From positions 768,001 through 832,000 of the forward strand of contig OZ245817.1 of assembly GCA_965228475.1 (NCBI GenBank): a stretch of DNA of 64,000 bases, in the 5' to 3' direction. Below, piece after piece: positions 1-64,000 of this stretch. Source of the DNA: Myxococcota bacterium. GTDB taxonomy: Bacteria > Myxococcota_A > UBA9160 > JAFDDA01. The translations under genes were made by a program, and so were the position numbers. Under the pieces are notes generated by a model. It ran no database searches. It had not been told where the DNA came from and saw nothing but the letters and a program-made list of their open reading frames with translations. The first letter of the stretch is position 1. Each line of letters begins with the position of its first letter.

Positions 1-2
1 AG

Positions 3-506
3 AAGCGCTTCATCTCCATTCCCCACTACCTGATCATGTTCTGCGACATCTTCATCATCGTCGCGGCCATCCAGGTCTGGGTGGACGTGAAGCAGCGCCT
101 GCCCGAGGCGCCCCACGCGACGGTCCGGGTGATCGGCCAGCAGTGGGCCTGGAGCTTCGTCCACCCCGGTGCCGACGGTGCCCTCGACACGGCCGACGAC
201 ATCCGCACGGTCGACGAGCTGCGCGTCGAGGTCGGCAAGCCCTACCTCTTCGAGCTGACTTCCCGGGACGTGCTGCACAACTTCTCGGTCCCGGTGTTCC
301 GATTGAAGCAGGACGCGATCCCCGGGCGCACGATCACCGGCTGGTTCGAAGCGACCGAGACCGGGACGTACGACATCCAGTGCGCGGAGATCTGCGGCAT
401 CGGCCACGGCCTGATGCCGGCTCGCATCGTGATCGAATCGGCCGAGGACCACGCCGCCTGGGTCGCGAGTCAATCTTCCACCCAGCTCGCGGCCGTCGCG
501 AAGTAG
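3..506 (+). CDS. coxB: Cytochrome c oxidase subunit II (5'-truncated by window edge)
   Basis: Frame open from base 3; GQQWAW motif; CuA ligands DVLH...CAEICGIGHGLM; directly upstream of subunit I. Confidence 0.95.
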   Translation, partial: KRFISIPHYLIMFCDIFIIVAAIQVWVDVKQRLPEAPHATVRVIGQQWAWSFVHPGADGALDTADDIRTVDELRVEVGKPYLFELTSRDVLHNFSVPVFRLKQDAIPGRTITGWFEATETGTYDIQCAEICGIGHGLMPARIVIESAEDHAAWVASQSSTQLAAVAK

Positions 507-525
507 CTGGGACCACGGAGCCACC

Positions 526-2244
526 ATGGCCGAGACCATCGAGCACCCTGCACACGGCGACGCCGGACACGACGCTCATCACCACCACGAGATGAGCTTC
601 TGGCAGAAGTACGTGTTCTCCACCGACCACAAGATCATCGCCATGCAGTACATGTTCACGGGCATGGCGATGGCCCTGATCGGAGGGTTCTTCTCCTACG
701 CCTTCCGCATGCAGCTGGCCTTCCCGGGCATGGAAGTCCCGGGCTTCGGCCTGGTCTCGCCGGCGGACTACAACGCGCTGGTGACGAACCACGGCACGAT
801 CATGATCTTCTGGGTCGCGATGCCCGTGTTGATCGCGGCCTTCGGGAACTACCTGATCCCGCTGATGGTCGGCTGCGACGACATGGTCTTCCCGAAGATC
901 AACCGCCTCAGCTACCAGATCTTCCTGCTCTCGGCGATCGTGCTGTTGATCTCGCTCGTGGTGCCGAACGGCGGCTTCGGCGGGGCCTGGACGGCCTATC
1001 CGCCACTCTCCGCGAATCCCAACTACAGCCTCACCCCATTGGGCTCGAGCCTGTGGGTCGTGGCGGTCGCGCTCGAGTTCATCGCCTTCCTGCTCGGCGG
1101 CATCAACTTCATCACCACGGCCATGAACTCCCGCGCGCCCGGCATGAAGCTCTACGACGTGCCGATCGTGGTGTGGATGATCGTCGTGGCGAGCATCCTG
1201 TTCATGGCGTCCGTGGGGCCGCTGATCGCCGGCGCGATCATGCTCTTCATGGACCAGAACATCGGGACCCAGTTCTTCAACCCCGCCTACGGCGGCGACC
1301 CGATCCTCTGGCAGCACCTCTTCTGGTTCTTCGGCCACCCGGAGGTCTACGTCGTGCTGCTGCCCGCCATGGGCATCACCGCCGAGGTCATCACGGTCTT
1401 CGCCCGGAAGAAGCTCTTCGCCTACCGCACCGTGCTCTACACCGTGTTCGGGACCGGCGTGCTCTCCTTCACGGTGTGGGCGCACCATCAGTTCATCGCC
1501 GGCATCGATCCGCGCATGGCGAACGTCTTCACCATCACGACGCTGCTGATCTCCATCCCGCTGGCGGAGATGATGTTCGTCTACGTGGCCACGCTCTACG
1601 GCGGCTCGATCACGTTCTCGACGCCGATGCTCTGGGCGCTCGCGTTCCTCTTCGAGTTCCTGATCGGCGGCGTGACGGGCATCTTCCTGGGCGCGAGCGG
1701 TGCGGACATCTTCTTCCACGACACCTACTTCGTACTCGCCCACTTCCACTACACGTTCTTCCCAATCGCGATCATCGGGACGTTCGCGGGCGTCACGTTC
1801 TGGTTCCCGAAGATGTTCGGCAGGATGATGAACGAGGGGCTCGGCAAGCTCCATTTCTGGCTGACGATCATCCCGTTCAACTTCATCTTCATTCCGCTGT
1901 TCGTGCTCGGCGCGGCCGGCCAGCACCGCCGGATCTACAACTTCGAGAACTACCCGGAGCTGGCCCTGCCCTGGATGCAGGACCTCCGGCAGCTCGCGAC
2001 GGTCTCGCTGGTGATCATGCTCGGCGCCCAGCTCATCTTCTTCTACAACTTCTTCATGAGCCTGGCGCGCGGCAAGAAGGCCGGGAAGAACCCGTGGAAG
2101 GCGAACACGCTCGAGTGGACGGCGGATTCGCCGCCGCCCCACGGCAACTGGCCCGAGGGCCTGCCGACGGTCTACCGCGGCCCCTACGAGTACAGCCATC
2201 CGGACCGCCAGGAAGACTACTGGCCGCAGAACGTCCCGAGCTAG
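526..2244 (+). CDS. coxA: Heme-copper oxidase subunit I, A1-type signature, atypical K-channel
   Basis: TNHG, WFFGHPEVY, WAHH, HDTYFVLAHFHY and RR motifs; GGAG RBS upstream. Confidence 0.97.
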   Translation: MAETIEHPAHGDAGHDAHHHHEMSFWQKYVFSTDHKIIAMQYMFTGMAMALIGGFFSYAFRMQLAFPGMEVPGFGLVSPADYNALVTNHGTIMIFWVAMPVLIAAFGNYLIPLMVGCDDMVFPKINRLSYQIFLLSAIVLLISLVVPNGGFGGAWTAYPPLSANPNYSLTPLGSSLWVVAVALEFIAFLLGGINFITTAMNSRAPGMKLYDVPIVVWMIVVASILFMASVGPLIAGAIMLFMDQNIGTQFFNPAYGGDPILWQHLFWFFGHPEVYVVLLPAMGITAEVITVFARKKLFAYRTVLYTVFGTGVLSFTVWAHHQFIAGIDPRMANVFTITTLLISIPLAEMMFVYVATLYGGSITFSTPMLWALAFLFEFLIGGVTGIFLGASGADIFFHDTYFVLAHFHYTFFPIAIIGTFAGVTFWFPKMFGRMMNEGLGKLHFWLTIIPFNFIFIPLFVLGAAGQHRRIYNFENYPELALPWMQDLRQLATVSLVIMLGAQLIFFYNFFMSLARGKKAGKNPWKANTLEWTADSPPPHGNWPEGLPTVYRGPYEYSHPDRQEDYWPQNVPS

Positions 2245-2256
2245 GACGGGGAAGAC

Positions 2257-2829
2257 ATGAGACCGATCGCCAATACCCGCATCGCTTCCGGAGTCCCGAC
2301 CGGCCGCCTCGCCGTCTGGTGGGTGCTCGCGTCGGAGATCGTGATCTTCGGCGGCGTGCTCGCCTCGTACCTGATGCACCGGCTGGGCAACCCGGACTGG
2401 GCCAGCCAGACGGCATACACCAACGAGTGGATCGGCGGCTTCAACACCTTCGTGCTGCTCACCTCGAGCCTCTCGGCGGTGCTCGCGCACTACGCGGCCG
2501 AGCACGAGCAGGACGGCAAGAAGGCGGCCCGGTACCTCTGGTACACGATCGGAGGCGGCGCGGTCTTCCTCTGCGTCAAGTCCTACGAGTGGTACGTCGA
2601 GATCAGCCACGGGTTCACGATCCAGTCCCACCCGTTCTGGTCGTTCTACTACACGGCGGCGGGCATCCACGCGTCGCACGTCATCGCCGGCATGATCCTC
2701 ATGGCCTTCGTCGCCAAGGACGCCGCCAAGGGCCAGGACCTCCACCGCGTCGAGCTGGTGGGCATCTACTGGCACTTCGTCGACATCGTCTGGATCTTCC
2801 TCTTCCCGCTCCTCTACATCGCGAAGTAG
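2257..2829 (+). CDS. coxC: Cytochrome c oxidase subunit III family protein (short, first copy)
   Basis: LASEIVIF, NTFVLLTSS, GIHASHV and YWHFVDIVWIFLFPLLY motifs. Confidence 0.92.
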   Translation: MRPIANTRIASGVPTGRLAVWWVLASEIVIFGGVLASYLMHRLGNPDWASQTAYTNEWIGGFNTFVLLTSSLSAVLAHYAAEHEQDGKKAARYLWYTIGGGAVFLCVKSYEWYVEISHGFTIQSHPFWSFYYTAAGIHASHVIAGMILMAFVAKDAAKGQDLHRVELVGIYWHFVDIVWIFLFPLLYIAK

Positions 2830-2848
2830 AGCAAGGAGCCGAATCGAT

Positions 2849-3226
2849 ATGGCCGACCACGGCAGTCAGCACTACATCAAGATCTACTATTGGTTGCTCG
2901 CGCTCCTCGTCGTCAGCATCCTCGGGCCCCTGCTCGGGATCCAGTGGCTCACGCTCGTGACGGCCTTCGGGATCGCGTTCGTGAAGGCCTGGCTGGTCAT
3001 CAAGCACTTCATGCACCTGACCGTGCAGCCGGCCTTCGTCGGCTACCTGCTCTCCAGCTGTCTCGTCTTCATGCTGCTCTTCTTCGCCGGAACCGCTCCC
3101 GACGTCATGAAGAAGGACGGGGACAACTGGGAGAAGGAGCACGTGGTCGTCGTCGGAACCGGCGGCCACCACGACGATCACGGCGAAGGTCACGGAGACG
3201 ATCACGGCGGAGACGCCGCCCACTAG
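2849..3226 (+). CDS. Cytochrome c oxidase subunit IV family protein with His/Asp/Gly-rich tail
   Basis: Three TM helices; AFVKAWLV..HFMHL motif typical of prokaryotic COX IV/CyoD; AAGGAG RBS. Confidence 0.85.
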   Translation: MADHGSQHYIKIYYWLLALLVVSILGPLLGIQWLTLVTAFGIAFVKAWLVIKHFMHLTVQPAFVGYLLSSCLVFMLLFFAGTAPDVMKKDGDNWEKEHVVVVGTGGHHDDHGEGHGDDHGGDAAH

Positions 3227-3241
3227 CGCCCCGGGGACGCC

Positions 3242-3826
3242 ATGTCCGCACCCTCCCATCTCGAGCTGGTCGACGCCTCGCGCTCTCGCGCGCCGGTGGA
3301 CAGCAACGTCGTCGGGATGCTCCTCTTCCTGATGGTCGAGGCGATGATGTTCGCCGGCCTGATCAGCGCCTTCATGATCGTGCGCTCCAACGCCATCGAG
3401 TGGCCGCCGCCCGGGCAGCCGCGGCTTCCGGTCGAGCGCACCCTGCTGAACACGGCGGCACTCCTGCTCTCCGGCGTCGTCCTGTTCTACGCCGGCCGGG
3501 TGTTCCTGCGCGATCGCGCTGCTGCGCTCCTGCCCATGGGTCTCGCCATGGGCCTGGGCGCCTTCTTCGTCGGCTTCCAGGGCTGGGAGTGGATCCAGCT
3601 CCTGCGCGAAGGCCTGACCCTGACCTCGAGCCAGCATGGCAGCTTCTTCTATCTGGTCGTCGGGATGCACGCGGCCCACGCCGTCGCGGCCCTGGCCGGC
3701 CTGGCCTGGGCCTGGCACCGGCTCTCGGGCCTCACGCTGAACCCGGGCCAGTTCAAGGCCGTCGCCATCTTCTGGTACTTCGTCGTGGTGCTGTGGCCGG
3801 TGCTCTACTGGCGGGTCTACCTGTGA
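3242..3826 (+). CDS. Second cytochrome c oxidase subunit III-like protein
   Basis: FLMVEAMMFAGL, WPPPGQPRLP, GMHAAH and FWYFVV motifs. Confidence 0.88.
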   Translation: MSAPSHLELVDASRSRAPVDSNVVGMLLFLMVEAMMFAGLISAFMIVRSNAIEWPPPGQPRLPVERTLLNTAALLLSGVVLFYAGRVFLRDRAAALLPMGLAMGLGAFFVGFQGWEWIQLLREGLTLTSSQHGSFFYLVVGMHAAHAVAALAGLAWAWHRLSGLTLNPGQFKAVAIFWYFVVVLWPVLYWRVYL

Positions 3827-4101
3827 GCGGCGTGAGGGTCGCCCTCGTGTTCGCGCTGCTCGCGGCCTGGCCGCGCGCCGCCGAGGCCTGCTCGGTCTGT
3901 TTCTCGACGACCGACGAGAACCGCGTGGCCTTCATCGTGACGACGATCTTCCTCTCCGCGGCGCCCCTCGCGATCCTCTTCGGGATCGGCTCCTGGCTGC
4001 GCCGCAGGATCCTGGCTTCCGAGCAGGCGCACGATGCCGCGCGGCAGGCCGGAGCCTCCTCCGCCGCCGAGCCCACGGCGCCCGTCGCACGCCGCGCCTG
4101 A
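3823..4101 (+). CDS. Small exported/membrane CxxC protein (92 aa) in cox operon
   Basis: GTGA overlap with upstream stop; signal-like segment ending AEA, then CSVCF, one TM helix and RRR. Confidence 0.7.
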   Translation: MSGVRVALVFALLAAWPRAAEACSVCFSTTDENRVAFIVTTIFLSAAPLAILFGIGSWLRRRILASEQAHDAARQAGASSAAEPTAPVARRA

Positions 4102-4119
4102 CCGGGCGGACCGCGCCAG

Positions 4120-4782
4120 GTGACCGTCGGCTACCACGTCGCGGGCGTCGTCAACCTCGTCTTCTACGCCATCGCCCTGGCCGGCACGGCGCACCAGCTG
4201 GCCGTGCTGCGCGGGGCCCGCGCCGCCGGCGACGCCCGCGCGATCGCCGTCGTCTCGCTGAACCAGCTCGCGGTCTCGTTCCTCGCCTACTACGCGTTCT
4301 TCGTCTACGGCTACTGCGTCCGGCCCTTCAACCACTACCTCGTGTGGCCGCGCCTGGTGGGGGTGCTCCTCGTGCTCGCGATCCTCATCGAGCTGGCGCG
4401 GGCCCGGCCCGACCGCCGAGCGCGCCTCGCCGCAACCCTCGCCGCGTGGCTGCTCCTCCCGGCGCTCGGGCTCCTCGTCTTCGCGCCGGAGCTCGCCCCG
4501 GAGGCGAAGCGCCTGCCCCAGGTCCTCTCCGTCGGCGCCGCGGTCCTGGTGGTCCAGGGCTACCTGCATCAGATCGCGCTGGTGCGCCGGGCGGGGGAGG
4601 GCGGCGCGGTCTCGTTCTGGATGCACCTCGGAACCTTCATCAAGGATTTCTCCCTGGCCGGCCTCGGCCTCGCGATGGGCCTCGCCGCCGGCTGGCCGCT
4701 CGTGCTGATGGGGGGCGCGAGCGTGGCGGTGAAGGCCGTCCTGATCGCCGAGCTGCTTCGTCGCCGACGAGGTGCTGGATAG
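4120..4782 (+). CDS. Multi-pass membrane protein, PQ-loop/SWEET-like
   Basis: About 7 hydrophobic helices; repeated HQ(L/I)..(L/V)R....(A/V)VS segments. Confidence 0.55.
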   Translation: MTVGYHVAGVVNLVFYAIALAGTAHQLAVLRGARAAGDARAIAVVSLNQLAVSFLAYYAFFVYGYCVRPFNHYLVWPRLVGVLLVLAILIELARARPDRRARLAATLAAWLLLPALGLLVFAPELAPEAKRLPQVLSVGAAVLVVQGYLHQIALVRRAGEGGAVSFWMHLGTFIKDFSLAGLGLAMGLAAGWPLVLMGGASVAVKAVLIAELLRRRRGAG

Positions 4783-4875
4783 TTCCGCCGAAGCGGCTCG
4801 GGACTTCCCCGGACCTCACCGCGGCTCGACCGAAGCGCCCTAACGGCGGAGCGCGTGCGGGTCGAAGAGTCCCGA

Positions 4876-5520
4876 ATGGGAAGCGAATTCGACGGCTCGG
4901 CCTGGCCGAAGGGGACGGTGGTCTCCCTCTCGCGGCTCGCCGGCCGCGGCCAGGCGATGGCGCGGGCCCTCGGGCTGGGCGCGCTGGTCGACGGGGTCGA
5001 CGTCGGCTGCACGCTGCGGGTGCGGCTCGACTCGGGGCGGGCGCTCGAGGTCAGCGCGATCGAAGGCATCGAAGTCGTCGACGATGCGACGCTGCGGATC
5101 GAGACGGCGAACCATCGCTACGAGATGCGTCGCGTCGCGGGCGGCGCCCCGTCGCCCGAAGGAACGCCCTCGATGTTCGACCGCTCCGGGCGCTCGGCGG
5201 ACCCGGAGGCCACCGGGGTCATCCACTACGAGCCGGAGCTCGACGCCCGGCCCGGAGTCTTCGAGGAGGGTTCCCGCGTCCACGTCGTGCAGCTCGACCG
5301 CGACGAGCGCATCGACCTCGGTTCGTGCCGGCTCCTCGGCGGACTCGCGCCCGGTGAGCCCCTCGGCATCGCCACCCCGGGCGGGGTCGTCAGCACGAGT
5401 CCGGTGGCGAAGATCCGGCGCTGCGACGACGGCTCGGTCGAAGTGTCGACCGCGAACCGCAGCTACCGGCTGACCCTCGAGCCGGCCGAAGGCGGCGTCG
5501 GCGAGGGGGCCGAAGCGTGA
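4876..5520 (+). CDS. Hypothetical protein with internally duplicated domain
   Basis: Halves end ETANHRYEM and STANRSYRL; GTGA overlap with next gene; start uncertain (4855 or 4876). Confidence 0.65.
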   Translation: MGSEFDGSAWPKGTVVSLSRLAGRGQAMARALGLGALVDGVDVGCTLRVRLDSGRALEVSAIEGIEVVDDATLRIETANHRYEMRRVAGGAPSPEGTPSMFDRSGRSADPEATGVIHYEPELDARPGVFEEGSRVHVVQLDRDERIDLGSCRLLGGLAPGEPLGIATPGGVVSTSPVAKIRRCDDGSVEVSTANRSYRLTLEPAEGGVGEGAEA

Positions 5521-7280
5521 GCGACGCCGCGCCCAACACGCCGACCGTTCGCGAGCTCGCCCGCGAGGCCGCCGCGCGCGTGCGCGCCGAGAACGCCGCG
5601 GCCGAGGCCTCGACGGCCCTCGGCCAGCTTCGCATCGTGCTCGAGGCGACGGCCGACCTCGTCGCGATCGAGGGCGGCGGCGGGCTCGACTACGCAAATC
5701 CCGCTGCACGTGGCTTCTTCGGGCTCGGCGCGGACGGGGAGGCCGAGGTCTCCCTGCGCAGCCTCGTCTCCAGCGGCGACCGGAGGGTCTTCGATCAGGC
5801 GCTGCAGTCCCTCGAAGACGCCGCGGTGTGGTCCGGCGAGCTGTCCTTCGAGCGCGCCGATGGCGCCGTGGTTCCGTTCTCGACGGTTCTGGTCGACGCC
5901 GGGGACGACTCCGGCGTGCTCCGGCCGGCAGCGCTGTGCCGCGACCTCTCGATCCAGAAGAGCTACGAGGCGGATCTCGAAGCCCGGCTCTACACGGACG
6001 ACGTGACCCGTCTCCCGAACCGGAAGCGCTTCCTCGAGGATGCGGCCCAGGCCATCCGCAACGCGGGAGCGAGGCCCGAATCCGTCGGCCTGCTCGTCGT
6101 CGACCTCGACCGGTTCCGGCTCGTGAACGACACGCTCGGGCCGGAGGCCGGCGACCGGATCCTGAGCGCCGTCGCCGACCGCATCCAGGGCGTGGTCCGC
6201 CCGGAGGACGTCGTGGCGCGACTCGGCGCCGACGAGTTCGCGGTCCTGTGCGAAGGCATCGGCCCCGACACCCTGGCCCAGGTCGCCGAGCGGGTGCGCG
6301 GCTCCCTCGATCATGCCTTCACCGTCGACCGCCGCGATCTCTACATGACCGCGAGCGTCGGGATGGTGGCCGCCTCGGGCCGGCGCAACCGGCCCGAAAC
6401 CCTGCTCCAGGACGCGAGCGCGGCCCTGCATCGTGCCAAGGACGGCGGCCGCAACCGCGCCGAGGCCTTCGACCCCGTGCGGCGGCTCGAGGCGCGCGCC
6501 CGGCTCGAGATCGAGCAGGAACTCCGCAGCGCCCTGCGCCGCGGCGAGTTGAAGCTCGTCTATCAGAAGGAAGTCTGGCTCGGCAGCGGGGATCTGGTCT
6601 GCCTCGAGGCCCTCCTGCGCTGGACCCATCCGAAGCTCGGGCCCGTCTCGCCCGAGGAGTTCGTTCCGATCGCCGAGTCGACCGGGCTCATGCTGCCGAT
6701 CGGGGAGTGGGTCGTCGCGGAGGTCTGCCGGCAGATCCGCGAATGGGAGGCCGAGGGTCTGCAGGGGACGAGCGTCTCGGTCAACGTCTCGCCGCGGCAG
6801 CTCGCGAGCCCGCACTTCGTCGAGCGCGTCCGCGGCATCGTCGAGAGCAACGGCGTGAAGCCCGAGCAGATCAATCTCGAGGTGACGGAGTCGATGATGG
6901 TCGACCACTCGCGGACGGTGATCGGGCGCCTGCGCAGCCTTCGCGAGGCCGGCTTCACGCTGATCCTCGACGACTTCGGGACCGGCTACTCCTCCCTGAG
7001 CCAGCTGCGGAACCTGCCCTTCAGCGTGCTGAAGATCGACAAGTCCTTCGTGCTCGACCTGATCGAGAACCCGCGAGACCGCCCGCTCGTCGACGCGATG
7101 ATCCGCATGGCCCACGCGCTCGGACGGATGGTCGTGGCGGAGGGCGTCGAGTCCCAGGCCCACGCGGACGTCCTGCGCGAGCTCTCGTGCGAGATGGCCC
7201 AGGGCTGGCACTTCGGGCGGCCGGCGAGCGGCGCCGAGATCACCGAGCTGCTCCTGCGCGAGGCCGCCAAGGAACGTTAG
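5517..7280 (+). CDS. PAS-GGDEF-EAL c-di-GMP signalling protein (likely phosphodiesterase)
   Basis: YANPAA (PAS), LPNR, DLDRFRLVND, RPED I-site, GADEF, EALLRW, DDFGTGYSSL, KIDKSF, AEGVE. Confidence 0.93.
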   Translation: MSDAAPNTPTVRELAREAAARVRAENAAAEASTALGQLRIVLEATADLVAIEGGGGLDYANPAARGFFGLGADGEAEVSLRSLVSSGDRRVFDQALQSLEDAAVWSGELSFERADGAVVPFSTVLVDAGDDSGVLRPAALCRDLSIQKSYEADLEARLYTDDVTRLPNRKRFLEDAAQAIRNAGARPESVGLLVVDLDRFRLVNDTLGPEAGDRILSAVADRIQGVVRPEDVVARLGADEFAVLCEGIGPDTLAQVAERVRGSLDHAFTVDRRDLYMTASVGMVAASGRRNRPETLLQDASAALHRAKDGGRNRAEAFDPVRRLEARARLEIEQELRSALRRGELKLVYQKEVWLGSGDLVCLEALLRWTHPKLGPVSPEEFVPIAESTGLMLPIGEWVVAEVCRQIREWEAEGLQGTSVSVNVSPRQLASPHFVERVRGIVESNGVKPEQINLEVTESMMVDHSRTVIGRLRSLREAGFTLILDDFGTGYSSLSQLRNLPFSVLKIDKSFVLDLIENPRDRPLVDAMIRMAHALGRMVVAEGVESQAHADVLRELSCEMAQGWHFGRPASGAEITELLLREAAKER

Positions 7281-7284
7281 GGCG

Positions 7285-9912
7285 CTAGCCCACGATGTTG
7301 ACGAGTCGCCCGGGGACCACGATCACCTTCTTCGGCGCGCGTCCCTCGAGGAACTTCTGCACGCGCTCCGAGGCGAGGGCGGCCGCTTCGACGGCGTCCT
7401 TCCCGGCCTCCGCGGGGACCTGGATCTCGTCGCGGCGCTTGCCGTTGACCTGAACCGCGAGGGTGATCGTGTCTTCCACCAGCATCGCCGGGTCCGCTTC
7501 GGGCCAGGGGGCGTAGGCGAGGGACTCGCCGTGGCCGAGCTTGCTCCACAGCTCCTCGGCGATGTGCGGCGCCATCGGCGCGAGCAGCAGGACGAACGCT
7601 TCGGCCGCCGCCCGCGGCACCGGGTCGCCGACGTCGCGCACGAAGATCATCAGCTTGGAGATGGCCGTGTTGAAGCTCATGGCCTCCATGTCGCGGGTCA
7701 CGCCGTCGATCGTCCGGGCGAGGAGGCGCCGCTGCTCTTCACTCCCTTCGCCGTCGGGGAGCGCGCGCAGGGCGTCGCCCTCGTCCTCGTCGACGAGGAG
7801 CCGCCACGAGCGCTGGAGGAAGCGGTAGACGCCCTGGGTGCCGTCCGTCGACCACGGGGCGCCCTTCTCGAGCGGGCCCATGAACATCTCGTAGAGGCGC
7901 ATGGCGTCGGCGCCGAGGTCGGCCACGACTTCGTCCGGCGAGATCACGTTGCCGCGGCTCTTCGACATCTTCTCGCTGACCTCCTCGAGCGGGAGGTCGT
8001 CGATGTCCGGGTGGAGCGGCGTGCCGTCTTCGTCACGGCGGACGTCGGCGAGGTTCACCCAGCGGGCCTTCACCTCGGTGTCGGTCGGGACGTGGATGGC
8101 GCGCTCCGCGCGAACACTCACCTGGGAGGCCGGAACGGCACGGGCTTCGAACGACGGGTCGTCGGCGAGGTTGTCGTCGTAGTAGCGGTAGCTGTAGCCC
8201 TGGACCATGCCCTGATTCACGAGGCGCTGGAACGGCTCCTTCGTGTGGACGAGGCCGAGGTCGTAGAAGACCTTGTGCCAGAAGCGCGCGTAGAGCAGAT
8301 GGAGGACGGCGTGCTCGGCGCCGCCGACGTAGAGGTCGACCGGCATCCAGTAGCGCTCCGCCTCCTCGGACCAGGCGGCATCCGGGTTCTGCGCGTCGCA
8401 GAAGCGCAGGTAGTACCAGCAGCTCCCGGCCCACTGGGGCATGGTGTTCGCGTCGCGCTCGGCGGGCTGGCCCGTCGACGGGTCCGTCGTCTGGATCCAA
8501 TCGTCGACCCGGGCGAGGGGGGAGCGGAAGTCGCCGCTCGGCTTGAAGTCGTCGAGCTCCGGGAGCAGGAGCGGGAGCTCCTCGAGCGGGAGAAGCTTCG
8601 TCGTGCCGTCCTCGCAGTGGATCAGCGGGAAGGGTTCACCCCAGTAGCGCTGTCGGCTGAAGAGCCAGTCGCGAAGCTTGTACGTCACCTCCGCTTCGCC
8701 GCGGCCGTGCTCGACGAGCCAGTCGATCATGCGGCGCTTGGCGTCGGGCGTGGCGAGCCCGTCGAGGAAGTCCGAGTTCACCGCGGAGCCCACGCCGGGG
8801 AAGGCGGCCTCCTCGACGTTGCCCCCGGAGACGACCTCCACGATCGGCAGGTCGAAGGTGCGGGCGAAGGCCCAGTCGCGCTCGTCGTGCCCGGGTACGG
8901 CCATGATGGCGCCGGTGCCGTAGGTGGCGAGGACGTAGTCCGCGATCCAGACCGGGATGCGCTCGCCGCTCACCGGGTGCACGGCGAAGGCGCCGGTATC
9001 GACGCCGGTCTTCTCGTCGGTGTCCGCCGTGCGGAGACGCTCGCTCTTGTGCTTCACGAGATCGACGTAGGCCGTGACGTCGGCGCGCCGGTCTTCGCGG
9101 GTGATCTTCTCGACGAGCGGGTGCTCCGGCGCGAGCACCATGTAGGTCGCACCGAAGAGCGTGTCCGGCCGCGTCGTGAAGACCTCGATCGTCTCGCCCG
9201 GGTGGTCGGCGAGATCGAAGGTGATGCGCGCGCCCTCGGACCGGCCGATCCAATCGCGCTGCATCTTCTTGATGGCCTCGGGCCAGTCCAGCCCTTCGAG
9301 GTCCTCGATCAGCCGGTCCGCGTAGGCGGTGATCTTCAGCATCCACTGGCGCATCGGCCGCCGCTCGACGGGGTGCCCGCCGACCTCGCTCTTGCCGTCG
9401 ATCACCTCTTCGTTCGCGAGCACGGTGCCGAGCGCCGGGCACCAGTTCACCGGCACCTCCGCCTGGTAGGCGAGCCCGCGCTCGTGGAGCTTCGTGAAGA
9501 TCCACTGGGTCCACTTCACGTAGCCCGGGTCCGTCGTGTCGACCTCGCGGGACCAGTCGTAGCTGAAGCCGAGCGAGCGGATCTGGCGCTTGAAGTTGGC
9601 GATGTTGCGCGCCGTGGTCTCACGCGGGTGCGTGCCGGTCTTGACCGCGTACTGTTCGGCCGGGAGGCCGAAGGCGTCCCAGCCCATGGGGTGCAGCACC
9701 GCGAAGCCGCGCATCCGCTTGTAGCGGGCGACGAAGTCCGTCGCCGTGTAGCCCTTCGGGTGGCCGACGTGCAGCCCGTCGCCGGAGGGGTAGGGGAACA
9801 TGTCGAGGACGTAGTACTTGGGCTTGTCCGGGTCGATCTCCGCCCGGAACGTCTCGTGCTCTTCCCAATGGGCCTGCCAGCGGGCCTCGATGGACTTCGG
9901 ATCGTACGGCAT
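7285..9912 (-). CDS. leuS: Leucine--tRNA ligase
   Basis: [22 protein letters not shown], editing-domain TTRPDT and [21 protein letters not shown]-terminal VPGRLVNIV; start at MPYDPK. Confidence 0.98.
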
Positions 9913-10037
9913 GGGCGGAGAGTGCCGGTGCCTCCGGTCCCAGTCAACGCCGTCGCGGCGGCTTCGAACGATGCTCACCGGCCGTCGAGGGCGGGCGCGC
10001 CGCCCCAACCCCGGGCCCCCCTGCTAGCCTGCCGTCC

Positions 10038-10847
10038 ATGGGCACCAGCGCGAAACGCGACCGGCAGATCGTGGTCGTCTCCGACGGGACGGGAGACACG
10101 GCCGGCGCCCTCGTGCGCGCGGCGATGGCGCAATTCTCGACGCCGTGGCGGCTGCGCATCTTCGGCGGCGTCCGGCACAAGTCCCAGCTTCGCCGGCCCG
10201 TGGACCAGGCGGCGCAGGACGGCGCGCTGCTCGTCTTCACCCTCGTCGACCGGGAGGTCGCGCGCTCGCTGCTCGAGGCGGCCAAGCGCAACGGCCTCGC
10301 CGCCGTCGACCTGCTCGAGCCCGTCATGGGCAGCATCGCCTCCCACCTCTCGGCCGAGCCGCGCCGGGAGCCGGGCATCCTCCACGGCTTCAACGACGAG
10401 TACTTCCAACGGGTCGAGGCGGTGGAGTTCGCCGTCCGCCACGACGACGGCGCGAACCTCCGCACCCTGTTCCAGGCCGACCTCGTGCTGACCGGCCCCT
10501 CGCGCACGTCGAAGACGCCGCTCTCGATGTATCTGGCCCAACGGGGCTTCAAGACCGGGAACGTCCCGCTCGTCCCGGGCATCGAGCCGCCGAAGGAGCT
10601 GCTCGAGCTCGACCCGGGCAAGGTGATCGGGCTGCTCGCCCAGTCCGAGGTGCTCGAGACCGTCCGGCGCGCGCGCGTCCACCGGCTCGGGCGCTCTCCC
10701 TACTCGTCCTACTCCGAGTCCGAGGCCGTCGAGCAGGAGCTCGTCTTCGCGCGGCGGCTCTATCGCGAGCGTGGCTGGCGCAGCGTCGACATCACCGGCC
10801 GCGCCGTCGAGGAGAACGCGGCGCGCATCCTCGAAGTCAACGAGTAG
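10038..10847 (+). CDS. ppsR: PEP synthase/pyruvate phosphate dikinase regulatory protein (kinase-pyrophosphorylase, DUF299)
   Basis: VSDGTGDTA, EAVEFAVRHDDG and GPSRTSKTPLSMYLA motifs. Confidence 0.92.
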   Translation: MGTSAKRDRQIVVVSDGTGDTAGALVRAAMAQFSTPWRLRIFGGVRHKSQLRRPVDQAAQDGALLVFTLVDREVARSLLEAAKRNGLAAVDLLEPVMGSIASHLSAEPRREPGILHGFNDEYFQRVEAVEFAVRHDDGANLRTLFQADLVLTGPSRTSKTPLSMYLAQRGFKTGNVPLVPGIEPPKELLELDPGKVIGLLAQSEVLETVRRARVHRLGRSPYSSYSESEAVEQELVFARRLYRERGWRSVDITGRAVEENAARILEVNE

Positions 10848-10859
10848 GGCCGGACGAGA

Positions 10860-10889
10860 AGGGGCGGAGCTGCAAGCAGCCCCGCCCCT
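10860..10889. terminator. GC-rich hairpin between convergent genes
   Basis: aggggcggagctgc-aa-gcagccccgcccct, one mismatch, no U tract. Confidence 0.55.
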
Positions 10890-10912
10890 CGTGCGATCCA
10901 GCGAGCCGCAGG

Positions 10913-13900
10913 CTAGTCGTCCCGCATGCCCTTCTGCCGCTCGAGCTCCTTGTGGGCCTCGAGCGATTCCATCTGGTCCTCGGTCAGCAGCGCGGTGGCC
11001 ACCTTCGGGCGCAGGATGGAGTAGAAGGCCGGCACGATCGTGAGCGCGCCGAGCATGTTGATGACCATGAGGATCACCAGCAGCTGGGCCATCTCGGCCT
11101 GGAAGCGCAGGTTCGAGAACATCCACAGGGCGATGCCGCCGACGATGGTGGTGGCCGTGAAGCTCACCGCCATGCCGGTGGTACGGACGCTCCGTCTCAC
11201 CGCTTCGTCGATGTCTTCGGTATCGACCACCTCCTGTCGGATGCGGTCCACGATGTAGATCGCGTAGTCGACGCCGATGCCGACGCCCACCGACTGCACC
11301 GGCAGGGTGTTGATGTTCAGGCCGACGCCGCGCACGGCCATGTAGGCCAGGGAGAGCATCGTCGCCGTTGCGATCTGCAACAGGATGATGAAGCCCGACG
11401 GCACCGACTTGTACGTCACCGAGTGCAGCACGAAGATCACGAAGAAGATGAGCGAGATGTTCGCCACGTGGCTCCGCTCGACTTCGTCGTTGATCGCGGC
11501 CAGAACGCCCATCGTGCCGCCGGCCATCACGAACTGCATGCCGCGCGTCCAGCTGTTGGTGAGCTGGTAGGCCGGCTTGGAGTCGACCGCCTTCGTGTCC
11601 ATCACGAGCAGGCGGTTCGTGTCCACCTCGACGGCGCGAATGCCGAGCTCGGTGCTCTCGAACCACTGACCGACGTCACCCTCTTCCCAGGTGCCGAGGA
11701 TCTCGGGCCACGGGAAGTGCTCGTCTTCGGGCCAGTCCCAGAGCGTGTTCTCGTAGTCCTCGTGCGCCGCGGCCTGGAACTCCTCGAGCCACTCGGGCAG
11801 TCCGTCCTCGTCCGCCGTCTTCACGGGCAGGGATTCGTAGCTGCCGTCGTCCTGACGGACGCGCACGGTGAGCGTGTGGTGACGGGTGGGAAGCAGCGGG
11901 CCGAGCATGTAGTACCACATGTCCATCAGCTTCTCGGGGTCCGTGTAGCCCGCGTCCTGATGCGCTTCGTCGCGGTCGAGCCGCACCGAGACCTCACCCG
12001 TCGGGTGGTTCTTGATGTACTCCTCCGCGAAGTGCACCACCCGGACGATCGTCTCGCCCTTGTGGTCCGGATAGAAGAACGAGATGTTCGCGTCCTTGCC
12101 CTCGTCGGTCATGTAGGGGCGCAGGAAGCCGGGCGGACCGTTCGTCTGGAGCTGGAAGATGATCTGGCGCACCGTCGCCTGGTCGTCGGGCACGAAGCCC
12201 CACTTCGGGTCGCCGTAGTGGTTCATCTGCCAGGAGCCCGCGATGAAGGGCACGAGCGAGAGCGTCGCGCCGAGGTTCGTGCGCTCCTTCATGTAGCGCT
12301 CGAACTCCTCCATCCGGAGCACGGGCTTGGCGTCGCCGCTGGCGTTGGGGCGGTCGCCGGCCGAGTAGATCACGATCTGATCGACGCCGCCGAAGCGGTC
12401 TGCGATCTCGCCGGTGGCGACGTTGAACTCGTGATTCGGCCACAGGAGCGGTGAGCCCGGCGTGGCCTGGCCGACCTTCGAGTGGAAGAGCGCCATCCAC
12501 GAACCCCAGATGAAGAGCACCACCGTGATGCCGCCCACGATGAACTTGCCGGGCGACGTGGTGGTGATGTTCCCGATGGCGCGTGTGAAGGCGACCATCG
12601 CTTGGGGCAGGAAGTGCTCGTGCTCCTTCGGGGCCGGCAGGTAGCAGATCATCACCGGGTGGAGGATCTCCACCGTGGCGAGAATCGAGAGCACCCAGAA
12701 GGCACCGAACTCGGCCAGGTCCCGCATCTGCGGGATCGTGGTCACCATGATCACGAGCAGGCCCGCGACGTCGGTGATGATGCCGAGCGTGCCCGGGACG
12801 ACCAGCTCGCCCATGGCGATGGTGGCCGCTTCGACCTTCGCCTTCTCCGGATCCTCGTATTGGGGCGCGAGGATCTCGTAGTCCTCGAAGAACCGCTCGG
12901 CCATCTGCACGGTGTGCGAGATGGCGCGCGCGGTGATGATCATCGGGATCACGAGGACCAGCGGGTCGAAGGTGATGCCGCGCCAACCCGTGTAGCCCGT
13001 GCCCCAGATCACCGTCGCGACGGCGGCGATGAAGGGGATGAGCACGCCGTGGAGCCGCCGGAAGTAGGCGAGCAGCAGGGCGAAGATCATCAGGACCGTC
13101 AGCACGACGAACAGGCCGATCTCGTAGGCGTGCTTCAGGATCCAGCCGACGTGGACCGGTTCGCCCGAGACGAAGACCTGGAGATCGCAGCCGGCGGGCC
13201 ATTGGCTCTCGGTGCTCGAGGTCGTGAACAGGCGGGTGACCGAGCTCGTGACGCGGCTCGCGAAGCGCGTGATCGCACCGCCGGACTCACCCGGATGGCA
13301 GGCGGGGTCCTCGAACTCGTACTTGATCCCCTGGATGTGGTCGAAGACGGACTGATAGACCTCGCGGCCCGAGAGCCGGTCGGTGACGAAGCCGGCGGTG
13401 ATCAGCGCACCCTTCTCGTCCTTCGAAACCAGGCGACCGTAGATGAACGGCGGGTTCTGGAGAACGAGCTCCCGGAGCGCGTCGGCTTCCGCCTGGGTCT
13501 CCGGCAGCTTCTTCATGAGCAGGTCCGAGGTGATCGAGCCGTCGGGCTCGATCTGGATCACCCGCGTGCTGCGGTGGGAGACCGACCGGATCTGGTCGTG
13601 GTTGACCGGATAAGGGGGGAACTCCCGGTCGAGGATCTTGTTCAGCTCCGAGGTCTCGATGTCCTCGTTCGCTTCCTCGAGCTCTTCGCGTCGCGCTTCG
13701 CGCGCTTCGGTCTGGCTGTCGTAGCCGATGCCGTCGAGGCGCTGCGTGATCTTCTGGATCTTCTCGAGGCGCTCCGGCGTGAAGATCGTGCCGTCCCGCA
13801 CGACGACCGCGACCGCGACGAGGGAGCCGCTGCCGAACTCCTTCGCGAACTTGTCCTGGGCGTGGATGAACGGGTGGTCCGGCCAGAGCGCCCGCGCCTC

Positions 13901-14092
13901 GGTGTCGACCCGGACGATGGGTCCGGGCAGGGGCGAGCCGAGGCCCGTCATGATGGCGTTCACCATCGGGTAGAGGAAGAACAGCGTTGCGAGAATCAGC
14001 GCAACCGCGATTCCAAAACGCTGGCGCACCACCCACCGCGCAAAACGAAGACTCCCGGTATCCCGAGCGTGGGAGACGGGTTCGTTGGACAT
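10913..14092 (-). CDS. MMPL/RND-family transporter (1059 aa)
   Basis: Duplicated 1+5 TM architecture; GIGVDYAIY motif; two large periplasmic domains. Confidence 0.9.
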   Translation of the reverse strand: MSNEPVSHARDTGSLRFARWVVRQRFGIAVALILATLFFLYPMVNAIMTGLGSPLPGPIVRVDTEARALWPDHPFIHAQDKFAKEFGSGSLVAVAVVVRDGTIFTPERLEKIQKITQRLDGIGYDSQTEAREARREELEEANEDIETSELNKILDREFPPYPVNHDQIRSVSHRSTRVIQIEPDGSITSDLLMKKLPETQAEADALRELVLQNPPFIYGRLVSKDEKGALITAGFVTDRLSGREVYQSVFDHIQGIKYEFEDPACHPGESGGAITRFASRVTSSVTRLFTTSSTESQWPAGCDLQVFVSGEPVHVGWILKHAYEIGLFVVLTVLMIFALLLAYFRRLHGVLIPFIAAVATVIWGTGYTGWRGITFDPLVLVIPMIITARAISHTVQMAERFFEDYEILAPQYEDPEKAKVEAATIAMGELVVPGTLGIITDVAGLLVIMVTTIPQMRDLAEFGAFWVLSILATVEILHPVMICYLPAPKEHEHFLPQAMVAFTRAIGNITTTSPGKFIVGGITVVLFIWGSWMALFHSKVGQATPGSPLLWPNHEFNVATGEIADRFGGVDQIVIYSAGDRPNASGDAKPVLRMEEFERYMKERTNLGATLSLVPFIAGSWQMNHYGDPKWGFVPDDQATVRQIIFQLQTNGPPGFLRPYMTDEGKDANISFFYPDHKGETIVRVVHFAEEYIKNHPTGEVSVRLDRDEAHQDAGYTDPEKLMDMWYYMLGPLLPTRHHTLTVRVRQDDGSYESLPVKTADEDGLPEWLEEFQAAAHEDYENTLWDWPEDEHFPWPEILGTWEEGDVGQWFESTELGIRAVEVDTNRLLVMDTKAVDSKPAYQLTNSWTRGMQFVMAGGTMGVLAAINDEVERSHVANISLIFFVIFVLHSVTYKSVPSGFIILLQIATATMLSLAYMAVRGVGLNINTLPVQSVGVGIGVDYAIYIVDRIRQEVVDTEDIDEAVRRSVRTTGMAVSFTATTIVGGIALWMFSNLRFQAEMAQLLVILMVINMLGALTIVPAFYSILRPKVATALLTEDQMESLEAHKELERQKGMRDD

Positions 14093-14468
14093 GCTTCCCC
14101 CTGAGACGAGCCGATCATTTCCGGCCGTTCGAACGTTCTAACGACGCCGACGCCCCTCGGACCGATTCAGGTCGACCCGTCGCCGCGCGCACATACCCCG
14201 CCGTCAGCCACCCCTCCCGGGCCGGGAAAGCGCCAGCGCGCCGTCCCGACCCGTCCGTGGCCGGTCCGGTCCAAGGAAGATTTCCTGAGGGCCGAAGCGG
14301 AGGTGGGGGGGCCAATTGCGGCGGCCAGTATACGACGGCGAGCCGCGGTTTCGACGAAAAGTCACGCCAGCGAAACCATCTTGGCGCCCACCGGGTGCGG
14401 CCCGGCGGGGCCGGGTGCCCCCGAGACGGCCGATGGGGCGCGGTTTTCCGGCGTGCTACGCAGGGGCG

Positions 14469-15458
14469 ATGGGGCTCCCCGAGGTCTTCGTCACCCGTGC
14501 CCTCCCGGCGGAGGTGCTGGCGCGGCTCGACGGCCGCGTCTCGTGGCGCTGCTGGCCGGGGGAGGGCGCCCCGTCGCGCGAGGCCCTGCTAGAGGGCGCC
14601 GCCCGCGCCGAGGGTCTCCTCTGCCTCCTGACGGACCCGATCGACGCCACCCTCCTCGACGCCGCCGCGAGCCTCCGGGTGATCTCGAGCTGCTCGGTGG
14701 GGCTCGACCACATCGACCTCGCCGCGGCCAGCGTCCGGGGCATCCCGGTGGGCCACACCCCCGGCGTCCTGGCCGAGACGACCGCGGACCTGACCCTGGC
14801 TCTCGCGCTGGCCGCCGCCCGGCGCATCCCCGAGGCCGATGCCTTCGTCCGTTCCGGGGGCTGGACGCCCGAGCGCCACTGGGCTCCGGACCTGATGCTC
14901 GGCCGGGACCTCCACGGCAGCACGGTCGGGCTGGTCGGCCTCGGGGCCATCGGCCAGGCCGTGGCCCGCCGGCTCGCGGGCTTCGGCTGCCGGGTCCTCG
15001 GCTGGACGCGGAGCGGCCGGGGCGTGCCCGGCGTAGAGGCCGTCTCGCTCGACGCGCTGCTTCGGGCCTCCGATTTCGTGAGCCTTCACGTGGCCTTGGC
15101 CGAGGAGACCCGAGGGCTGCTCGGGGCCGCGGAACTCGCCGCCATGAAGCCCGGCTCGATCCTCGTGAACACCGCCCGCGGCGGCCTCGTGGACGAGGCG
15201 GCGCTCGCCCGAGCGCTGGCCTCGGGTCACCTGGCGGCGGCCGCCCTCGACGTCTTCGAGGGGGAGCCGCTCGACCCGGCGAGCCCGCTCCTCGGGGCGC
15301 CGAACCTCGTCGTGGCGCCCCACATCGGGAGCGCCAGCGTCCGGACGCGGACCCGCATGGCCGAACTCGCCGTCGAGAACCTGCTGGCGGGCCTGGCCGG
15401 CGAACCGATGCCGGCCTGCGCCAACGCCGCGGACCTATCGCGGGCGAGCCGGCTCTAG
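14469..15458 (+). CDS. D-2-hydroxyacid dehydrogenase (glyoxylate/hydroxypyruvate reductase type)
   Basis: VFVTR start, GLGAIG Rossmann motif, NTARGG, LDVFEGEP, PHIGSA. Confidence 0.92.
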   Translation: MGLPEVFVTRALPAEVLARLDGRVSWRCWPGEGAPSREALLEGAARAEGLLCLLTDPIDATLLDAAASLRVISSCSVGLDHIDLAAASVRGIPVGHTPGVLAETTADLTLALALAAARRIPEADAFVRSGGWTPERHWAPDLMLGRDLHGSTVGLVGLGAIGQAVARRLAGFGCRVLGWTRSGRGVPGVEAVSLDALLRASDFVSLHVALAEETRGLLGAAELAAMKPGSILVNTARGGLVDEAALARALASGHLAAAALDVFEGEPLDPASPLLGAPNLVVAPHIGSASVRTRTRMAELAVENLLAGLAGEPMPACANAADLSRASRL

Positions 15459-16072
15459 AGCACCTGCCGACACCGCTCGGCGAAGCTCCGAGGCGAGACG
15501 ATCTCTGCGCCGTGGTGCCGCGCTCGGTCCGCGAGCTTCCGGTCCGCCGTCACCACGGCCACGGCTCGCCCCCGGGGCGTGGACTTGACCTCCCGCACCA
15601 GCCACTCGTCCGCGGAAGGGGCGAAGACCTGTCGAACCCTCGAGGCTTCGGGCTGGGGTTCGCCCGGATCGTCCCCATCGAAGACCACCACGATCTCGGC
15701 GTCGACCTCCGGGAGCCCGGCCGCCAGCTCGAGAACGCGCTCCCGGGCGGGCCGGCGCCACCACTCGCTGCGCTCGCGCCCGGTCAGGACGGCGGCGTGC
15801 AACAGGTTGAAGCCATCGACGAGCCAGACCCGGCTCGATTCCGACTCTTCCGCGTGCGGGTCGGCCATGGCTAGAGAGTAGGGAGAGGCCCCGCCGGCCC
15901 CAAACCGGCTCGGCGGCTCCTCGAACAGGGCGGCCGCCCCGAGCCCCCCGGCCACGAAGAGGGCCACGATCACCAGCGCGCCGCCCGACTCGCTCCAGAA
16001 CCCCGCCTCGTCCCGCTCCCCGCTGCCCTCGCCGTCCCGCTCCCCGCTGCCCTCTCTCGTTTCCTCGCGCAT
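15455..16072 (-). CDS. YacP-like NYN (PIN-fold) domain protein; start 16072 (with TM segment) or 15868
   Basis: LVDGFNL, VVFDG, SADEWL and VVTADR acidic motifs. Confidence 0.75.
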   Translation of the reverse strand: MREETREGSGERDGEGSGERDEAGFWSESGGALVIVALFVAGGLGAAALFEEPPSRFGAGGASPYSLAMADPHAEESESSRVWLVDGFNLLHAAVLTGRERSEWWRRPARERVLELAAGLPEVDAEIVVVFDGDDPGEPQPEASRVRQVFAPSADEWLVREVKSTPRGRAVAVVTADRKLADRARHHGAEIVSPRSFAERCRQVL

Positions 16073-16194
16073 GGCCGCCCTCCGTCTTCGAGCCCCAGCA
16101 TCCGCCGGCCGCGTGACAGGGGCGGTCACGGCCGGGAGTCGGGCCCGGAGCGCGGCAGGGGCGGTCGCGCCCGGGATGCGATAAACGGGCCTGC

Positions 16195-17052
<858 letters not shown>

Positions 17053-17056
17053 ACCC

Positions 17057-18112
17057 GTGACTTCCTCGGAAACACCCGCCGCGCAGGGCTACCGCTGGCC
17101 GGCCGAGTGGGAGCCCCACGAAGCCACCTGGCTCGCCTGGCCCCACGATCGCGAGACCTGGCCCGGCTGCCTCGAGGCGGCCGAGCGCGCCTTCGTTGCG
17201 ATGGCGCGCGTCCTCGCGCCGAACGAGCGCGTCTGCATCAACGTCGGCGACGCGGCCCTCGAAGCACGCGCCCGCCGCGCCCTCACCGAGGGCGGCGTCG
17301 ACCCCGCCGCCGGCCGCGGCGTCGTCTTCCACCGCATCCCGAGCGACGACGCCTGGATCCGCGACCACGGCCCGAGCTTCCTCGTCCGCGAGCGGGAGGG
17401 CCTGCGGGAGCACGCGCTGCTCGACACCGGCTTCGATGCCTGGGGCGGGAAGTATCCGCCCTGGGATCAGGACGCCGCCGTCCCCGAAGCGATGGCGCGC
17501 ACGCTCGGGCTGCCGCGCTTCTCCGTGCCCGGCGTGCTCGAGGGCGGCTCGATCGACGGCAACGGCGCCGGGACGATCCTCACGACCGAGGAGTGCCTGC
17601 TCCACGAAAACCGCGGCGGCCGGACGCGCGAAGCCTGCGAGGCGCTGCTCGCCGACTGGTTCGGCGCGCGCCAGGTCGTATGGCTCGGCCGCGGCATCGC
17701 CGGCGACGACACCGACGGCCACGTCGACGACGTCACGCGCTTCGTCGCCGAGGACACCGTGGTCACGGTGCTCCCGGAGGACGACACGCATCCCGACGCC
17801 CCCGCGCTCCGCGAGAACGAACGCCGCCTCCGCGCCGCGCGCTGCGCTGAAGGAAAGCCGCTCCGCGTCGTCCCGCTCCCGGCCGCCCCGATCCTGCACG
17901 GCCCCGAGGGACCCCTCCCCGCGAGCTACGCCAACTTCTACCTCGCGAACGGGGTCTGCCTCGTCCCGACCTTCGCCGCCCCGAGCGACGCCCGGGCCCT
18001 CGACGTGCTCGCCGAACTCCTCCCGGGCCGCGACGTCGTCGGCATCGATGCCCGCACGCTCGTCGTGGGCCTCGGCGCCGTCCACTGCCTGACGCAGCAG
18101 CAGCCGCGCTGA
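17057..18112 (+). CDS. aguA: Agmatine deiminase
   Basis: PAEWEPH, WIRDHGP, LEGG, TDGHVD, SYANFY and HCLTQQQP motifs. Confidence 0.93.
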   Translation: MTSSETPAAQGYRWPAEWEPHEATWLAWPHDRETWPGCLEAAERAFVAMARVLAPNERVCINVGDAALEARARRALTEGGVDPAAGRGVVFHRIPSDDAWIRDHGPSFLVREREGLREHALLDTGFDAWGGKYPPWDQDAAVPEAMARTLGLPRFSVPGVLEGGSIDGNGAGTILTTEECLLHENRGGRTREACEALLADWFGARQVVWLGRGIAGDDTDGHVDDVTRFVAEDTVVTVLPEDDTHPDAPALRENERRLRAARCAEGKPLRVVPLPAAPILHGPEGPLPASYANFYLANGVCLVPTFAAPSDARALDVLAELLPGRDVVGIDARTLVVGLGAVHCLTQQQPR

Positions 18113-18118
18113 GGCCGG

Positions 18119-18165
18119 TTGTGAAGTAGTTCACAGTCCGCCCGGCCCTGTGAACTACTTCACTT
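18119..18165. promoter_or_regulatory. Perfect 16-bp inverted repeat made of two GTGAA-N4-TTCAC (Rex-like) boxes; may also act as terminator
   Basis: gtgaagtagttcacag (18121-18136), 11-nt loop, ctgtgaactacttcac (18148-18163). Confidence 0.5.
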
Positions 18166-18230
18166 CGCCGCCGGGGCCCCGTCCGTAGTCTCGTCTCGTA
18201 CCAGCGATCCATGCTGGCGCGGAGACACCG

Positions 18231-20711
18231 ATGCCGAACGTCGCCCGACTCGCCTCCCTCTTCATCCTGCTGTCATGCCTGAACAGTGCACCCGCGGAAG
18301 CCAGCGAACCCTACCGCCGTGACCTGAACGCCCCCGGAGACGAGCTCGTCACCTTCGACCCGGGAACCGGGCTCGAATGGCTCGACCCCTCGGTCACGGC
18401 GTGGCTCTCGTACGAAGACATCGTTGCTGGCGTCGGCGGCTTTGCTGCCGCCGGTTGGCGCCACGCGACGCTCTCCGAACTCTGCAACCTGCAGGCTTCC
18501 AGCGTGCTCTCGGTCCCGTGCGGTGAGGAGTTCACGATCACGGAGTACTCGACTTCGGAGATCGAGAGCTTCTCGTCCTGGTGGACCCTGCTCGGAGCCA
18601 GCGGGCCCTTCGGCTGCTCCCTGCAAACCGACGCCGCCTACGACGGTGGGGGCCCGGCCGAAGCGGGACGCTTTCGGATCAACCTTCCGTTCGGCCTCCC
18701 CAACGTCGCGCCCTGCGAGCTCGGTCCGTCTCCTCCGGACACCGTGACCACCGTCTTCGAGTTCGTCACCGTCGCCCGAAACGAACCGGTGGGCGGTCAC
18801 CTCCTCGTGCGAACCGCCTGCAGCGACGGGCAGGACCAGGACGGTGACGGCCTGGTGGATCTCGCCGATCCCGACTGCGCCGACCCGAACGACGCGTCCG
18901 AATGGAGCCTCGCGGAGGGCGACATTCTCGTGGCCGATCTGCACCTGTACCGCGTGGATCCGGCGAGCGGCGCGACGACGCTGCTCGCGTCCTACGTCGA
19001 GGCGTCCGGGGTCGCGGCGGTCGCCGATGGAACCGTGTACTTCTTCGACGAGTTCCGGAGCCGGATCTACCGCATCGATCCCGACGGCCGCATGCCCGTC
19101 ATCTACGTCGACCCGCCGAACAACTGGGATCAGCTGCTGACGTCGACCGCCGACGGGAGACTCGCCTTCGAGAGTGGTGGCACCCTTCGCCTGCTCGATC
19201 CGATCGCGGGGCCCATCGACGCGCTGGGCAGCACGGGCGGTCGCCCGGAGGGTCTCACCGTCACTCCGTCCGGCACGGTGGTCTGGGGGCACTGGGGCCT
19301 TCGCGAGAAGAACCCGGGCGCGGCCGGCTACGTGGAGCTGGCGGACGTCGAGAGCCTCGACGTCGGGCCGATGGACGTCGCGCCCGACGGAAGTCTCCTC
19401 TTCCTCGCCCGCAATACGGAGGAGCTCTACCGGGTTCCCTTGCCCTTCGGCACCGCCGAAGAGCCCGTTGCCCTGAGCGATGGTCTCGCGCCCGCCGACA
19501 TGGACGTCCTCGCGGTCGAGTCGGATGGGTCGTGGCTCTTGAGCGCCGCCTGGCCCGAGAAGGCGATCCTCCGCTTCCCGGCCGGAGGAGGGTCTCCCGA
19601 GACCCTGTCCAGCGAAGGCCCGATCGTGAACCCGCAGCAGGTCGTCGTCTTCCGTCCCCCGGTCGATGGTCCCCAGTGCGCAAACGGCATCGACGACGAC
19701 CACGACGGCCAGGCCGACGCCGTCGATCCGGACTGCTCCGATGCGTCGGACGACAGCGAGTGGCACCTGGTGGCGGGCGAGCCCCTGGCCATCGCGAACG
19801 GGGTCGTCGCGCGCGTGGATCCGCTCTCCGGCGCGGCGACCGTGCTGACCTCGGCCGGCCAGGTAGGGGGTGTCGGTCTCGGGATCGACGGCGCGCTGTA
19901 CGTGACCGAGGACGGCGGCATCATGCGCCTCGATCCCGCCGACGGCTCGAAGGTCCGCGTTGCCTTCACCGAGGGCGCCCAACCCTTCGCCATCGACGGA
20001 GCCGGGGTGCTCTACCACGGCGGGCCGGACTACAACCCCTCGTTCCTCTACGTCGTCGATACGACTACGGGGAGTTGGAGCGGGTCGTCCTATCCCTTCT
20101 ATGACGAACTCGGCGGCCTGGTCGTCGAGCCTGCTGGAACCCTGGTCGCGGTGGAGGGGCCGAGCCTCGCGCGTATCGATCCCGCGACGTTCAGCGTCAC
20201 GACGCTGTGGTCGTCCTTCTCCCGCCCGATCGGAGGCATCGAACTCGAAGCCAGCGGCGATCTCCTGTTCATCAATCGGTACGTGTTCGGGCCCAACGAG
20301 ATCCGTCGCTTCGATCTGCAGGGCGGAGGGTCATCGACCCTGCTCGAGACGCTTCCGGCCGGGCACGCCGGCGGCATCATCGTCGAGCCGGACGGCTCCT
20401 GGTTGGCTGCGAGCGAAGGGGGTCTGTACCGGTTCGCGAACGGGGTGGGGCCGGCGATTCTGCTGCGCTCGACGGCGCAAGATCTCGAGCTCTTCCAGGT
20501 CGAGCTGCCCAGCGGAGCGACCGGCCCCCCGGCGTGCGCCAACGGTCTCGACGACGACGGCGACGGCCTGGTGGACCTTGGTGACCCCCACTGCGCCGAT
20601 GCGAGCGACGGGACCGAGGGGCCGACGGCCTGCGGTCTCGGGACTGAGATCGCCTTCCTGCTCCCGTTGCTCCGCCGGCTCCGCCGGCGGTGCCGTGCGG
20701 CCCGGGCCTAG
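18231..20711 (+). CDS. Secreted beta-propeller-like surface protein with three Cys/Asp-rich Ca-binding repeats and a C-terminal CGLG-hydrophobic-basic tail
   Basis: Signal peptide; repeats CSDGQDQDGDGLVDLADPDC, CANGIDDDHDGQADAVDPDC, CANGLDDDGDGLVDLGDPHC; many xDG/RxDP blade motifs. Confidence 0.75.
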   Translation: MPNVARLASLFILLSCLNSAPAEASEPYRRDLNAPGDELVTFDPGTGLEWLDPSVTAWLSYEDIVAGVGGFAAAGWRHATLSELCNLQASSVLSVPCGEEFTITEYSTSEIESFSSWWTLLGASGPFGCSLQTDAAYDGGGPAEAGRFRINLPFGLPNVAPCELGPSPPDTVTTVFEFVTVARNEPVGGHLLVRTACSDGQDQDGDGLVDLADPDCADPNDASEWSLAEGDILVADLHLYRVDPASGATTLLASYVEASGVAAVADGTVYFFDEFRSRIYRIDPDGRMPVIYVDPPNNWDQLLTSTADGRLAFESGGTLRLLDPIAGPIDALGSTGGRPEGLTVTPSGTVVWGHWGLREKNPGAAGYVELADVESLDVGPMDVAPDGSLLFLARNTEELYRVPLPFGTAEEPVALSDGLAPADMDVLAVESDGSWLLSAAWPEKAILRFPAGGGSPETLSSEGPIVNPQQVVVFRPPVDGPQCANGIDDDHDGQADAVDPDCSDASDDSEWHLVAGEPLAIANGVVARVDPLSGAATVLTSAGQVGGVGLGIDGALYVTEDGGIMRLDPADGSKVRVAFTEGAQPFAIDGAGVLYHGGPDYNPSFLYVVDTTTGSWSGSSYPFYDELGGLVVEPAGTLVAVEGPSLARIDPATFSVTTLWSSFSRPIGGIELEASGDLLFINRYVFGPNEIRRFDLQGGGSSTLLETLPAGHAGGIIVEPDGSWLAASEGGLYRFANGVGPAILLRSTAQDLELFQVELPSGATGPPACANGLDDDGDGLVDLGDPHCADASDGTEGPTACGLGTEIAFLLPLLRRLRRRCRAARA

Positions 20712-23215
20712 GGCCGCAGCGGCGTTCCGCCGATGAGCGGGTCGCAGGGCTCGGTGCCTTCGAAGAGCTCGAAGGGCGCGAAGCCGCCCGCCGTGGCGTT
20801 GCCGTCGCACAGGCCGTCGCAGGTGTCGACGATCTCGCCGGTCTCGAACCAGGTCGTGATCTGGCTCGCGGCCGCGCCGGTGCGGAAGCTCCGGCCGTGG
20901 GGGTCGCAGCCGGAGGTGGCGTCCTGGTTGCTGAGCGGCGGCACGAAGGGCAGGTCGTCCGGGTTCTCGAGGTCGTACATGCCGAGGTCGTGCCAGACCG
21001 CCGCGCCCTTGAACTTGCCGGCGTCCGCCGATAGCGGGCCGGGGACGTCGGGGACGCCGAGCCGGCCCGAGACGGCCGAGCCGCTCGGCCCGGCGGCGTC
21101 GTGCAGGTTCGGCAGGCCGAGGGTGCGCGCCATGATGTCGGTCGCGACGTTCGGCACGATGCCGTCGAAGCGCGCGACGGTCATCAGCATGTCCTTGGCC
21201 TTGCCGCTCCCGGGCAGCGGGTCCTCGGTCACGTGGCGCAGGTAGCCGGCCGGCTCGCCGCTGTCCCAGAGCTCTTCGGCGAGCCCGAAGAAGAGGGCCT
21301 GGGCCATGGGGTCCGGGTTCAGCAGGCCGAGCGCGATCGAGATCAGGCCGATGGCCGCCGAGCGCTGGATCATGATGCTGAAGTTGCTGCCCGGGACGTC
21401 CGCGCCCACGCGGCCGAGATCCGGCGAGAGCGCCGCGAGCTGGGTCCCCATGACGCCGCCGAGGCTCACGCCGAAGTAGTCGACGTTCTTCGTCCCGGTC
21501 GGGAAGACGCCTTCACCGTCGGGCGTCTGGAAGGCGGGGTGAGCGTTGAAGCGGCCCTCCTTCATCATGCGGCCGAGCACGAGGGCGTTCGTCATGCCCT
21601 GGCGCAGGCGGTCCGGCAGGGCGCCGAAGTTGTTCGCGTCGAACAGCACGCCCTGGAGGATGAAGCTCGGCTGGAAGAGGTTCGAGAAGTCGAGGTCGAA
21701 GCTCGAGAGCCCGAGCCAGTCCGTCGCCCCGGCGATGCGGATGAAGTCCGGCAAGCCGTAGTCGTTCTGCACGTTGCCGAGTGCGCCGGCGAGCCCGACG
21801 GCCTGGCGCGCGTTCCCGAACAGGCCCGGCCCGTGCTGGATCGGCGCGATCTTCTCTTCCCCGGCGGTGAGGACCTCGCAGGGCAGGTTGATCGAGAAGT
21901 TCGCGTTCATGAGGCCCTGGGCCTCGGGCAGGCCGTCGCCGTCGGCGTCGACGAGGCGGCCGCCGGTGACCGGGTCGAGCAGCGGGTCCGAGTCGAGGAA
22001 GAGTGGCGAGGCGAACTGGCCGCGGAGCTGCCGCCAGTGCCGCGTGCCCGGCACGCTGCAATCGTTCTGGATCGAGAAGTCGCCCGCCAGGTCGTCGCCC
22101 GGGCCCGCGAAGGGGTAGACGTGGAAGGTCGGATCGGTCTCGGCGGCGAGCCAGGCGTAGGCGTGGTCGCGCATGGCGAGCATCTCGCGCGTCAGGCCCT
22201 CGTCGCTCTGAACGACGAAGTCGAAGGCGAGCACGAGCTCGCTGCGCACGACGCCGATCTTCTCGAGCTTGCGCAGCACCCAATCCGTGTGCTCCCGGCG
22301 TGCCTCGACGCCGGCGATGTCGCTCGGGCGTCCGTCGCGCAGGGCCGCGAAGACGGGCTCCGCCGCGATGTCCTCGCCGGCCAGATTCTTGAGCCCGCGC
22401 ATCGCGACCAGGTAGCGGTGCCCGGGGCGCAGACCCTCGGCGGGGCGCAGGAAGAGGACGGCGCGGTCGGGCTGGCCCGCGGCGAGCGCGCGGCCGTCCA
22501 TCTCGATGAAGTGCGGAACGGGAACCATGCCCGAGTCGACGTCGATCAGGAGCGTCGGGCTGTCGGGCTGGAGGGAGGTGTCGTCGAAGGTGCGGGTGTC
22601 CGCGCGCAGGTGCGACGCGCCCGAGAGCACCGGGTCGACGCCGCCCGGGAAGTGCATGAGGACCTGGGCGGCGGGGCTGAAGCCGTCCTGCCCGCCGAAG
22701 GGCGCGCTCTGGAGCGAGGCGCCTGAGAGGATGGGAAGTACGCCTTCCGGGTACGCGACCTCGAAGCCGGTCGGCGTCGCCGCGGGGGTGAGGTAACGGG
22801 AAGAGGGGAAGGGGAGCAGGCAGTCGGCGCCGTTCAGGAGCTCGCAGTCGTCCGGGCGGTCGAGGCCGCGGCGCTCGAACCAGTTCTCGGACTCGAGCGT
22901 GACGAGCATGCCGGCCATGTCGAAGACCGCGCGCGCCGAGAGCGCGAAGCGGCCTTCGCCGAGTCCGGCGAGCTCCCCGCGCGCCACGCCGTCCTCGACG
23001 GTGAAGTCCGCGAGGCCGAGGCTCGGCGCGCCGTCCACGGCGAGCTCGAGCTCCACCAGCTCGCCGATCGGCGGAAGCCGGAGGGCCACGGCGCTCGGGC
23101 CCGAGGCCCCGGTGAGCAGTCCGGGCTTCGGCTCGAGGAAGGGGAGACCGGTTTCGACGGAGCAGGAGCTTCCGAGGAAGAGGATCGAGAGCAGGGTGGC
23201 GGTGCGGCGGAACAC
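20708..23215 (-). CDS. Probable lipoprotein, large alpha/beta hydrolase (lipase/esterase-like), paralog 1
   Basis: GTG start with GGAGG; signal ending GSSC; CLLPFPS, DGFSP, nucleophile elbow GVSLGG, DPHG. Confidence 0.78.
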   Translation of the reverse strand: MFRRTATLLSILFLGSSCSVETGLPFLEPKPGLLTGASGPSAVALRLPPIGELVELELAVDGAPSLGLADFTVEDGVARGELAGLGEGRFALSARAVFDMAGMLVTLESENWFERRGLDRPDDCELLNGADCLLPFPSSRYLTPAATPTGFEVAYPEGVLPILSGASLQSAPFGGQDGFSPAAQVLMHFPGGVDPVLSGASHLRADTRTFDDTSLQPDSPTLLIDVDSGMVPVPHFIEMDGRALAAGQPDRAVLFLRPAEGLRPGHRYLVAMRGLKNLAGEDIAAEPVFAALRDGRPSDIAGVEARREHTDWVLRKLEKIGVVRSELVLAFDFVVQSDEGLTREMLAMRDHAYAWLAAETDPTFHVYPFAGPGDDLAGDFSIQNDCSVPGTRHWRQLRGQFASPLFLDSDPLLDPVTGGRLVDADGDGLPEAQGLMNANFSINLPCEVLTAGEEKIAPIQHGPGLFGNARQAVGLAGALGNVQNDYGLPDFIRIAGATDWLGLSSFDLDFSNLFQPSFILQGVLFDANNFGALPDRLRQGMTNALVLGRMMKEGRFNAHPAFQTPDGEGVFPTGTKNVDYFGVSLGGVMGTQLAALSPDLGRVGADVPGSNFSIMIQRSAAIGLISIALGLLNPDPMAQALFFGLAEELWDSGEPAGYLRHVTEDPLPGSGKAKDMLMTVARFDGIVPNVATDIMARTLGLPNLHDAAGPSGSAVSGRLGVPDVPGPLSADAGKFKGAAVWHDLGMYDLENPDDLPFVPPLSNQDATSGCDPHGRSFRTGAAASQITTWFETGEIVDTCDGLCDGNATAGGFAPFELFEGTEPCDPLIGGTPLRP

Positions 23216-23466
23216 GGAACCTCCGAGGGGATGCAGCCCGGGGCCTCCGGGGTGAAACAGGGACAAGGCCGGCGAGCAGCTTGGCCGAATCGGCGACTGA
23301 CCGCCAGTTCAAAGAAGACCCTGACCGAGGCGGGCCCCGTGGCGCTCCTGGGCGAGGGGAATGCCCCGCTTTGCCTTACTTTTCCCTTCCATTTCAGGGA
23401 TTTGACGGCGTATCCTGGCCGGTCGCCAAACGCCCGGTCAACGCCCGACCGAACCTGGAGTTCCCG

Positions 23467-26028
23467 ATGCGCCGTACCTGCACCCTCTTCTTCGCCGTCT
23501 CCGCCGCCGCCTTCCTGAGTGGCTGCGAGCCCGATGGGGACCTCTCGGTCTTCTCCTTCAGCAAGCCCGAGGAAGGCCAGCTCTCCCTCGCCGGGGACGT
23601 CGCCACCCACGTCGTCTTCCCGGCCGGCGTCGACCGCTCGAGCCTCCGCGTCACCCTCGACGGCGAGGACGTGACCGAGCTCTACGAGACCTCCGTGGCG
23701 GACGTGACCGTCGGCCCGGGAGAGCACCAGCTCGTCGCGACGCTCCAGGTAGGAGACCAGCTTCTCACCGCCACGCGCAACTTCGAAGCGATCCTCGTGA
23801 CGAAGCCCGGCGCCTGCGACGGCCTGACCGACGCCGAGTGCTACGCGCTGAACGCCCAGATCGGGGCCGAGTGCGATCTGTTCAACACGGCCGAGTGCCT
23901 GCTCCCGTACCCGTCGGCGAAGTTCCTCGAGCCCGGCCCGACGCCGACCGGACTCACCGCGGCGATCCCGCAGATCGGCATCCCGCGCGTCAACGGCCCG
24001 ATCCAGGTGCCCGCCTCCCTGGCCGACGGGATCGACGGCTTCAGCCCGACGGTCCAGATGCTGATGCATTTCCCGCAGGGCGTGGACGTCGTGGCGTCGG
24101 GCCTCTCGCGGCTGCTGCCGCCGTGCCTCGGGCTGGTCGGCGAAGACCCGGAGTGCGTCGCCGCGACGGGCCCGCCCTGGGACGGCAGCGTCCGCACCCA
24201 CGACGCGCGGTCCCTCGACGCCGACCACCCGACCGTGCTCATGACCTGGAACGGCGAACGCGTCCTCCACTGGACGGAGAACGACATCGCGCCGCAGGAG
24301 TCTGGCCGCCAGGCCTTCCTTCTGCACCCCGCCGAGAGCCTCGAGCCCGGCGGGCGCTACATCGTGGCGGTGCGCAACCTGATCTCGCCCGACGGCCCCG
24401 CCGTCGAAGCGGAGCCCGTCTTCGCCGCCGTGCGCGACGGCCGCCCGACGGACATCCCCCAGCTCCTCGAGCGCCAGCAGAAGAACGAGCACATGTTCAA
24501 AAAGCTCGAGCAGGCCGGCGTCGCGCGCGAGGATCTGATCCTGGCCTTCGAGTTCACCGTGCAGTCGAGCGAGGGGCTGACCCGCCAGATGCTCTCGATG
24601 CGCGATCAGGGCATGCAGTGGCTGGCGGACCAGACCCAGCAGAACTTCACCGTCACCGACGACGGCCGGGCGGACGAGAACGACTGCTCGAACCCGGAGG
24701 AGAACATCTGGCGCGTCGTCGAGGGCCAGTTCAGCGCGCCGCTCTTCCTCGAGTTCCCGCCGAACCAGACCACCGTCGGCGAGCACACCGTCGATGCCGA
24801 CGACCTCCCCGTGCAGAACGGCACCTGGGACGAGGCGCCCTTCCACGTCTCGCTTCCCTGCCTGCTCCATCCCGAGTACGGGGACCCCGCCGCCGCGGTG
24901 CACACGATCCTGCTCGGCCACGGCATCTTCGGCCGGGGCGAGGGCATGGTGCGCGGCGTCGCGCCGGGCGCGGCGGACCTGATGGACTTCTGGCGCGATC
25001 CGCCGGCGCCGCTCGTGGCGCGCGACACGCGGGAGTGGAACTACGTCGCCGGCGCGACGGACTGGAGCGGCTGGAGCAGCCCCGACTTCGTCTGGGTGGG
25101 CGGCGCGATCATCGGCCTGTTCACGAGCAACCTGCACCAGTTCCCGGCCTTCCCGGACCGCCATCGCCAGGGCCAGCTGAACACGCTGATCCTCTCGCGC
25201 ATGATGAACGAGGGCCTCTTCAACCAGGACCCGGCCTTCCAGGATTCCGAGGGCAACGGGCTGCTGCCGGTGCCGAAGGACGACCCGGACTCCGGCCACT
25301 ACTACTACGGGATCAGCATGGGCGGCGTGCAGGGCCTCTTCCACGCCGCGATCTCCCAGGACATCGAGAAGTTCGGGATCGACGTCGGCTCGATGAACTT
25401 CTCCTTCCTGCTGCCGCGCTCGACCCAGTTCAACACCGTGAACCCGAACGACATCGACTTCCGCACGCTGCTCGGGAACGTCGGCCTCTCGGACGATCTC
25501 GACGTGGCGATCGGCGTCGCCCTCCTGCACGAGCTCTGGGTCTCGGCGGATCCGGCCGGCTACATGACGCGCACCGTCGGCAGTGACCTCCTGCCGGGCA
25601 ACAACTTCCCGAAGAAGATCTACATGTCGCCGGCCTGGCTCGACTACCAGGTCTCGAACCACGGCACGGAGATCACGTCGCGGACGCTCGGGCTCTCGAG
25701 CGGGCCGGGCTCGGTCCAGAAGGGCCTCGTCGGGATTCCCGACGTGCCGGACGACGGGCAGGGGCTCGACTCGGCCCTCGTCATGTGGGACACGGGCCTC
25801 CACGACATCCTCGATCCGAACACCCTCGACGAGTACCCGCCCCTCGCGCCGCAGGTCGTCCAGGACCCGAACGGGGATCCCCACGGTGCGCGGCCCTTCA
25901 TCCCGGCGACCCTCCAGACGCTGATGACCTTCCTGCAGCCGGGCGGGCAGATCGAGAACTTCTGCGACGACGACGGCATCTGCGATGCCTCGCAGGCCTG
26001 GGAGTGCGGCGGAGGGAATTGCCCCTGA
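23467..26028 (+). CDS. Lipoprotein, large alpha/beta hydrolase (lipase/esterase-like), paralog 2
   Basis: ATG with GGAG; lipobox LSGC; CLLPYPS, DGFSP, GISMGG, DPHG. Confidence 0.8.
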   Translation: MRRTCTLFFAVSAAAFLSGCEPDGDLSVFSFSKPEEGQLSLAGDVATHVVFPAGVDRSSLRVTLDGEDVTELYETSVADVTVGPGEHQLVATLQVGDQLLTATRNFEAILVTKPGACDGLTDAECYALNAQIGAECDLFNTAECLLPYPSAKFLEPGPTPTGLTAAIPQIGIPRVNGPIQVPASLADGIDGFSPTVQMLMHFPQGVDVVASGLSRLLPPCLGLVGEDPECVAATGPPWDGSVRTHDARSLDADHPTVLMTWNGERVLHWTENDIAPQESGRQAFLLHPAESLEPGGRYIVAVRNLISPDGPAVEAEPVFAAVRDGRPTDIPQLLERQQKNEHMFKKLEQAGVAREDLILAFEFTVQSSEGLTRQMLSMRDQGMQWLADQTQQNFTVTDDGRADENDCSNPEENIWRVVEGQFSAPLFLEFPPNQTTVGEHTVDADDLPVQNGTWDEAPFHVSLPCLLHPEYGDPAAAVHTILLGHGIFGRGEGMVRGVAPGAADLMDFWRDPPAPLVARDTREWNYVAGATDWSGWSSPDFVWVGGAIIGLFTSNLHQFPAFPDRHRQGQLNTLILSRMMNEGLFNQDPAFQDSEGNGLLPVPKDDPDSGHYYYGISMGGVQGLFHAAISQDIEKFGIDVGSMNFSFLLPRSTQFNTVNPNDIDFRTLLGNVGLSDDLDVAIGVALLHELWVSADPAGYMTRTVGSDLLPGNNFPKKIYMSPAWLDYQVSNHGTEITSRTLGLSSGPGSVQKGLVGIPDVPDDGQGLDSALVMWDTGLHDILDPNTLDEYPPLAPQVVQDPNGDPHGARPFIPATLQTLMTFLQPGGQIENFCDDDGICDASQAWECGGGNCP

Positions 26029-26100
26029 CCGAGGCGCCCGCGTCGGGCGCGGCGAGACCGCTCGGGGCACTGCGACGGAACGCCTCGCAATGCCGACATC

Positions 26101-26153
26101 GCGAAACCCCGGTTCGGGCCGGCGAAAGCCCTCCGAAGCGGGGTTTTGCTTTT
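26101..26153 (+). terminator. Probable intrinsic terminator after hydrolase gene
   Basis: gcgaaaccccg...cggggttttgc stem with inner ggc-gaaa-gcc hairpin, followed by TTTT. Confidence 0.6.
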
Positions 26154-26179
26154 GAAACCCGGCCCATGGCGGCTATTCT
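26152..26179 (+). promoter_or_regulatory. Candidate sigma70 promoter for frd operon
   Basis: TTGAAA-N16-TATTCT about 60 nt upstream of the frdA start. Confidence 0.4.
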
Positions 26180-26238
26180 CCCAACTCCCCGAGCCCTGCC
26201 GCGCCGCGCGGGCTCGAGTGCAAATCGGAGAACGTGTC

Positions 26239-27960
26239 TTGGTCGAGGTATTCCGACACGACGTCGTGATCGTCGGCGGTGGAGCCGCGGGTCTGCGAGC
26301 CGCCATCGAGGTGGTGGAGCAGGATCCGAACGCCACCGTCGCCATGGTCTCGAAGGTCTATCCCATGCGAAGCCACACCGTTTCGGCGGAGGGGGGTTCC
26401 GCGGCCGTCGCGCGCGAGGACGACAGCCTCGAGATGCACGGCTACGACACGGTGAAGGGCTCGGACTTCCTGGGCGACCAGGACGTGATCCAGGCCTTCG
26501 TCGAGGAAGCGCCGAAGGAGCTGACGCGCCTCGAGCATTGGGGCTGCCCCTGGAGCCGCAACGAAGACGGCACCGTGGCCACGCGCGCCTTCGGCGGCAT
26601 GACCACCAAGCGCACGTGGTACGCCGCCGACAAGGTCGGCTTCCACATGCTGCACACGCTCTTCCAGACATCGATGAAGTACGACCGCATCGTCCGCTAC
26701 GACGAGCGCTTCATGACGAAGCTCCTCGTCGAGGACGGCCGCTGCCAGGGCGTCGTGGCGATGGACATCCGCACGGGCGCGATGGAGGTCTACCTCGGCC
26801 GCGCCGTGATCCTCGCGACGGGCGGCGCCGGCAAGATCTTCCCGTTCACCACGAACGGCAACATCAAGACGGGCGACGGCATGGCCGCGGCGTACCGCGC
26901 CGGCGTGCCGTTGAAGGACATGGAGTTCGTCCAGTACCACCCGACCGGGCTGCCGGGAACGGGCATCCTGATCACCGAGGCCACGCGAGGCGAGGGCGGT
27001 CACGTCAAGAACAAGGATGGCGAGCGCTTCCTCGTGACGCGCGACTACGGCGTCGGCACCAAGGCCGAGCTCGGCCCGCGCGACATGATCTCGCGCGCGA
27101 TCGTGCAGGAGATCGAGGCGGGCCGCGGCTTCGAGGGGCCCTACGGCGAGTTCGTCCACCTCGACCTCACGCATCTGGGCGAAGCGAAGCTGAAGGAGCG
27201 CCTGCCCTTCGTGCTCGAGCTCGGGCGCACCTACGCCAACGTCGACCCGGTCACCGAGAGCATCCCGATCCGCCCGGTGGTCCATTACATGATGGGCGGC
27301 GTCGACACGAACATCGACGGCGCGACCGACGTCCCCGGCCTCTACGCCGCGGGCGAGGTCGCCTGCGTCTCGCTCAACGGCGCGAACCGGCTCGGCTCGA
27401 ACTCGCTGTCCGAGTGCGTGGTCTTCGGCGCGCGCTCCGCGCGCAAGGCCCTCGAGTACGCCAAGGGCGTGGGCGACGCCGACGAGGCCCGCCTGCGCAA
27501 GGAAGGCTTCGAAGAGGGCGATCGGCTCGAGAAGCTGCGCGGCAAGTCCGGCGGCGAGAAGATCTCGGCCGTCCGGCGCGATCTCAACACCGCCATGGAG
27601 AAGGGCTTCGGCGTCTACCGCGAAGAGTCCACGCTCCAGCAGGGCGTCGCGGACGTCGCGGCGGTGAAGGCGCGGCTCGCGGACCTGTCCCTCGAGGACA
27701 CGAGCACGGTCTTCAACACCGAGATCATCGCGGCGCTCGAGCTCGTGAACATGGTCGACTGCGCCGAGAGCCTCGCGGCGGCGGCGGCGGTGCGGAAGGA
27801 ATCCCGCGGCGCCCACACCCGCAAGGACTACAAGGAGCGCGACGACGCGCACCACCTGCATCACTCGATGGTCTACTGGGACCCGAACGGCGGCGCGCCG
27901 CGCGTGGACAAGAGTGACGTCACGCTGGGCCACTGGGAGCCCGAGGAGCGGAAGTACTAG
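26239..27960 (+). CDS. frdA: Fumarate reductase flavoprotein subunit
   Basis: GGGAAG; KVYPMRSHTVSAEGG (Glu, FrdA-type); GFHMLHTLFQTS, QYHPT, ELGPRD, GANRLGSNSL; TTG start with GGAG. Confidence 0.93.
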   Translation: MVEVFRHDVVIVGGGAAGLRAAIEVVEQDPNATVAMVSKVYPMRSHTVSAEGGSAAVAREDDSLEMHGYDTVKGSDFLGDQDVIQAFVEEAPKELTRLEHWGCPWSRNEDGTVATRAFGGMTTKRTWYAADKVGFHMLHTLFQTSMKYDRIVRYDERFMTKLLVEDGRCQGVVAMDIRTGAMEVYLGRAVILATGGAGKIFPFTTNGNIKTGDGMAAAYRAGVPLKDMEFVQYHPTGLPGTGILITEATRGEGGHVKNKDGERFLVTRDYGVGTKAELGPRDMISRAIVQEIEAGRGFEGPYGEFVHLDLTHLGEAKLKERLPFVLELGRTYANVDPVTESIPIRPVVHYMMGGVDTNIDGATDVPGLYAAGEVACVSLNGANRLGSNSLSECVVFGARSARKALEYAKGVGDADEARLRKEGFEEGDRLEKLRGKSGGEKISAVRRDLNTAMEKGFGVYREESTLQQGVADVAAVKARLADLSLEDTSTVFNTEIIAALELVNMVDCAESLAAAAAVRKESRGAHTRKDYKERDDAHHLHHSMVYWDPNGGAPRVDKSDVTLGHWEPEERKY

Positions 27961-27962
27961 GC

Positions 27963-28721
27963 ATGGCCGGCAACACGAAGACCTTCGTCGTCACGCGTTT
28001 CGATCCGGACAAGGACGAGGTCCCGAAGACCCAGAGCTACGAGGTGCCGTGCGAGGCGGACTGGAAGGTCCTCGACGCCCTCAACTACATCAAGGACGAG
28101 ATCGATCCGTCGCTCTCCCACCGCTGGAGCTGCCGCATGGCGGTCTGCGGAAGCTGCGGGATGAACGTGAACGGCGAGCCCAAGCTCACCTGCAAGTCGC
28201 GGCTGTCGGACTACGGCGACACGGTCGAGGTCGAGCCGCTCTCGAACTTCCCGGTCGTGCGCGATCTCGTGGTCGAGATGGACGGCTTCATGGAGAAGTT
28301 CCAGGACATGAAGCCCTGGATCCTGCGCGCCAAGGAGCTGGCCGTCGAAGAGGGCACGACGCGGCAGTCGCCCGAGGAGCTCTCGCACTTCAAGCAGTTC
28401 AGCATGTGCATCAACTGCATGCTCTGCTACGCGGCCTGTCCGGTCGTCGGCAAGGAGCCGGGCTTCGCCGGCCCCGCCGCCATCGCGCTCGCCCACCGCT
28501 ACAACCTCGACACCCGCGACGAAGGCCAGCCCGAGCGGCTCGAGGCCCTGCGCGAGGGCGAGGTCTACAACTGCTCCTACGCGAACGAGTGCAGCGAGGT
28601 CTGCCCGAAGGGGGTCGACCCCTCGGCGGCGGTCCAGCAGTCGAAGCTCTTCTCGACGCTCGATTGGGTGACCGGCCTCGTGCTTCCGAAACCCGGCTCC
28701 GACGAGAAGGACGAAGCCTAG
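27963..28721 (+). CDS. frdB: Fumarate reductase iron-sulfur subunit
   Basis: CRMAVCGSC, CINCMLCYAACP and CSYANECSEVCP cluster motifs. Confidence 0.95.
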   Translation: MAGNTKTFVVTRFDPDKDEVPKTQSYEVPCEADWKVLDALNYIKDEIDPSLSHRWSCRMAVCGSCGMNVNGEPKLTCKSRLSDYGDTVEVEPLSNFPVVRDLVVEMDGFMEKFQDMKPWILRAKELAVEEGTTRQSPEELSHFKQFSMCINCMLCYAACPVVGKEPGFAGPAAIALAHRYNLDTRDEGQPERLEALREGEVYNCSYANECSEVCPKGVDPSAAVQQSKLFSTLDWVTGLVLPKPGSDEKDEA

Positions 28722-28723
28722 CC

Positions 28724-29170
28724 ATGGCCATTCCCGCACATCCCGACGCGATGAAGCCCCGCGAGCGGGCGCGCACGCGCACCGCCTCGCCCATGATGGC
28801 CGGCAACTGGTGGACGAAGAACCCGCGCTACGTCGCCTACGTCGCGTACGCCTTCGCCGGCGTCTTCTTCTGGCTCCAGGCGATGATCCTGATCCGCGCG
28901 CTCTGGGCCCTCGGAACGGGGGAGGGCGCCTGGAACGCCTTCCTCGACGACCTGCGCAACCCGATCTACATCGGCTTCCACGTCGTCTCGTTCGCGGTGA
29001 TGGTCTGGTACGGCGCGCGCACGTACTTCAAGCTCTTCGTGAAGACCCAGCCGCCCATGATCGGGCCGCTGCCGCGCCCGCCGGTCGCCATCTTCCCGCC
29101 GCTCCTCGCGGCCGTCTGGATCGGCGCCAGCGCCGCGCTGCTGGTCGTCCTCGGAGGAATCTGGCCGTGA
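28724..29170 (+). CDS. frdC: Fumarate reductase membrane anchor C (E. coli type)
   Basis: WW..NPRY and AW.AF...L.NP motifs, 3 TM, operon position. Confidence 0.8.
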   Translation: MAIPAHPDAMKPRERARTRTASPMMAGNWWTKNPRYVAYVAYAFAGVFFWLQAMILIRALWALGTGEGAWNAFLDDLRNPIYIGFHVVSFAVMVWYGARTYFKLFVKTQPPMIGPLPRPPVAIFPPLLAAVWIGASAALLVVLGGIWP

Positions 29171-29550
29171 GCCACTCGCCGCTCAAGCGCTTCATGAACG
29201 CGATCGAGCCCCTGATCTGGGGCCCCTTCGTGACCGGCAACTTCCTGACGCCCCTGGTCTTCCCGGCCATCATCCTGGCCTTCGGGATCGCCTACCCGCT
29301 CGGCTGGATCCCCGCCGAGGCGCTCTCCTACGAGCGCGCCTTCGCCCTGGCGAGCAACCCGCTCGTGGTGATCGGCGTGCTGGTGATCATCCCGCTCGCC
29401 CTGCTCGCCGGCTCGCACCACCTGCGCTTCGGCCTGATCGACATCGGCAGCGCCGAGGCCGACGGCCCCCGGGCCCTGGTGCTCTACGGCCTGTGGCAGC
29501 TCGGAGCCATCGTCACCGCCGCTGCGGTGGTTCGGATCCTGTTCGACTAG
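29167..29550 (+). CDS. frdD: Fumarate reductase membrane anchor D
   Basis: EPLIWG.F, PLG.IP.EALSYER and LYGL motifs like E. coli FrdD; GTGA overlap. Confidence 0.85.
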   Translation: MSHSPLKRFMNAIEPLIWGPFVTGNFLTPLVFPAIILAFGIAYPLGWIPAEALSYERAFALASNPLVVIGVLVIIPLALLAGSHHLRFGLIDIGSAEADGPRALVLYGLWQLGAIVTAAAVVRILFD

Positions 29551-29576
29551 TGCGAACCGCGGGCTAGCCTTCGCTC

Positions 29577-30122
29577 ATGAGTGAAAGCCCCAACCCGCGA
29601 CAACGCCTGATCGTCCTGATCGTGCTCGGCGGTGCCGCCGTGCTCGGCAGCTACCTGCTGACCTTCTCGCGGCCCGACGCCGCCGCGATCCTGTGGGGCG
29701 GCGTCCCCGAGGCCTGGAAGGGCTTCTACACGACGAACATGTTCCTGGCCGCGGCGGGCTTCTTCCCGTTCACGGCGCTCCTGCTGTCCGCCGACCCGGC
29801 CCGCTTCGCGTTCGCCGGCGGCCGCAGCCACGCGACGCTCTTCTGGTGCTACTTCCTCGTGCTGATCCCGTCGGCGCTCTGGCTCCCGCTCACCTACGCC
29901 TTCGCCGACTCCGGCGGCACCATGGCCCTCTGGTGGGCCGTCCGCATCGACCTCGCCCTCGTCGCCATCGGCTCCCTCGGCATCCTCGTTGCTGCCCTCA
30001 CGCTCCGCCCGGCCCCCAACCGCCTCCTCCAGGTCGTAGCCGTCGTAGGCGCCATCTCCTTCAACGTCCAAACCGTCCTCCTAGACGCCCTCATCTGGCC
30101 CGCCTACTACCCGCTCCCTTGA
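29577..30122 (+). CDS. Hypothetical membrane protein
   Basis: About 5 hydrophobic helices; TAGCCT 6 nt before ATG. Confidence 0.7.
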   Translation: MSESPNPRQRLIVLIVLGGAAVLGSYLLTFSRPDAAAILWGGVPEAWKGFYTTNMFLAAAGFFPFTALLLSADPARFAFAGGRSHATLFWCYFLVLIPSALWLPLTYAFADSGGTMALWWAVRIDLALVAIGSLGILVAALTLRPAPNRLLQVVAVVGAISFNVQTVLLDALIWPAYYPLP

Positions 30123-30281
30123 ACCCCAGGACGGGGTGCGGTTCGGGTCGCCTCAACTCGCGGGGCGGGCCGGGGAAGGCTTCAGCGAAGTAAAGCGCAG
30201 CCCGCACTCGGATCTTCAATGGGTTCCGGTGGTCGCCAGGGCGAGCCATGAGCGGAAGCCTTCCCCGGCCTGCCCCGCGCG

Positions 30282-30713
30282 CTACGAGAAGTGAGACGCG
30301 TCGAATCCCGCAAGCCGCTCGACGAACCACCGCGGCGCCTGCCCCATGAACGCATTCAAATCCCAGTAGTCCCGCCAAAGCGAAACCTTCCCCCCAACCA
30401 CCTCATGCACCGTCACGAAGTGATTCGTGATCTTCTCCCCCGTCTCGAAGTGCCAAGTCTCCGTATGCTCGACCAGCACCTGCCCCGCCTCGGCCACCGT
30501 GCGATGGATGTCGTGCTCGAAGCGCACCACCGGATCGAGTCCGATGCGCAGCCGCTTCACCACGTTTTCCGGGCCCCGGGCACCCGCGTCCGGCGCCGGG
30601 ACGTCCTCGTAGAAGGCGTCGTCCGAGAGCCGCGCCTTCAGCCCATCCCAATCCTTGCGGTAGAGGCAGGCCCAGAGTTCCGCTACCACGCGCTTGTCGT
30701 CTTCGATGGCCAT
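30282..30713 (-). CDS. NTF2/SnoaL-like protein (limonene-1,2-epoxide hydrolase family)
   Basis: DAFYEDVP, VLVEHTETW and WRDYWD motifs. Confidence 0.82.
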   Translation of the reverse strand: MAIEDDKRVVAELWACLYRKDWDGLKARLSDDAFYEDVPAPDAGARGPENVVKRLRIGLDPVVRFEHDIHRTVAEAGQVLVEHTETWHFETGEKITNHFVTVHEVVGGKVSLWRDYWDLNAFMGQAPRWFVERLAGFDASHFS

Positions 30714-30752
30714 GGCGTCCATGATACGCTCGGGTCTCGCCTCGGAGGACCC

Positions 30753-31133
30753 ATGACGCGCCCCTTCCTCGGTTTCTTCGGCCTGATGTTCGTGGTCTAT
30801 GGGATCTACTGCTTCTTCTCCCCGGGCGCGCTCGCGGAGATCGCCGGCATCGCTTCGGCGACGCCCACCGGCAGTACGGAGCTGCGGGCCATGTACGGCG
30901 GCCTCCAGGCCGGCGCCGGCGCCCTGCTGCTCGCCGGTTTCCTCCGCGCCGATCTCGCGCGGCCCGCGCTGCTCGCCCTCGGCTTCCTCGGCATCGGTCT
31001 CTTCTCCGGCCGGCTGCTCGGCGCGGTGCTCGACGACGGCTGGTCGGCCTACACCGGCATGGCCTTCGCGCTCGAGTTCGCGATGTTCGCCGGCTCCTTC
31101 GCGCTGCTTCGCGGCGTGGAATCCGAGGGCTGA
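30753..31133 (+). CDS. DUF4345-like membrane protein
   Basis: ELRAMYGG motif, GR..G...DG, 4 TM; GGAGG RBS. Confidence 0.75.
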   Translation: MTRPFLGFFGLMFVVYGIYCFFSPGALAEIAGIASATPTGSTELRAMYGGLQAGAGALLLAGFLRADLARPALLALGFLGIGLFSGRLLGAVLDDGWSAYTGMAFALEFAMFAGSFALLRGVESEG

Positions 31134-31726
31134 TGGCCGCCACGCTCGAGTTCTGGTTCGAATTCGCCAGCACGTACTCGTACCCGGCGGCGATGCGCGT
31201 GGAAGCGGCCGCCCGCGATCGCGGCGTCCCCCTGGCCTGGCGGCCCTTCCTGCTCGGGCCGATCTTCAAGGCCCAGGGTTGGAACGATTCCCCCTTCAAC
31301 CTCTACCCGGCCAAGGGCCGCTACATGTGGCGGGACCTCGAGCGGGTCTGCGAGGCGCAGGGTCTGCCCCTGCGTCGGCCCTCGGACTTTCCGCGCAACG
31401 GCCTCCACGCCGCACGCGTCGCCCATCGGCACCAGGACGAAGCCTGGCTCCCGGGTTTCGTCCGCGCCGTCTACCGGGCGAACTTCGCCGAAGACCGGGA
31501 CCCGGCCGATCCGGCCGTTCTCGCCGCGATCCTCTCGGACCTCGGACAGCCCGCGGAGGCGGTGCTGGCCGCCGCCGCCGAGCCCGCGGCGAAGGCGGGG
31601 CTCCGGGAACAGACGGAGCGGGCGGCCGAGGCGGGGCTGTTCGGCGCTCCGAGCTTCCGGGTCGACGGGGAGCTCTTCTGGGGAAACGACCGTTTGGAGA
31701 TGGCGCTCGAGCGCGCCGCGGCATGA
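31133..31726 (+). CDS. 2-hydroxychromene-2-carboxylate isomerase / kappa-GST (DsbA family)
   Basis: FEFASTYSY, GLFGAPSF and FWGNDRL motifs. Confidence 0.9.
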   Translation: MAATLEFWFEFASTYSYPAAMRVEAAARDRGVPLAWRPFLLGPIFKAQGWNDSPFNLYPAKGRYMWRDLERVCEAQGLPLRRPSDFPRNGLHAARVAHRHQDEAWLPGFVRAVYRANFAEDRDPADPAVLAAILSDLGQPAEAVLAAAAEPAAKAGLREQTERAAEAGLFGAPSFRVDGELFWGNDRLEMALERAAA

Positions 31727-31766
31727 ACACGAGACACGGGCTCTACACACGGACAAGGAGATCGAG

Positions 31767-32147
31767 ATGGCTTTCTTGATGGACCGCTTCGCCCCCCAGA
31801 CCTATGCGGCCCTGCGCATCGTGACGGGTCTGCTCTTCCTGTGGCACGGCACGCAGAAGCTCTTCGGCTTCCCCGCGGCCGCCCACGAAGGGACGCCGGC
31901 CTTCGTCACCTACGTGGCGGGCGGCATCGAGCTCGTCGGCGGCGCGCTCGTGATGATCGGCCTGCAGACCAAGCCGGCGGCCTTCCTGTGCAGCGGGCTC
32001 ATGGCCGCGGCCTACTGGATGGCCCACGGCACGAAGGCCCTCTTCCCGATCAACAACGGGGGCGAGCTGGCCGCGCTCTACTGCTTCGTCTTCCTGTTCA
32101 TCGCCTCCCGCGGTGCCGGGATCTGGAGCGTCGACGGCGAGGGCTGA
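31767..32147 (+). CDS. DoxX family membrane protein
   Basis: LRIVTG.LF..HG.QKL, NGGELA motifs; AAGGAG RBS. Confidence 0.9.
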   Translation: MAFLMDRFAPQTYAALRIVTGLLFLWHGTQKLFGFPAAAHEGTPAFVTYVAGGIELVGGALVMIGLQTKPAAFLCSGLMAAAYWMAHGTKALFPINNGGELAALYCFVFLFIASRGAGIWSVDGEG

Positions 32148-32204
32148 GCCCGGCCGGAAGACCCGGGCTTCAGTCGGGAGGGGAACACGCCGATCCCCCT
32201 CCCG

Positions 32205-32669
32205 ATGAAGCTCGAAGAATTCGAGATGCGCGAGCGGCTCGCGGCCGAGGACCTGGCGTGGCACCCGGTGTGGGCACCGTTCCGCGCCGGAGACCGGGCC
32301 CGGGTGCTCGGTTGGGGCGTCGCCCCCGAGCGGCTCGATGCCGAGCTCGAGCGCTACGCCTACTGCGGGCCCGACCCGCTCTTCCCGGTCCTCGAGTCCG
32401 AGGCCATGCCGGGCCGGGCGGATCTCGTCGTGGCCGGGAGTCTCCAATTCTCGGGGGGCGCGGTGCTTTCCTCGGCCTACCGGATCGCGCCGCACGTGGT
32501 CGGACTCTTCGTGAAGGGGCGCGAGTGGGTTTTCAACCGGTTCCTGCCGGAGCGCGCCGAGCGCGCCGGGCGTGAGCTGGCCGCAGCGCTCGGCCTCCCG
32601 ACCGATGCGATCTTCCCGATGCACTTCCGCGGGCGCCTGCCCGGCTTCGACGCCCGCTTCGAGCGCTAG
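32205..32669 (+). CDS. Hypothetical protein
   Basis: ORF fills gap between genes with plausible codon usage; no recognised motif. Confidence 0.55.
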   Translation: MKLEEFEMRERLAAEDLAWHPVWAPFRAGDRARVLGWGVAPERLDAELERYAYCGPDPLFPVLESEAMPGRADLVVAGSLQFSGGAVLSSAYRIAPHVVGLFVKGREWVFNRFLPERAERAGRELAAALGLPTDAIFPMHFRGRLPGFDARFER

Positions 32670-32682
32670 CCAGCGCCGCCCG

Positions 32683-33210
32683 CTAGCGCGGGCTCCAGCC
32701 CGTGGCGTGGGGTGCCATGAAGACCACGCCGAGCTTCATGCGGGTGTGGAGCCACCGGCCGTCTTCCCGGCGGTAGGTGTCGTCTTCGGTCCCGGCCATC
32801 CAATGCGGGGCGCCGTCGGGCGTCGTGCAGGGCGAGAGGATGTCCCAGCGCGCTTCCGCGTGGTCGCCCTCGATGCGGAGCTCGGGCTTCAGGAAGTAGT
32901 GCCAGGAGAAGAGCAGCGTCGGGTCGAGGAAGCGCTCGCGGATGGCCGCGCGGCCGCGGCAGGTGCCGAGGCTGCGGCCGCCGTCCCAGACCGCGTCCTC
33001 GGTGAAGAGTGCCGCGATCTCTCCGGCGAGGCGTTCGAGCTCCGGGGCGTCGACCACGCCGCCGCCGCGGCGGTAGCGGGCGTCGACGAGCCGCGCGTAG
33101 CGGGCCTTCAGGTTGCGGATGTCCTCCGCAGCCTCGAGCGCTGCGATGCGCCGCTCGAGCGCATCGAGCGCCGTGCGTTCGAGGCCTTCGGGTTCGGACG
33201 GGTCCGGCAT
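32683..33210 (-). CDS. NTF2-like SnoaL_4 (BaiE/LinA-like) protein
   Basis: LEAAEDIRNLKARY, LFTEDAVWD, GRAAI and YRREDGRW motifs. Confidence 0.85.
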   Translation of the reverse strand: MPDPSEPEGLERTALDALERRIAALEAAEDIRNLKARYARLVDARYRRGGGVVDAPELERLAGEIAALFTEDAVWDGGRSLGTCRGRAAIRERFLDPTLLFSWHYFLKPELRIEGDHAEARWDILSPCTTPDGAPHWMAGTEDDTYRREDGRWLHTRMKLGVVFMAPHATGWSPR

Positions 33211-33245
33211 TTCGCGCCGCAGTATACCGTTGCTAGGGTGGCGCG

Positions 33246-33689
33246 ATGAGCCGACGAAGAACCCCGACCCGCTGGGCCGCGCTCGCGGCGCTGGTGCTCG
33301 CCGCTGCCTACGGCCTCCTGGACGTCCCGCTCTCGGAGCTCACCGGCGGCTCGAGCGGGGCGCAGGCCGTGGCGGCGCTGTACGAGACGCGCACCTCGGG
33401 CGAGATGGTCGAGGTGGAAGGCACCGTCGAGAAGCGCCTCTCCGACGATCTGAAAGGCTCGCGCCATCAGCGGTTCATCCTCCGCCTGGCTCCCGGGATG
33501 ACCGTACTCGTCAGCCACAACATCGACCTCGCGCCGCGCATCGACGCCCTGCGAGACGGCGACCGCGTCTTCCTCCGCGGGCAGTACGAGTGGAACGAGA
33601 AGGGTGGCGTGATCCACTGGACCCACCACGACCCGGACGGCCGGCGCACCGGCGGCTACATCGAGCACGAGGGCCGGGCGTACCGCTAG
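33246..33689 (+). CDS. DUF3465 family protein
   Basis: GSRHQRF, HNIDLAPR and GGVIHWTHHDP motifs. Confidence 0.85.
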   Translation: MSRRRTPTRWAALAALVLAAAYGLLDVPLSELTGGSSGAQAVAALYETRTSGEMVEVEGTVEKRLSDDLKGSRHQRFILRLAPGMTVLVSHNIDLAPRIDALRDGDRVFLRGQYEWNEKGGVIHWTHHDPDGRRTGGYIEHEGRAYR

Positions 33690-33787
33690 GCGCGGCTCAC
33701 GCGCATGCAACGCGCACGCAACCTCCGTGGAACCGCCGAGGGCGGGCACCCTCAAGTGGCCTCGGCGGCAGGCCGATCGAGCTAGCG

Positions 33788-34375
33788 ATGAGCGAGTCCG
33801 TCAAAGGAATCTTCCTGGCCGGCGCCGTCTCGACGGTGCGCAAGGCCATCCGCGAGGGCCGCGCCCTGCGGGAGCAGGTCGAGGCGCGCCTCGACGGCCC
33901 GGACCTGCCGTTCCTCGAAGAGAAGGTCGACCCGACGCTCTGGTACCCGGTCACGACCCTCGGCCACTACCTCGACGTGCTCGCCGATCTCGAAGGCGGC
34001 GACCCGAGGCAGGCCTTGATCAACATCGGACGGCGCGCGGCGGACATGGCCGCGCGGACGGGCCGCTATCAGCAGCTCTCGCGGGAGCGGACCATCGGCG
34101 AGAGCCCGAGCGACGTGCTCCGCTACGGACGCCTCGTCACCAGCGTGATCACCGCCTTCTACGACTTCAGCCGGATGAGCTTCGGCCCCCACCCGACGGA
34201 GCCGAACACGTTTCAGATCCAGTGGCTCGACGTCGCGGACCTGCCGGAATCGAACCGCTTCTGCGCGGAGGGGTTCATCGACCGGGTGGCGCACCACGCT
34301 TCCGAGAGCCGCTTCGAGGTGACGAGCGCCCGCCCGTCGCCCGACCACATCCAGTTCTCGATCCGGGCCTACTGA
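33788..34375 (+). CDS. Hypothetical protein (myxobacterial-type VKG...WYP family)
   Basis: N-terminal VKG, WYP motif, GR.AA segment. Confidence 0.6.
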   Translation: MSESVKGIFLAGAVSTVRKAIREGRALREQVEARLDGPDLPFLEEKVDPTLWYPVTTLGHYLDVLADLEGGDPRQALINIGRRAADMAARTGRYQQLSRERTIGESPSDVLRYGRLVTSVITAFYDFSRMSFGPHPTEPNTFQIQWLDVADLPESNRFCAEGFIDRVAHHASESRFEVTSARPSPDHIQFSIRAY

Positions 34376-34398
34376 GGCCTCCGGGCCTGCGAACGGCG

Positions 34399-34441
34399 AG
34401 AGGCCTCCGGCCGCACCCGGGTGCGGCACGAAGGCCTCTCT
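34399..34441. terminator. Long imperfect hairpin between convergent genes
   Basis: agaggcct..gccgcacc-cg-ggtgcggc..aggcctct. Confidence 0.45.
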
Positions 34442-34457
34442 CTTCGCAGGTCGCGCG

Positions 34458-34799
34458 CTAGTGCCTGCGGTCCCAGCGGCGGTCGAAGCGCGCACCCTTG
34501 CGGTCGAGCCGCCGGTCGATGCGCTCCCCCTTGCGATCGAGCCGCCGGTCGATGCGATCTCCCTTGCGGTCGAGCCGCTCCGAGAGGCGGGGCTTGCCCG
34601 CTTCGGCGGCACGGTTCGAAGCGCGGTCGAGACGCCGATCGATGCGGTCGCCCTTGCGGTCGAGGCGCCGTTCGATGCGATCGCCCTTGTTGTCGAGGCG
34701 CCGCTCGACGCGGTCGCCGAAGTCGTCGGCGCGGGCCGTGCCCGTGGCGAGCACCAGGCCACCGGCGAGAGCGAAGAGAAAAGCGAAGCTACGGGTCAT
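34458..34799 (-). CDS. Secreted protein with 11-residue GDRIDRRLDRK repeats
   Basis: GGAGG RBS; signal ending ARA; about 6 repeat units. Confidence 0.8.
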   Translation of the reverse strand: MTRSFAFLFALAGGLVLATGTARADDFGDRVERRLDNKGDRIERRLDRKGDRIDRRLDRASNRAAEAGKPRLSERLDRKGDRIDRRLDRKGERIDRRLDRKGARFDRRWDRRH

Positions 34800-34929
34800 G
34801 AGGTCGTCCTCCAGGGTCGGATGGCTCGAGGCTCCCTGCCCCGATGAAGGACGAAACCCGGCGCGGCCGGTTTGGTTGCGCGGGCCCGGCGACGGCCGGC
34901 AAACCGCCGGCAACTCCCTTTGGAACCGC

Positions 34930-36420
34930 CTACTTCGCGGCCCGGTACGGCTTCGAGATGGCGACCTTCACGAGCTGACCGGCCTCGAGGGCGTCCGTGG
35001 CGAACAGGTCGTTCATGACGGCCGTGTGCTGGAGGGGCCAGGCGTTCCCCGTGCGGTCCGAGAGCTCCGGGAGCGATTCCCCGGCCCGGGCCTCGACCAC
35101 CTGGAGGCGGTTCTCCCGGATGCTGCCCGCCAGCTCCCGCGAGAGGGGGCGGAAGCTCCGGGCGGTGCTGACGAAGATGGCTTCGTTGCGCTCGTGGTTC
35201 TCGCGCGAGACGCCCGTGAGGCGGTAGCGGTGCCCGCGGCTCGCGATGAAGGTCACGACGAGCCGCACGCCGGCGAACCGGTTGCTGGCGCGGCCGTGCA
35301 TCCGCAGCGCTTCGAAGCCGCCCACCTTGATCGGCTGCGGGTTCTCGAAGCGGACGCCCAGCGCCTCGGTCTCCTTGCGGAACTCGTCGACGGCCTCCAT
35401 GAGGTCCGAGCCCTGGCCCGCGTGTTCGAGGATCACCTGGGCGCGCCGGTCCGGGGAGACGGCCCCGACCGCCGTGTGGGTGTTCGCGGTCTCCCAGTTG
35501 TCCGGGAAGCGAAGGGTGAAGCCCAGGTCCGCGTGCAGGAAGCGTCCGCCCTGGAAGACGCCCTCGGCGCCGCTCACGCCGACGACGAGGCCTTCGATGC
35601 GGCGCAGGAAGTCTTCGCGGCTCTTCGCGACGCCCGGCTTCGGCTTCCAGGCGATGCCCCGCGCGCGCTGGGACGCGTCCGCCGCGCGGCGGCCCGCGGC
35701 GGGGTGGGTGTCGAGGAAGGAGGGCCAGCGAGACGCCCCGAGCCGCAGTCGCTCGGTGAACTCGAGCCCGCGCAGGAAGGTGGCCATGCCCTCCGGGTCG
35801 TAGCCCGCGAGGGCGGCGATGCCCTGGCCGAGGCGGTCGGCTTCGCGCTCCTGGGATCGGCTGTAGCCGGCGAGGCTCCCGCGCGAGAGGAAGCGCACGA
35901 TGCCCGGCATGGCCTGGGTCACCTGGAGGCGCGCCGCGGCGTGGCGCGCGGCGACGTGGGCGATCTCGTGCCCGATCACGTTCGCGAGCTCGTCCTCGGA
36001 GTTCGCGAGGGCGAGCAGACCGCGAGAGACGTAGATGAATCCGCCGGGCAGCGCGAACGCGTTGGGCAGATCCTGATCGACGATGCGGAAGCGGTAGTCG
36101 AAGCGGTGGCGCGGCGCGTGGCGCGCGAGCCGCTTGCCGATCGCGCTCACGTAGGCGACGAGCGGCCTGTTCTCGACGAGCCCCATGGCCGCCCCGACCT
36201 TCTCCGATTCCTCCTCGCCGACGCGGCGATCGTCGTAGACGGTGTCGAGGACGACCTCGCGCTTCTCCTCTTCCTCCTCGGCGTCGGGCTCGGCGGCTTC
36301 TTCCCGCGACCCCTCGGCCTTCTCGTCCTCGGCGGTCCCCAGGGCGACGGGCAAGGCCATCAGGGCCAGTGCGAGGAGAGCGAAGGCGAGGGGGCCGGTT
36401 CGGGAGGGGCGGTGCATCAC
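34930..36420 (-). CDS. M48 family metalloprotease with C-terminal LysM-like domain
   Basis: PNAFALPGG, GHEIAH, SRSQEREAD, FLDTHP; signal peptide. Confidence 0.9.
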   Translation of the reverse strand: MMHRPSRTGPLAFALLALALMALPVALGTAEDEKAEGSREEAAEPDAEEEEEKREVVLDTVYDDRRVGEEESEKVGAAMGLVENRPLVAYVSAIGKRLARHAPRHRFDYRFRIVDQDLPNAFALPGGFIYVSRGLLALANSEDELANVIGHEIAHVAARHAAARLQVTQAMPGIVRFLSRGSLAGYSRSQEREADRLGQGIAALAGYDPEGMATFLRGLEFTERLRLGASRWPSFLDTHPAAGRRAADASQRARGIAWKPKPGVAKSREDFLRRIEGLVVGVSGAEGVFQGGRFLHADLGFTLRFPDNWETANTHTAVGAVSPDRRAQVILEHAGQGSDLMEAVDEFRKETEALGVRFENPQPIKVGGFEALRMHGRASNRFAGVRLVVTFIASRGHRYRLTGVSRENHERNEAIFVSTARSFRPLSRELAGSIRENRLQVVEARAGESLPELSDRTGNAWPLQHTAVMNDLFATDALEAGQLVKVAISKPYRAAK

Positions 36421-37688
36421 TCCGCGCCCTCTGCAGCGAGGCGCTCGAAGGCGTCCTCGGTGATGCGGATGCCCGCTTCGTCGAAGGCCTCGCGGACGGC
36501 CGGCGTCACCGTTCCCGAGACGAGCAGTTGGGCCTGGCCCGAGGTGCTCACCGTCCCGGCGATCCGGTCCCGCAGGGCCCGCGACGCCGGCGACCAGGTC
36601 ACGCGGTCCGCCACGAGCGGAACGACGAGGCCGCCTTCGTGGGTCCGCCCGACGACGAAGGTCCCCTGGCTCGAGAGCCGAGCCAGCCCCTCACGGTTCT
36701 CGTGAAAGCGCCGCAAGAGCTCCGCGCTCCGTTGGAAGCGCCAGGCCTCGGTCTCGCTCTTCGCCTGGGCCGCCGCGTCCACGAACGCGGCGCGCCCCTC
36801 GGTCAGGTCGAGGGCGACGAGGGATTCGACGAGCACGGTCGCGTGACGCGGCGAGTACCAGGCGTGGCTCAGGAAGGCGTCCGCGCGTTCGCCCCCGACG
36901 CCCATGACCGCGAGCTCGATGCGGTTCAGGCGCCGCAGGTCTTCGGGGGAGTAGTGGCGCAGGATCTCGCGCAGCCGGTCCGTGCTGCCCACGGCGCCGG
37001 ACGCCTCGCCCTCCTCCTCGCCCTGGAACGGCACGATCGCGAAAGGCAGACCCCCGAGGTAGGACGCCCAGGCGAAACGGTTCAGCTGCTTCTGGAGCAG
37101 GGGGTTCGAGGAGTACGGATCGACGCCGAGTTCGTAGGCGAGCTCCCGCTTCTTGCTCTCGAAGCCGATGAACTCGCGCAGGCCGGAGTCTTCCAGTTCG
37201 CTGCGCTCGCGCCGGGCGAGGCGTGCCGTCTTCTCGAGCGTCTCCCATGCGGCCTGGGGGACGCCGAGGATGGAATCGACCGGGTCGCGCAGCAGGTTCC
37301 AGGCGGCGACGAAGGGGCTCTTCAACCCCGCGGCCAGGGCGTTCGCGAACTCGTCGCGCTTCTGCATGCGGTCGAGCTGTCCGAGCGCGGCGATCTCGGC
37401 GACGCGGGTGCGCAGGCGGGCGTCGCCGTGGGCTTCGAGCACGCCGAAGTCGGAGTCGATCGTGTAGTGGTGGAGGAACTCGCGGAGGCCGACCTCCTCG
37501 CGCACCCGGTGGTGCGGGCCCACGCGCAGGGCGTCGGGCAGCAGGGCTTCGGCGCGCGCCGGCGGGAGGGCCTCGAAGGACGCCTCGTCGGGCGCCGCCT
37601 CCGCCCCGGGCATCGCGCCTCCGCAACCCAGCAACGCCAGCGCGAGCACCGCGAGCGCGAAACCGAAAGCACGTCCCGTCCGGGCCAC
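36417..37688 (-). CDS. Hypothetical lipoprotein
   Basis: GTG start with GGAGGAG; lipobox-like LLGC; LGVDPYS motif; coupled to M48 gene. Confidence 0.7.
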   Translation of the reverse strand: MARTGRAFGFALAVLALALLGCGGAMPGAEAAPDEASFEALPPARAEALLPDALRVGPHHRVREEVGLREFLHHYTIDSDFGVLEAHGDARLRTRVAEIAALGQLDRMQKRDEFANALAAGLKSPFVAAWNLLRDPVDSILGVPQAAWETLEKTARLARRERSELEDSGLREFIGFESKKRELAYELGVDPYSSNPLLQKQLNRFAWASYLGGLPFAIVPFQGEEEGEASGAVGSTDRLREILRHYSPEDLRRLNRIELAVMGVGGERADAFLSHAWYSPRHATVLVESLVALDLTEGRAAFVDAAAQAKSETEAWRFQRSAELLRRFHENREGLARLSSQGTFVVGRTHEGGLVVPLVADRVTWSPASRALRDRIAGTVSTSGQAQLLVSGTVTPAVREAFDEAGIRITEDAFERLAAEGAE

Positions 37689-37789
37689 CCGTTCTCCTCC
37701 TGCGAGCCGAACCGTAGGCCATCGCCCTGTCGGGGGCCCTCGCACGGCGTGCCCTTGCCCGTGCGGGGCGGTTCGTGGTACCCGAAGTC

Positions 37790-38038
37790 ATGCGAAAAAC
37801 GACCTCTTGGCTCGCGGCGGCCGCGCTCGTCCTCGTCGCCTGCGGCCCGCCCAGCAAGCACGACATCCTCTCGAAGGCCGAAGGCGTCGAGACCAAGGCG
37901 GAGCTCGAAGCCGCGCTCGGGGAGCCGAGCGAGCGCAACAAGCTCGGACCGCTCGAGACCTGGACCTACCAGGCGGAGGACGGCGCCGTCACGTTCGTGA
38001 TCACGGGCAACACGGTTCAGCTGAAGACCGCGGAGTAG
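37790..38038 (+). CDS. Small lipoprotein (SmpA/BamE-like)
   Basis: Lipobox LVAC; LGEP...WTY pattern. Confidence 0.65.
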   Translation: MRKTTSWLAAAALVLVACGPPSKHDILSKAEGVETKAELEAALGEPSERNKLGPLETWTYQAEDGAVTFVITGNTVQLKTAE

Positions 38039-38047
38039 GGCGGCACC

Positions 38048-38914
38048 GTGACGCGCGCCTTCACCTGGATCCTCGTGGCCTATGCCGCGGCCCTCGCCGT
38101 CGCCGTTGCCGTCGCCCGGGCGGTGCCGACGGACGACCCGCTCTGGATCGCGCTCTGGGCGGACGTCGCGGCGACCTTCGTGATCTTCGGCTTCAGCGTC
38201 GCCTTCCGGAACTCGAGCTTCTACGACGCTTACTGGAGCGTCGTGCCGCCGGTGATCGCGGTCTATTGGATCTCGGTGGCGCAGCCCGAAGCCTCGGCCG
38301 TCCGCCAGGGGCTCGCGGCGCTGCTCGTCTTCGCCTGGGGCGCCCGCCTCACCTGGAACTGGGCCCGGGGCTGGACCGGCCTCCACCACGAAGACTGGCG
38401 CTACGTCGACCTCCAGGAGAAGACCGGCCGGTGGTACTGGCTCGTTTCCTTCTCCGGGATCCACATGCTCCCGACGCTCTGGGTCTTCGGCGGCTGCCTG
38501 GCGCTCTATCCGGCCCTCGCCGTCGGGGCGCGGCCGCTCGGCTGGCTCGATGCCCTCGCCGTGCTGGTGACCGCGACGGCGGTGTGGCTCGAGTTCCAGG
38601 CGGACCAGGAGCTGCGCGCCTTCCGCGACGACCCGGCCCGCCGCCCCGAAGACGTCCTCGACACCGGCCTCTGGGCCCGCTCGCGCCACCCGAACTACCT
38701 CGGCGAGATGGGCTTCTGGTGGGGCCTGTGGCTCTTCGGCCTGGCCGCGGACCCCTCGTGGGCCTGGACGATCGTCGGGCCCCTCTCGATCACCGCCATG
38801 TTCCGCTTCGCGAGCCTGCCGATGATCGAGAACCGCATGCTCGCGCGGCGTCCCGAAACCTTCGTGGCGTATCAGAATCGAACGCCCATGGTTCTTCCCC
38901 GACCCTGGAAGTAG
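38048..38914 (+). CDS. DUF1295 family (steroid 5-alpha reductase-like) membrane protein
   Basis: NSSFYDAYWS, EDWRY, ADQEL and SRHPNYLGE motifs. Confidence 0.9.
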   Translation: MTRAFTWILVAYAAALAVAVAVARAVPTDDPLWIALWADVAATFVIFGFSVAFRNSSFYDAYWSVVPPVIAVYWISVAQPEASAVRQGLAALLVFAWGARLTWNWARGWTGLHHEDWRYVDLQEKTGRWYWLVSFSGIHMLPTLWVFGGCLALYPALAVGARPLGWLDALAVLVTATAVWLEFQADQELRAFRDDPARRPEDVLDTGLWARSRHPNYLGEMGFWWGLWLFGLAADPSWAWTIVGPLSITAMFRFASLPMIENRMLARRPETFVAYQNRTPMVLPRPWK

Positions 38915-38928
38915 ACCGCCGGGGCAAG

Positions 38929-39031
38929 TGGAATAAACGTTCCAGAAAGTTTCTTTTCCTTCAAAATCAAACAATTAGAGCTTTCGGTCATAAAAAAAGC
39001 TCCGCCATGCCCGCTCGGCTCGGGCCATAAT
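38929..39031 (+). promoter_or_regulatory. AT-rich regulatory region upstream of TetR gene
   Basis: TGGAA-N6-TTCCA, IHF-consensus match AATCAAACAATTA, GAGCTTT...AAAGCTC, CATAAT. Confidence 0.5.
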
Positions 39032-39039
39032 GGGCCCGG

Positions 39040-39756
39040 TTGGCTGGAACCGAAGAGGTGCAGACCGTGGCGATTCCTTCCCTTCCCCAAGCGAGTGAGA
39101 CCCCCCAAACGAACGAGGCGCGGCCGACGAACTCCGCCGAGCGCAAGGCCGAGACGCGACGGCGGATCCTCGCGGCGGCGCGGCCGGTCTTCCTGCGTGA
39201 GGGCTTCATCTCGGCCAACCTGAACGAGGTGGCCCGCGAGGCCGGCGTCGGGAAGGGCACCCTCTACCGCCACTTCGAGAACAAGGGCGAGCTCTACCTG
39301 GCCGTGCTCTCGGAGAACGGTGAGATCTTCCTCGAGGAGATGCGCAGCGCCATCGACTTCGACGTCTCGGCGCTCGAGCAGATCGAGCAGATCGCCAAGT
39401 TCTACGTCGACTTCTGGGTGCGCCACCCGGAGTACTTCAAGATCACCTGGGCCGTGCAGAACCCGGAGCTGATCGGGCCGATCTCCCCCGAGCTCGAGCG
39501 GCGCCTGGCGGACAGCTTCGAGAAGCCGGTCCGGCTGCTCGAGGCGCTGATCAAGAACGGCGTCGAGCGCGGCGAGCTCCGCCCGTGCGACCCGTGGAAC
39601 ATGGCCAACGCGATCGGCATCTGCGGGGGCGCGGCCGTCGGCTACATCATCGGCATGAGCAAGAGCCCGCTCGAGCGCGATGCGCGCGCCGTCTGGGAGC
39701 AGATGCTCGATCTCGCCCTCGCGGGATTGCGGCCGCACCCGACCGACCGGCAGTAG
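39040..39756 (+). CDS. TetR/AcrR family transcriptional regulator
   Basis: ILAAA..VF..EG, VAREAGVGKGTLYRHFENK HTH; start uncertain. Confidence 0.93.
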   Translation: MAGTEEVQTVAIPSLPQASETPQTNEARPTNSAERKAETRRRILAAARPVFLREGFISANLNEVAREAGVGKGTLYRHFENKGELYLAVLSENGEIFLEEMRSAIDFDVSALEQIEQIAKFYVDFWVRHPEYFKITWAVQNPELIGPISPELERRLADSFEKPVRLLEALIKNGVERGELRPCDPWNMANAIGICGGAAVGYIIGMSKSPLERDARAVWEQMLDLALAGLRPHPTDRQ

Positions 39757-39773
39757 CGCGGCCTTCCCTCGAT

Positions 39774-40256
39774 CTAGTGATCGTGGTGTTCGTGCGGGTC
39801 GCCGCCCGCAGCCGCGCGGAGGTCGGCCTCGACCGTCCGTTCGCTGCCGTCGTCGAAGCGGAGCTGCAGCGGCACGGAATCGCCCGAGGGTTCGAGCCCG
39901 AACAGCATCAGGTGGTAGCCGCCGGGTTCGAAGGTGACGTGAGCGTCCGGCGCGACGGCGACGGATTCGACGCGGCCCATGCGCGCGACGTCGCCCTCGA
40001 GCCAGGAACGGTGGAGCTCGACGCGGTCCGCGGCGGCGCTCTCGACGGCGACGAGGCTCCGCTCCGCCGAGGTCCCGTTGTGCAGCAGGAAGTAGCCACC
40101 CGCCGGGCCGCTGCCCGCCGGGTTCGGTGCGACCCACGCGTTGGCGACGTGCATCTCGCCCGGGCCTTCCCCGCCCCCGCAGGCCGCGAGGCCGAGCGCC
40201 AGGGCGGCGAAGACCATCCGCGCCGTGCGCCAATGGGTCGGGGCCGCGCGCCTCAT
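39774..40256 (-). CDS. Copper chaperone PCu(A)C family lipoprotein
   Basis: LAAC lipobox; ELH...RM...PGGYHLML Cu motif; His-rich tail; ATGA overlap with SCO gene. Confidence 0.88.
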   Translation of the reverse strand: MRRAAPTHWRTARMVFAALALGLAACGGGEGPGEMHVANAWVAPNPAGSGPAGGYFLLHNGTSAERSLVAVESAAADRVELHRSWLEGDVARMGRVESVAVAPDAHVTFEPGGYHLMLFGLEPSGDSVPLQLRFDDGSERTVEADLRAAAGGDPHEHHDH

Positions 40257-40939
40257 CGCGAAGCCAGACGCCGGATGGCGCGATAGGCCTCCGCCGCCGC
40301 CTCCGGCTCGATGGGCGGCGAGAAGACCGCGTGGAGTTCGGCCTGGGGATCGACGAGCAGCACGGACGCGCTGTGGTCGAAGTCGTACTGCTCCTCGGTG
40401 CCGCCGGCGGCCCGCTCGTGGAAGACCCCGATGGCTCCGGTCAGGCGCGCGAGTTCCTCGGGCTCGCCCATGGCCCCGCGGAAGTCGCCGTCGAAGTGCT
40501 CGACGTACTTGCGCAGGGTCTCGGGCGCGTCGCGCTCCGGGTCGACGGAGACGAAGACCCACTGGGCGTCGAGCGCCGGGCTCCCGGCCTGGAGCTCCTG
40601 GCGCAGGTCGCGCAGGGCGCCGAGGGTGAGCGGGCAGATGCTCGGGCAGTTCGTGTAGCCGAAGAAGACGAAGCTCCACTCGCCGGTGAAGGCATCGCGC
40701 GAGAAGGGCTGGCCCGCGTCGTCCGTGAGGGTGAACTCCGGAAGCGGCTTCGGGACGGGCAGGACCGTCGCGGCGTTGCCGATCTCCGGCGGGGTCTCGG
40801 GGATGGCGTCGAGCAGCTCCCGGATGAACCAGAGCCCGCCGACGGCGATCAGCAGCCCGATCACCCGCACGCCCCAGCGCAGGGTCGGGTTCTGGTTCGG
40901 CGCACGCACGAGCTCGTGGGGAGGCGTCTCGCTGCTCAT
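40253..40939 (-). CDS. SCO1/SenC family copper chaperone
   Basis: N-terminal TM; FFGYTNCPSICP; VSVDPERD; DHS. Confidence 0.93.
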   Translation of the reverse strand: MSSETPPHELVRAPNQNPTLRWGVRVIGLLIAVGGLWFIRELLDAIPETPPEIGNAATVLPVPKPLPEFTLTDDAGQPFSRDAFTGEWSFVFFGYTNCPSICPLTLGALRDLRQELQAGSPALDAQWVFVSVDPERDAPETLRKYVEHFDGDFRGAMGEPEELARLTGAIGVFHERAAGGTEEQYDFDHSASVLLVDPQAELHAVFSPPIEPEAAAEAYRAIRRLASR

Positions 40940-41373
40940 CGCCAACCGATCGGCTGATAGCCGCGCTCGCGCAGGCACATCTCGACGAAGCGGCGCTCGA
41001 CGGCGTCGGGCTCGCGCCAGCGGAAGAGGCCCCGGACGAGGCTCCCGGCGCCCGCGGCCGCCGCGCCAGTGGCGGCGCCGATTCCGGCTCCGCCGCCGCG
41101 GATGGCGCCGGCCGCCGCGCCCGCCGCGGCACCCGTGGCCGCGCCCGTCGCGGTTCCGCCGGCGAGCCGCCCGGCGCGGCCCGTTCCGGCGCCCGCCGCG
41201 TCGGCCCAATCCCGGCACTGGTCGATGTCGAACTCCGCGCCCTCGGGGCCGCGGTCGTAGTAGGTGGCGTTCGGGTAGAGCACGGGCTTCTTGCTGCAGG
41301 CGGGAAGCCCGAGGCACAGGAGCGCGGCCGATGCGTAGGCGAGGTGCCGCGGCCTTCGCGGGGATTGTCGCAT
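40936..41373 (-). CDS. Glycine-zipper lipoprotein
   Basis: LPAC lipobox; GAATGAAAGAAAG zipper; CLRERGY; ATGA overlap with SCO gene. Confidence 0.8.
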   Translation of the reverse strand: MRQSPRRPRHLAYASAALLCLGLPACSKKPVLYPNATYYDRGPEGAEFDIDQCRDWADAAGAGTGRAGRLAGGTATGAATGAAAGAAAGAIRGGGAGIGAATGAAAAGAGSLVRGLFRWREPDAVERRFVEMCLRERGYQPIGWR

Positions 41374-41430
41374 GGCGGAAACGTAACACCCCCGGCGGGG
41401 CGCGGCTTGGCGCGGCGGCCTTCGGTGCTG

Positions 41431-41829
41431 CTAGCCGACGCTCTCGACGTCGCCGCCCCGGGTGTGCGGTGCGGCGTCCGCGAAGCCGACCCCGCAGTGG
41501 GCGCAACGCCGGCGAAACGGGGAGGGCGCGTGGTCCGGGGCTTCCCCGAAGAAGGCCTTCGCGCAGCGCGGGCACTCGCAGGAGAGGAGCTCGCAGACCT
41601 CGTCGACGAAGTGGATCGCGGCGAGGGAGAAGAGGCCGGTCGCGGCCAGGAACAGGAACTGGAGGTCGAGCGGGTTCTCGGCCAGGGCACCGGCGCCGAG
41701 CACCAGGACCGCCGCCGAGGCGAGCAGTCCCGGCGCCTGGACGAGCAGGCTGCGGCGCTTGCGCGAGAGCCGGGCGAGTTCCTCGCGGGCGTTCGCGGCG
41801 GGCCCGAGCTCGATCGGTGCGGTCTCCAT
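41431..41829 (-). CDS. Hypothetical 2-TM protein with C-terminal zinc ribbon
   Basis: GGAGG RBS; two hydrophobic helices; CPRC...CAHC. Confidence 0.65.
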   Translation of the reverse strand: METAPIELGPAANAREELARLSRKRRSLLVQAPGLLASAAVLVLGAGALAENPLDLQFLFLAATGLFSLAAIHFVDEVCELLSCECPRCAKAFFGEAPDHAPSPFRRRCAHCGVGFADAAPHTRGGDVESVG

Positions 41830-41855
41830 GCCCTCCGGATCGGCCGCGCCGCCTT

Positions 41856-41918
41856 CCGGCTTGAATTCGGCTCGATCAGGCTTGAATTCGGCTGAATCCG
41901 GCTCGAATTCCGCCGCCG
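41856..41918. repeat. Three imperfect 21-bp tandem repeats with GAATTC core
   Basis: ccggcttgaattcggctcgat / caggcttgaattcggctgaat / ccggctcgaattccgccgccg. Confidence 0.7.
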
Positions 41919-41920
41919 AC

Positions 41921-42370
41921 CTAGAGCGTCTTTCGGAAACAGACGATCCGCGCCGTCTCTTCGAAGCCGAGGGCGCGGTGGGCGGCGTGGCTCGCCTCGT
42001 TCGTGAGCAGCGCATCGCTCGCGATCTCGCGGAAGCCCCGCTCCCGGGCCCAGGCCTCGGCGGCGCCCATCAAGCGGGCACCGACTCCGCGCCCCCGTGC
42101 GCCCGGTTCGACCCACCAGCCCTCGACGTAGGGGACCGGGGAGCTCTCGCAGTCTTCGGCGTAGGAGCGGAGGCCCAGCTCGAGGAAGGCCTCGAGCTGC
42201 CCCGGGGCCCCCTCCGCGACGAAGACCTCGCCCCCGCGCCGCTCCCCGCCGAGGAAGGCGTCGATCGCCTCCGGATGCTCCTCGGCATCCTCGGGCCAGA
42301 GGGCCGTTCGCATCCGCAGCCACGCGGCGCGGTCCCCAGGGCCCACGGTTCGGACGTTCCCGATGGCCAT
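41921..42370 (-). CDS. GNAT acetyltransferase, AAC(6')-I-like
   Basis: WLRMRTALWP, LRSYAEDCESSPV.YVEGWWV, ASDA...N..S...H.ALGF. Confidence 0.82.
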   Translation of the reverse strand: MAIGNVRTVGPGDRAAWLRMRTALWPEDAEEHPEAIDAFLGGERRGGEVFVAEGAPGQLEAFLELGLRSYAEDCESSPVPYVEGWWVEPGARGRGVGARLMGAAEAWARERGFREIASDALLTNEASHAAHRALGFEETARIVCFRKTL

Positions 42371-42397
42371 GGGGCCTTCCTGCTAGAATGGGCAGCC

Positions 42398-42946
42398 ATG
42401 AAGCCCGAAGATTGCGTTCTGTTCAGCGGGGCCGCCAGCGGCGCCGAGGCCGCCTTCGGCGAAGCGGCCGAGCGCGCTGGCATCGACGAAGTGAACTACA
42501 CCTTCGAGGGGCACAAGGATGCGCGCACGCGCGGCCTCCGCGTGCTGACCCACGAAGAGCTCGCCCAGGGCGACGTGAGCCTCGCCTACGTCAGTAAGCT
42601 CATGCACCGCCACTACAAGGACACGCCGCTCTTCCGCAAGGTGCTCCAGAGCATCTGGCACCAGGTGAACCAGGGCCAGGAGATCTACGTCGTCGGGCGG
42701 ATCCTCGACGATGCCACAGTGAAGGGCGGCACCGGCTGGGGCGCGGAGTTCGCGAAGCTCTGCAACAAGCCGCTCTACGTGTTCGATCAGCCCAAGGCCG
42801 ATTGGTTCCACTGGGACGGCGAGGACTGGCAGCCCGGCGCCAAGCCCACCGTCACCCACCCGCACTTCACCGGAACGGGGACGCGCTTCCTCGAGGACGC
42901 CGGCCGCCAGGCCATCGACGACCTCTTCTCACGATCCTTCGGCTGA
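42398..42946 (+). CDS. Conserved hypothetical protein, possible SLOG-like fold
   Basis: SGAASGAE, VKGGTGW and FTGTGTR glycine motifs. Confidence 0.7.
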   Translation: MKPEDCVLFSGAASGAEAAFGEAAERAGIDEVNYTFEGHKDARTRGLRVLTHEELAQGDVSLAYVSKLMHRHYKDTPLFRKVLQSIWHQVNQGQEIYVVGRILDDATVKGGTGWGAEFAKLCNKPLYVFDQPKADWFHWDGEDWQPGAKPTVTHPHFTGTGTRFLEDAGRQAIDDLFSRSFG

Positions 42947-43363
42947 ATCCGCGCCGCCGCGGCGCGAGGTGCGCTCCACCACGGCGTCGAGCCGTCGGTC
43001 GATCGCTTCCTTCGCGTGGGCGGTGACGCCGCCCTTCTCGACCTGCTCCGCGAGCAGGACTTCGAGCTTCTCCACGACCCGGTCGACGTTGCGATCGCTC
43101 GCGTGGGGCGAGCGCGGCTCGATGCGGTCCGCCGCGCCGAACAGATCGATGAAGCGCTCGCTGCGCCGCGCCGCGACGAGGGTCTCGTAGAAGTAGGGCC
43201 GCGGGCGGTCTCCGGAGAGGAGATCGAGCAGCGCCGCGAAGAGCGAGATCGGCGAGAGCAGCACGTCGCGCAGGGCGTCGAGGGCGAGCTTCACCTGGAA
43301 GACGAGGACGTCGCGGATCAGGTCCCAGCGCTCGGGCGCCGGAGGGGCTTCGGGTCCGGCCAT
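42929..43363 (-). CDS. Conserved hypothetical protein
   Basis: GAGGAG RBS; RDVLVFQVKLALDALRDVLLSP helical segment. Confidence 0.7.
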   Translation of the reverse strand: MAGPEAPPAPERWDLIRDVLVFQVKLALDALRDVLLSPISLFAALLDLLSGDRPRPYFYETLVAARRSERFIDLFGAADRIEPRSPHASDRNVDRVVEKLEVLLAEQVEKGGVTAHAKEAIDRRLDAVVERTSRRGGADSAEGS

Positions 43364-43471
43364 GGCTCCTCCTCGAGGGCGGCGGGCGTGGCCGCTCGCC
43401 GAGACTACCCCGCGGAATGCGGGGAGCGGTAGCCTTCCCTCGCGAAGCCACCCCGAGCCCGAGAGGTCCCC

Positions 43472-44359
43472 ATGCCCGAACCGTCCGAACCCGTCCGCTA
43501 CGAAGAGCGCGGCGCCATCGCCATTCTCACGATCGACCGGCCCGAGAAGCTGAACACCCTGACCGAAGGCGTGGTCCAGGGCGTGGCCGACGGGATCGAC
43601 CGGGCAACCGCCTCGCGCGAGGTGCGCGCCATCGTCCTGCGCGGCGAAGGGCGCACCTTCACCGCGGGCTACGACCTGACGGGCGGCGGCGAGGACGGCG
43701 GGAGCGGCGGCGGCTGGAAGAGCCCCTTCGACGCGCCGGGCCCGGAGCCGCGCGAGGGCGCCTGGGACCCGGTGCGCGACTACCAGTTCATGAACCGCAA
43801 CGTCGAGCGCTTCATGAAGATCTGGCACTGCCCGAAGCCGGTGATCGGCCAGATCCACGGCTTCGCCGTCGGCGGCGCCACGGACCTCGTGCTCTGCTGC
43901 GACCAGCTCTTCATGGCCGAGGACGCCTTCATCGGATACGCGCCCTCGCGCATCTTCGGCACGCCGACGACGATGCTCTGGGTCTACCGCCTCGGCCTCG
44001 AGCACGCGAAGCAGTTCCTGCTCTCGGGCAAGGCGATCGATGCGGCGACGGCCCTGCGCATCGGGCTCGTCTCGGAGGTCCACCCGGCCGAGGAGCTTCC
44101 CGCGCGCGTCGAGGAGCACGCCGAGCGCTTCCGCCACATCCCCGCCAACCAGCTCGCGCTGAACAAGCTCCTCATCAACCAGGCCTTCGAGAACATGGGC
44201 CTGCGCACGACCCAGCTCCTCGGGACCTTCTTCGACGGCGTCACGCGCCACACCGAGGAGGCCTACCGCTGGGTCGAGGCCTTCCAGGAGAAGGGCTTCC
44301 GCGAAGTCATCCGCGAACGCGACGCGCCCTTCGGGGACTACGGGGAACGGAAGCGCTAG
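43472..44359 (+). CDS. Crotonase/enoyl-CoA hydratase family protein
   Basis: LTIDRPEKLN, FTAGYDL, KPVIGQIHGFAVGGA motifs. Confidence 0.92.
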   Translation: MPEPSEPVRYEERGAIAILTIDRPEKLNTLTEGVVQGVADGIDRATASREVRAIVLRGEGRTFTAGYDLTGGGEDGGSGGGWKSPFDAPGPEPREGAWDPVRDYQFMNRNVERFMKIWHCPKPVIGQIHGFAVGGATDLVLCCDQLFMAEDAFIGYAPSRIFGTPTTMLWVYRLGLEHAKQFLLSGKAIDAATALRIGLVSEVHPAEELPARVEEHAERFRHIPANQLALNKLLINQAFENMGLRTTQLLGTFFDGVTRHTEEAYRWVEAFQEKGFREVIRERDAPFGDYGERKR

Positions 44360-45327
44360 GAGCTGGGCGCGGCGGGCCCCGGCCGGCCGCCGGTGAAGCC
44401 CGGCAGGAAGAGCTGGAAGTCGTCGACGTTCACGAAGTCGTCGCCGCTCATGTCGATGCCCTGGTTCCCGGGGTCCTGGCCGAGCACGAAGGCCGGCAGG
44501 AACAGATTGAAGTCGGCGACGTTGCAGAAGCCGTCGTTGTCGAAGTCGCAATCACACGGGTCGCCGACGCCGTCGGCGTCGCGGTCGGTCTGGTTGCCGA
44601 GGGCATCGTTCTCAGGCCCGTTCGGGACGTTCGTGCAGTTGTCGGTTGCGTCCGGGACCCCGTCGGAGTCCGCGTCGGCCATCTGGGCGGTGGGTGCGAT
44701 GGCGAAGAACTCGAGCTCCCAGACCTGGTTGAGGCCGACTGGTCCCGAAGAGGCGTTGACGCTCGCAAAGGTCCGCAGGGGCACCTGGACGGTATCGCCT
44801 GCGATGAACTCGAGAAGTGTCGAGGATGGCAAGGAGCCTCGCTCGACCTGCGGAGGGCCATTGGAGGCGAGCGCGGCAGTCCCGGCCAGGGCCGTGCTCG
44901 TGTAGTAAGCGGTCCCCGGTCCTGTGCCGATGTTGACACTTGCGCCGCTTGACGACGACTCGTTGGAGTCGGAGATCGATCGAAGCCGAAGACCCAATGT
45001 CGTAGTGGGTTGACCGAACTCAGGGACGGAGAACTCGACGACTTGGTCGCCTTCCAGGAAGACGATGCCACTTTGCATTCCCTGGATCTGAAAACGCAAC
45101 GATTGTTGTCCGAACGTCAGGCCGGCAACGCCAGATCCACCCGGAGAGTTCCAGGGGAGTGCCAAGTCTCCCGCACCGCTTGTGTCGAAGCTGTTGTTCG
45201 ACGCTGTGACCTTCAACGAAGCCCCGACAGGAGAGATATCGACGGGAACCAATTCGACGGCAACTGCCGACCCGGCGAGTACAGTCAGAAAGGGGAGGAG
45301 CAAGAAGGGTCGCGAACGGGGGTACAT
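44356..45327 (-). CDS. Secreted protein with C-terminal TSP3-like and dockerin/EF-hand-like Ca-binding motifs
   Basis: Signal peptide; DADSDGVPDATDNC, DRDADGVGDPCD, DFDNDGFCNVADF, DMSGDDFVNVDDF; N-terminal half visibly lower in GC. Confidence 0.75.
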   Translation of the reverse strand: MYPRSRPFLLLPFLTVLAGSAVAVELVPVDISPVGASLKVTASNNSFDTSGAGDLALPWNSPGGSGVAGLTFGQQSLRFQIQGMQSGIVFLEGDQVVEFSVPEFGQPTTTLGLRLRSISDSNESSSSGASVNIGTGPGTAYYTSTALAGTAALASNGPPQVERGSLPSSTLLEFIAGDTVQVPLRTFASVNASSGPVGLNQVWELEFFAIAPTAQMADADSDGVPDATDNCTNVPNGPENDALGNQTDRDADGVGDPCDCDFDNDGFCNVADFNLFLPAFVLGQDPGNQGIDMSGDDFVNVDDFQLFLPGFTGGRPGPAAPSS

Positions 45328-45375
45328 CGAGTCTCCTGACCCCACCCCCGGGTCGGAGATCGTATCACGGGGCGG

Positions 45376-46131
45376 CTAGCGCTCGGCGACGAAGAGGCGG
45401 TAGCCGCAGTCGAGGGTGTCGCGCTCGAGGAGGTCGGCGTGGCGGTCGTGCCAGCGGCCGCCCTCGAGGTCGTCGCGGAGCTGGGAGATGCCGCGTGCGA
45501 CCACTTCTGGCGCGAGCTTCGCGATGCTCGAGATCGAGGCGCGCACCTCGGGGTCGAGGTAGCGCTCGGGGCGGCGCCAGTAGCAGGCGAGGAAGCCGTC
45601 GACGCAGTCCCAGGGCACGAGGATCGGTTCGACGCGCGCGCCGCCCAGGCCGCGGGTGACCTGTTCGACGGTCGGAGCGTCGGCGTCGACGTCTTCGATC
45701 TCGGGCAGGTACTCGACGAGCCAGAAGGCGTCGTGGGGCTTCGGGTCGAAGCCGAAGATGACGTTGCGGGGCGCCACCCGGCGCATCTCGGCGAGGCCGG
45801 CGTCGAGGTCGGTCCAGTGGTGGATGGTGAGGACGGCGAGCGTGGCGTCGAAGGCGTCGTCGGGGAACGGGAGGGCTTCGCCGACGCCGCGCACGGCCGC
45901 GCGCGTGCGCTGGGCGAGCATCTCACGCGAGGGCTCGACGGCGGTCACTTCGCAGCCGGCCGGTTCGTAGGAGCCCGTGCCGGCGCCGACGTTGCAGATG
46001 CGCCGGGCGCCGCCGAGGGCCGCGTCGAGCTGGGCCTGGATGCGCGGGTCGGGCCGGCGATGGCGCGCGTAGCCGCGCCCGATCTCGTCGTAGACGTCCG
46101 GGTGGGATTCGTAGGCGCCCGGCTCCGTCAC
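45376..46131 (-). CDS. Class I SAM-dependent methyltransferase
   Basis: NVGAGTGSY, AVEPS, GEALPFPDDAFD motifs; GTGA overlap with thioredoxin. Confidence 0.88.
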   Translation of the reverse strand: MTEPGAYESHPDVYDEIGRGYARHRRPDPRIQAQLDAALGGARRICNVGAGTGSYEPAGCEVTAVEPSREMLAQRTRAAVRGVGEALPFPDDAFDATLAVLTIHHWTDLDAGLAEMRRVAPRNVIFGFDPKPHDAFWLVEYLPEIEDVDADAPTVEQVTRGLGGARVEPILVPWDCVDGFLACYWRRPERYLDPEVRASISSIAKLAPEVVARGISQLRDDLEGGRWHDRHADLLERDTLDCGYRLFVAER

Positions 46132-46451
46132 TGCGCCTGGCCGAGCAGCGCGCTGAACTCGGACTTCGGCCGCGCGCCGACGAGCTGCCCGCGGACGACC
46201 CCGCCTTGGAAGAGCAGCACGGTCGGCATGGCACGCACGGCGTAGCGGGAGGACGTCGCCATGTTCTCGGCGGCGTGGATCTTCACGATCTTGGCCTTCC
46301 CGGCGTGCTCGTCGGCGAGCTCCGAGAGGATCGGCGAGATCTGACGGCAGGCCGGGCAGTGGTCGCCCCAGAAATCGACGAGCACCGGCACGTCGCTCTC
46401 GACGACCTCGCGCTCGAAGGATTCGTCGGTCACGTCGCGCAGCTCGGCCAT
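46128..46451 (-). CDS. Thioredoxin family protein (HCPAC variant)
   Basis: PVLVDFWGDHCPAC, cis-Pro MPT, VGARPK. Confidence 0.88.
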   Translation of the reverse strand: MAELRDVTDESFEREVVESDVPVLVDFWGDHCPACRQISPILSELADEHAGKAKIVKIHAAENMATSSRYAVRAMPTVLLFQGGVVRGQLVGARPKSEFSALLGQAQ

Positions 46452-46472
46452 CGTCCGCTCCTCTCGGTGGGA

Positions 46473-47654
46473 TCAGCCGAGTGTACCGTCCGCGCGCAGG
46501 CTCGCGAGTTCGTCGTCGGCGACGCCGAGCTCGCGTAGCAGCTCTTCCGTGTGCTCGCCGAGCCCGGGGGCGGGGCGGCGCAGCGTCGAGGGCGTGGCGC
46601 CGAAGCGGACCGCCGGCCGCGGCTCGCGCATGGCGCCGGCGATGGGGTGCACCGACTCGACGATCAGCTCGTTCGCCTGCACCTGGGGGTCGTTCGGGAT
46701 GTCCTCGCGCGCGAGGATCGGGGCGCAGGGCACGCCGTTCTCCGAGAGCCGCGCGAGCCAGTGCGCCGAGCTCTCGGTGCGCAACGCTTCGGCGGTGCGT
46801 TCGAGGCGGGCATCGGCGTGCTTCACCCGCCCGGCGGGGGAGGAGAAGCGCTCGTCCTCGAGCCACTCCGGGTGGCCGACGGCGCGGCAGAGCCCCTCCC
46901 ACTCGGCGTTCGAGACCGCGCCGGCCGTGATCCAACCATCGCGCGTCTCGAAGACGAGGTCGCGCACCTCGCGCGGGCGCGAGACGCCGACGTCCTTGCC
47001 GAGGAACGTGTGCCGCGCCATGCCCTCGGGCCACATGAAGGCGACGAGTGCGTCGAGCATCGCGAGCTTCACGTGCTGGCCCTGGCCGCTGCGCTCCCGT
47101 GCGAAGAGCGCAGCGGTGATGGCCTGGGACGCGGTCAGGGCCGTGACCTTGTCCGGCACGATCAGGCGGAACATGCGCGGGCGCTCGCCGCCGCCGCGCT
47201 GGATGTCCGCGAGGCCCGAGAGCGCCTGGATCACCGGGTCGTAGACGCGCCGGCCGGCGTAGGGGCCGGTCTCGCCGAAGCCCGAGATCGAGACGTAGAC
47301 GAGGTCCGGGCGCAGCGCGCGCAGGGCCTCCTCCCCGAGGCCCATGCGCTCCGCCGTCCCCGGGCGGAAGTTCTGGACGAAGACGTCGGCGGTCGCGACG
47401 AGCCGGTGGAGCAGCGCGACGCCCGCTTCGCGCTTCAGGTCGAGGACCATCGAGCGCTTGTTCCGGTTCGTCGTCGCGAAGATCGGCGCCATGCCGCGGT
47501 GGGCGCCGCCGAGCCCGCGGGTGAGGTCTCCGGTGCCCGGCGGCTCGACCTTCACGACGTCCGCGCCCTGGTCCGCGAGGATCATCGTGGCCATCGGCCC
47601 CGAGATCATCTGCGTCGCATCGACGATCCGGATGCCCGCGAGCGCGCCGCTCAT
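46473..47654 (-). CDS. Class III CoA transferase (CaiB/BaiF)
   Basis: LADQGADVVKVEPP, NRNKRS, NFRPG, SGFG..GP; catalytic Asp in VPDK. Confidence 0.92.
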   Translation of the reverse strand: MSGALAGIRIVDATQMISGPMATMILADQGADVVKVEPPGTGDLTRGLGGAHRGMAPIFATTNRNKRSMVLDLKREAGVALLHRLVATADVFVQNFRPGTAERMGLGEEALRALRPDLVYVSISGFGETGPYAGRRVYDPVIQALSGLADIQRGGGERPRMFRLIVPDKVTALTASQAITAALFARERSGQGQHVKLAMLDALVAFMWPEGMARHTFLGKDVGVSRPREVRDLVFETRDGWITAGAVSNAEWEGLCRAVGHPEWLEDERFSSPAGRVKHADARLERTAEALRTESSAHWLARLSENGVPCAPILAREDIPNDPQVQANELIVESVHPIAGAMREPRPAVRFGATPSTLRRPAPGLGEHTEELLRELGVADDELASLRADGTLG

Positions 47655-48283
47655 GCCGGGCCTCCGGGCGTCCAGTCGATCGGGACGTGGCCGGGCAGGG
47701 AGGCGATCCGTTCGTGCCAGCGCTGGACCGCCGGGAACCGCGCGAGCTCGAAGTCGCCCTCTTCGGCGACGTGCGTGTAGGCGTAGAGCGCGACGTCGGC
47801 CAGGCTGGGTGCGCCCGCAACCAGGAAGGGCTCCGTTTCGAGCGCGCCCTCGAGGATGCCGAGGGCGCGGTGCCCGCCTTCGAGCTTCGCCCGGTACTCC
47901 TCCCCGATCTCCTCCGGAGTCCGGTGAAGTGCGTGGCGCCAGTAGCGCAGGGTGCCGATGAACGGCTCGAGGGAGTACTGCTCGAAGCCCATCCATTCGA
48001 GCATGCGCGCCCGCTCGAAGCGGTCCCTCGGAACCAGATCGCTCCCCTCGGCGAAGTAGAGGCAGATCGCGTGGGACTCGGCCAGGAAGCGGCCCGGCTC
48101 GACCTCGCAGGTGGGGATCTTGCCGTTCGGGTTCATGGCGAGGAACCCGGGCGTGCGCGATTCGCCCCGGGTGATGTCCACCGGGCAGAGATCGAAGGGG
48201 ATGCCCAGATGGTGCAGAACCCAGCGCACCTTGTAGCCGTTCCCCGACGGCAGGTAGTCGTAGAGCCGAACCCGGAAACTCAT
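47651..48283 (-). CDS. Glutathione S-transferase family protein
   Basis: SGNGYKV, NPNGKIP, LAES.AI and SLAD motifs. Confidence 0.92.
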   Translation of the reverse strand: MSFRVRLYDYLPSGNGYKVRWVLHHLGIPFDLCPVDITRGESRTPGFLAMNPNGKIPTCEVEPGRFLAESHAICLYFAEGSDLVPRDRFERARMLEWMGFEQYSLEPFIGTLRYWRHALHRTPEEIGEEYRAKLEGGHRALGILEGALETEPFLVAGAPSLADVALYAYTHVAEEGDFELARFPAVQRWHERIASLPGHVPIDWTPGGPA

Positions 48284-48371
48284 GGTCCTCCGCGCGGATC
48301 GCGAGCCTGGGCCGGCATCATACTGCGGGAGGAACGGTTCGGTTATCTTGCCCCGACGATTGGGGGGACGG

Positions 48372-49238
48372 GTGTCGAGAGGTCTGCTTGCAGTCGGTGT
48401 CGTGGTGGTCCTGCTGGTCGGGGTGCCGCTCTACTACGTGGACTCGCTGGCCAAGGATGCCCTCGAGCGCGGCGCCACCGAATCCTTCGGCACGAAGACG
48501 ACGCTCGGCTCCGTACGGCTCGGCCTGCTCTCGGGGCAGGTCGGCCTCGGCAACCTGCGCGTCCGCAACCCGGAAGGGTTCGACGCGCGCAACTTCTTCG
48601 AGATCGGGAAGGGGCGCTTCTCGGTCGGCCTCGGCGACTTCCTCGAGGAAGAGGTGAAGGTCGACCAGCTCGTCCTCGAGAACCTCTCGCTTTCGCTCGA
48701 GCGGCGCGCCGGGAGCAGCAACTACGGCACCGTGCTCGAGAACATGCGCCGGCAGCCGCCGCCGGACCCCGAGAATCCGGGCAAGCGGTTCGTGATCGAC
48801 GATCTGCGCATCCAGAACGTCACCGCGAACCTCCGCTTCGAAGCCCCGGGTGGCATCGGGAAGGATCTCGAAGTGCTGATCCCCGAGATCCGCCTGCGTC
48901 AGGTCGGTTCGGACAGCGAGGGCGGCGTGATCGTCTCGCAGCTCTGGGGGACGGTGCTGCGCGCGGTGCTCGCCGCCGTCGTGCGGGGCGGGGGCGGCGT
49001 CGCCGGCTTCATCACCCAGGACCTCGCCGGGAGCCTCGGCCGGCTCGGGCACGTCCCGATCGAACTCGTCGGCGACGTGACGCGCACGGGTGCAGGGGTC
49101 GTGAAGGGCGGTGCCTCCCTGGCGAAGGAGGGCGCCGAACGCGTGCTCGAAGGGGCGGGGGACGCCGCCGGGGGCCTGATCGACGCCGGCGGGGCCGTGC
49201 GCGACGGGCTCGGGGGCCTGCTCGACCGCAAGGACTGA
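48372..49238 (+). CDS. AsmA-like membrane-anchored protein
   Basis: N-terminal TM; NPEGF motif; beta-rich body; start uncertain. Confidence 0.65.
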   Translation: MSRGLLAVGVVVVLLVGVPLYYVDSLAKDALERGATESFGTKTTLGSVRLGLLSGQVGLGNLRVRNPEGFDARNFFEIGKGRFSVGLGDFLEEEVKVDQLVLENLSLSLERRAGSSNYGTVLENMRRQPPPDPENPGKRFVIDDLRIQNVTANLRFEAPGGIGKDLEVLIPEIRLRQVGSDSEGGVIVSQLWGTVLRAVLAAVVRGGGGVAGFITQDLAGSLGRLGHVPIELVGDVTRTGAGVVKGGASLAKEGAERVLEGAGDAAGGLIDAGGAVRDGLGGLLDRKD

Positions 49239-49242
49239 GGCC

Positions 49243-49749
49243 ATGTACCGGATCCGCCCGGCCACCGACGAGGACACCGAACACCTGCCCGCGATCGAGC
49301 TCGCGGCCGGGAAGGCCTTCGCCGCGACGGAGGAGGACCTCGGCGTCGAGGAGCTCGGCGATGCGGATTGGTTTCGCCGCTCCCAGCGGGAAGGGCTGCT
49401 CTTCGTCGCCGTCGACGAACGGGACGCCCCGGTGGCATTCGCCTTCTTCGAGGCTTTTCCCGAGAGCCTCCACCTCGAAGAGATCGACGTGCACCCGGAT
49501 CACGCCGGCCACCGCCTCGGCGCGCGGCTGATCGAAGCCGGGGTTCCCGCCGCCGGCGAGCGAGGCCTCACGCGCATGACGCTCACGACCTTCCGCGAGG
49601 TGCCGTGGAACGCGCCGTACTACGCGCGCCTCGGGTTTCGCGAGCTGCCGCGCGAGGCGTGGACGGCGGCGATCCGCGAGCGTGTCGCCCACGAAGCGGA
49701 GCACGGCCTCGACCCGGCGCGGCGGCTCGTGATGGTGCGCGATCTCTGA
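49243..49749 (+). CDS. GNAT family acetyltransferase
   Basis: LEEIDVHP..AGHRLG and LTTFREVPWNAPYYARLGF motifs. Confidence 0.88.
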   Translation: MYRIRPATDEDTEHLPAIELAAGKAFAATEEDLGVEELGDADWFRRSQREGLLFVAVDERDAPVAFAFFEAFPESLHLEEIDVHPDHAGHRLGARLIEAGVPAAGERGLTRMTLTTFREVPWNAPYYARLGFRELPREAWTAAIRERVAHEAEHGLDPARRLVMVRDL

Positions 49750-49760
49750 CCTTGGCCGGG

Positions 49761-50231
49761 TCAGTCCTCGAAGTCCTCGCGCGCGGGCAGGCGGTAGAGG
49801 AACGTGACGAGGGCGACGCCGGTGGCCAGGAGCAGCACGCGAAGCCACGTCGCTTCCGCGAAGAACACGACCGAACTCCCGAGCACGACCACGATCGAGA
49901 CGATGCCGGTCCAGCGGGGCCGTTTGCGGATGGCCCGGTGGCTCTGCCAATCGCGGATCAGGGGGCCGAAGATGCGGTTCGTCACCAGCCAGTCGTAGAA
50001 GCCTTCGGAGGAGCGTGCGAAGCAGGCCGCCGCGACCAGCAGGAACGGGGTCGTCGGAAGGATCGGCAGGGCGACGCCTGCGACCGCGAGGCCGACGAAG
50101 ATCCAGCCCAGGGCGAGCAGCACCCAGCGCAGGGGCCCGTGGACGATCTTCGGGCGTTCCGCCCCGGGAGCCCCTGCGGTCGCCCCCGGTGTCTCCCCGG
50201 AAGTCCGGTCCTGTCGCGGCCCCTGGTTCAT
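49761..50231 (-). CDS. YbaN/DUF454 family membrane protein
   Basis: LPILPTTPFLL..A.CFARSS and FGPLI motifs. Confidence 0.88.
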   Translation of the reverse strand: MNQGPRQDRTSGETPGATAGAPGAERPKIVHGPLRWVLLALGWIFVGLAVAGVALPILPTTPFLLVAAACFARSSEGFYDWLVTNRIFGPLIRDWQSHRAIRKRPRWTGIVSIVVVLGSSVVFFAEATWLRVLLLATGVALVTFLYRLPAREDFED

Positions 50232-50264
50232 CGGTGCAAAGCAGGATACAAGTTCGTTCGCACC

Positions 50265-51227
50265 ATGCCGGAACCCACCTACGCCGCCGATCTCGCCGCC
50301 GTCCGCGCCGCTGCGGAGCGCCTCGCGGGCGTGGCGCACCGCACGCCGGTGGCGACCTGCACGACCCTCGACGAGCGCGCCGGGCGCAAGCTCTTCTTCA
50401 AGTGCGAGCATCTCCAGAAGGTCGGGGCCTTCAAGTTCCGCGGGGCGTGGAACGCCGTGTCCTGCCTCGCCGAGGCCGCGGCGGAGGCCGGTGTGGTGAC
50501 CCACAGCTCGGGGAACCACGGTCAGGCCCTCGCCCTGGCGGCGCGCATGCGCGGGATCCCGGCGTACGTCGTGGTCCCCGCCAACGCGACCCAGGCCAAG
50601 AAGGACGCGATCCGGGGCTACGGGGGCACGGTCATCGAGTGCGAACCGAACCTCGCCGCACGCGACGAGGTCGCCGCGCGCGTGCTCGAGGAGACCGGCG
50701 GGGCCTTCATTCCGCCCTACGACCACGCGGACATCATCGCGGGCCAGGGCACGGCGGCGCTCGAACTCTTCGAGCAGGTGCCGGGGCTCGACGCGGTCGT
50801 CGCGCCGATCGGCGGGGGAGGGCTCCTCTCGGGCACCGTCCTCGCCCTGCGCGAACTCGCGCCCGAGGTTCGCCTCTTCGGCGCCGAACCCGCGACGGCC
50901 GACGACGCCGCGCGATCGCTGGCGGCCGGGACCCTCCTCGAGCCCGGCCCGCCCGACACGATCGCGGACGGCCTGCTCGCCGGCCTCGGGGAACACACCT
51001 GGCCTCCGATCCGCGACGGCGTCGAAGCGATCTTCGTCCTCGACGACGCCGAAAGCGTGGCGGCCATGCGCCTTTGTTGGGAGCGCGCGAAGCTGCTCAT
51101 CGAGCCGAGCGCCGCGGTCGCCGTCGCCGCCGTTCTCTCGGAACCGTTCCGCGCGCTCGACGGCATCGAGCGGGTCGGGGTGATACTCTCCGGCGGAAAC
51201 CTCGACCTCGACCACCTGCCCTGGTGA
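50265..51227 (+). CDS. PLP-dependent serine/threonine dehydratase (serine racemase-like)
   Basis: FKCEHLQKVGAFKFRGA, SSGNHGQA, IGGGGL, EPS, SGGN motifs. Confidence 0.92.
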   Translation: MPEPTYAADLAAVRAAAERLAGVAHRTPVATCTTLDERAGRKLFFKCEHLQKVGAFKFRGAWNAVSCLAEAAAEAGVVTHSSGNHGQALALAARMRGIPAYVVVPANATQAKKDAIRGYGGTVIECEPNLAARDEVAARVLEETGGAFIPPYDHADIIAGQGTAALELFEQVPGLDAVVAPIGGGGLLSGTVLALRELAPEVRLFGAEPATADDAARSLAAGTLLEPGPPDTIADGLLAGLGEHTWPPIRDGVEAIFVLDDAESVAAMRLCWERAKLLIEPSAAVAVAAVLSEPFRALDGIERVGVILSGGNLDLDHLPW

Positions 51228-51231
51228 CGCC

Positions 51232-51594
51232 ATGCCGCTTCCCGCCGAAACCATCCTTCTGCTGCACAACCCCCGCTGCTCGAAGAGCCGCGCGACCCAC
51301 GCCCTGCTCGTCGAGCGCGGCGTCGCCTTCGAGGAACGTCGCTACCTCGACGATCCGCTCTCGCGCGAGGAGCTCGAAGACCTCGCGAAGCGGCTCTCCC
51401 GCCCGGCGCGCGAGTGGGTGCGCAAGGGAGAGGAGGCGTTCAAGAAGGCGGGCCTCACCGCGGACTCCCCGGATGCGGAGTTGCTCGAGGCGATCGCACG
51501 GGAACCGATCCTGCTCGAGCGTCCCATCGTCGTCCGCGGCCCCCGGGCTCGCGTCGGGCGCCCGCCCGAGGACGTGCTCGAGCTGCTCGACTGA
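51232..51594 (+). CDS. ArsC/Spx family reductase
   Basis: HNPRCSKSR, LERPIV and GRPPE motifs. Confidence 0.9.
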   Translation: MPLPAETILLLHNPRCSKSRATHALLVERGVAFEERRYLDDPLSREELEDLAKRLSRPAREWVRKGEEAFKKAGLTADSPDAELLEAIAREPILLERPIVVRGPRARVGRPPEDVLELLD

Positions 51595-51596
51595 CC

Positions 51597-52133
51597 TTGG
51601 ACGAAGGCGAGAAGCGCTACTGGCAGGGTCTCGTCCGCGGCGGGCCGAGGCAGATCGTGCGACCCGGACCGGGCCAGGAATCCGTCTGGGACTATCCGCG
51701 GCCGCCCCGGCTCGAACCCGCCACGCGCCCCGTGCGCGTGTGCTTCGCGGGCGCCGAGATCGCGCGAACCGAACGCGCACTGCGCGTCTGCGAGACCGCC
51801 TCGCCGCCCACCTACTACGTACCCCTCGCCGACGTCGACCGCGGGCGGCTCACGCCCTCGCGGCTTCGCACGTTCTGCGAGTGGAAGGGCGAGGCGCACT
51901 ACTGGCACGTCGAGGTCGATGGCCAGCGCGGTGAGGACGTCGCCTGGAGCTACCCGGACCCCACGCCCGAGTACGCGGCGCTGCGCGAATGCCTGGCGTT
52001 CTTTCCCGGCCGCGTCGAAGCCTGGCTGGGCGAAGAGCGGGTGAAGCCGCAGCCGGGCCCCTTCTACGGCGGCTGGGTGACCGACGACGTGGTCGGCCCG
52101 TTCAAGGGGGAGCCCGGCACAGGGCACTGGTAG
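51597..52133 (+). CDS. DUF427 family protein
   Basis: ESVWDYPRPP, CEWKG.A.YW, AWSYP, FYGGWVT; start uncertain. Confidence 0.85.
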   Translation: MDEGEKRYWQGLVRGGPRQIVRPGPGQESVWDYPRPPRLEPATRPVRVCFAGAEIARTERALRVCETASPPTYYVPLADVDRGRLTPSRLRTFCEWKGEAHYWHVEVDGQRGEDVAWSYPDPTPEYAALRECLAFFPGRVEAWLGEERVKPQPGPFYGGWVTDDVVGPFKGEPGTGHW

Positions 52134-52161
52134 CTTCGGGCGGCACTGGTAGCATCCTCGG

Positions 52162-53388
52162 GTGCTGGCCGAACGCTTCGAACGCATCCGAGCCGCCAGC
52201 GAAGCGCTCGCCGCTCCGCTCTCTCCCGAAGACTGCTCCGCGCAGTCGATGCCCGACGCGAGCCCCGTGAAGTGGCACCTTGCCCACACGAGCTGGTTCT
52301 TCGAGACCTTCGTGCTCGAGCCGGCCGGAGCGGAGCCCTTCGACCCGGCCTTCCGGGTCCTCTTCAACTCGTACTACCAAAGCGTGGGGCCTCAGCATGC
52401 GCGGCCCGCGCGCGGGCTCCTGACGCGGCCCGGCCTCGAGACCGTGCTCGCCTACCGTCGTCACGTCACGGACGCCGTCGCGGCGCGGCTCGCCGACGGC
52501 GTCTCCGCCGAGGTGACGGAGATCGTCGAGATCGGTCTCCATCACGAGCAGCAGCATCAGGAGCTCCTGCTCACGGACGTGCTGCACCTGTTCTCGTGCA
52601 ACCCGACGGACCCGGCCTATGCCGCGCCGTCCGTTCGCCCGGACGCGAAGCCGACGCGCCTGCAGTGGCACCGGCGGGGCGAGGGGCTGATCGAGGTCGG
52701 TCACGCGGGTGCGGGTTTCGCCTTCGACAACGAAGGGCCGCGCCACAAGGTCTACGTGCCGGGCTTCGAGCTGGCGTCGCGCCTCGTGACCAACCGGGAG
52801 TATCGCGACTTCATCGAGGACGGCGGCTACCGTCGCCCGGACCTCTGGCTTTCCGACGGCTGGGCCGTCGTGCAGGAACGTGGCTGGCAGTCACCGCTCT
52901 ACTGGGAGCAGGACGGCGCCGTCCCGACCCAGCTCGGCCTGCACGGCCGGCGCGAGGTCGCCGAGCACGAGCCCGTGTGCCACGTCAGCTACTACGAGGC
53001 CGACGCCTACGCGCGCTGGGCCGGCGCACGTCTCCCGACCGAAGAGGAGTGGGAGTCCGTCGCGGCCGAGCAGCCGGTCGAGGGGAACTTCGTCGAGAGC
53101 GGTGCGTTGGCCCCGGCCGGCGCCTCCGAGCGGCAGGAAGGGCCGAGCCAGCTCTTCGGCGATTGCTGGGAGTGGACGCGCTCGCCCTACGTTCCCTACC
53201 CGGGGTACGCGCCGCCGCCCGGAGCCCTCGGCGAATACAACGGCAAGTTCATGGCCAACCAGATGGTGCTGCGCGGCGGCTCGTGCGTGACGCCCGGCGA
53301 TCACGTGCGCGCGACCTACCGGAACTTCTTCTTCCCCGACGCCCGCTGGCAGTGGAGCGGGATCCGGCTCGCCCGCGACGCCGCGTGA
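52162..53388 (+). CDS. egtB: Ergothioneine biosynthesis sulfoxide synthase EgtB
   Basis: DASPVKWHLAH, HHEQQHQE iron triad, FGE-like domain, GEYNGKFM, RATYRNFF. Confidence 0.9.
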   Translation: MLAERFERIRAASEALAAPLSPEDCSAQSMPDASPVKWHLAHTSWFFETFVLEPAGAEPFDPAFRVLFNSYYQSVGPQHARPARGLLTRPGLETVLAYRRHVTDAVAARLADGVSAEVTEIVEIGLHHEQQHQELLLTDVLHLFSCNPTDPAYAAPSVRPDAKPTRLQWHRRGEGLIEVGHAGAGFAFDNEGPRHKVYVPGFELASRLVTNREYRDFIEDGGYRRPDLWLSDGWAVVQERGWQSPLYWEQDGAVPTQLGLHGRREVAEHEPVCHVSYYEADAYARWAGARLPTEEEWESVAAEQPVEGNFVESGALAPAGASERQEGPSQLFGDCWEWTRSPYVPYPGYAPPPGALGEYNGKFMANQMVLRGGSCVTPGDHVRATYRNFFFPDARWQWSGIRLARDAA

Positions 53389-53825
53389 GCGGCGGCGCGA
53401 CGTCGTTTGCGGTCCGCCCCTTCCGCGATGCGGACGAGGCCGCAGTGAGCGCGCTGTGGCTCGAGGTCTTCGGTGAGCCACAGCCCCGCAACGCGCCGCC
53501 GCGCGTGATCGAGCAGAAGCGCCACGTCCAGCCCGAGCTCTTCCTCGTCGCGGAGCAGGGCGGCGAGATCGTCGGGACCACGCTCGCCGGGGACGACGGG
53601 CACCGGGGTTGGCTTCACCTGGTGGCGGTCTCGCCCGCCCACCAGCGTGGAGCGGTCGGCGCGGCGCTGGTCCGCGAGGCGGTCGCGCGCCTGCGCGCGC
53701 GAGGCGTCTCGAAGGTGAACCTCCAGGTCCGCGGCGACAACGCCGGCGTCGTCCGCTTCTACGAGGGGCTCGGGTTCGAAGTCGAGGATCGCATCAGCCT
53801 CGGCCTCTGCCTCGACGCCGACTGA
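53385..53825 (+). CDS. GNAT acetyltransferase (YpeA-like)
   Basis: DGHRGW and KVNLQVR..N..V..FY..LG motifs; GTGA overlap with egtB. Confidence 0.88.
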   Translation: MSGGATSFAVRPFRDADEAAVSALWLEVFGEPQPRNAPPRVIEQKRHVQPELFLVAEQGGEIVGTTLAGDDGHRGWLHLVAVSPAHQRGAVGAALVREAVARLRARGVSKVNLQVRGDNAGVVRFYEGLGFEVEDRISLGLCLDAD

Positions 53826-53835
53826 GCCGCAAGCC

Positions 53836-54711
53836 GTGGACGTCCGCGAGGTCGAAGTCCGCTCGATCCTGACGCGCGCCTCCGGCTATCTCGACGGCGT
53901 CTGTTCGCACTCGCTCCAGCCCTATCGCGGCTGCAGCTTCGGCCGCTCCCTGTGCGGGGTCGGCTGCTACGTGCAGCACAACCGCTTCGTGACCGGGGGG
54001 CGCCCATGGGGAAGCTTCCTCGACGTCCGCACCAACGCCGCCGAGTCCTACCGCGCCCGGGCGCCGGCCGAGCGGCGCTGGGCGCGGGCGAAGCGGGGCG
54101 GCTTCGCCATCTTCCTCTCGAGCGCGACGGATCCCTTCCTCCCCCAGGAGGCGCGCTACGGCGTGACGGCGCGGCTGCTCGAGGCCATGCAGGCGGAGCC
54201 GCCGGACGTGCTGATCGTGCAGACGCACTCCGCGGCCGTCGCGGACCACGGGGATGCGCTGGCGGCGCTCGCGGCACGCTGCGACCTCCGCGTGCACGTC
54301 TCGGTCGAGAGCGATCGTGAGCGGATCCCCGGTCTGCCGCCGCCGGCGAGCCCGGTCGCCGCGCGCATCGCGGCGGCGCGGGCGCTGCGCGCCCGGGGGC
54401 TGCGCGTCGTCGCGACCGTCGCGCCGCTCCTGCCCATCGAGCGGCCCGAAGTCTTCTTCGAGACGCTCGGCGAAGCCTTCGACGCCGTCGTGATCGACCA
54501 CTTCATCGGCGGGGACGGCTCGCGCGGCGGCTCCCGGACGCGGCGCACGGCGCTGCCTGGAGCGATCGAGGCCCTTCACCGCGGTGCGGCCGGGCTCGCC
54601 TACCGCGACGAAATCCTCGCGCTCGCGTGCCGCCGCCTGCCGGGCCGGGTGGGCGTCGGCCCGGACGGGTTCGCCGGGCGTTTCCTTCCCGCCGATGGAT
54701 GCGTACCCTGA
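53836..54711 (+). CDS. Radical SAM protein, SPL-like family, non-canonical Cys spacing
   Basis: SILT, QPYRGCSFGRSLCGVGCYV and SSATDPF motifs. Confidence 0.75.
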   Translation: MDVREVEVRSILTRASGYLDGVCSHSLQPYRGCSFGRSLCGVGCYVQHNRFVTGGRPWGSFLDVRTNAAESYRARAPAERRWARAKRGGFAIFLSSATDPFLPQEARYGVTARLLEAMQAEPPDVLIVQTHSAAVADHGDALAALAARCDLRVHVSVESDRERIPGLPPPASPVAARIAAARALRARGLRVVATVAPLLPIERPEVFFETLGEAFDAVVIDHFIGGDGSRGGSRTRRTALPGAIEALHRGAAGLAYRDEILALACRRLPGRVGVGPDGFAGRFLPADGCVP

Positions 54712-54715
54712 CCGC

Positions 54716-54949
54716 GTGAGTTCCGAACGCCCCGAGACGTCCCGCCAAGCGAACGAAGCGCCGCACGACGCGAACGACCCGCTCTGCCCGCTGTGCGGCG
54801 ACGCCGTGCCGTGCGGGAGCGTGCGGGGCGATGCGCGCTGCTGGTGCATGGAGCACCCCGCGCCGCCGCCGGACCCGGCGCTTCCTCCGGACGCGTGCCT
54901 CTGCGAGCGTTGCTTGAAGGCACGCCTCGCCGAACGGGCCGGCCGCTAG
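54716..54949 (+). CDS. Cysteine-rich CWC family protein
   Basis: CPLCG...C...CWC...CLCERC; alternative start at 54695. Confidence 0.8.
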   Translation: MSSERPETSRQANEAPHDANDPLCPLCGDAVPCGSVRGDARCWCMEHPAPPPDPALPPDACLCERCLKARLAERAGR

Positions 54950-55356
54950 TGGTGCGCCGGATCGAGGTCGGCGGGGAAGGGCCCGGGCTCCACGAGTTCA
55001 CGGACGCCGTCGCGCGCGCCGTCGGTGAAGCCGGCGTCGAGGACGGCCTCTGCACCGTCTTCCTCCCCCACACCTCGGCGAGCCTCACCATCCAGGAGAA
55101 CGCCGACCCGTCGGCGCGCCGGGACCTCGAAGCCTTCCTCGCGCGCCTCGTGCCCGAGGGCGATCCGCTCTACACGCACACCCTCGAAGGCCCGGACGAC
55201 ATGCCCGCCCACGTGCGCGCGGCGCTCACGGCGACGTCGCTCTCGATTCCGGTCGAACGGGGCCGGCTCGCGCTCGGCACCTGGCAGGGGATCTATCTCT
55301 GGGAGCACCGGCGCCGCGCCGGTCGGCGCGAGGTGGTGATCCACGTCGGCGAATAG
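54949..55356 (+). CDS. yjbQ: YjbQ/UPF0047 family protein
   Basis: HTSASLTIQENADP, EGPDDMPAH and LGTWQGIYL.EH motifs. Confidence 0.92.
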   Translation: MVRRIEVGGEGPGLHEFTDAVARAVGEAGVEDGLCTVFLPHTSASLTIQENADPSARRDLEAFLARLVPEGDPLYTHTLEGPDDMPAHVRAALTATSLSIPVERGRLALGTWQGIYLWEHRRRAGRREVVIHVGE

Positions 55357-55375
55357 CCGGGGGTGGCTCGCGCGC

Positions 55376-55738
55376 CTAGTTGGGCCGGCCGAGGACTTCC
55401 TGGGCTTCCGCCTCCACGCGATCGAAGGCCTTGCGCAGGGTGGTCAGCGCGTCGTCGAGCTCGCCGAGGTCTCCCCGGGCGCCACGCTGCTGGAGCTCCA
55501 TGCAGGCGGTCGCCAGATCGAAGGCCCCGACGTTGGCGCCGGAGTCCGAGAGCTGGCGGGCGGTCCGCTCGAGCCGCCGCGGGTTGCGCGAGGCCACGGC
55601 CTCTTCGATGCGCAAGATCAGCCCGAACCCGTCGTCCACGAAGATCTCGAGGATCTCGCGCAGGCGGTCCCCGACCCCGGCGTCGAGGGAGCGCAGGGTC
55701 GCCAGGGCTTGCGGGTCGAGGGCAGGCGCTTGGTCCAT
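55376..55738 (-). CDS. Hpt-fold protein lacking the conserved His
   Basis: LD...L..L; ARQLSDSGANVGA..L...C..L matches Hpt pattern AHxLKGSSANVGA; GAGGAGG RBS. Confidence 0.72.
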   Translation of the reverse strand: MDQAPALDPQALATLRSLDAGVGDRLREILEIFVDDGFGLILRIEEAVASRNPRRLERTARQLSDSGANVGAFDLATACMELQQRGARGDLGELDDALTTLRKAFDRVEAEAQEVLGRPN

Positions 55739-55836
55739 TCCCTCCTCATCGGCCACGGGCCCCCCGGGATGAAGGGGGGAGACCCGGAGATCGCCCCGGC
55801 CCGAAAGCGGCGGAAAACGGGCTACCGTCGGGCGCT

Positions 55837-56703
55837 GTGAGAAACCCCGCCCACGACCTCCGACGGATGCTCGACGCCCCCGGCGTCCTGCCGATGCCCT
55901 GCTGCTTCGATGCACTCTCCGCGCGGCTGATCGAAGCGGCCGGCTTTCAGCTCACCTTCATGAGCGGCTTCTCGGTTTCCGCCGCCCGCCTCGGTCTGCC
56001 GGACACCGGCCTGATCTCCTACGGCGAGATGGAGGCCCAGGGCCGCTTGATCTGCTCGGCGGTCTCGATCCCGGTGATCGCCGACGGGGACACCGGCTAC
56101 GGCAACGAGCTGAACGTCCGCCGCACCGTGGACGGCTTCGCCCGCGCTGGCTTCGCCGGCGTGATGATCGAGGACCAGCTCGCGCCGAAGCGCTGCGGCC
56201 ACACGCGCGGCAAGGAGGTCGTGAGCCGCGACGAGGCGCGCAGCCGGATGCGCGCGGCGGTGGATGCCCGCGACGCCGGCGCCGACGTCCTGATCATGGC
56301 GCGCACCGACGCACGCGCCGTCCACGGGATCGACGAGGCCATCGCCCGGGCCCAGGAGTTCGTGGAGCTCGGGGCGGACATCCTGTTCGTCGAAGCGCCC
56401 GAATCCGTCGACGAGCTCAAGCGGATCGGGGCCGAGGTGCCCGGCCCGAAGCTCGCGAACTTCGTGGAAGGCGGCGACACCCCGATCCTCTCGCTCGACG
56501 AACTCGAACACCTCGGCTTCAAGATCGCCGCGTACCCGGTGACGCTGCTCTCCGCTTCGATCCGCGCGATGCAGGAGGCGCTCTCCGCGCTCACCCTCGG
56601 ACACACGCCCGAGGACCTGTTGCTCGAGTTCGGCGAGCTGCGCCAGGTCGTGGGCTTCGAGGCCTACGAGGAGGCCCTGGCCCGCTACCGCAACGGGAGC
56701 TGA
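55837..56703 (+). CDS. Isocitrate lyase/PEP mutase family enzyme
   Basis: MSGF, DGDTGYG, IEDQ..PKRCGH and ARTDA motifs. Confidence 0.92.
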   Translation: MRNPAHDLRRMLDAPGVLPMPCCFDALSARLIEAAGFQLTFMSGFSVSAARLGLPDTGLISYGEMEAQGRLICSAVSIPVIADGDTGYGNELNVRRTVDGFARAGFAGVMIEDQLAPKRCGHTRGKEVVSRDEARSRMRAAVDARDAGADVLIMARTDARAVHGIDEAIARAQEFVELGADILFVEAPESVDELKRIGAEVPGPKLANFVEGGDTPILSLDELEHLGFKIAAYPVTLLSASIRAMQEALSALTLGHTPEDLLLEFGELRQVVGFEAYEEALARYRNGS

Positions 56704-56756
56704 GCTGCGCGGGCCGCGCCGACCACGGAGCCGAGCCACGGGCCAGGAGGGAACCG

Positions 56757-57992
56757 ATGTCCGTCGAAATCCAGCACGCAGAACTCTTCGGCCTGACCGA
56801 GACCACCGCCACGCTCTACTTCGACGTCGCCGACGCCTCGGGCCCGGTGAACGCGCCCGCGAAGGTGCTGCTCGACGGCGAGGTGCGAGCGGTTTCGGAA
56901 GGCTCGGAAGGCGAGGCGAAGACCCGGCGGGTCGTGCTCACCGGTCTCGAGCCGGACCGCTCCTATTCGCTCTCGCTCGAGGCCGACGGAGCCCGGGCCG
57001 AGCCGGGAGAGTTCCTGCCCGCGCAGTTCGAGACCCTGCCCGCGCCTGACTCCGCCTGCACCGCCAGCTTCGCGACGCTGAACGACCTGCACTTCGGCGA
57101 GCCCCGCTTCGGCGGCACGCTCACCGAAGACCACGAGTACGGCGAGGAGCGGGAGGGCTTCCCGGCCGTGTCCGACGCGGACGGCGACGAGCCCTACTGG
57201 CGCTTCATGAACGAGGACGCCATCCACGACATCAACGAAGCGGGCGTCGACGCGACCGTGATCAAGGGCGACATCGCGGACCGCGGGCGCCCGGAGCAGT
57301 TCGAGGCCGCTCGCAGCGCCTTCTCGAAGCTCGCGGCCCCGCACCACGCCTTCCTCGGCAACCACGACCACTACGGGCTCGAAGCCGGCCTCGAGGTGGA
57401 CGGCTACGCGCTGCTCGGCCAGGAGCCGGCGCCGCGCTGCGTCGACCTCGGCGGCTTTCGCCTGATCCTGCTCGACACGACGCGCCCGGGGCACCACGAC
57501 GGGGTCTTCGGCGCGGAGCGCCGCGCGTGGCTCGCCGAGCGCCTGGACGAGACGCGCTCGGAGGGAATCCCGACGCTCCTCTTCATGCACCATCACCCCG
57601 TCCCGCCCGAGCGCCGTGACCAGTACCCGAACAGCATCGGCCTCGACCCGGCGGACTCCGTCGAGCTGTTCGCCCTGGCGGGAGAACACCCGCAGCTGCG
57701 CGGCGCCCTGATCGGGCACACCCACCGCAACCGCGTGCGCCACTACCCGGCCTCGGGGTCCGTGCCGTGGATCGAGGTGAACTGTACGAAGGACTACCCG
57801 GGCGGCTGGGGGCACTACCGGCTCTTCGAGGACGGGAGCTTCCGGCAGGAGGTGCGCCGCACCTCGAGCGCGCGCGCGATGCGCCACTCCTCGCACTGTC
57901 GCGACTTCTTCAACGGCTTCTACAAGCAGTTCTCGCTGGGCAAGCTCGAGCAGCGGAGCTTCGCGACGCCGGCCTGGAACGGCCGGAGTTAG
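56757..57992 (+). CDS. Metallophosphoesterase (CpdA/Icc-like) with N-terminal FN3-like domain
   Basis: DLH, GD, GNHD, HH and GHTH calcineurin-like motifs. Confidence 0.88.
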   Translation: MSVEIQHAELFGLTETTATLYFDVADASGPVNAPAKVLLDGEVRAVSEGSEGEAKTRRVVLTGLEPDRSYSLSLEADGARAEPGEFLPAQFETLPAPDSACTASFATLNDLHFGEPRFGGTLTEDHEYGEEREGFPAVSDADGDEPYWRFMNEDAIHDINEAGVDATVIKGDIADRGRPEQFEAARSAFSKLAAPHHAFLGNHDHYGLEAGLEVDGYALLGQEPAPRCVDLGGFRLILLDTTRPGHHDGVFGAERRAWLAERLDETRSEGIPTLLFMHHHPVPPERRDQYPNSIGLDPADSVELFALAGEHPQLRGALIGHTHRNRVRHYPASGSVPWIEVNCTKDYPGGWGHYRLFEDGSFRQEVRRTSSARAMRHSSHCRDFFNGFYKQFSLGKLEQRSFATPAWNGRS

Positions 57993-59197
57993 GCCAGGCG
58001 CGAGCCGGTCCGCTTCGTCAGCTCGGCGATCGGGATGCCGTGGGGGCACGCCGTGGCGCAGGGCTCCCCACTGCACGTGAGACAGGCGCTCGCGTCGACC
58101 GGCAACTTGGCGTAGTCGCTCCGGGCCAGCTCGAGATCGCCGTAGTCCTCGGCGTACATCCGCGTGCGCAGCACCTCGGGAATCGTGACCTGAGCCGGGC
58201 AGGCGTCGCTGCAGGCGTCGCAGCCGTAGCGGCACTGGAGCTTGGCGTTCTTCTCGTCGTAGCGGGCGAGGGTGCGGCCGTCGCCCATGGCCGTGCGCGT
58301 CCAGCCCGAGGCGCCGAGGTACTCGTCGACCTCGGCGGGGGTGCGCATGGTGACGATCAGCGAGTCGACGTAGTCCTGGGAGAGGACCCAGCGGAAGGCC
58401 GCCTGGGAGAAGGTCGCGCGATCGCGCTGGTAGGGGCCGAGATCCTGGTTGCGGGCGCCGCGCAGGGTCTTCATCGCGACCACGCCGATGCCCTTGGCCT
58501 TGGCCCGCGCGAGGGAGGCCGGGAGCTTCGGCTGGAGGGCGACGAGGTCGAGCTTGCGCAGGATGCGCGCGTAGAAGGCCGGGTCCTGGCCGAAGTTGAA
58601 GGAGACGAGCAGGACGTCGACGAGGTCGTTGTCGACCACGTGGTCCACGCACTCGACGAGCAGCCCGCCGTGGCCCGACATGCCGCTGAAGCCGATCTTG
58701 CCCTGCTCCTTGGCACGGCTCACGAACTCCGGCCACTCCGGGTTCGAGACCCGGGCGAGGTCGTTCACGGCGTGGTTGAAGTAGACGTCGATGTAGTCCG
58801 TGCGCAGGCGGCGGAGGCTGCCTTCGAGCGCGGCCATCATGGCGTCCCGCTTCATGTCCCCGTAGAGCTTGGCCTTGGAGACGAGCACGACGTCCTTGCG
58901 CTTTCCCTCGAGCGCGCGGCCGATCGTTTCCTCGGAGGTGCCGCCCGTGTAGCTGTCCGCGGTGTCGATGTAGTTGATGCCGCGGTCGAGGGCGTGGTGG
59001 ACGACGGTGCCGTCGGTCCCGAGCTTCGAGCTGCCGAAGCCGATGTCGGCGATCTTCAGGCCGGTGGCGCCGAGGGCCGGGAACCGCCGCACGCGCGGGG
59101 CCGCGTCGGCCAGGGCCGGGCCGGCGCCGAGGGCGATGCCCGCGGCAGCGCTGGCGCGCAGGAAGGATCGTCGGTCGATTTCGGGTCCTCGTCCCAT
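57989..59197 (-). CDS. Tat-signal aldo/keto reductase with C-terminal Fe-S domain
   Basis: DRRSFL Tat motif; IDTADSY, SK, SLRRLRTDYID; CRYGCDACSDACP and CLTC...CATACP. Confidence 0.88.
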   Translation of the reverse strand: MGRGPEIDRRSFLRASAAAGIALGAGPALADAAPRVRRFPALGATGLKIADIGFGSSKLGTDGTVVHHALDRGINYIDTADSYTGGTSEETIGRALEGKRKDVVLVSKAKLYGDMKRDAMMAALEGSLRRLRTDYIDVYFNHAVNDLARVSNPEWPEFVSRAKEQGKIGFSGMSGHGGLLVECVDHVVDNDLVDVLLVSFNFGQDPAFYARILRKLDLVALQPKLPASLARAKAKGIGVVAMKTLRGARNQDLGPYQRDRATFSQAAFRWVLSQDYVDSLIVTMRTPAEVDEYLGASGWTRTAMGDGRTLARYDEKNAKLQCRYGCDACSDACPAQVTIPEVLRTRMYAEDYGDLELARSDYAKLPVDASACLTCSGEPCATACPHGIPIAELTKRTGSRLA

Positions 59198-59312
59198 GCT
59201 CTCTCTCCTCGGCTGACGGGGGCCGGCGATTGAAGGGAAGGCTAGCACCCGCTCCAACCCGTGTGCCGAATGGGCCGAGCCCGGCCCGGTGGCCGCGCTA
59301 GGCTCGGACCCC

Positions 59313-60506
59313 ATGCCCGGCCGCGTTCTCTCCGGCATCCGCATCCTCGATATGACGCGCGTCGTCGCCGGTCCGTTCGCGACGGCGATCCTGGCTGACC
59401 TCGGGGCCGACGTGCTCAAGGTGGAGCGCCCGGAGACCGGCGACGACTACCGCTACGGCCCCTCGGCCAAGGGGCAGACGTCGCTCTCCTTCCAGAACAC
59501 CAACCGCGGCAAGCGCAGCATCACGCTCGACGTGCGCAAGCCCGAGGGACGTGCGCTTTTCTTGCGCCTCGCCGAGCGGTCCGACGCCGTGGTGGAGAAC
59601 TTTCGCGCGGGCTGGCTCACCGCCCAGGGCCTCGACGCCGAGTCCCTGCACGCAGCGAACCCGCAGCTCGTGATCGCCTCGCTTTCGGGCTTCGGGCAGA
59701 CCGGGCCCCGGGCCGGGGAGGGCTCCTACGACATCATCGCCCAGGCCGCGGGCGGCTTCCTCGCGACCACGGGGTTCCCGGACGGGCCGCCCGTGCGCGG
59801 CGGCGGCGCCCTCGCGGACTTCGTGGGCGGGCTCTACCTCGCGGTCGGCGTGCTCGCCGGCGTGCTCGAAGCGCGGCGGACGGGCGCCGGGCGCGTGCTC
59901 GACCTCTCGAACCAGGACGCCATGTTCGCCGTCACGGACTCCTGGGCGACCATCGCCGCGGGGCTCGGCGTGGCGGCCGAACGCACCGGGAACCAGCACC
60001 CCTTCACCGCACCCTACGACGCCTTCGAGGCGCGCGACGGTTGGGTCGCGATCGGCTGCGGGAGCAACAAGCTCTTCCGGCGGGCCGCCGCGGCGATCGG
60101 CCGGCCCGAACTCGCCGACGACGAGCGGTTCCGCAGCCACCGGGGCCGTGCCCGGCTGCGTGGCGAGGTGAACGGCCTGTTCGCGGAGTGGATCCGCCGG
60201 CGGACCTGCGACGAAGTCCTCGCCGCCTTCGGTCTCGAGGGGGCCGACGTGCCCTGCGCGCGCGTCGCGGCGCCCGACGAGCTGCTCGAGGATCCGCAGC
60301 TCGGAGCGCGCGGAATGATCGAGCGGCACCCGCACCCGGAGCTCGGTGAGATCGTCTTCCATGGGAACCCGCTGCGGTTTTCCGGGGCGGAGGAGAGGGA
60401 GCACGCCCTCGCGCCCACCCTCGGTGCCGACAACGACGAAACGTACGCGGCGCTCGGCCTCGATGAGACCGAGCGCCGCCGGCTCGCCGATGAAGGCGTG
60501 ATCTAG
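59313..60506 (+). CDS. Class III CoA transferase (CaiB/BaiF), second copy
   Basis: LADLGADVLKVE, NRGKRS, ENFR and LADFVGG motifs. Confidence 0.92.
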   Translation: MPGRVLSGIRILDMTRVVAGPFATAILADLGADVLKVERPETGDDYRYGPSAKGQTSLSFQNTNRGKRSITLDVRKPEGRALFLRLAERSDAVVENFRAGWLTAQGLDAESLHAANPQLVIASLSGFGQTGPRAGEGSYDIIAQAAGGFLATTGFPDGPPVRGGGALADFVGGLYLAVGVLAGVLEARRTGAGRVLDLSNQDAMFAVTDSWATIAAGLGVAAERTGNQHPFTAPYDAFEARDGWVAIGCGSNKLFRRAAAAIGRPELADDERFRSHRGRARLRGEVNGLFAEWIRRRTCDEVLAAFGLEGADVPCARVAAPDELLEDPQLGARGMIERHPHPELGEIVFHGNPLRFSGAEEREHALAPTLGADNDETYAALGLDETERRRLADEGVI

Positions 60507-60518
60507 CCCGATGCCTTC

Positions 60519-60923
60519 CTAGAAATCGATGTGGAAGGCCAGGCGCGGCAGCCGCCAGTAGGGCACGCGATGCACGTGGTTCAGGTGGCGGTGATAGGCC
60601 GCGCGGTGGCGGAACGAGACGCGGTGATCGTCGCAGCGGAACAGCGGCCGCCGGTCGTAGTAGCGGTACCGCGCGTGGTTGCGTCGCTCCCAGCGGTCGT
60701 GCCGCCGTTCCCAGCGATCGCGGCGCCGCTCCCAGCGGTCGTGGCGACGCTCGTGGCGGTCGTAGCGGTGGTGACGGTCGTAGTGGCCATGGTGCCGATC
60801 GCGGTGCTCGTAGCGGTCGTGACCGTGGCGGCCGTGCGCCTCGGCCGGGGCCGGGGCGAACATCCACGCGGCGCCCGCGACGAGAACCAGCGAGAACAGG
60901 CGAAGGCTTCGGTTGCGAGTCAT
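60519..60923 (-). CDS. Secreted His/Arg-rich repeat protein with zinc-finger-like C-terminus
   Basis: AAGGAGG RBS; signal ending AEA; DRWERR repeats; FxCxxHxxxFx5YxxHx4H. Confidence 0.75.
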   Translation of the reverse strand: MTRNRSLRLFSLVLVAGAAWMFAPAPAEAHGRHGHDRYEHRDRHHGHYDRHHRYDRHERRHDRWERRRDRWERRHDRWERRNHARYRYYDRRPLFRCDDHRVSFRHRAAYHRHLNHVHRVPYWRLPRLAFHIDF

Positions 60924-60988
60924 GGCAAAACCTCCTTGCGGTTGCCGATGACCCTTGGATGCCCGAGGCGGGCGAAATATTCGCGGCC

Positions 60989-61333
60989 TCAGTCGGCCTT
61001 CACTTCGATGTCGAGATTCCCGAGCGGCCACGGCGCGTTCCCGCGCCCGTAGGGGGCGTAGGCGCCGCCCGGCGTCATGAGCGGCAGGGCCGGCGGCCAG
61101 GTGCGGTCCCAGTGTGCGCCCACTTCGAAGCCGTGGCGGGGGTGCCCGTGGAAGCCGCCCGGCGTCTCGAAGGCGTGGTTCCCCGGCGTCCGGTGGCTCG
61201 TGTAGTTGCGGCCGTGGATGCTCGCGTCGTCCTTGGCCGCCTTCGCCGGGTCGGAAGCCGTCTCCGTGGCCAGGGCCGGGAGCGTCCAGGCGAAAGTCGC
61301 CAGGGCCACTGCAGTGAGGATGGGTCGTCGCAT
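60989..61333 (-). CDS. Small secreted hypothetical protein
   Basis: GGAGGAGGAG RBS; signal ending ALA. Confidence 0.65.
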   Translation of the reverse strand: MRRPILTAVALATFAWTLPALATETASDPAKAAKDDASIHGRNYTSHRTPGNHAFETPGGFHGHPRHGFEVGAHWDRTWPPALPLMTPGGAYAPYGRGNAPWPLGNLDIEVKAD

Positions 61334-61391
61334 GATGTCTCCTCCTCCCCTGTCGATTCGCCGGACCCCTCCGGGCGAGTGTCGATGCGCG

Positions 61392-62531
61392 CTAGGCCGC
61401 GGATTCGGCGAACAGGCTCTCCGCCAGGTGACGCCGGTGGTGGATGCCGTCGCCGAGCATGCCGCGGCAGAACATCGCGCGCTTGAAGTAGAAGTGGACG
61501 TCGCAGTCGATGGTGAAGCCGTAGCCGCCGTGGAACTGGACGGCGTGCCGGACCGCCTCGGCGAAGACGTCCGAGATCAGCGCCTTGGCCATGCGGGCGC
61601 CCACGGCGGGCGGGGCAGCCTGCTCGTCGTAGACGGCACAGGCGGCGTAGGCGTGGGTGCGCGCCATCTCGATCCCGATCATGTCGTTCACGATCGGGTG
61701 CTTCACGGCCTGGAAGGATCCGATCTGTCGGTCGAACTGCTTGCGGTCGATGGCGTACTCGCGCGTCATCTGGAGCACGCCTTCGGCCGCGCCGACCATC
61801 TCCGCGGAGAGCCAGGCGGTGGCCTGGAGCAGGATCGCCGCCCACGCGTCCGGGCCGGCGCCGGTGAGACGTGCGTCTCCGGCGACCCGGGCGCCGTCGA
61901 AGCCGATGCGCGCCGTGCGCCGGGTCGGGTCGATGCTCTCTTCGGCTTCGATGCGCACGCCGGCCGCACCGGTTTCGATGGCGAACAGGGCGATGCCTTC
62001 GGCCGTACGGAACGGTGCGACGACGAGGCCCGCATCGCTTCCCCCGAGCACGTGGGTCTTGATGCCGTCGAGTACGAAGCCGTCGCCCTCGGCGCGGGCG
62101 CTGGCTTCGACGCCGTCGGGTTCCCAGGAGCCGTCCGCTTCGAGCCAGCCGAGGCTCGCGACGAGATCGCCCCGGGCGATCTCCGGGAGCCAGCGCGCTT
62201 GCTGGGCCTCGCTGCCCGCCCGCGAGAGCGCGAGGGCGGCGAGGCTCGTCGCGAGGTAGGGGGAAGGCAGCAGGCGACGGCCCATCTCCTCGAGCAGCAG
62301 CGCCTGGTGGAGGTTCCCGAGGCCCGCGCCGCCGTGGGCTTCGCCGATGGTGAGGCCGGTCCAGCCGAGCTCCGCCATGGCCTTCCACGTGCCCGGATCG
62401 TGGCCCGCCGGGTCCGCGGCGAGCCGGCGGAGGGTGTCGATCGGGCAGTGCTCGTCGAGGAAGCGGCGCGCGCCGTCGCGCAGGATCTCGTGATCCTCGC
62501 CGAAACCGAAGTCCTGGATCGGGTTGATCAT
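61392..62531 (-). CDS. Acyl-CoA dehydrogenase family protein (beta-like partner subunit)
   Basis: RKQFDRQIGSFQAVKH, QFHGGYGFT; C-terminus lacks GGTxE motif. Confidence 0.9.
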   Translation of the reverse strand: MINPIQDFGFGEDHEILRDGARRFLDEHCPIDTLRRLAADPAGHDPGTWKAMAELGWTGLTIGEAHGGAGLGNLHQALLLEEMGRRLLPSPYLATSLAALALSRAGSEAQQARWLPEIARGDLVASLGWLEADGSWEPDGVEASARAEGDGFVLDGIKTHVLGGSDAGLVVAPFRTAEGIALFAIETGAAGVRIEAEESIDPTRRTARIGFDGARVAGDARLTGAGPDAWAAILLQATAWLSAEMVGAAEGVLQMTREYAIDRKQFDRQIGSFQAVKHPIVNDMIGIEMARTHAYAACAVYDEQAAPPAVGARMAKALISDVFAEAVRHAVQFHGGYGFTIDCDVHFYFKRAMFCRGMLGDGIHHRRHLAESLFAESAA

Positions 62532-62539
62532 GGTTCGCC

Positions 62540-63766
62540 CTACTTGCTCTTCGGCAGGCCGAGGACCCGCTCGCCGAGGATGTTGCGTTGGATCTCGCTC
62601 GTGCCGCCGCCGATCGTCATGCCGAAGGAGTTCATGTAGGCGCGCGGCCACTCGGCGTCGTCGGGGGCGTTCGGGTCGCCCATCCAGAGTGCGGCCTCGG
62701 GGCCGAGCATCTCGCACCCGAGCTCCGCGAGCTTCTGCCCGTACTCGGAGTAGACGAGCTTGTTCATCAGGGCGAGGGCCATCGGACGCTCGGTGTTGAG
62801 CCCGGGCGTCCGCTTGCGCAGGGCGCCGAGGCGCAGCGCTTCCTCCTCGATCCAGAGCTTCACGAGGCGATCCCGCAGGACCGGGTCGTCCGCGGCAGGC
62901 TGACCGTCGCGGCGCGCCCGGGTGGCGAGCTCGGCCGTGCGCCGCACGCTGTCGGCGGAGGACGTCGCGTTGCCGCCGCCCGTCCCCTCGGCCGCACCGC
63001 GCTCGAAGGTCAGGGTGGCCATGGCGACCTCCCAACCCTGGCCCGGCTTGCCGAGCATCGCATCGGCGGGCATGTGCGCGTCGGTGAAGATCACCTGATT
63101 GAAGCCGCCCTCGCCGGTCATCTTGATCAGCGGGAGGACTTCGACGCCCTCGGCCTCCATCGGGAACAGGAAGAAGGAGAGGCCCGCGTACTTGTGGGCT
63201 TCGGTGTCGGTGCGCGCGAGCAGGATCATCCACTTCGAGCGCGTTCCGAGGGTCGTCCAGACCTTGTGGCCGTTCACGGTCCATCCGCCGCCGGGCGCCG
63301 CCACGGCCTGGGTCTGCACGCTCGCGAGGTCCGAGCCGGCGCCCGGTTCGCTGAAGCCCTGGCACCAGATCTCGTCCCCATTGAGGATGGGCTGGATCAT
63401 CCGCCGCTTCTGCTCTTCGGTGCCGTACTGGAGGATCACCGGGCCGGCCCACTGGAGGCCGATCGTGTTCACGAAGAAGGGCGCGTTGGCGCGCGACATC
63501 TCCTGGGTGACGACGCGCTGCCGCCCCTGGGTGTCGCCGCCGCCTCCGTACTCCTTGGGCCAGTCGAGGCCGAGGTAGCCGGCTTCGTAGGCCTTCCGCT
63601 GCCAGGCGTGCAGGTACTCGAACTGCTCGTCCGTCTCCACGAACAGGAAGTTCTGCGGCATCACGAAGTCCGGCTCCGGGGGCCGGTTCTCCGCGATCCA
63701 CGCGCGCACCTCGGCGCGGAACTCGGCGATCTCTTGCGATTCCGTTTGCTCGTCGTTCGGGCTCAT
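62540..63766 (-). CDS. Acyl-CoA dehydrogenase family protein (alpha-like subunit)
   Basis: WCQGFSEPGAGSDLA, NGHKVWT, TFERG and IGGGTSEIQRNI motifs. Confidence 0.92.
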   Translation of the reverse strand: MSPNDEQTESQEIAEFRAEVRAWIAENRPPEPDFVMPQNFLFVETDEQFEYLHAWQRKAYEAGYLGLDWPKEYGGGGDTQGRQRVVTQEMSRANAPFFVNTIGLQWAGPVILQYGTEEQKRRMIQPILNGDEIWCQGFSEPGAGSDLASVQTQAVAAPGGGWTVNGHKVWTTLGTRSKWMILLARTDTEAHKYAGLSFFLFPMEAEGVEVLPLIKMTGEGGFNQVIFTDAHMPADAMLGKPGQGWEVAMATLTFERGAAEGTGGGNATSSADSVRRTAELATRARRDGQPAADDPVLRDRLVKLWIEEEALRLGALRKRTPGLNTERPMALALMNKLVYSEYGQKLAELGCEMLGPEAALWMGDPNAPDDAEWPRAYMNSFGMTIGGGTSEIQRNILGERVLGLPKSK

Positions 63767-63969
63767 GGGTTTCCTGCCGGCTCGCCACAGGCGTTCGGCG
63801 CCTGGGGCCCGCGAGCCTAACCGAGAGTGGGTCATGCTGCCGCCGAGGTGACGCCGGGTGGCAGTCTGGAGGCAGCGGTGCGGCAGCGCCTGCGCCGATG
63901 CGACGCGCTCTGGCGCTCGTTCGCTCCGCCCACGGCCGCGTGCTAGAACCGGTCCCTCGAGGAGAACGC

Positions 63970-64000
63970 ATGAATTTCGGATTCACGGAAGAGCAGGAGC
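63970..64000 (+). CDS. 5' fragment of a probable acyl-CoA dehydrogenase (runs off window)
   Basis: GAGGAG RBS then MNFGFTEEQE, a typical ACAD N-terminus; only 10 codons visible. Confidence 0.55.
   Translation, partial: MNFGFTEEQE

Follow-up and report, generated by a model that had tools for sequence, protein, structure and literature searches.

The lysine of the K pathway is held to be essential in model A-family heme-copper oxidases (K362M). How might protons be supplied to an A1-type oxidase in which this lysine and its partners are missing? The question is raised by a subunit I gene near the start of a 64,000-nucleotide stretch of a Myxococcota genome (GenBank assembly GCA_965228475.1, contig OZ245817.1, positions 768,001 to 832,000), referred to here as the window. 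A sequence-only reading of this DNA had described the product as an A1-type oxidase that appears to lack the entire K channel, and had suggested a natural variant that uses the D-channel only or a Glu-based substitute path, or one whose substrate is something else, for example NO or peroxide.

Identity of the oxidase

The subunit I gene has a stop-free translation (P0001), which matches PF00115 with 430.7 bits and TIGR02891 (CtaD_CoxA) with 579.8 bits, the latter score lying below the NCBIfam equivalog cut-off of 670.75. The AF2 model (pLDDT 87.1) has the 12-helix fold common to the A family and was matched by Foldseek to 7ate_A (TM 0.86/0.91) and 1m56_A (TM 0.86/0.90); the best 50 matches are A-family chains throughout, and the crystal structure of the K362M mutant, 3om3, is among the entries listed. 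The protein is also nested among A-family representatives in our tree. Among the His ligands, H89, H271, H320 and H408 do not vary in alignment A1 and H321 and H406 hardly do, and the helix VI cross-link tyrosine, Y275, is likewise invariant; together these are the hallmarks of an O2-reducing heme-copper oxidase. Helix VI carries GHPEVY at residues 270–275 and not the Tyr-Ser of A2 enzymes, which defines the A1 subtype, and the motifs FGNY, DDMVFPKIN and GGINF begin at residues 106, 118 and 191. The A1 assignment, the six ligands, the GHPEVY Glu and Tyr and the motifs listed in the sequence-only reading all stand.

Compared with the canonical A1 aa3 oxidases of Rhodobacter sphaeroides (1m56) and Paracoccus denitrificans (1ar1, 7ate), the enzyme shares the fold (TM 0.86–0.93), 38–40% sequence identity (phmmer E=6e-124), the metal ligands, the equivalents of Glu286 and Tyr288, the D-channel entrance and a CuA-containing subunit II. 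It differs from them in the replacement of the residues at the Lys362, Thr359, Ser299 and Ser365 positions and of the subunit II entrance Glu, in having Ala/Phe at the S200/S201 positions and Glu at the S197 position, in its additional membrane acids and hydroxyls, and in being encoded with two five-helix-type subunit III genes and a caa3-type subunit IV. The features of the locus are collected in Table 1.

Table 1. Features of the oxidase locus, in window coordinates; residues of subunit I are named with the corresponding R. sphaeroides positions
Feature	Coordinates	Strand	Details
coxII (subunit II, CuA), 3' part	3..506	+	PF00116 69.9 bits, TIGR02866 129 bits; His71 codon 24-26, Asp78 codon 45-47
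coxI, A1-type heme-copper oxidase subunit I	526..2244	+	572 aa, P0001
Helix IV: Glu184 (1075-1077), Ala187, Phe188 (1087-1089)	1075..1089	+	S197/S200/S201 positions; remodelled upper D-channel
Helix VI: Glu273 (E286 position) and Tyr275 (Y288 position, cross-link Tyr), in GHPEVY	1342..1350	+	100% conserved in crown clade; identity on phmmer match line
Helix VI: Ala286 (S299 position), Glu287 (H300 position)	1381..1386	+	Ala in 97-98% of crown clade; 287 is Glu in 92/139, Asp in 47/139
Helix VII hydroxyl ladder: Thr302, Thr306, Thr310, Ser314	1429..1467	+	i, i+4, i+8, i+12
Helix VIII: Leu346 (T359 position), Glu348 (1567-1569), Met349 (K362 position; 1570-1572), Val352 (S365 position)	1561..1581	+
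Helix IX: Glu377, crown-specific membrane acid	1654..1656	+	crown clade (n=139): 123 Glu, 15 Thr, 1 Asp; Leu/Met in Lys-containing sequences
coxIII, five-helix-type subunit III	2257..2829	+	190 aa; PF00510 57.2 bits; adjoins coxI across crown loci
coxIV, caa3-type subunit IV	2849..3226	+	TIGR02229 38.2 bits (cut-off 37.25); position conserved
coxIIIb, second subunit III-like gene	3242..3826	+	194 aa; PF00510 76 bits; position conserved
orfX, small ORF, CxxC and one helix	3826..4101	+	putative start codon; tblastn matches directly after coxIIIb

Gene cluster and genome context

The coxMNOP operon of Bradyrhizobium japonicum is of the a-III type. The order coxII–coxI–coxIII–coxIV–second coxIII found here resembles this operon subtype, which has two COX3 genes and is named in the supplement of PMC8239418, although the a-III rows of Table_3 of that work (Burkholderia, Methylocystis, Flavobacterium, Sphingobacterium) all retain the K-channel. 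The full coxII gene, of which the window covers the 3' part, spans 15814-16506 of L004 (230 aa, P0121), and its product carries the CuA motif C-x3-C-x3-H-x2-M with an upstream His, as in a cytochrome c oxidase and not a quinol oxidase. A gene for a dihaem cytochrome c lies directly upstream. The cluster also includes genes for heme O synthase and a DUF420 protein, and the heme A synthase CtaA is encoded elsewhere in the genome, from which we predict an enzyme of the aa3 type that binds haem A. The small orfX, which matched no Pfam family, has tblastn matches directly 3' of coxIIIb in 10 of the 17 crown-clade loci (defined below) that reach that far.

Three proteins of the source genome match PF00115: the A-family oxidase, the CcoN of a cbb3 enzyme (669.6 bits), and the NorB-like P0272, which is of cNOR type with H-x-arom-x-E and HH-arom-arom motifs. 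By profile search of the genome the lysine-less enzyme is its only A-family oxidase, and no cytochrome bd was found in this 96% complete assembly. Within a sample of 151 genomes of the same phylum, 40 carry a copy at no less than 71% identity (20 of 23 in the same order), and a second A-family match (E<=1e-40) occurs in only seven of these 40 carriers, so that 33 have a lone A-family oxidase. As a separate observation, the source genome has a cbb3 oxidase of its own beside the lysine-less A1 enzyme.

Loss of the K pathway

A phmmer search against PDB chains placed query residues 283–385 on residues 296–398 of R. sphaeroides 1m56_A in one gapless block, with an offset of +13. The phmmer output shows no target letters; the R. 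sphaeroides positions are given here under their usual names (S299, T359, K362, S365 and so on), with the canonical residue of each column taken from 145 Lys-containing homologues. The S299 position is A286 here (Ser in 97% of Lys-containing sequences), the H300 position E287, the T359 position L346 (Thr 58%, Ser 41%), the I361 position E348 (Ile 76%, Val 22%), the K362 position M349 and the S365 position V352; the codons of Glu348 (gag) and Met349 (atg) were read directly. The block and the homologue columns agree with the changes to A, L, M and V, and with the new Glu one residue before the lost Lys, that had been read by eye. The alignment places no Lys at the 362-equivalent position, and close homologues do not keep TGxK. 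The A-type K-channel described by Sousa et al. (2011, PMC3084760) comprises Lys354, Thr351, Ser291 and Tyr280 (P. denitrificans numbering), on helices VIII and VI plus the Tyr, and only the Tyr is retained here, with M349, L346 and A286 in place of the rest.

The change extends to subunit II, which lay outside the view of the sequence-only reading. The column of the K-channel entrance Glu, encoded at the first bases of the window, is Gln63 in the source protein. It is Glu in 53 of 55 other subunit II sequences, and in 16 crown-clade sequences it is Gln (5), Leu (4), His (3), Glu (2) or other (2). On the evidence of these alignments, loss of the whole canonical K pathway, subunit I residues and subunit II entrance Glu together, is confirmed.

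The pattern P-[IL]-A-E-[ML] is present in all 120 of the nearest homologues (79–90% identity), and Glu followed by Met or Leu occupies positions 348–349 in 138 of 139 crown-clade sequences, as expected of the natural variant that had been proposed. A sequencing error is ruled out by the same 120 homologues.

The lysine-less clade

A tree of 210 tips (FastTree, midpoint root) was built from a sample of the 150 best representatives for the Lys-less query plus 80 loci. The query and its closest relatives, nearly all with the Glu of the helix VIII motif, form a monophyletic group of 25 tips (support 0.999), here termed the crown clade. It is nested in four further, basal Lys-less sequences (supports 0.985 and 1.0), and the sister group of this lineage comprises 36 tips, of which 34 keep the Lys (support 0.979). 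This topology indicates one loss in the lineage, with gains later. Across the tree, 74 of the 210 tips are Lys-less and fall in 12 separate clades, a proportion to be read in the light of a sample that is biased to relatives of the query because it was drawn as the best representatives for a Lys-less protein.

The nearest Lys-containing relatives, in the sister clade (Acidobacteriota, Binatia and Gemmatimonadota metagenome-assembled genomes), are also of A1 type and share 40–49% identity with the query. They differ in having the helix VIII sequence P-S-A-I-K-T-F-N-W, in keeping the Lys, Ser/Thr at T359, Ser at S299 and the subunit II Glu, and in having neither a helix IV acid nor a subunit II insertion. 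The crown clade itself spans several phyla as a single conserved six-gene cassette in a large set of bacteria from soil and sea, and identity of 71–90% across these phyla shows purifying selection. One locus (L046, 62% identity by tblastn) was left out of the alignments with coxI and coxIII fragmented, another (L025) was left out by the ORF filter, a third (L011) is cut by a contig end, and the CuA-motif filter missed subunit II of L019 and of L022.

Remodelling of the D-channel

The A-type D-channel comprises Asp124, Asn199, Asn113, Asn131, Tyr35, Ser134, Ser193 and Glu278 in P. denitrificans numbering (Sousa et al. 2011, PMC3084760), and seven of these eight are present here (D119, N194, N108, N126, Y42, S129, E273). 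The eighth, the Ser193 position, is Phe188, which by sequence offset would correspond to R. sphaeroides S201. The D-channel had been called intact: this stands for Asp119 at the entrance, for Asn108, Asn126 and Asn194 and for Glu273, and does not stand for the upper part on helix IV, where Glu184, Ala187 and Phe188 are each found in 139/139 crown-clade sequences. Position 184 is Glu or Asp in all four basal Lys-less sequences as well, and in none of the 145 Lys-containing homologues. Taking residues 182–188 together, an acid is present in 0/145 Lys-containing, 139/139 crown-clade and 19/50 other Lys-less sequences. On the tree, 44 of the 74 Lys-less tips have it and none of the 136 Lys tips do; it falls in six maximal clades, all of them Lys-less. 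An extra Asp118 beside the entrance Asp119 is 100% conserved.

Residues gained in the membrane helices and subunit II

Several polar residues have appeared in the membrane region. The helix VII ladder is conserved in the crown clade (Thr302 93%, Thr306 99%, Thr310 99%, Ser314 100%), and the same columns are Ala/Gly, Ala, Ile (99%) and Gly/Ser in Lys-containing sequences. Glu348 is present in 138 of 139 crown-clade sequences, the exception (L020, labelled an isolate in its record) having Ile, and the four basal Lys-less relatives have Val or Ile; to judge from these sequences Glu348 is not indispensable, since L020 and all four basal relatives do without it. An acid at position 287 is frequent in Lys-containing oxidases as well and is therefore not a new feature of the crown clade.

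Subunit II contributes a membrane His71, found in 16/16 crown-clade sequences, and Asp78, which lies within a four-residue insertion (placed at residues 76–79 by MAFFT and 81–86 by HMMER) and is present in 16/16 crown-clade and 3/3 basal Lys-less sequences. The insertion is missing from 53 of 55 others, and the remaining two are an independent Lys-less pair with Glu there. Two gains, the position-184 acid and the Asp78 insertion, arrived together with the loss of the Lys, and Glu348, Glu377, Thr306, Thr310 and His71 are found only in the crown clade. By a rough estimate from AF2 helix limits and 1.5 A per residue, Glu348, Glu377, Thr310 and His71 would lie at about the same level, 12–16 A from the cytoplasmic side, and the gained residues may conduct protons.

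How might protons reach the active site?

The most likely interpretation is a working O2 reductase with a rerouted proton supply, because the genome has no other A-family oxidase and carries a cbb3 oxidase and a cNOR besides. More specifically, we lean towards a working A1 aa3-type oxidase of a distinct subfamily, without the canonical K pathway, in which protons would enter by a replacement route in the old K region. Electrons would pass from the co-encoded dihaem cytochrome c through CuA and haem a to haem a3–CuB–Tyr275, where O2 would be reduced. Entry to the D-channel would be kept through Asp119, Asn108, Asn126, Asn194 and Ser129 together with Glu273, its upper part would be rebuilt around a second buried acid, Glu184, and the protons of the reductive half, normally the load of Lys362, would arrive by the replacement route. 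The preferred course of this route would be a carboxylate- and hydroxyl-lined path at the subunit I/subunit II interface, with Asp78 and His71 of subunit II, Glu348, Glu377 and Glu/Asp287 of subunit I, and the Thr302–Thr306–Thr310–Ser314 ladder leading to Tyr275. A point counter to this route is that Glu377 is Thr in 15 of 139 crown-clade sequences.

Credible, though clearly less probable, is an oxidase in which all chemical and pumped protons would use the D-channel, the Glu184 and Glu273 branch would serve the reductive half too, and the former K region would be a disused cavity in which the changes are neutral filling. The position-184 acid and the loss of the hydroxyl at the S201 position are basal to the Lys-less lineage and precede both Glu348 and the Thr ladder; the conserved Asp118 by the entrance points the same way, and the hydrophobic Leu/Ile346, Met349 and Val352 would suit a closed cavity. 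The distribution of the helix IV acid, which tracks Lys loss in several lineages, fits a D-channel-only enzyme at least as well as a replacement route. This acid is nonetheless absent from 31 of the 50 other Lys-less sequences and is therefore not a general requirement, and Phe at the S201 position may narrow, and not widen, the upper D-channel. The polar residues that became fixed in subunit II and in helices VII to IX of subunit I (Thr306, Thr310 and Glu348 at 99% each, His71 and Asp78 in every sequence) are also hard to square with neutral filling, and no heme-copper oxidase is known from experiment to run on its D-channel alone. Both routings offered by the sequence-only reading are still live, as sequence alone does not separate them: the losses, gains, conservation and branching order are read from alignments and tree, and which of the two routes carries the protons is what we infer.

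Improbable by comparison is a changed job, in which the enzyme would reduce NO, work as a peroxidase or be a scavenging oxidase that does not pump, and would need no K pathway. Slow NO reduction is within reach of A-, B- and C-family oxygen reductases (PMC11214002), and the subunit I score falls short of the CtaD equivalog cut-off. Against this, O2 reduction requires a Tyr that NORs lack (PMC11214002), and here the cross-link Tyr, the three CuB His and Glu273 are invariant. The cNOR and qNOR enzymes are marked by H-x-arom-x-E, by HH-x-arom-arom-x17-E and by having no cross-link Tyr (PMC3084760); the NOR-type Glu motif is absent from subunit I, which has GHPEVY with its Tyr, and NOR motifs sit in the separate P0272. 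With these hallmarks and CuA kept, a cNOR of its own in the genome, and a lone A-family role in the source and in most sampled carriers, the NO or peroxide chemistry that had been suggested is unlikely.

Very improbable indeed is an alignment artefact or decaying gene with a Lys supplied by a shifted register or another helix, for although Lys296 (97% of the crown clade) and Arg/Lys301 are close to where helices VI and VII end on the cytoplasmic side, Lys296 is in a loop outside the AF2 helices, the pairwise block over helices VI–IX is gapless, the columns recur in three independent MAFFT alignments, helix VIII (341–354) is free of Lys and Arg in 139/139 crown-clade sequences, and identity is 71–90% over several phyla.

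Known lysine-less oxidases

Lys-less A-family oxidases have been tabulated in Table_3 of Degli Esposti et al. (2021, PMC8239418; preprint 10.1101/2020.03.01.968255), among whose rows are A2 enzymes from iron oxidisers and Thioclava as well as A1 enzymes from Elusimicrobia, Calescamantes, Methylacidiphilum and Halobacteriovorax, under the authors' labels 'modified', 'hybrid' and 'KC-channel'. Together with the number of Lys-less tips in our own tree, this table means that the rarity implied by the sequence-only reading was overstated. These enzymes resemble the one described here in having a hydrophobic residue at the K354 position, a replaced COX2 E78 and an essentially retained D-channel. They differ in that no row of Table_3 has the crown-clade pattern (Y, A, M, I/L, V, E) and in that the table lists no Lys-less Myxococcota or Gemmatimonadota; its columns omit Glu348, Glu184 and the subunit II His and Asp.

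The cbb3 KC channel offers a further parallel, as a single Lys-free input path built from Ser, Thr, His and Tyr of helices VI–VIII (PMC8239418, PMC3084760), with the differences that it belongs to another family, has the cross-link Tyr on helix VII, and is equated by sequence mapping only. Its columns (Vibrio cholerae CcoN S240, S244, H247 and Y255) would map to A299, V303, T306 and S314, of which two of four (T306, S314) are protonatable.

The crown clade and its correlated substitutions were not found in a search of the open-access literature, and the same literature yielded no purified or assayed member. The clade may be listed among the Lys-less COX1 of the preprint (Figs S9–S11) or in the 2020 Degli Esposti review. 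The loss is real, but kindred losses in related enzymes are already published and the novelty is limited.

Significance

Since earlier sequence surveys already list Lys-less A-family oxidases, the finding carries less weight than it otherwise would. What it adds is a natural A1 enzyme without a K pathway that is the sole aa3-type oxidase in most host genomes, which shows that an oxidase can do without the two-channel scheme. It also provides candidate compensating residues (Glu184, Glu348, Glu377, Thr306, Thr310, and His71 and Asp78 of subunit II) that are open to mutagenesis in clade members or as a rescue in a K362M model enzyme.

We put forward tentatively, and regard as rather doubtful, the fuller proposal that acid-based input at the subunit I/subunit II interface (Asp78, His71, Glu348, Glu377 and the Thr ladder), plus a second acid at Glu184, replaced the K pathway. 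If true, this design of proton input would be the third among heme-copper oxidases, with a stepwise origin followed by spread of the cassette between phyla, and confinement of the helix IV acid to Lys-less A-family enzymes (0/136 against 44/74 tips) would amount to a general compensation rule. Members of the clade are common among the Myxococcota and Gemmatimonadota of soil and sediment, so the yield of their proton pumping has consequences for how abundant aerobes conserve energy.

The subunit I gene and its cluster

P0001, the subunit I protein, scores 579.8 bits against the NCBIfam CtaD/CoxA equivalog, below the model cut-off of 670.75, and is therefore a divergent subunit I. Its gene lies in a co-directional cluster that extends past the left edge of the window, the 5′ part being taken from 17 kb upstream in the same genome (L004). 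The small membrane ORF of this cluster, which has a CxxC motif ahead of a single hydrophobic helix, matched no family in Pfam; because tblastn places a counterpart at the same position in 10 of 17 loci of close Lys-less relatives (hereafter the crown clade), its product may serve the P0001-type oxidase as an unnamed subunit or an assembly factor.

Features of the oxidase cluster (in order), of the downstream window and of the nor-like locus
Feature	Location	Strand	Match or remark
Heme O synthase	cluster gene 1, in L004		NF003349, 319.4 bits
DUF420 protein	cluster gene 2, after heme O synthase		
Dihaem cytochrome c, 288 aa	cluster gene 3, after DUF420 gene		
coxII, P0121, 230 aa	cluster gene 4, directly before coxI		CuA motif intact
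coxI subunit I, P0001, 572 aa	526-2244	+	PF00115, 430.7 bits
coxIII, five-helix	cluster gene 6, after coxI		
caa3-type subunit IV	cluster gene 7, after five-helix coxIII		
coxIIIb, second coxIII-like gene	cluster gene 8, after subunit IV		
Small CxxC membrane ORF	3826-4101, cluster gene 9, after coxIIIb	+	
ORF, 587 aa	5517-7280	+	GGDEF/EAL-type signalling protein look, by eye from sequence
ORF, 907 aa	7285-10008	-	leucyl-tRNA synthetase look, by eye from sequence
P0272, 447 aa	1381-2724 of L003 (G000:C1:1502143-1506348)	-	NOR motifs H-L-W-V-E, H-H-Y-Y-Y

Replacement of the K-pathway residues

In a phmmer search against PDB chains, residues 283-385 of P0001 fall on residues 296-398 of R. sphaeroides 1m56_A in a single gapless block, so that residue n of P0001 corresponds to residue n+13 of 1m56_A; the mapped positions are those that we take to be S299, H300, T359, I361, K362, S365, S197, S200 and S201. 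The canonical residues were judged from alignments of Lys-containing homologues, which have Ser at position 286 (97%), Thr or Ser at 346 (58/41%), Ile or Val at 348 (76/22%) and Lys at 349. P0001 has Ala286, Leu346, Glu348, Met349 and Val352, and the codons read from the window, gag at 1567-1569 for Glu348 and atg at 1570-1572 for Met349, lie where the sequence-only reading had put them. The phmmer block and the alignments bear out its central claim, that the K-channel residues S299, T359, K362 and S365 are replaced by A, L, M and V, with a Glu before the lost Lys; an alignment artefact can for all practical intents be ruled out.

Conservation and spread of the crown clade

At E<=1e-50, a word-indexed search gave 7,996 protein matches, of which the best 120 are 79-90% identical to the query and all carry helix VIII P-[IL]-A-E-[ML]; these close homologues thus do not keep TGxK, as they would had the substitution been a sequence error. 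To these 120 matches the crown clade as analysed here (n=139) adds the representative P0122 and 18 loci of species-representative genomes, every member having an aligned identity to the query of at least 65%. Of the 139 sequences, 138 have Glu348 (L020 being the exception), 134 have Met and 5 have Leu at position 349, and 97-98% have Ala286. Only Ile, Val or Leu occurs at position 346, and position 287 holds Glu (92 sequences) or Asp (47).

Public record titles assign the 18 loci to MAGs of Myxococcota, Polyangiales, Archangiaceae, Bradymonadia, Gemmatimonadales, Gemmatimonadaceae, Longimicrobiales, Bdellovibrionaceae and Eisenbacteria, apart from a single record without a MAG label, Puniceicoccaceae bacterium K14, and one titled Klebsiella pneumoniae MAG (L018). 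L018 has the full cassette at 72% identity, and its label is implausible for such a gene set and suggests mis-binning or mislabelling. Sixteen of the 18 loci have the whole order cytochrome c - coxII - coxI - coxIII - coxIV - coxIIIb, and contig ends cut off the remaining two. A long-read MAG holds a further cassette copy (L046, 6001-8312), 62-78% identical, with coxI and coxIII in several tblastn pieces, a fragmentation that may reflect either frameshifts introduced by faulty assembly or decay of the copy. Within a library of 50%-identity representatives, a single full-length representative (75% identity) and some fragments stand for the clade, and the next full-length representatives are at most 46% identical, except P0123, whose identity is 63% across the stretches that match and 56% over alignment A1 as a whole.

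Phylogeny and order of events

A FastTree LG+gamma tree was built from 210 sequences covered to at least 80% and rooted at the midpoint. It recovers the crown clade as monophyletic (25 tips, support 0.999), with the Lys-less P0123, whose helix VIII reads P-I-A-V-I-T, as sister (0.985). L023, L042 and L049 branch off next, again without Lys (1.0), and the 29 Lys-less tips together are sister to a 36-tip group in which 34 have Lys, with the motif P-S-A-I-K-T-F-N-W (0.979). Lys was therefore lost a single time, at the base of the 29-tip lineage. Glu or Asp184 is already in place in all four basal Lys-less sequences, and Asp78 of subunit II is present in the three from which subunit II was recovered (L023, L042, L049). 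The helix VII Thr residues and Glu377 described below occur only in part among the four, and Glu348 is absent from all of them; Glu348 was therefore added later and is not the primary compensation.

Further changes in subunit I and subunit II

P0001 keeps the His ligands and the motifs GHPEVY, FGNY, DDMVFPKIN and GGINF, as the sequence-only reading had it. Its view of the D-channel as intact holds for the last three motifs but not for the S200/S201 positions, which are Ala187/Phe188, nor for the S197 position, which is Glu184, each in 139/139 crown sequences. Among 145 Lys-containing sequences, position 188 is Ser or Thr in 140, and the stretch 182-188 is free of acids in all of them; the upper D-channel has thus been rebuilt in the crown clade. 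An extra Asp118 just before the entrance Asp119 is invariant (100%), helix VII carries Thr302 (93%), Thr306 (99%), Thr310 (99%) and Ser314 (100%), position 310 being Ile in 99% of Lys-containing sequences, and helix IX has Glu377 in 123/139.

The entrance Glu of the K pathway is E78 of P. denitrificans subunit II, according to a preprint (10.1101/2020.03.01.968255). We take its column to be the one, in an L-E-x-x-W-T context, at which 53 of the 55 subunit II sequences from beyond the P0001 lineage have Glu; in 16 crown sequences this column holds Gln (5), Leu (4), His (3), Glu (2) or other residues (two), and the subunit II part of the pathway appears to be likewise gone. Transmembrane helix 2 of subunit II has gained His71 and Asp78 (each 16/16), Asp78 lying within a four-residue insertion that is missing from 53 of the 55 other sequences and that HMMER also detects, placed a few residues later. 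The insertion recurs, with Glu at the place of Asp78, in L034 and L037, an independent Lys-less pair from Acidobacteriaceae and Terriglobia MAGs inside the Lys-containing sister group, with helix VIII P-A-T-I-V and the entrance Glu column lost.

Evidence for a working oxidase

The source genome (G000; one contig, 5.0 Mb, 96% complete) encodes heme A synthase and has three PF00115 matches, namely P0001, a cbb3 CcoN (TIGR00780, 669.6 bits, cut-off 583.15) and the NorB-like P0272; cytochrome bd was not found at this completeness. P0272 has only a weak ccoN match on NCBIfam (43.7 bits), and with the 149-aa ORF directly upstream it is probably a cNOR NorB with NorC. Across 151 sampled genomes of the phylum, a copy at >=71% identity occurs in 40, including 20 of 23 of the same order, and four more have a 56-59% copy; only 7 of the 40 carriers have a second A-family match (E<=1e-40), one of these being broken by 9 TGA codons. 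P0001 is very probably a working oxidase, and a relic or side activity is ruled out because the protein is the sole A-family oxidase of most hosts and is conserved across phyla at 71-90% identity.

Proton routing without the lysine

Part of the interpretation first offered survives: Lys-free proton-routing readings remain, and a change of substrate, to NO or peroxide, is unlikely. The reading we prefer, at somewhat less than an even chance, is a substitute path for proton input through the former K region. Carboxylates and hydroxyls would line this path where subunits I and II meet, and it would account for the many polar residues that have become fixed in subunit I (helices VII, VIII and IX) and in helix 2 of subunit II. 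Depths were estimated from AF2 helix limits (VI 259-293, VII 300-313, VIII 329-357, IX 366-388) at 1.5 A per residue from the cytoplasmic side, giving 12-16 A for Glu348, Glu377, Thr310 and subunit II His71, about 21-22 A for Ser314 and Asp78, and about 27 A for Tyr275, plausibly a ladder, in depth only. A D-channel-only enzyme, with Glu184 beside Glu273 as an extra branch, is less likely; in its favour, Glu184 arrives together with the loss of Lys, and a helix IV acid is seen in 0/136 Lys tips versus 44/74 Lys-less tips, in 6 maximal clades. The substitute path and this arrangement are not mutually exclusive.

Relation to described Lys-less oxidases

Lys-less enzymes are less unusual than had been assumed: Lys is absent from 74 of the 210 tree tips, in 12 maximal Lys-less clades, in a sample biased towards relatives of a Lys-less query, and repeated loss of the K-channel is described by Degli Esposti et al. 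2021 (PMC8239418). Table_3 of that paper sets out the K-channel columns of about 100 oxidases, including Lys-less A1 enzymes from Elusimicrobia, Calescamantes, Methylacidiphilum and Halobacteriovorax, to which it gives the label 'KC-channel' or 'hybrid'. None of its Lys-less rows has the residue pattern or taxa of the crown clade, and its columns do not include Glu184, Glu348 or the subunit II His/Asp. A full-text search of openly available articles returned nothing on the crown clade. Long A-family proteins of about 800-860 aa, among them P0147, P0181, P0188, P0196, P0203, P0230 and P0239, make up a separate group with Gln at the Lys362 column and Glu both at helix IV column 185 and in place of Asn207. 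The Asn of FGNY is missing as well, and the whole looks like another rebuilt pair of channels. The crown clade is a new, widespread and well-defined variant of a kind already in print, and its correlated substitutions make the function of an A-type oxidase without the K pathway directly testable.
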